Made by a program: the position numbers and the translations under genes. Shown here one piece after another: positions 1-64,000 of a DNA stretch of 64,000 nucleotides. Location: assembly GCF_009914755.1 (NCBI RefSeq), contig NC_060926.1. One strand, 5' to 3'. The notes below the pieces were generated by a model. That model was given only the letters and a program-made list of their open reading frames with translations. It did no database searches and was not told where the DNA came from. Position 1 is the stretch's first letter; each line of letters opens with the position of its first letter. Origin of the DNA: the human T2T-CHM13v2.0 reference genome, Homo sapiens.

Positions 1-380
1 GAACTCGCCAGCCCCAGCTTTCAGTGGAGAAAGCGGTCCTCTGAAATGGTTTCCTCCCAACCCCCGCATTTAAAGGGACTCAAGGTGCCTGCCACTTCCT
101 CAGCGAAGAAGTCTGTGTTCCTCCCCGTCCTTGCCAGTGGCGATCATCCCTTCACAATCCCAGAGTGGCAGGCGGGACCGGCCCCATGGTCTGGCTCCTG
201 TCACCTGGGTCCGTGCCAGCACAATCTGCCAAAGTTCTAGAGACCCTGTTCCCTTCCCCATCACCTCACATGCTTCTTCTGTGTGTATTTCTTTTTGTTT
301 TTATGGTTTTTGGAGCAATTTAAACTCCCAGTTGTTTATTTTCACAAAAGAAAATAAAATTGCAGTTGCAAGACCTTTTC
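1..380 (+). other. TCF7L1: 3' UTR end of upstream gene, probably TCF7L1
   Basis: AATAAA at 353-358 followed by a GT/T-rich downstream element (~382-430). Gene identity comes only from recalled gene order next to TGOLN2; no coding sequence is visible. Confidence 0.6.
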
Positions 381-813
381 TGAGTGTTTCTTTAGTGCTT
401 TTGTTGAATCAAACCACCTGTTTGTTTCACTCCCAAACCCTGTGTTAGACTTTCGCAGATATGCAAAGGAAGATTGCCACTTGCCACAGGGGAATGTTAG
501 GCATGCCTGACACCCTTAGAAAACCTGAACCCAGCTTCCTGTCTCAAATGTGCATGGGCCAGTCAGTGTCCATGACTGAGCTGCAAAGGGGGTAATCATT
601 TTCACAGCTGATTTAAATGAATTTGCCGCCTGGAATGACATTCAGCTTATGCTTCTATCACCCATTTGACTCGTAATTGCCAAGATGTGAGGAAGCATCT
701 TTTGGATACTTTCCATAGTATCTAGCACCACAATTAATTTTTTGTAACAGCTTTATGGAGATATACTTCAGCCATTTAAAGTTACACTTCACCCATTTAA
801 AGTATACAGTTCA

Positions 814-1431
<618 letters not shown>

Positions 1432-1615
1432 TCATTGGCTGTATGTTCAGAGTTGTGCACCTATCACCAGTCAATTTTAGAAAGTTTTTGTCAGTCCCAA
1501 AGGAAGCCCCATATCCTTTGAAAATCACTCCACATTTTGCCCATCTCCCCCAGCCCTAGGCAACCACTAATCTACTTTCTGTCTCCAAACTTGTCTATTC
1601 TAGACATTTCATATA

Positions 1616-3756
<2,141 letters not shown>

Positions 3757-3958
3757 CTACTTCCTGCCTCTCTCTCTGTGACCCTGACCTCCCTTCTCCC
3801 CTGTCCCAGGACCTCTGGGAACTGACACTGTCCTGGCCAGGCCCCAGCATCTCACCCAGGCAGCCCAGCTAGAGCCATCTGTCCCTCTTGCCCTCCATCT
3901 GTGTTCCTGTGTCTCTTCCTCCTGAACACAACCTGAGGGCCTCACAAATATTTAGTTA

Positions 3959-4262
<304 letters not shown>

Positions 4263-5062
4263 TTTTTAAAAAATGGAAAAAGCAGAGGAGCCAGGGACCC
4301 GGCATCCCTCTGGCACGGGAATGGGAAGACAGCAGAAGAATCTGTGGGGGCAGTTTCCGGAACACCGGTCTCAGGTCATCTGCTGAGGAGTGGGGAAGCC
4401 CAGCTGTTTAGGTCTGGGGAACATCAGGTGCCCCACAGTGGCTGTGGCCTCTGCCATAGTGTAGTTCTTCCCTCCTCCCTCCAGCTGAGTCCTGAGATGC
4501 CAAGTACCAGTCAGGCTGCCTGCCTTTGCTCACATGCATTGGCATCCCTCTGGAGGCCTTGTGTTCTGATGTCACACTAAGAATCATGCATGTTCACTCA
4601 CTCCGTGACTGCATAAAAGTTCATCCTGAAATCAGGCTGGTAATGAGCTGCTGTTCATGTGTGGTCTTCATGGGGGGAACCCAGTCATGTGCTCCACACT
4701 TCAAGACACGAAGGGGAAGATGGGAGGCAGTAAGCTTGACCTTCCTGCAGGTGCTGAGCCAGCTCATGGGGGCTGAGGACCAGGGCTGGGCTTTACCTGC
4801 CTCTGAAGGGGCTTGGAGCAGAGGCAGGGGAGGTGGAAGAATAGGAACCTGGGGCAGTGTCCTTCCCAGGCAGGAGGACACAGAAGAGCAGGCCCCTGCC
4901 AACATCAAGTTGAAACAGCTGTAAAAGTGGCCTGGGCACAAAGCTGGCAACTGAAGATAAGGCTCAGGACACAGCGAGCGGTCACCCTGAGGCTCTCCTG
5001 GGAGCAGGGAGTGGCTGTCTCCGGCCATGGTCCACAAAGGCACCAACCACTCCCCTTTGCAG

Positions 5063-12726
<7,664 letters not shown>

Positions 12727-12732
12727 TTAGGA
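12727..12732 (-). CDS. TGOLN2: TGOLN2 last coding exon of TGN46 isoform (Ser-stop); alternative acceptors give 12696-12749 (TGN48-type) and 12734-12790 (TGN51-type frame)
   Basis: ctaag|TCC TAA. Coding total 46+1178+84+6 nt = 437 aa, the known TGN46 length. Confidence 0.85.
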   Translation of the reverse strand, partial: S

Positions 12733-12941
12733 CTTAGGGGAAAAAAGATCTTTTAGGAGGTGCAGGGAAAACATTCAGAATTAAGACATACTGACCCACC
12801 ACCACAGAAACAGCAATTAATTAAAATAGCACACAAAATGATTTTTAAAGTTTGAAATGAAACCTAACACTAGAAAGATATACACTTGATGGAGAGAGAG
12901 GAATCCTGGCTTCTGCTTCATACTGTTCTGTACTGTTGTGA

Positions 12942-13657
<716 letters not shown>

Positions 13658-14059
13658 CTAGTTAGCAAAGATATTCTGAGCTCAGTGGCTCGTTCTGTAG
13701 CTAATATTGAGTTGTGCAAGAGAATCGTGTTCCCTGCAGGAAGTCTGGGAACAATTCATAGTTGGGCCACCAATGGTTCTTTGCCAATGTCCTGGCTGTT
13801 GCTATGCTGAAAGCAGAAGGAAGGGTGCATGCTGGTAGCAACGCAGTGAGAGTACAGTCTTCCTGCTTAGACAGGTTGTCTTTAGAGAGACCCTTGCTTA
13901 GCTCTGCTGCCATGGGGTGGAAGGAGGGCTTATCTGTCTGACAGAGGAATGGATTGGCTGTACTCAGGAACTCCAGCCTACGGTGCTTAAGCCAGGCTGA
14001 TGTGGGGAGTTGGAGGCCTATGTGCTTCCAGGCTCGTGTTTCCAGGGAGCACAGTCTAG

Positions 14060-14533
<474 letters not shown>

Positions 14534-14905
14534 CAGAATGCAGAAAGCTCAGGACTGGGAGACTAGGGAGTTGCTATCAGGTCCTGAGTTTGCCACTAAC
14601 TTGCAGTAGAAACTTAGCGGAAAAAAAAAAAAAAGAGTGTTTCTGCGTGGGCCTATTTCCTCATCTGTGAAGGGAGGTAGCTGCTGTAGAGTATTCCAAG
14701 GTCTCTGCTAGCTCTAACGTCACAGATATGTGTATCTAGATGTTTCTAGTTTGTTGTCTAAAAAGGGCGAATGCAACAGCAACAGCAACCGCATCCCCAG
14801 AATCAGCCACTGCTGCTTCATGGCAAATGCAAGCCCACTACTGGGTCCATCTGACGTTGCCTATCCCTCCTATCCCTCCCATGGACCTGGCTCCTCCTTC
14901 CTTAC

Positions 14906-14989
14906 CTTCTGGTCCAAACGTTGGTAGTCACTGGCCTTTGGCCGCCGGGTGACTTTAGATCTTTTTCCTTCCAGGACAAAAGCAATGAT
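14906..14989 (-). CDS. TGOLN2: TGOLN2 exon 3 (cytoplasmic tail [28 protein letters not shown])
   Basis: AG/GT boundaries; contains the SDYQRL TGN-retrieval (YXXphi) motif. Confidence 0.96.
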
Positions 14990-15462
14990 CTGAGGAAAGG
15001 AAAAAGAAAATGATTAACAGGTGGCTCTGTAATGACATAGTTCAGTCTCTGAACTCAGAGGCAGTCACCTGGTAGCATATTTGTTAATGACCCTGACTGT
15101 AGAAAGAGCAGTACACTCACAGAGGTCTATTTAAACTATAACCATTTTAAGAAAGACAGAGCCTAATTACATCAGAATCCTTTGTATTGCTTAATAGGAA
15201 ATAACAAATAGAAGGCTGTCTGAGCTCTAGCGTGTGGGAGGAAGTCTGTTTGATTTATTCAAAGGTACACAGTCAAAGATCTATCAACTCCTTCCTAGAG
15301 ATATCTAGGATATAGGACATTCCTTTAAAAAAAGTCATAATCAGAATTTCCTATCTACAAATGTACTTTTTCACCCCACGATGCTACATCAACTACATTC
15401 TTTATCAATCTCATTTCATGACTAAGGTTACCCTGCATAATGGACACTTGGACATAGAATAA

Positions 15463-15768
<306 letters not shown>

Positions 15769-16498
15769 AGGAATGCACATTTTTACTAAAGGTCTTCCCC
15801 TTTATTCTTTATAGCCATAGGCCTTATGGCCAGAATTGGACTCTCCAATTTTAAGCAGGTTACAGAAACTAGCTTCTAAATGTTGGGGGCTCAATATGAA
15901 ATGCAATCATTTTGTCATTAGAGTGGTTGCTAATAAACAGACCAAACCCTGATGAAAAAGTAACAGGTGTACGTGTCTGTGCAATTTCTGGGCTTTCTTC
16001 TAATTATTATTAATTGCAGAAGTCCCTGGGCTCTTTGGTCCTGGTATCGAAGACGCAGTAATTGAAACCATTCTTTGTGCCACTGCTGATGGAAGAGAGA
16101 ATGTTGGGAAAGGAAGCTAGAAATGACATATCGTCTCAAGAAGGGAAATAGGATGGAAGGTACGTGCTTTAACTGTCAAGTACTCAGGTCCTCTGAGGCT
16201 GTGAAGGACCTAAGTGCAAAGTTATGGGAGGAGATTCCAAGTCAGGTCAGATCCTAATAATGTCCTAACTTGGCTCCTAATGCAGTAGCAGAGGACACTC
16301 AGAGTAAACAGGTGACAGGATGAAAACACGATTAACAAAACAAGAGTAAAGAGGCCTAATAGGGCCTGAGGAAAAAACTGAAGTTTGTTTTAAAGTCCCC
16401 AGTGCTCACGGGCATCTAGTGACGGGATACCCACCCACACCCAAGCTTCCAGGGTGCTGGAAACCCCACTCCCCTCCGGAAGGCCGCTGTCGACTTAC

Positions 16499-17676
16499 CT
16501 TCCGCTTGTTGTGATGAGCGATATAGAGGACAGCCACAAGAATGGCTGCAGTCACCAGATATGCAAAGAAGTGGCTGCTCTCCGCGCTGCCATTTCCAGA
16601 ACCGTTCGGATAAAGGTCATCCTTCTCGCTACCCGTGGAATCCGAAAGTGTCCCTTCACGGTTCTCACTGGAGGCAGAACCGGACATCTTTTCTTTCTCT
16701 TCTTTGGGCGGTGAGCCCTCCTCGGGTCCTGTATCATCATCTTCAGCCTCTTTGGGCTCCACATCCTCAGTAGGCTCTGAAGACTTAACTTCCTCCTGCG
16801 GGGGAGAAATGAGGTCAGTTTCCTCCCCAGATTCGGTTTTGAAAGCATGAGGAGAAAGCTTCCCTTTGTCAGCAAGCTGGTTTGTGTCAGCCTTGGGGAG
16901 CTCCTTGTTATCAGAAGGGTTGGAGATGGGCTTGGAATGGTCTTTCCGGGAAGGCTGCTCTGGAACCACCTTGTTAGGGCTGTCTTTTGAGGTCTGCTCC
17001 TCCGCACCCGACTTGCTGGGCCCGTCTATTGGGCCCTGCTCCTCTGCACCGGACTTGTTAGAGCCGTCTTTTGGAGTCTGCTTCTCCGCACCCGACTTGT
17101 TAGGGACGTCTTTTGGGGTCTGATCCTCCGCACCCGACTTGCTGGAGCCGTCTTTTGGGGTCTGGCCGTCCGCACCCGACTTATTAGGGACATCTTTTGT
17201 GGTCTGCGCCTCCGAACCTGACTTGCTAGGGCTGTCTTTTTGGGTCTTTGCCTCCGCACCCGACCTGTTGGGGCTGTCTTCTGGGGTCTGCGCCTCCGCA
17301 CCCGATTTGCCAGTGCTGTCTTTTGGAGTCTGCAGCTCCGGATGCGACTTACTAGTGCTGTCTTTTGTGGTCTGCGCCTCCGAACCCGACTTGCTAGTGC
17401 TGCCTTTTTGGGTCTTTGCCTCCGCACCCGACTTGTTGGAGCTGTCTTTTTGGGTCTTTGCCTCCGCACCCGACTTGTTGGGGGTGTCTTCTGGGGTCTG
17501 CGCCTCCGCACTCGACTTGCTAGGGCTGTCTTTTGGAGTCTGCGGCTCCGGATGCGACTTGGTAGAGCCTCCAGGCCGTTGGCTCAAGCTGGGGTGGGTG
17601 GAGACGTTTCCTGCAGAAGGCCGTACTCCAGCTTCTTCTTGCTTGACGCTTTCGGTGGCCAAGAGCGGCACGGCTC
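16499..17676 (-). CDS. TGOLN2: TGOLN2 exon 2 (luminal repeats, acidic region, transmembrane helix)
   Basis: Within ORF 16406..17953; cag|GAGCC acceptor and AAG|gtaagt donor; TM segment [25 protein letters not shown]. Confidence 0.97.
16973..17560 (-). repeat. TGOLN2: Coding tandem repeat, 14 x 42 bp (14-aa units [14 protein letters not shown]-like)
   Basis: 14 units counted in the translation. Confidence 0.95.
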
Positions 17677-17699
17677 CTGAAATAGAAAAACGAGTTAGC

Positions 17700-18520
17700 A
17701 CCGGAGAAGGGCAGGCGGGAAGAAGGAACTCCTCAGAACTGGAAGAGATCGGGAGCAGCGGGGGAATGGGGATTGGGGGGTGGGGCGGGAGACGATGGCG
17801 AGCGGAGAGGTGGGTCGGGTAGGGAAGAAGCGAGCCTAGAGGTGACCTGCCCAGGTGAGAATGGGGGATCTGGGGGCAAGAGTGGGATGCGGGATGGAGG
17901 GTCTTACCCGCCGCTGCGACGTTCAGGAGGACCAAGGCAACCACGAACCGCATCCTGCTCGGATAGCGCTTCCGCCCTCTAATGCTCTCGCGAGATCCGC
18001 GCGCGGGGCCCCTCTCCAGTCCCGCCCCTGCTGCGCGCGTCTCTCAGTCTCCCGCTGCCGCCAAGACGAAGGGCGGGATTTAGGGGGCAGCTGCTGATGT
18101 CGGCGCTCGCCTTCGGCTGCTTCGCTTACTGTCGCCGAGTGGGAGGCGAGCCTCTTCTTCCTGGTTTCTCGTCTCCACCACAGCCACAACAGTCTGGCCC
18201 CCCGTTTTTCGTCCCCTCCGCCTCGTACTTCCGAGACCTTACAGGCAGAGCTGGAGCTCCCTCGCCTCTCGCACTGGCCGCGGAAGTGAGGTCACTAGGG
18301 GCAGGCTCCTCTTGGCCACCACCATCGTGTGCTTGCGTTTCTATCCTCTGCTTTTTTCGTGGTTCCCTCCTGGCCGTACACAAACGTGCTGTGCTCTGGT
18401 CTCTCCCATGTGGGAATAAATCCATCCGATCACCTGCAAAGCGTTGCCTTCGCATCCTGGCCCTCCTCCTTCCCGACTCCACGGAGACGGTGTCCTTCCA
18501 GGTCGCCAAACATCTTTTCC
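17700..18520 (-). promoter_or_regulatory. TGOLN2 CpG-island promoter
   Basis: High CpG density; GC boxes (cccgcccc ~18021, gggcggg ~18071); ETS motif cggaagtg ~18281. Confidence 0.8.
17908..17953 (-). CDS. TGOLN2: TGOLN2 exon 1 coding part (signal peptide [15 protein letters not shown])
   Basis: ATG at 17953; donor G|gtaaga at 17907. Confidence 0.96.
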
Positions 18521-18989
18521 AAAAAGTGCATCCTTTTTCTGATACAGAAGCAGAAAACAAAGCCTGACTCCTACCCTTCCGGGATAATCACTATTAATGT
18601 TTTAGTGTATTGTCTGCCCTCTAAACATTTGATGTTTTTGAATAGATAATACATTATAATGTTTCAGAAATGAAAACCGGATTTTAAAGTAAACAGACTT
18701 TAGAAAAGTCTTCCTACTCCTCCACAGGTTACCGCTTACATTAGTTTATTATGTTTCCATTTAGTTTTGTTAAAAAAAAAAAAAAAGGACTCTTTCCCTT
18801 CTTAATTAGTGTATTTCTCTTTTCCTCTATGCATATTTATTTTCTCCCCATATTGGGATAATCAGGTAAGTGGTTTTGTATCTCACCGTTTACAGTTACT
18901 GTTATGTTTATACATTAAATGTTTGAAATCACTTTATCAACGATTGCCAGGCTTGGTGCTTTGGAGACAGTGATTTAAGAAATGATAGG

Positions 18990-23323
<4,334 letters not shown>

Positions 23324-23367
23324 TAAATATTACTCTGGTTGTAGCATGAAGAACTTCAGTGGGGAGG

Positions 23368-24906
23368 TATGTCTGGAATTGGTGGGTTCTTGGTCTCACT
23401 GACTTCAAGAATGAAGCCGCGGACCCTCGGGGTGAGTGTTACAGTTCTTAAAGGCGTGTCCAGAGTTTGTTCCTTCTGATGTTCGGATGTGTTGGGAGTT
23501 TCTTCCTTCTGGTGGGTTCATGGTCTCGCCGGCTCAGGAGCGAAGCTGCGGACTTTCGCGGTGAGTGTTACAGCTAGCTCTTAAGGCGGCGCATCTGGAG
23601 TTGTTCGTTGCTCCCGGTGGGTTCGTGTTCTCGCTGGCTTCAGGAGTGAAGCTGCAGACCTTCGCGGTAAGTGTTACAGCTCATAAAGGCAGTGTGGACC
23701 CAAAGAGTGAGCAGCAGCAAGATTTACTGCAAAGAGAGAAAGAACAAACCTTCCACCGCACAGAAGGGGACCTGAGTGGGTTGCCACTGCTGGCTGGGGC
23801 AGCCTGCTTTTATTCTCTTATCTGGCCCCGCCCGCATCCTGCTGATTGGTCCATTTTACAGAGAGCTGAGTGGTCTGTTTTGACAGGGTGCTGATTGGTG
23901 CGCTTACAATCCCTGAGCTAGACACAAAGGTTCTCCACCTGCCCACTAGATTAGTTAGATACAGAGTGTGGACCAAAGGTTCTGCAAGTCCCCACCAGAG
24001 TAGCTGTACACAGAGTGTCGATTGGTGCATTCACAAACCTTGAGCTAGACACAGGGTGCTGATTGGCGTGTTTACAAACCTTGAGCTAGATACAGAGTGC
24101 CTATTGGTGTATTTACAATCCCTTAGCTAGACATAAAAGTTCTCCAAGTCTCCACCAGAGTAGCTAGATACAGAGTGTGGATTGGTGCATTCACAAACCC
24201 TGAGCTACACACAGGGTGCTGATTGGTGTGTTTACAAACCTTGAGCTAGATACAGAGTGCCGATTGGTGTATTTACAATCCCTTAGCTAGACATAAAGGT
24301 TCTCCAAGTCCCCACCAGACTCAGGAGCCCAGCTGGCTTCACCCAGTGGATCCCGCACTAGGGCCGCAGGTGGAGCTGCCTGCCAGTCCCATGCCGTGCG
24401 CCCGCACTCCTCAGTCCTTGGGTGGTCGATGGGACTGGGCGCCGTGGAGCAGGGGGCGGTGCTCGTCGGGGAGGCTGGGGCCACACAGGAGCCCACGGAG
24501 GTGGGGGAGGCCCAGGCATGGCGGGCTGCAGGTCCCGAGCCCTGCCCTGCGGGAAGGCAGCTAAGGCCCAGCGAGAAATTGAGCACAGCAGCTGCTGGCG
24601 CAGGTGCTAAGCCCCTCACTGCCCGGCCGCTAGGAGTGCAGGGCCCGCCGAGCCCACGTCCACCCGGAACTCGCGCTGGCCCGCAAGCACCGCGCGCAGC
24701 CCCGGTTCCCCCCCGCGCCTCTCCCTCCACACCTCCCCGCAAGCTGAGGGAGCCAGCTCCAGCCTTGGCCAGCCCAGAAAGGGGCTCCCACAGTGCAGCG
24801 GCGGGCTGAAGGGCTCCTCAAGTGCCGCCAAAGTGGGAGCCCAGGCAGAGGAGGCACGGAGAGCGAGCGAGGGCTGTGAGGACTGCCAGCACGCTGTCAC
24901 CTCTCA
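23368..24906 (-). mobile_element. Solo LTR12 (LTR12C-like, HERV9)
   Basis: Minus strand starts TGAGAGGTGACAGCGTGCTGGCAGTCC and ends CCAATTCCAGACATA; tandem CCAAT-containing repeats at ~23840-24270; 4-bp TSD gagg at 23364-23367 and 24907-24910. Confidence 0.93.
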
Positions 24907-25459
24907 GAGGGAGGAGTGAATTTAAGAGTTAAGAGACTGATGCAATAGTCCAAGTAGGACTAGTATAGGGAAAGTGAGAATGGAGGGAAGTAATTGGACT
25001 CAAGATAAATGTGAAGGTAATACTAACAGGCCTTGAAGACGGACAGGGTGTGGGGGAAAAGGAGTGATGGTGAAGAAGGTGTGGCGGTGTCCTTTCCCTG
25101 AGGGAAGGAGCACTAATGGAGAAGCAAGTCTGATGGGGGTGGGGCATAGAAAATGAATTTGCTTATGGTTAATTGCTTCTGTGTACTGTGGACCATGAGA
25201 CAGCCAGGTGAAAATAATCTAGTTGGAAATGTAATCATGGAGTTCAAAGGTAAGTATAGGAACAATTTTTCTAACTAAATATTGTTCAAAACAGGATTGT
25301 TAATGGTTTCATAAAAAGTAATCTATTAGTTGATCATAATTGTGACAGTTCTCTTGCTATTGGACATCCGTATTATTTTTAGTTTTCTATTGTTAGTTAA
25401 CTATTGTTAAGTACTGGTTAGGTGCCTTTTAAGGTAAGACAAATGCTTAGAAAGATTAA

Positions 25460-27347
<1,888 letters not shown>

Positions 27348-27459
27348 TTATGTAAAATGTTTGCCTTGCAGGCCTTTAGTGCTATACCTAGTCAGGTCAC
27401 TTATCTTCTGGGACACTATCTCCTTGTTTTCCATTGTTTATTTTCTCCACATCCTTTGA

Positions 27460-27940
27460 GATCAACATACAGAAATCAACTATATTTCTATAACTTTGCA
27501 ATGGACAATCTGAAAATGAAATAAGAAATAATTGCATTTGTGAATAGTATAAAAAAATCCATAGAAATAAATTTAACCAAAGAATTGCAAAATTTGTGTT
27601 GTGAAAACTACAAAACGTTGAAAGAAATTAAAGAAGACCTAAAGAAATGGAAAGATAGCCTATATTCATGGATTGGAAGACAGAGTTTTGTTAACATGGC
27701 TATGCTCCCCAAATTGGTCTACACCCAGTCTCTATTAAACACAGTGTCTATTAAGATTCCAGCTGGCTTGGTGCAGAATCGACAAGCAGATTCCACAATA
27801 CATATGGAAATGCAAGAGGCATACAAAAGCAAAAACAGACGTGGAAAAGAACAAAGCTGAAGAATTCACACTTCCCAGTTTCAAAACTCACCAAAAAGCT
27901 GGAGTAATTAGGGCAGTGTGCTACTGGCAAAAAGACATAA
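27460..27940 (+). mobile_element. Old L1 ORF2 fragment
   Basis: ORF 27540..27860 translates to ENYKTLKEIKEDLKKWKD..SWIGR, typical of L1 ORF2p. Confidence 0.85.
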
Positions 27941-28441
27941 AGAGAAACATCTTTGTTAACTACCTCAAGAGGTCAGCTTCACAATTTAGCGCTGGACTGC
28001 TAGCTTCTCAGATAATCAGCCTTAAGGAGTTTCCCCTCTTCATTATAACTTTTCTTTCAATTTGGGGGAAAAAAAACTACATGTAAATAATGCAAAATAA
28101 TACAGAACAGTGTGAAGCAGAGTCAGGATTCCCATCTCTCCATCAAGTGTATTTCTTTCTAGTGTATGTTTGATTTCTAACTGACTTTAAAAATCATTTT
28201 GTGGGGCCAGGCATGATGGCTCACACTTGTAATCCCAGCATTTAGGGAGGTCTGCAGGTAGGAGGATTGCTTGAGCCCAGGAGTTTGAGATCAGCCTGGG
28301 AAACATAGCAAGACCCCATCTCTACACACACACGAGGTTTTGCCATGTTGGCCAGGCTGGCCTCGAACTCCTGACCTCAGATGATTGGCCGCCTCGGCCT
28401 CCCAAAATGCTGAGATTACAGGCATGAGCCACCACTCCTGC

Positions 28442-32100
<3,659 letters not shown>

Positions 32101-32103
32101 ATC

Positions 32104-32115
32104 AATAAATTTATT
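32104..32115. terminator. Palindromic poly(A) signal; minus-strand AATAAA is the likely RETSAT signal
   Basis: aataaatttatt about 1.1 kb downstream of the RETSAT stop. Confidence 0.7.
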
Positions 32116-33232
32116 AATGTTACATTAACACGAACTACAAAGAGACCTTTCGTATGTCTGATACCAAAGACATAACTGAAAAGTCATTTTTCCAAACCTT
32201 GAGCTTGCATTCACCTACCTGTCTAACCCTCACATGTGCTAATTAACTGCAAATGCCATTTCTGGGCTTCACACACATTCCGTGGCTTTCCCTTTTCTGA
32301 TGTGACTTCCCTCCCTTACCCCACACCTCCCTGCACTGTCCCCTGCTGTGCCCTTGGCTGGAATGCCCTGCAGCCTGCTTCAGCCCAGCAAAGTATTCAT
32401 CTTACCAGTCCATGCCCTGACTCCTGATGTCACCCTTCCCTGCATCACCCTTCCCTGTGTATTTGGTGGATAAGGCTTGATTGAGGCTCAGGTACTGAGT
32501 CCCTGCTGGCACATTGAGAACCAGCTGCCACCCCGATGATAAGGAAGACAGACCCGGGACTTCCATATGAATTGGATATGATCATCTGACATGCACCCTA
32601 CTAACTGATGGATCCTGCTGTTACCCCAAAGCTCCAGAACCACACTGGCCAGACACAGGCATTTCCTGTCCCCTGAAGAGCCACTGAACCCAGCACAAAA
32701 GAGATCTAGAGCTCTCCAAACCTATGGAATGGCAACCAAAACCACGCCCAGGTTTTGAGTTAAGCCTCATTAGTCTCCCTTTTCCCTTGACAGTGTAGAA
32801 CTGTGCAGCGTAGCACTAAATGAATGAGAGCAGAAGCCTCAGGACAGAACTGAACCCACCAGGTTGAGCTGACAACACTGCCAGGGGTTCTATCCACAGA
32901 TGGAATATTCGCTTTGATCACTGAGTTAGGAGGCATGGGTGAGGGATGCAGAGCGCCGCTCGTCATGAGACATCAAGCTATCCAAGTCAATATCCTATTA
33001 GTAGGGATGGCATGTTATAAAAGGCGTAAAGATCTCACCTGCCCCAGCTGGAAGCAGTGATTCCATTGCCCCAGATTCGGAATTGTGATTTAAACTAGGC
33101 CTCTCTTCAGGCATCAGAACCAAATTAGAGTGCTTTATACGTGCAAGGAACTAATGCAGAAAGACATTATGGGTAAGTCAAGGGAGATGCCCCAGCCATT
33201 GGGCAAATTCCTCTGACTCCTCCCTGATGGAA

Positions 33233-33372
33233 CTAATTCTTTTTCTTCTGTGCCCGGATCCTAGAATCAAGATTCTTAAGGTCTGAGTACAAGTTCCGCT
33301 TCAGGATGGCGCTGCTGCACAGCAGGGCACCTTGCAGGGCCCCGACCAGTCCACAGGTGAAGATATCCTGGC
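33233..33372 (-). CDS. RETSAT: RETSAT exon 11
   Basis: [22 protein letters not shown]. All exons sum to 1833 nt = 610 aa. Confidence 0.95.
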
Positions 33373-33629
33373 CTAGGAGGCAAGAGCAGAGGCCCCTGAG
33401 CGTGCACCCAGGCAGGCCCAGGGGAGGGTGGGGCCTTGGTGCTCTTCCCTCCACATGAGGGCCACCCAGAGCTGGCTCCAATCAGACAGGGGCCACAGCC
33501 TGCCCAGGCAGCCCTGCTCAGGGGATGGGAGGCTGCAGGGGACAGCAGGGCCTGAGGGCAGGAACAGAGGACGTTGGGCGACAGGGGCCCAGGGTCTCAG
33601 GTCCTGACAACATGGGGCAGTGAGTATAC

Positions 33630-33789
33630 CTGTCAGATAGAGGTTGGGGATGGGGCTCTGGGCCCTCAAGGAGGCCATCACACAAGGGTGCAGGCGGCCC
33701 AGGTCATGGTCAGCCCCGTAGCAGGCACCTCGGGGAGCAGCCAGATAGAACTGGTTGGTGAGTGGGGATCCTGCAGTCACACTCTCCAC
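33630..33789 (-). CDS. RETSAT: RETSAT exon 10
   Basis: [30 protein letters not shown]; AG/GT boundaries. Confidence 0.95.
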
Positions 33790-33989
33790 CTGAGGGCAGA
33801 AAGGGTGGGGCAGGCATGTGAGATCCTGGCTCCCCTCCCTCTTCCACTCTTTCCCATTCACTGACTGCAGGGATGGGTGCCCTGTCCTTCCCTGGGGCTC
33901 ATGTCTTGGGGCCTGATTCCCCTGTCTCAAGGAAAGGGCAGAAACAGCACCGTGAGGTTCGTCACCACCCCAAATACTTTACCCCCTAC

Positions 33990-34156
33990 CTTCCCCTCCA
34001 GCTGTGGGAACAGTTTCAGGACCACTGACATAGAGGCTTCCACAAAGGAGTTTTTGAAGGTCTCATAGTCACTGCCCCGCTTTCCCTTCAGCTCCGCCTG
34101 CCACTCCTCAAACCACTCGTAGGCAGTGGGTATGAGCATGATCATGGTGGACCGGC
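33990..34156 (-). CDS. RETSAT: RETSAT exon 9
   Basis: [23 protein letters not shown]; AG/GT boundaries. Confidence 0.95.
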
Positions 34157-34229
34157 CTGGGGATCAGAGCTGATATTACTACTGCCCGGCCTCTCCCTCC
34201 ACCCCCTCACCCGGGACGTGCAGCCCCAC

Positions 34230-34339
34230 CTGGGAATCGGTCCTCCCAGGTCGGATCTTTGGCTGATGGGAAAGCGAAGAAGAGAAGAGGGATGTGTTCC
34301 GCAGCCTCTTCCCTGGGCATGGAGACGTAGCGCTCCATC
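34230..34339 (-). CDS. RETSAT: RETSAT exon 8
   Basis: [36 protein letters not shown]; AG/GT boundaries. Confidence 0.95.
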
Positions 34340-34584
34340 CTGCATGTGACAAGAGTGTGGTGGGATCTCCAGGTTTTTGTCCTCAAAACCCCAGAACCAC
34401 TGCAAGGACTGCTTATCCCTAGGGACTCCCCACAGGGGTGAAGCTGAGCCACAGCCTTGGCGTGACAAACTTCCAGGAGCAAATTAGAAATTGCCTACTT
34501 CCTCCCATTCCATAACCTCTGCTCATTCTCTGAGTCAAGCAGGGAGGCACGGGCCACACACATACACACACACGTGCACCTTAC

Positions 34585-34723
34585 GCCTGGTCCATGTCCG
34601 TGTCATAGTAAACATAGTAGTTGGTGGACGGCAGATGCAGGTCTTCCTTGGTGCCTCGCAGGCAGATGAAAACAGAGGTCATGCCTAAGCCGGGCCGCAC
34701 CGTCCCCAGTTGCTGCTTCACAC
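34585..34723 (-). CDS. RETSAT: RETSAT exon 7
   Basis: [28 protein letters not shown]; AG/GT boundaries. Confidence 0.95.
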
Positions 34724-35965
34724 CTGCCAGGGGGAGTGGTTGGTGCCTGTGTGGACCATGGCCGGAGACGGCCACTCCTTGCTCCCAGGAGAGCCTTGGG
34801 GTGCCAGCTCTGGCACCTGCCTGAGGCATGCCGGGCCCCTGGCCACTCTGCTTCCTTCATTTAACTAAATATTTTTGAGGCCTTCAGATCGTGTTCAGGA
34901 GGAAAATTCATAGACAAGGGAAAATTGTAACCAGACAGTGAGAGGGGGGCGGGAGGGACAGATGACTGTAGCAGGGCTGCCTGGCCAGGACAGTGTCAGT
35001 TCCCAGAGGTCCTGGGACAGGGGAGAAGGGAGGTCAGGGTCACAGAGAGAAAGGTAGGAAGTAGCAAAGGCAGAGTCTGCCTGTGCACCAAGCCCGACCT
35101 CCCTGCTCTGCCCCTGGGCCATCTCTGCCTCACCCCTTCAGCTCCTGAGAGTCTGAGAGAGGGGAGGCCGAGCAGGCTGCAGGCTCAGCCACGCAGGGTG
35201 AAGGAAGGAGAGGCTGGCGCTGGTGAAATCACCCTATGCCCTGGAGACAATCACAACTGCCTTACCACCCAGTCCCCATGCGGAAAGCCAGGACCTCGCT
35301 TTACCCCCCAGCCCGCTCTGCTGTCCCCTTCCCCGGCTCCTCAGGGAGCAGCTCCCGGGCCCACCCTCTGGGGTCAGGGCTCCTTCCCCTGCTCTCTAGC
35401 TCCTGCACCAGTCAAGGTTTCCGCCATACCATATCCGGAGCTACTCCATGCTCTCCAGCTCCCGCCCCATCCTGAGTCCTTCATCTGGGCCCCTCTCTCT
35501 CACCCCTGCTGGGTTACTGGTCCCCTCTTCCCAGCGGCCTCCCTTCCTCAGATCCAGTTACATGAAGGTGGCGGGACCTCTTAGCTGCGTTGGCTCGGCG
35601 GCTCTGCTCCCTGTGGGCTGCCTGCTCTCCTGCTTCTCTTCCTGAGGCCTCTTCTCTGGAAGCCCCCTCAGCCCAGAAGGGTGGGAGGAGCGGAGCTTTC
35701 AAATCAGACCAGCTACTCTGCTCAGCCCTGCCCCTTTCAGCTGAGTGGCCTCAGGACTGTAATTAATCTGTATGGGCCTCAGTTTCCCCAACATTAAATG
35801 CTAGGGTTAGGATGATGTTAGAGGTAGCGTTCTCACCTTGTTGCTTAAGGACAATCAGAGGGCCGGCCAAGAAGAGGAGAAGCATGACCCACACGGAGCA
35901 GGTTGGCTCCAGAAGGGGACACATTGGGGAACCTGCAAGAGGGGCAGTGCAGACCCGCCTTTTAC

Positions 35966-36085
35966 CTGGCAGGCAGCGGGCGTTCCCCGGCAGTAGGTGT
36001 TCATAGGTGTTGAACAGTCCTGCGTTGGAGACCACGATGGGGCAATAGATGTTCACCAGCTCATGCCCCTTCTTCACACTGACAC
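35966..36085 (-). CDS. RETSAT: RETSAT exon 6
   Basis: [32 protein letters not shown]; AG/GT boundaries. Confidence 0.95.
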
Positions 36086-36462
36086 CTGCAGGCACAAGAG
36101 CTTGGCTGAGGGTCTGTGAGCTCTGGGATGAAGAGAAAGGCCCACGGCCCCCATGGATCTCTCTCTGCCTGTGCCCATTTCTCAGACCTTGGAGTCCAGC
36201 TACCTAGACTCAGGCAGGGCAGGCCCCTGGGAAAATGCACAGTGAGTGAGTATCTTCAGGTGCTTTCACACTATCCTACAACTGCTTGGGCTTACTTTCC
36301 CTAGCTCTGTACCCACCTGTGTGTGTGTATGTTTGTATGTACTCTGTGTTTGAGCCAAATCCCAGACAAAGCTCAAGGGCTAAAGACCTTCCACTGGAAA
36401 TCCAGGCCCTTTTCTCTGCTGCCAGAGTTGTTTCCAAATACTCTTTAATACCCTCCAATCGG

Positions 36463-39180
<2,718 letters not shown>

Positions 39181-39374
39181 AATCCTTTATCTTTCCTGCT
39201 TCCTTTTTATTTCTGGACTAATCACTATCCCTGGACCCTGCTCTGGGGCAGATTCTCACCTTTAGCCTCCATGAGGAGGTCAGTTCTCCTACTCCTTCTG
39301 GTCTCAGGGAGACCCCAGGTCTCGCCCACACCAACCCAGGGACCCAGAAGGGCAGGGCGGGGCAGGGCTCTCAC

Positions 39375-39572
39375 CACAGGCTTTCCCAGCTGAGTCCAGC
39401 AACACACTCTGCACAGTGGCCTTTGTGAGGACAGCGCCCCCAGCCCGCTGAATCACAGGGATGGTGTGGAAGGCAATTTCACTGGAACCCCCTCGGGGAT
39501 AAAAGCCTCCTTTCATGTAGTGGTTGACCAGCAGGGCGTGCATGGAAAAGGCACTGTGGTTGGGGGTGACAC
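39375..39572 (-). CDS. RETSAT: RETSAT exon 5
   Basis: [37 protein letters not shown]; AG/GT boundaries. Confidence 0.95.
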
Positions 39573-40030
39573 CTGCAGAAGCAAGGAAGGGTGGTGAGCT
39601 GGCAAGAGAAGGCACCAGCACCATTCAGAAAGGAACGTGGAATTCTGTGAGATAACACACAGCCCAGTCTATCCGAGGAACCACATGTTCCTCAGGGTCC
39701 AAGGCAGCCAGAGGAGCCTTTCCATCTAGACATGGGGTACCTTAGAGATCTTGGCGCCAGTAGGAATACCCCCCCTGCAAACTGCCATGCTGCCAAGACC
39801 AAGGAGGATAGTGTTGCTTGAATTGAAAAATCATCCAAGGCATGGATGAACAGAATTTTGACCAAGGAGTCCAGCAGGTGGCCAGACTTCTCATCCACAA
39901 GCTCCAGAGGGCCTGGGGTTTACACTGCTCCATATCAGTCAGCCAGGCAGGGTCGAGAAGAAAGATTGAGAGATGAGAGGGCAGCCGTTCCTCCTCCAGA
40001 AGCTGCCCAGAGCCCAGGCCCAGTACCCAC

Positions 40031-40232
40031 CGTAAGTGGGGAAGATGTAGCTGAGTACTGCCTGGAGCTCAGAGGAGGCCCCCAGCTGCTGCAGGACCTC
40101 AGCCAGGCTCTGGGTGGATGCTTGAAGGAATGGAGAGAAACGAGTCAGCAGCCCACACCTGTCGAGGAGCTGAACCACGGGCAATGGGAGGAATTTCAAC
40201 AGGATGGCATGAGGGGCTCCACTGGATACCAC
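40031..40232 (-). CDS. RETSAT: RETSAT exon 4
   Basis: [24 protein letters not shown]; AG/GT boundaries. Confidence 0.95.
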
Positions 40233-40770
40233 CTGGGGGAGTGAATGAGGACAGCAGGCCTCACCTCTAGAACCGCTTTGACAGAACTGCTATCCCCATA
40301 GCCTGGACCAGCCCAAGAATCCAGCAACACTTACCCCTGACTGAACTTTGCTGAATTTGAATATTTTTAAAAAATCTATACTCTGTGAATTTTTCCCATC
40401 CTACACTCGGATGAGTCCTTTTTTTGCTTTTAATTTTCCTGCTCAAATTCCTTTTCAAAAATCCCAATCTGGTCTCGGATGCAGTAAAAAGGAGTAGTGA
40501 TCTGATGTCATGGAAGCCAGCCTAGTCAGGGAGGAGAGCAGGGCATCCCCAGAGGCCAGGGTGACAGCAGCAGCCGTGGAGCCAAGGCTCCAGAGAGAGA
40601 GAGACAGAGAACTGGATGGACTTGGGTGGAGGCTGAGCTAAGAACAGATGTGACTCTTCCTCCCTTCCTGCCTCCCGCACTGCACTCTCCACCCCCAGTG
40701 CCTCCACTAATAATAAAGAAACCCAGCCTTATCGAGAACAAACTCTGGGTCCTCAGCATGTCCATGTTAC

Positions 40771-41012
40771 CTTAACCAGCTTTATATACTTGTCAATGAT
40801 AGCTTCCTCCTGTGGAAACTTCTCCTTGAGGCCCTGAATGTAGGCTTTCTCTCCACTGTACATGGGGTACTCCTTTCGGCCATTGGGCCCTTCCAGTACC
40901 ATGATGTCAAAAGGAGAGGACAGGGGAGCCCAGTCCAGCTGCCCTTCAGTGATCTGGTCCAAGATAAAACGGCCAATGCTGCCCTCTTCCATACGCCCAA
41001 TGTAATGGATTC
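40771..41012 (-). CDS. RETSAT: RETSAT exon 3
   Basis: [19 protein letters not shown]; AG/GT boundaries. Confidence 0.95.
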
Positions 41013-41215
41013 CTGTTGGGAGATGGAAAAACAAGGTAGTAAAGGGATATGGGGATTGAGCCCTGGAAAGGTGGCTGAGGAAGTGAGGTGGAAGAGTTTA
41101 TCTGGCCTGGCCAAGTTCACGCCCAGAGTGAGCTGCTCACTCTGTCTGTAGGGAGGTGTCACAGCAGAAACCGCCAGATCGCTGCCCGATTCAACTCCCA
41201 GTAGCTATGCTGTCA

Positions 41216-43440
<2,225 letters not shown>

Positions 43441-44133
43441 ATGCCAGTTGCAACTCACTAAATTGATTTCATAGCCCACTAATAGATCACAATCCGGTTT
43501 GAAAAGCAGTTAAGCTAGTCATCTCATTTTTAGACCAGCCCAGGTAGGTGCTAATGGTTATGCAGCAAATTAGTGACAGAGTCCAAGCTAAAACTCAGTT
43601 CTCAGAAGTCCAGATGATTAGTCCTTCCACTTAGAACAGTACTGTCTCCGATTGTGTAGCAAGATATGACACGGAGAATTCTAAAATTTACAAGTGAGAG
43701 GGACTCCGTAGATCAAACAGGTGATCCATTATTTTTTAAAGCAGCAGAACTCTTTAAACTCTAGAAGCAACCACAAAATATGTTTTAAAGATGAGAGTGG
43801 AGAGCAGGCTCTGAGCCTGAGGCGCCTTGTTGAACCTCTGCCAATGTTTCAGAACTAGGGTTCAATCCTTACGATTTGGGACCATGCAAAGCCTGTTAAA
43901 TCACCGGACGGGCAAAACGCAATTTCCTACGCATTTCTGTGCTGCTCCCCCACACCCCTGAGCTCGCATGGGAGGGTAGGTGAAAAAGTTAAGGTCCTGG
44001 AACCAAGTGGAGGAATGAGTCACGGGGATTATCAGTTCCACGAGCCACGGGGATTACAAGTGGCAGGGCGGGTGCCAACACCTTGCAAACCAAGGACAAT
44101 GACCACACCCTTGGGACTACTATTCCCGGGGCC

Positions 44134-44150
44134 TACTAGGGCAAAGGCTA
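44134..44150 (+). promoter_or_regulatory. Candidate PPAR/RXR DR1 element in RETSAT intron 1
   Basis: TACT-AGGGCA-A-AGGCTA, close to the PPRE consensus AACT-AGGNCA-A-AGGTCA; RETSAT is a known PPAR target. Confidence 0.6.
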
Positions 44151-44326
44151 TCGACAGTGTTGCACACTAAAGCGGGGCTCCTCCACGTGCAAGGAAGCCC
44201 TCCTAGTACTTTACATATGGGGAAACTAAGGCCCACGTCTGGTAGCGGCTGCCTTGGCAAAATGAGAACCCAAATCTGTGAGAAAGCCTCGAGTGCAGCC
44301 CCGGACCCCAGGGTCCCTCCTGCTAC

Positions 44327-44498
44327 CTTGTTTGAGAACCTTCTTCCTGGCCTCCTTGTCAGTTACCAGGGGCGCTGGGGGCCGTTTGACATCTTCGGAG
44401 AAAGGATTCGGGGAGCTGCCAGAGAATAGTCCCAAGTAAACTTTGCAGAGGACGGCCAGCAGCAGCACAGCCAGGAGCAGCACCAGCGGAAGCCACAT
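44327..44498 (-). CDS. RETSAT: RETSAT exon 1 coding part (all-trans-retinol 13,14-reductase; signal peptide)
   Basis: [32 protein letters not shown]; donor G|gtagca. Confidence 0.96.
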
Positions 44499-44499
44499 C

Positions 44500-44780
44500 A
44501 CGCCGGCGTCGGGTCGGGTAAATGGGACAGCTCCGACTGCGCTCAGCCTCTAGGACTGTGGCTCCGCCCGGGCTAGTTCGCTCTCCAGTCAGGAGGCGGA
44601 GGCAGCTTTGAGCACTGATTAACCAGCCAGCCAGCGAAGAGCCAACTCTCAGGTGATGATTGACCCTCCCGGCTCTCCGTACTTCTTTTGGGTTTCCATT
44701 GCCTACTGGGAAATGTAGTTCTCGGGGCCAGGGGAGCCGGCACGGAAGCGGCTGTGCGCATGAGCAGATGAGGCCTAGCC
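44500..44780. promoter_or_regulatory. Bidirectional CpG promoter for RETSAT and ELMOD3
   Basis: GC box ~44560; ZNF143-type gggaaatgtagttc at 44708-44721; ETS cggaag ~44743; NRF1-like tgcgcatgagca ~44756. Confidence 0.8.
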
Positions 44781-45161
44781 GAGGCGGCGGGACCCCCAAG
44801 TTTGGAAAGCTCTTTTAACGGTGAGAACGCGTTAACACTTGCCAAGGGGAGTGGTTGGTGCCTGTGCGGAGCTAGCAGCCGGCCTGAGGAGGGAGGGAGA
44901 ATGTGATCCGGTGGAAATTATCACTATGGGGCGAGACAAGGCCGAGAGTTGTAAGACTGAAAGAGAATCCCGACTGGGAGACAGGAGTCCTGAGTTCTGG
45001 TCCTGGCTCTGCCCTGGACTCGCTGCCTTGAGGTGTTAAATTGCTTTCCTCGTCTTACGCCTCCAGGCTATGCGAAAGTTCTGTCCAAAGGCTGCTCACA
45101 GCCCCTGTCTGACTGGTTGTCATGATGAATTGAGCTCTCTGTTACCTGCGCATCACAACCG
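44760..45161 (+). other. ELMOD3: Probable ELMOD3 non-coding 5' exons (~44760-44820 and 45067-45161)
   Basis: Donor cg|gtgaga at 44821; acceptor ctccag at 45066; donor cg|gtgagc at 45162. TSS is uncertain. Confidence 0.55.
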
Positions 45162-46608
45162 GTGAGCGTCTGTCTCTGTGCCCCTCAAAGTGGCCCATAG
45201 TTTTGTCCTGGGGGCCCGCCTGGGACGGAGTCCTCTATGGCGGGTCCCTAATGACACCCCATCCGTGGGGAACCTGGGGGACGGGGAGCCGCCCATGGAC
45301 AAGCATGGTGAAAGGATCAGCTAAGGGCCCATCTAATTTAAATTCCTATGCAGAGAATCTAACCTCCAGCAAGCAGTTGAAGAATCATACCCCCTCCTTG
45401 CCTAAAGAGGGTGCATAATGAATACTTGATTGGAGAAGGATCCATTTTTACAGGAAGGCCGTTTCCTTAGGTCCAACTATCAGGAATTTGCCTTTGAGTA
45501 CTTCCTTGTTTAATGGAATTGTTGCTCTTTTCTTCTCTGCTACAGATAGTAACTGTCCCTACTGAAGGCCCCAGGAGTGCTCCAGCCAGGTGTGGAAAGC
45601 TGGTCACGATTCTATGCTACTTGGTTCATTTTCTACACAGCAACAGAAGAGCCCTCCTGAGATTGCTATTACCATACCCGCCTGTCACCTTGCCAAGGCT
45701 GGCCAATGTGTGTTTTGTCATAGGCTGTCATGGAGGCCATGATGGAGGAAAAGGAAAGGGGAGGCAGATATTGAGGCCCCAGAGGCCACAGTGAGAGCAG
45801 TTTAGTTCCTGGGGTGCCAGGACTAAGGGGGCATTGCCCTGTCCCCCGGATTACAGTGAGCCACATGTCAAGCCCAAGAGCCAGGAGGTATTCTTCCTCT
45901 CAGTGTTAATAATCAAAGCATCCTGACACCAGCAGCCAGTTTTTATGGCATCCTGATCATTATTACCACAGTGGAGGGCTGACCTCATAGAGAGGCTACC
46001 CTCCTTCCTTAGTCACCCAAAGTTGTGAACTATGATTGTCAGTTGTGTGTGGGCCATCTGCCCACTTAGGATGCAATTTTTGATGTGACAGACATTCCGG
46101 ATGTCCAATTCCCCTGTGATGAGGTATGAGCCTTGTCCAGCCCTTTTCCTGAGGGAAGCAATGTCAGATGAAAGACTTAGAATTGCCCAAACTGGCTAGC
46201 CAGCTGCCACATGCACAGTATTGCTGATAACTGAGAAAGGTTAGAACATCGTGTTGCATTTTGAATTTCTACCATTGTTGGAACCAGGTCTAGTATTATA
46301 AGCCCCTGACCCAGCCTGTGTGTGAGGCCTAAACAAAGCCTGAGCACTTCAGCTAAGACCACCCACCAAGGTGACACCTTTAGCCTCACGCCTTTGATAA
46401 GCTGGCCCAGGTCCCAGTAACTCCATTGTCAGAAACAGACCCCATCCCTTCTAGTGGTGCTGCTGCCTTTTGGACACAGAATCCAGCTCACAGTCCCCTG
46501 TGTGGTCCCCTTTTGGCCATCCTGTGGCTTGGGTAGTAAGAGGTAAGCATTTGGCTGAGGCAAGTTGTTCATTCAGAATAAATTCACAGCTGCTTAAATT
46601 TTGTCAAC

Positions 46609-50665
<4,057 letters not shown>

Positions 50666-50690
50666 GGTTTTTCTTTTTTGCCTTAATGAT

Positions 50691-50938
50691 TTTTTTTTTC
50701 TCTGAGATTAAACTTTATTAAAGTTACTTTTCCAGAAAATTCAGTGAATATGGTAACATAGGAACAAACTTAGGCTCATAAGCCCTTTACATTTTTACAT
50801 AATCTTTAATGATGTTGATCAGGAAATTCTTTCACTGGTAGAATTACTTCTCCATTCTCCAGAATTGTATCATCTGGGAATATTCTGGGCTTCTTTTCAA
50901 TGGTGCCATATGGTTTTTTTAGATACATGATACTTCTT
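50691..50938 (-). pseudogene. 5'-truncated NDUFB6 processed pseudogene
   Basis: Minus strand gives KYHVS(K)[36 protein letters not shown] (1-nt slip in the A-run), resembling the NDUFB6 C-terminus; then 3'UTR, AATAAA and poly-A. Confidence 0.85.
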
Positions 50939-50990
50939 GGTGCTCTATATGTTCAGAGAAACTTCTCTAGTAACAAACTATAGAAATGAT
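50939..50990 (-). ncRNA. U3 snoRNA 5' fragment (pseudogene) fused to the NDUFB6 copy
   Basis: Minus strand ATCATTTCTATAGTTTGTTACTAGAGAAGTTTCTCTGAACATATAGAGCACC matches recalled U3 nt ~19-70. Confidence 0.88.
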
Positions 50991-51483
50991 GATTTTTTAT
51001 TTTTTAAACAGTAGAGACAGGGTCTCCGCATGTTGCCCAGGCTGCTCTCGAACTCCTGGGCTCAAGCAATCCTCCTGCCTCAGCTTCCCAAAGTGCTGGG
51101 ATTGTAGCTGTGAGCCACCACACCTGGTGATTTTTAGGATTTTAAAAGAACACGTTGAAAAATTAGCTCTGTATCTGTGAAATGAGTTACAAACAATTGG
51201 CCGAGTATTTTGGTCGGTTTGTTTTTCATCTGTAACAGGGGATAGGTTTGGCTGAGCAGAAAGGCCATAGGAAACTGCTTCACTAAACTTCGCTCACTCA
51301 GAACCCTCAGACTTTCAAAGAGCCAGGAAATGGGTATAAAATTTTTGAGATAACATTAATTAAGCTTTTTGCAGTTTTTCCTAGGACCAGATTAAACAGA
51401 AGTTTTCCTTTACAGTATTCATTATGGTTGGTATCTCCAGAGTTCATCCTTTTTTTGTGGTACTGGGAAAAGTTGCAACATTT

Positions 51484-52121
<638 letters not shown>

Positions 52122-52193
52122 GTATGACATTTAAACTATTATCTTTGGGGGATTAATATGTGCCTAGGAGATTGACCCTTGTCTGTTTTACAG

Positions 52194-52268
52194 GGTGAAA
52201 GATTGTCTGCTGGATATTCTCCATCATATGACAAGGACAAGAGTGTTCTGGCTTTCAGAGGAATCCCT
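52194..52268 (+). CDS. ELMOD3: ELMOD3 coding exon 2
   Basis: [25 protein letters not shown]; AG/GT boundaries, phase consistent. Confidence 0.9.
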
Positions 52269-52628
52269 GTATGTATCACCCACAACTTGGTACCTTCTGC
52301 CAGGGCTTTTGTTGTGTGTTACTGTGTGGTGCCAGAACTGTGGTAGACGCTGGGGACACAAGGGTGGCATAGACCTTAGCTTCCAAGAGCTCACACTTGA
52401 GGGGAGTGAGGGGAGGGTGTATGGAACACAAACATACAAAACAACTTCTATTTAATAAGATAATTGCCATAATGAAGCAGGCTATAAAACGCAGAGAGAA
52501 TACCAAAGGCACACCACAGTCTGAAATGAGTGTATGAATTTTTGTTTATTTACATTCAAGGTGGACATACACTTGTCCCCAACATCACCCAAGTTCCACA
52601 TCATAGTTAAAGTTTTCCAGGTACCTCA

Positions 52629-53251
<623 letters not shown>

Positions 53252-53602
53252 TGAATTTCTCTCACTCCTTGTCTTTCAGAATTTTGTAGATGTATCAGTC
53301 CTTGGGGAAAAATAGAATCAACACTGAATTAGGAATCAAAAGACCAGAGTTCTGATCTTCCTCTGCTAGTGGTTTACTGTGTGCCTCTGGGCAAGCCATA
53401 TGATCTCTAATATTAGTACCTCCCTTATCCTCAAAGGGATGTTATGAAAATGAGACACAATATAGGAAAAGCCTTTGAAAAGTTATTCTACTTCATCTGC
53501 TTTGCAAGGCGCTTCCCCATACTATATTTAAAGTTCACTCTACTTGCCAAGTGATTATGGAGAAAGGTACACTCCAGCCTGGCCAACATGGTGAAACCCC
53601 AT

Positions 53603-53960
53603 TGTATTAGTCCGTTTTCATGCTGTTGATAAAGGCATACCCAAGACTGGGAAGAAAAAGAGGTTTAATGGACTTACATTTCCACATACCTGGGTAGGCC
53701 TCACAAACATGGTGGAAGGCAAGGAGGAGCAAGTCACATCTCACATGGATGGTGGCAGGCAAAGAGAGAGCTTGTGCAGGGAAACTCCTGTTTTTAAAAC
53801 CATCAGATCTTGTGAGACTTATTCACTATTATGAGAACAGCACAGCAGAGACTGGCCCCCATGATTCAATTATGTCCCACTAGGTCCCTCCCACAGCACA
53901 TGGGAATTATGGGACTTACAAGATGAGATTTAGGCGGGGACACAGAGCCAAACCACATCA
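53603..53960 (-). mobile_element. THE1 (MaLR) solo LTR inserted in an Alu
   Basis: tgtattagtccgttttcatgctg...cacagagccaaaccacatca; Alu sequence resumes in register on both sides (aaaccccat | ccgtctctac). Confidence 0.85.
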
Positions 53961-54144
53961 CCGTCTCTACTAAAAATATTTTAAAAATTAGCCAGGTGTA
54001 GTGGTGTGTGCCTGTAATTCCAGCTACTCTGGAGGCTGAGGCACAAGAATTGCATGAACCCAGGAGGTGGAGGTTGCAGTGAACCGAGATTGTGCTACTG
54101 CACCCATACCTGGCCACTAGAAATATGAACTTTTAAAAAAATAC

Positions 54145-56281
<2,137 letters not shown>

Positions 56282-57514
56282 TACTCTTCCCTTTTTGTTC
56301 AGCCACTTTGTCCCTCCTTTTTAGCTCCTATGCTGAAAGTAAGTTTTATTTTCTTGATCCTCCAAGGTTGAATATTCTCTTAAAGCTGTCTTAGGAACTC
56401 CAAGGCTCAGTGTCTGCTACTCCGGACTGGAGCAGGTGAGATGGAATTTCCTAAAGGTCCAGATATTTAGGACCCTGGACCCATCTCACCCGCTGCCTCT
56501 GTCCATTGCCCTGCTGGACCTGAGCCCACACCTATGTTGATAATAATAGCTTACATTTGGGCCACGTGCTCTCCTAGGAAGTAGAATTACCCCATCCTCA
56601 CAACAGCCCCATGAGGGGTTACAGATGATAAGTAACTTGCCTGAAGACATACAGCTAGTAAGAGGCAGAGATGAAGCATTCACAAGTAGTTTGGCTCTCA
56701 AGTGTGCTTTCAGTAACTATCCTCTACTGCTTCCCAGCCGCTTTCTCTTCCTTATTATCCATTAGTGTCTGGTAGCATTTCATTTAATCTGCAGGTATAT
56801 TCTCCCAACAGTTTATTGTCATGTGATGTCCTCAGCCAAGATTGTGAGGCAGAGAGGAGCTGTCCCAACCTACTATACCACCGAGGCTGGAGAGATCATA
56901 TTTTTGGTATTAAACTGGAGTCTCTCCATCCTTCACATTGTTGATGTCCTCTGTAGCAAACCGGAAAAGTCAGTGACAGAAGATGCCGCTAGCGGTTTGA
57001 GCCAGAGAATGACAGCTCTGGTTTGGAGAAAAGGGCCGGATGGTGGCTCTAGAAAGCCCATCCTTCTGCTCTTCTTTTTTTCTCCCCCTTATATTGTGCT
57101 TTCATTCATTCATTCATTCATCAAACATTTGTTGAGCACCTATTATGTGTCAAGCTCTGTGCTAGCCTCTGGAAAACCTGCCCTCATGTAGCTCACTGTG
57201 GAGTAGGAGAAACAATGACTACACTATGATAAGCACGGGTTGTCAGGGTCTCACAGAGCAGTGGCCCCTCATCCAGACCGATGAGGTCAAAGAAGGCATC
57301 CAGGCGAGGATGGTGTCAGAGCTAACTGAAGAATGAGAGGGAGCTGCACCAGCAGGGGTTGGAACTGAAGGTGGCAGTGCCTGGAGTCTTGATTCCAGCA
57401 GAGGGAGAGCAGTCTGTGAAAAGGCACCAAGGGTGGGAGAGGGCAGAGCACATGGAGGAACTTCAGGTAGTTCTGGATGGCCCTGGGGCAAAGCTAGAGA
57501 GGTAAGAAGAATCT

Positions 57515-57815
57515 ACAAATGTTCCTCGAGTTACATGAACTTCCATCCCAATAAACCCATTGGAAACGAAAAATTTAAGTCAGAAGTGCATTTAAGGCTG
57601 GTCCGAGTAGAATGATTTTTACAACGAATTGATCACAACCAGTTACAGATGTCTTTGTTCCTTCTCCACTCCCACTGCTTCACCTGACTAGCCTTTAAAA
57701 AAACAAAAAATTTAAAAACAAAAAGAAAAGAAAAATGCATTTAATACCCTGATAAATCCATCAAAAAGTCAAACAATTGTTAAGTGGAACTGTCATGAGT
57801 TGGGGAACCATCTGT
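57515..57815. mobile_element. MER47/Tigger5-like DNA transposon remnant, host of the Y3 copy
   Basis: tacaaatgttcctcgagttac..catcccaataaaccca..tgcatttaatac..gagttggggaaccatctgta; degenerate inverted termini. Confidence 0.6.
57596..57696 (+). pseudogene. Y RNA (RNY3-derived) retropseudogene
   Basis: GGCTGGTCCGAGT..TTGATCACAACCAGTTACAGAT..CTCCACTCCCACTGCTTCAC..GACTAGCCTTT; A-rich tail; tgcatttaa duplicated on both flanks. Confidence 0.92.
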
Positions 57816-57917
57816 AGATTGTGAAGTTATGTGGATACTGTGCTGTAGAGTATGGGTTTTATCTTGAGGACTGTGGAGAATCCCTGGAGGGTTTTGAGCA
57901 GTGATGTCGGATCTTAC

Positions 57918-58224
<307 letters not shown>

Positions 58225-58292
58225 TTACTTTTCAAAAGCTCACTCTAGCAAACCTGTGAGGAGAGGATCAGAGGGTGTTAAGATCCAAGGCA

Positions 58293-58794
<502 letters not shown>

Positions 58795-59703
58795 TAGCCC
58801 CTCTGCCAGCAAAGGCACCATCCACACATGTGGCAAATGTTTCTGTGAGTCTGGGACTAGGAGATAGAATTCCTGAGAGTGCTCATTTTAACTATATAAC
58901 ATAGATTACAGTACCTTTTTCAAATCCTAAGATGATGACATCCTACCTCTGGAGGAAACCAGAGTGAAGGCCATGGAGAAAGGGCTGCCATCCCTGTCCA
59001 TCTTTCACCCAGCCATGAGAGAAGACAGGGTTGACCTTGGTTAGGGCAGCTTCTACAGAGTGGCAAGGCTGGGTAGGAGGATGGAGATGGGCCCCTGTGT
59101 AAGGCTGCTCAGGTTGTTTACTGCACAAGGAAGTCCCTGGGGATGGGAGCTGAAGCAATCTGCTGGAAGGCTCTGAAGGCTGAGTAAAAATTGTCTCCTG
59201 TTTCTTTCTAAGAGGTTGGATGAAGAGATAGAACTAGGACCTATATCTAGCCTGAGCCTCTCTTCAGCTCCTTGGGCCCAGTGAATAGTATCAGCCATTG
59301 CCTATATTGCTAACTAATCAGTTAATTCCCTATTGGCTATAACAGAGGTGTATGGTTGGGGGTTCCTATACAGGGTGTAAGAAGGGAAAAGTGGAAATTA
59401 GGAAAGGCCCTTAAACAAACTGGTTGCATGCTCTTATGTGGGTACCCACCCCAGGCAGTGACTTGCCCCCTCGTAGATGAGAGCATTTAGGGATCACCTC
59501 GTGGGGCAGATCCGCCCCATACCCACCACAGAGGCTGACCTAGCAAGACTGAATAGCCTCGTCCAAAAAGAGAGTCCTCTTCGCCGACAATGCCAGCCTC
59601 TTGAAAGAAGATTGGTTGTAGCTGTAAGTGTCTGATGTTCAACTGGAAGCCAGTGCTTGGCTTGGAAGTGACAAGTAGGAGGGCCTCAGTAAATGTTTGT
59701 TGA

Positions 59704-59844
<141 letters not shown>

Positions 59845-61045
59845 TGAGGGTAGCAGGGTTTGGAGTCTCAAGCAAAGTGCCTTTTCCCTAGGAGCCAAGC
59901 CTCTATCCCACCAGGACAGGGCATTGGGCAAGCAAATCTCCCCTAAGATCTTGGTGCCCAGGATCATGGGTGGCCTAGGACCCATGCTTCATTTGGGGCC
60001 TTGGTAGCTTTTGTGGGACTATGCCCTTACAGCTCCTGTAGCCCTGTCATTCAGGGGCCTGTATAGCTGTTTATCTACTCTTCCCTTTTAGGGATGGGGA
60101 CATCTAGAGTCAAGTACTAGGTAGATCCTTGCAGAGGCAAGGCAAACTGTTCAGGGAGCTGAGTGATTCATGGCCAGTGGAGGAAAACCTTCCATTCCCT
60201 CAAGGAACCAGAAGCTATTTAGGAATTTAAGAAAGATATAAGCTGGAAAAAGAAGGAATATTTGGGGGAATAAACGCTAGGGGTGGGGTGGGTGCTGGGC
60301 ATAGTGGCTCACACATGTAATACCAGCTCTTTCGGAGGAGGCTGAGGTGAGGGGTCACTTGAACCCAGGAGTTCAAGGCTGCAGTAAGCTATGATCACAC
60401 CTGGGCAACAGAGTGAAACCCTGTCTCCGTAAAAAAAAAAAAAAAGCTGGGGAGCTTTCTGGGCCATATTGAGTAACAATACGTTTAGAGAAATGTGATT
60501 TCAGGTCTTCTACCTAAAACCTTGCTCAGGGGAGAGAGGCTAAAAAGATAGGAACCAAGTTGTTTTATAGGACCCAGAGAGCCGAAAGCTACCGAAATCA
60601 GAATATTCTAAGGCTTGCAGTAGTGACCCTGAGCCATGAGAAGCCAACATGACCTCACTTGGGAAGTGCTGGTTGTGACCAAAAGATTCCAGCTACCCCT
60701 CAGAGTCATCTAACTCTAGTGGGTCCCCACCTCCTGGGAAACCTGTCCTGGCATTTGTCTGACTGCCTGGGGGAGCTGGGCAGGTGTAACCCCTGTGGGA
60801 GTCAGTGGAATACCTAGTTCTGGAAAAGCCCAGAGGACTAAATGCAAATAATGGCTGATAATACCTACGCTTGGGGATGTCTTTCACCTTGCAAAAAATC
60901 TGGGAGCTGGAAGAGCCTGGCTCTAGAGACTCAACAGGTGCCTTGCAGCTTCTGCCTCCTTCCCTTGGCCCAAAGGCCAGCCAGATAGCTGGGGGAGTTA
61001 CTTTCTGCAAGCACTGCCTCTGGTCTGAGCCTGATGGGAAGTTGA

Positions 61046-61291
<246 letters not shown>

Positions 61292-61410
61292 TGAGGCTAA
61301 GCCAGGAATATTGCATGTACCATGGTTGGCGGGTGAGAGTGGGAGCTGAGAACTGGATGTCTCACAGTCCAGATCTCACATTCTCTGAGAAGCACCCGGT
61401 TCTCCCATGA

Positions 61411-61587
<177 letters not shown>

Positions 61588-61762
61588 TAGCTCATCTTCT
61601 TTTTCATGCCTCTGATTCCAGGACTAGAGTGAGAGGCCAGGTCGTTCTCTTCCAGTGCTATGAGGGGGAAGATCTTGGGGGAGTATTCCGGGAAGAGGGT
61701 GCAGCAAATGCAAAAGCCCTGAGGGGGCGCCTGCTAGTTCTGCTTGAAAAATAGCAAGAGTA

Positions 61763-63954
<2,192 letters not shown>

Positions 63955-64000
63955 TCAAGGACTTCCTTTAGTTATTCTCTTAGGATAGGTCTGCTGGCTA

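What the first reader, a model, noticed from the sequence alone, without database searches (positions are those of the whole stretch)
50691..50990. Chimeric U3 snoRNA-NDUFB6 mRNA retrocopy in an ELMOD3 intron
Seen on the minus strand: ~52 nt of the U3 5' domain joined directly, same orientation, to the 3' part of an NDUFB6-like cDNA (C-terminal codons, 3'UTR, AATAAA, poly-A). Established: L1 machinery makes snRNA-fusion retrogenes, mostly U6-L1 and U3-L1. A U3/cellular-mRNA fusion is a rarer class and records either template switching or a ligated/associated U3-mRNA substrate. A possible short TSD (atgattttt) is obscured by a neighbouring Alu monomer at ~51001-51127.
Basis: partly seen in the sequence, partly recalled or inferred. 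Interest (0 to 1): 0.7.

Follow-up and report, generated by a model that had tools for sequence, protein, structure and literature searches.

The report
U3 RNA–NDUFB6 fused retrocopy
A 50-base piece of the U3 small nucleolar RNA sits fused directly to a spliced copy of the tail end of the NDUFB6 mRNA inside an ELMOD3 intron, a likely dead fossil of one LINE-1-driven insertion in which the copying enzyme probably jumped from one RNA to the other; this kind of chimera is already known.

Summary
On the minus strand, U3 nt 19/21-70 (49 of 52 bases match the chr17 U3 genes) joins, in the same orientation and with 0-1 nt of microhomology, a spliced NDUFB6 3' fragment. That fragment has two introns removed, the stop codon, AATAAA and a short A-tail. 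One 10-bp target-site duplication (AAAAAATCAT) brackets both parts. It sits in the A-tail of a separate Alu monomer, giving a target-site triplication. The best reading is one L1-mediated insertion (about 90%), most likely an ORF2p template jump into U3's single-stranded hinge; prior RNA ligation and capture of self-primed U3 cDNA remain open. Among 71 3'-truncated U3 copies surveyed, U3 ends cluster at nt 66-77. At least four are fused to mRNA (NDUFB6, RPL9, SERP1-like, probably MAD2L1), against about 19 fused to L1. So U3-mRNA fusions recur, and the class is described in print. The one oddity is that this copy alone (1 of 71) has lost U3 nt 1-18, at a spot where the target site matches U3. 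No sign of function. Primate orthologs could not be checked. New member of a known kind.

The parts
50989..50998 (-). 5' copy of the 10-bp target-site duplication (AAAAAATCAT); its last 2 nt are shared with U3 nt 19-20
50939..50990 (-). U3 snoRNA nt 19-70, cut at both ends; 3 substitutions, one of them CpG decay
50937..50938 (-). Two ambiguous junction bases (AA): U3 nt 71-72 with CpG decay, or NDUFB6 with one T-to-A change, or untemplated
50921..50938 (-). Last 18 nt of NDUFB6 exon 2 (5' truncation point of the mRNA copy)
50875..50920 (-). NDUFB6 exon 3 (45 nt plus a 1-nt insertion that shifts the frame), spliced to exons 2 and 4
50701..50874 (-). NDUFB6 exon 4: C-terminal codons, stop at 50808-50806, 3' UTR, AATAAA at 50719-50714
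50696..50700 (-). Remnant of the poly(A) tail, running into the A's of the 3' TSD
50686..50695 (-). 3' copy of the 10-bp target-site duplication; the next base (T) extends the match to U3 nt 19-24 to 6 nt
50999..51127 (-). Neighbouring Alu left-arm monomer of J/FLAM type (label recalled) with its A-tail; host site of the chimera, judged a separate earlier insertion
51128..51135 (-). Third copy of the target core (AAAAATCA), the monomer's own 5' TSD: target-site triplication

Best explanation
This is a fused copy of U3 nt 19/21-70 and the spliced 3' end of NDUFB6 mRNA inside one target-site duplication, likely made in a single LINE-1-driven insertion when the reverse transcriptase probably jumped from the mRNA onto U3. 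Inferred steps: (1) L1 endonuclease nicked the A-tail of an existing Alu monomer (AT/AAAA site). (2) ORF2p primed on the NDUFB6 poly(A) tail, copied about 238 nt and stopped in exon 2. (3) It jumped, with 0-1 nt of microhomology, to U3 at nt 70-72, the predicted single-stranded hinge just 5' of U3's terminal stem where most truncated U3 copies end. (4) The 5' join formed early, at U3 nt 19-21, where the target site matches U3, so nt 1-18 were lost. The product would be inert: no U3 promoter, no U3 3' domain, a frameshifted NDUFB6 fragment without a start codon, antisense within an ELMOD3 intron. A single insertion event is about 0.9 likely; the template-jump route in particular about 0.55.
For: Shown: identity of both parts and loss of both introns; one exact 10-bp TSD around both parts and none around either alone; one copy only, with no other NDUFB6 3' copy among the 3 candidates found. 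U3 3' ends fall at nt 66-77 in 59 of 64 scorable copies, mode 71 (7 of 71 not scorable). 15 of the 19 published U3/L1 rows seen end at nt 68-76. The predicted U3 fold leaves nt 65-74 unpaired, next to the stem of 75-79 with 213-217. The U3 break is the same with tails, L1 or mRNA partners, so U3 sets it, not the partner. Junction microhomology in the four U3-mRNA cases is short (0-1, 0, 2-3, 0 nt in the simplest readings). ORF2p template jumping and untemplated addition are shown in vitro (PMC10830420, passages). Internal switching onto 3'-truncated U5 and U3 is proposed in PMC4476161 (passages). Triplicated target sites are read as consecutive insertions in PMC1687206 (passages). A local 6-mer occurs in U3 nt 1-72 only 1.7-2.9% of the time, so the target-U3 match at the only 5'-truncated copy (1 of 71) is likely causal.
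Against: Sequence cannot separate a first-strand jump from RNA ligation or cDNA capture; PMC6789731 leaves this open for U3. The TSD is A-rich (3 of 10 bases are not A) and the tail is short. The 5' join shows only 2 nt of overlap as it stands; the 6-nt match would need a 3-nt slip. The monomer is not measurably older than the chimera (6 of 98 non-CpG differences from a local consensus, against 17 of 237 for the NDUFB6 part versus the modern gene). The same 5-mer as in the TSD also occurs in NDUFB6 7 nt past the junction, which is unexplained. The U3 fold is a prediction.
Confidence: 0.55

Rival explanations
1. One insertion, but from a chimeric RNA formed beforehand: U3 was cut in its hinge, ligated (for example by RtcB) to a 5'-OH fragment of NDUFB6 mRNA, and the fusion was retrotransposed through its poly(A) tail.
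For: This route is shown for U6/L1 and is raised for 3'-truncated U3 in PMC6789731 (passages). A blunt junction and a fixed U3 end fit.
Against: U3 has no native cyclic-phosphate end. Common ends after G71 and A68 do not fit the pyrimidine preference of RNase A-type enzymes (recalled). The RPL9 case shows 2-3 nt of microhomology. No U3-mRNA pairing signal: junction windows were no better than shuffles; best window 52 of 100 shuffles for the retrocopy, 21 and 43 of 100 for two other partners, 3 of 100 for the modern parent.
Confidence: 0.22
2. One insertion in which a free, self-primed U3 cDNA was patched in as filler at the 5' end of a truncated NDUFB6 retrocopy, bridged to the target by microhomology.
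For: The predicted fold puts U3's 3' end paired to nt 75, ready to prime copying from nt 74. Self-primed U3 pseudogenes are cited in PMC1687206 (the 74-nt cDNA length is recalled, paper not read). The 5-mer shared by target, U3 and NDUFB6 would suit repair by microhomology.
Against: It needs a cDNA-cDNA join with 0-1 nt of overlap. All four mRNA partners are sense to U3, as are 95.5% of U3/L1 chimeras, whereas filler capture could take either orientation.
Confidence: 0.12
3. Two independent insertions side by side: a tailless U3 copy landed at the 5' edge of an earlier NDUFB6 retrocopy, or the reverse.
For: Tailless truncated U3 copies with their own TSD exist (L003, L005). The 12 bases after U3 loosely resemble those before it (8 of 12).
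Against: Those 12 bases match NDUFB6 exon 2 at 11 of 12 in register. No NDUFB6 sequence lies 5' of U3, and no second TSD was found.
Confidence: 0.05
4. A tripartite chimera, Alu monomer-U3-NDUFB6, made by two template jumps and bracketed by the outer 8-bp repeat.
For: The outer repeats exist (51135-51128 and 50694-50687). A second jump would explain the loss of U3 nt 1-18. Ages are not separable. Tripartite SINE-U6-L1 elements are described (PMC2104539, passages and Background section).
Against: The middle repeat would then be a coincidence: it needs U3 to break exactly where it mimics the target, plus a 3-nt duplication. Triplication by consecutive insertion explains it directly.
Confidence: 0.04

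Closest known systems
Chimeric retrogenes of Buzdin type (small RNA fused 5' of L1, Alu or processed mRNA); Group IV snRNA pseudogenes of Doucet et al. 2015 (PMC4476161)
   Same: Small RNA 5' of a 5'-truncated polyadenylated RNA, same orientation, direct join, one TSD, A-tail (features listed). PMC1687206 names U3 or U6 fused to a processed mRNA as known.
   Different: The 5' part is not full length: it is 3'-truncated, as usual for U3, and also lacks nt 1-18, which is unique among the 71 copies seen. The partner is NDUFB6, not found in the searches run.
U3/LINE-1 chimeras (Law et al., PMC13174262 / bioRxiv 2025.02.02.635956)
   Same: Sense orientation and U3 3' end near nt 70-72.
   Different: Partner is a cellular mRNA. 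The 19 published rows seen start at U3 nt 1-8; this one starts at nt 19-21.
U6/L1 chimeras formed by RtcB ligation (PMC6789731)
   Same: Same overall layout; ligation to non-L1 RNAs is shown for U6.
   Different: U6 is full length with a native cyclic phosphate. U3 here is cut internally, so the ligation route is unproven.
3'-truncated (tailless or A-tailed) U3 pseudogenes; NDUFB6 processed pseudogene
   Same: Same U3 break point; ordinary 5'-truncated, intronless mRNA copy.
   Different: Here the two are joined inside one TSD.

Membership tests
L1-mediated chimeric retrogene (small RNA-mRNA) | Two cellular RNAs joined directly in the same orientation | tested here: met
   at most 2 ambiguous bases at the join
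L1-mediated chimeric retrogene (small RNA-mRNA) | 3' part is a 5'-truncated, RNA-derived copy ending in an A-tail | tested here: met
   two introns removed, AATAAA, short A-run
L1-mediated chimeric retrogene (small RNA-mRNA) | One TSD flanks both parts, at an L1 endonuclease-type site | tested here: met
   exact 10 bp, A-rich; AT/AAAA site, a site scored as an EN motif in the PMC13174262 table
L1-mediated chimeric retrogene (small RNA-mRNA) | Both parts appear together at the orthologous site in one lineage | not testable with these tools
   no relatives held for this genome
Chimeric retrogene, strict U6-type definition (PMC2104539) | 5' part is a full-length copy of the small RNA | tested here: not met
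   U3 nt 19-70 of 217; published U3 chimeras are also mostly truncated, so it is filed with the U3 subtype, not the U6 type
U3-type chimera | U3 3' end near nt 68-76, sense orientation | tested here: met
   ends at nt 70-72
U3-type chimera | U3 5' end usually kept (typical rather than required) | tested here: not met
   nt 1-18 absent; 1 of 71 copies
Functional U3 snoRNA gene | Full-length RNA with the 3' domain, over the Rfam cut-off | tested here: not met
   12.4 bits against a cut-off of 34
Functional NDUFB6 retrogene | Intact reading frame | tested here: not met
   covers residues about 86-128 only, frameshifted, no start codon
RtcB-ligated chimeric RNA pseudogene | Chimeric RNA exists before reverse transcription | not testable with these tools
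   needs RNA data or a cell assay
Tripartite chimeric retroelement | Three RNAs within one TSD, all of one age | tested here: inconclusive
   an inner repeat favours consecutive insertions; the age test did not separate them

The most novel reading that the evidence does not exclude
U3-mRNA retrocopies (NDUFB6, RPL9, SERP1-like, MAD2L1) are fossils of a recurring RNA event in the germ line: U3 is cut at a defined hinge position (about nt 71) and its 5' domain is ligated onto broken mRNAs, making capped U3-mRNA hybrids that L1 occasionally copies. The four loci would give exact junction types to look for in RNA data.
Probability: 0.2. Interest if true: 0.62.

Novelty: new member of a known kind. 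Interest (0 to 1): 0.3.

Why it matters
The locus itself is most likely inert. Its value is as a record of L1 biochemistry. How 3'-truncated U3 gets fused to other RNAs (template jump, ligation or self-primed cDNA) is stated as open in PMC6789731. Four U3-mRNA cases with one U3 break and unrelated partners show that the U3 side fixes the event and that L1 RNA is not needed as the partner. This copy also suggests that a chance match to the target site can cut short the 5' partner.

Tried and rejected
Rfam scans do not detect the U3 piece on their own; identity rests on alignment to the genomic U3 genes. U3-mRNA base pairing near the junction: no signal; one window of the modern parent reached 3 of 100 shuffles, but the retrocopy gave 52 of 100. 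Dating the Alu monomer against the chimera: inconclusive. Second copy of the same junction or another NDUFB6 3' retrocopy: none among the candidates. Missing U3 nt 1-18 displaced upstream of the monomer: not found within 360 nt. Two further unexplained U3 flanks (L047, L075) are single-copy, so no mRNA partner. The rule-based L1 count of 18 includes 2 that look Alu-adjacent by eye (L036, L069) and misses L025, L080 and probably L067, hence 'about 19'. Of the 29 'other' copies only 3 were searched against the genome, so 4 mRNA partners is a lower bound. Literature: a search for NDUFB6, pseudogene, retrocopy, ELMOD3 (3 of 4 terms) gave 0 papers; NDUFB6, ELMOD3, SERP1 and RPL9 are absent from 6 supplements of PMC13174262 (a seventh file was too large, and MAD2L1 was not searched). 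Searches showed no listing about this locus. Buzdin 2003, Garcia-Perez 2007 and Gilbert 2005 were not held, so their tables may list it. Earlier scan findings were not available.

Full report
Observation. Reading the minus strand and searching the genome with window 50691-50995 splits the element in two. The 5' part matches five chr17 loci at 49 of 52 bases; Rfam scores these as full-length U3 (181-199 bits), which places the piece at U3 nt 19-70. The 3' part matches three chr9 exons whose flanks are AG and GT; the introns are absent in the window. The peptide from 50919-50809 is the C-terminus of NDUFB6 (Pfam E 2.1e-8; PDB residues 92-128). The alignment to the spliced parent has 17 mismatches in 237 bases and one inserted base that shifts the frame. 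AATAAA and a short A-run follow. The copy is unique: only itself and two parent exons were found (3 of 3 candidates).

Boundaries. An exact 10-bp repeat lies at 50998-50989 and 50695-50686, at an AT/AAAA site. Its 8-bp core occurs a third time at 51135-51128, directly 5' of the Alu monomer. PMC1687206 (passages) reads such triplications as consecutive insertions at one site. The simplest history is that the monomer inserted first and the chimera later entered its A-tail. I could not confirm the order by age: the monomer differs from a local consensus of 26 similar arms at 6 of 98 non-CpG sites, no more than the chimera differs from its parents. The Alu at about 50385-50664 has its own repeat and is unrelated.

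Junctions. At the U3-NDUFB6 join two A's are ambiguous: U3 nt 71-72 with CpG decay, or NDUFB6 with one change, or untemplated. Microhomology is 0-1 nt in any reading. At the 5' join the TSD's last 2 bases overlap U3 nt 19-20, and the pre-insertion target matches U3 nt 19-24 over 6 bases. Only 1.7-2.9% of local 6-mers occur in U3 nt 1-72. The same 5-mer also occurs in NDUFB6 7 nt past the junction; I have no tested explanation for that.

Survey. I examined 81 loci: 24 and 57 fetched from the lists. One search listed 100 of 119 matches, and most known full-length copies were left out on purpose, so the set is incomplete and leans to young copies. Of the 81, 71 are 3'-truncated U3 copies, 7 long copies and 3 false hits. 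U3 3' ends lie at nt 66-77 in 59 of 64 scorable copies, mode 71. In the supplement of PMC13174262, 15 of the 19 U3/L1 rows I saw end at nt 68-76. The predicted U3 fold leaves nt 65-74 unpaired beside the terminal stem. About 19 copies are fused to L1 (rule-based 18, adjusted by eye; Pfam anchors). Three more are fused to mRNA. L090 carries a spliced RPL9 3' end; no TSD was found. L020 carries the 3' UTR of a chr3 RAMP4-family gene, SERP1 by recalled position, with a degenerate TSD seen by eye. L072 carries MAD2 coding exons joined across a 4.7-kb gap; its 3' end and TSD are unresolved, so it is only probable. The window's copy is the only one of 71 with no trace of U3 nt 1-18; others that align from nt 9-15 keep their first bases across small indels.

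Mechanism. Shown: the parts, their order, splicing, the repeat and the shared U3 break. Inferred: target-primed reverse transcription from the NDUFB6 poly(A) tail, a stop in exon 2, transfer to U3 at its hinge, and an early 5' join at the target-U3 match. ORF2p jumps templates and adds untemplated bases in vitro (PMC10830420, passages). PMC4476161 (passages) proposes internal switching for 3'-truncated U5 and U3. PMC6789731 (passages) shows RtcB ligation for U6 and leaves U3 open. I put one event at about 0.9, split as jump 0.55, prior ligation 0.22 and capture of self-primed cDNA 0.12. Independent insertions get 0.05 and a tripartite element 0.04. Tests for U3-mRNA pairing were negative.

Age and function. 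The 3' UTR differs from the parent at 5 of 105 bases. The copy keeps a proline where human NDUFB6 has serine and the non-human chains shown have proline, so some differences arose in the parent. An origin tens of millions of years ago, in an anthropoid ancestor, is likely but rests on recalled substitution rates. The element is antisense in an ELMOD3 intron, has no annotated exon, and lacks U3's 3' domain and a reading-frame start. I did not test transcription.

What is known. PMC1687206 refers to retrogenes with U3 or U6 fused to L1, Alu or a processed mRNA, citing Buzdin 2002 and 2003 and Gilbert 2005. PMC2104539 (Background section and passages) lists the defining features. The bioRxiv version of Law et al. 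(passages) gives U3 as 8.5% of 253 L1 chimeras, mostly truncated and sense. PMC2912911 and PMC5470649 were seen as passages and added only background. Bernstein 1983 was seen only as a reference title; its cDNA length is recalled. Buzdin 2003, Garcia-Perez 2007 and Gilbert 2005 could not be read, and their tables could list this locus. The searches did not find it. The names FLAM, SERP1, MAD2L1 and SNORD3 are recalled labels on tool-supported identities.

Verdict. A real, correctly read chimeric retrocopy and a new member of a known kind, with one small twist (5' truncation of U3 at a target match) and three sibling loci. Interest 0.3.

Noticed in passing
L090 (chr17:4,170,8xx-4,171,113, minus): U3 nt 1-73 fused to a spliced RPL9 3' end with 2-3 nt of microhomology; no TSD found.
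   Followed up: partly
L020 (chr17:11,984,88x-11,985,164, minus): U3 nt 1-70 fused to the 3' UTR of a chr3 RAMP4-family gene (SERP1 by recall), with AATAAA, an A/CA-rich tail and a degenerate TSD.
   Followed up: partly
L072 (chr19:35,570,09x-35,570,4xx, plus): U3 nt 1-68/71 followed by MAD2 coding exons joined across a 4.7-kb gap of the parent, apparently skipping an exon; 3' end obscured by an Alu.
   Followed up: partly
L037 (chr3:62,388,1xx-62,388,26x): U3 copy with its 5' end, a T-run and about 25 unrelated bases, then U3 again from nt 15: an internal duplication around the same U3 nt 19-27 stretch.
   Followed up: no
L024 and L027: U3 copies that keep nt 1-5 and then skip to nt 13 or about nt 11: small internal deletions near the 5' end.
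   Followed up: no
L034:U3 flank and L078:U3 flank: Two unrelated loci have U3 nt 1-68 followed by the same repeat family (about 74% alike), family not identified.
   Followed up: no
L088:451-783: U3 nt 1-71 runs directly into an endogenous-retrovirus integrase fragment (Pfam IN_DBD_C); insertion into it or fusion not resolved.
   Followed up: no
window 50362-50677: An Alu on the minus strand with its own 13-bp repeat, 8 bp from the chimera's 3' TSD; three retro-insertions cluster within about 40 bp of original sequence. It forms an inverted pair with the Alu ending near 50298.
   Followed up: no
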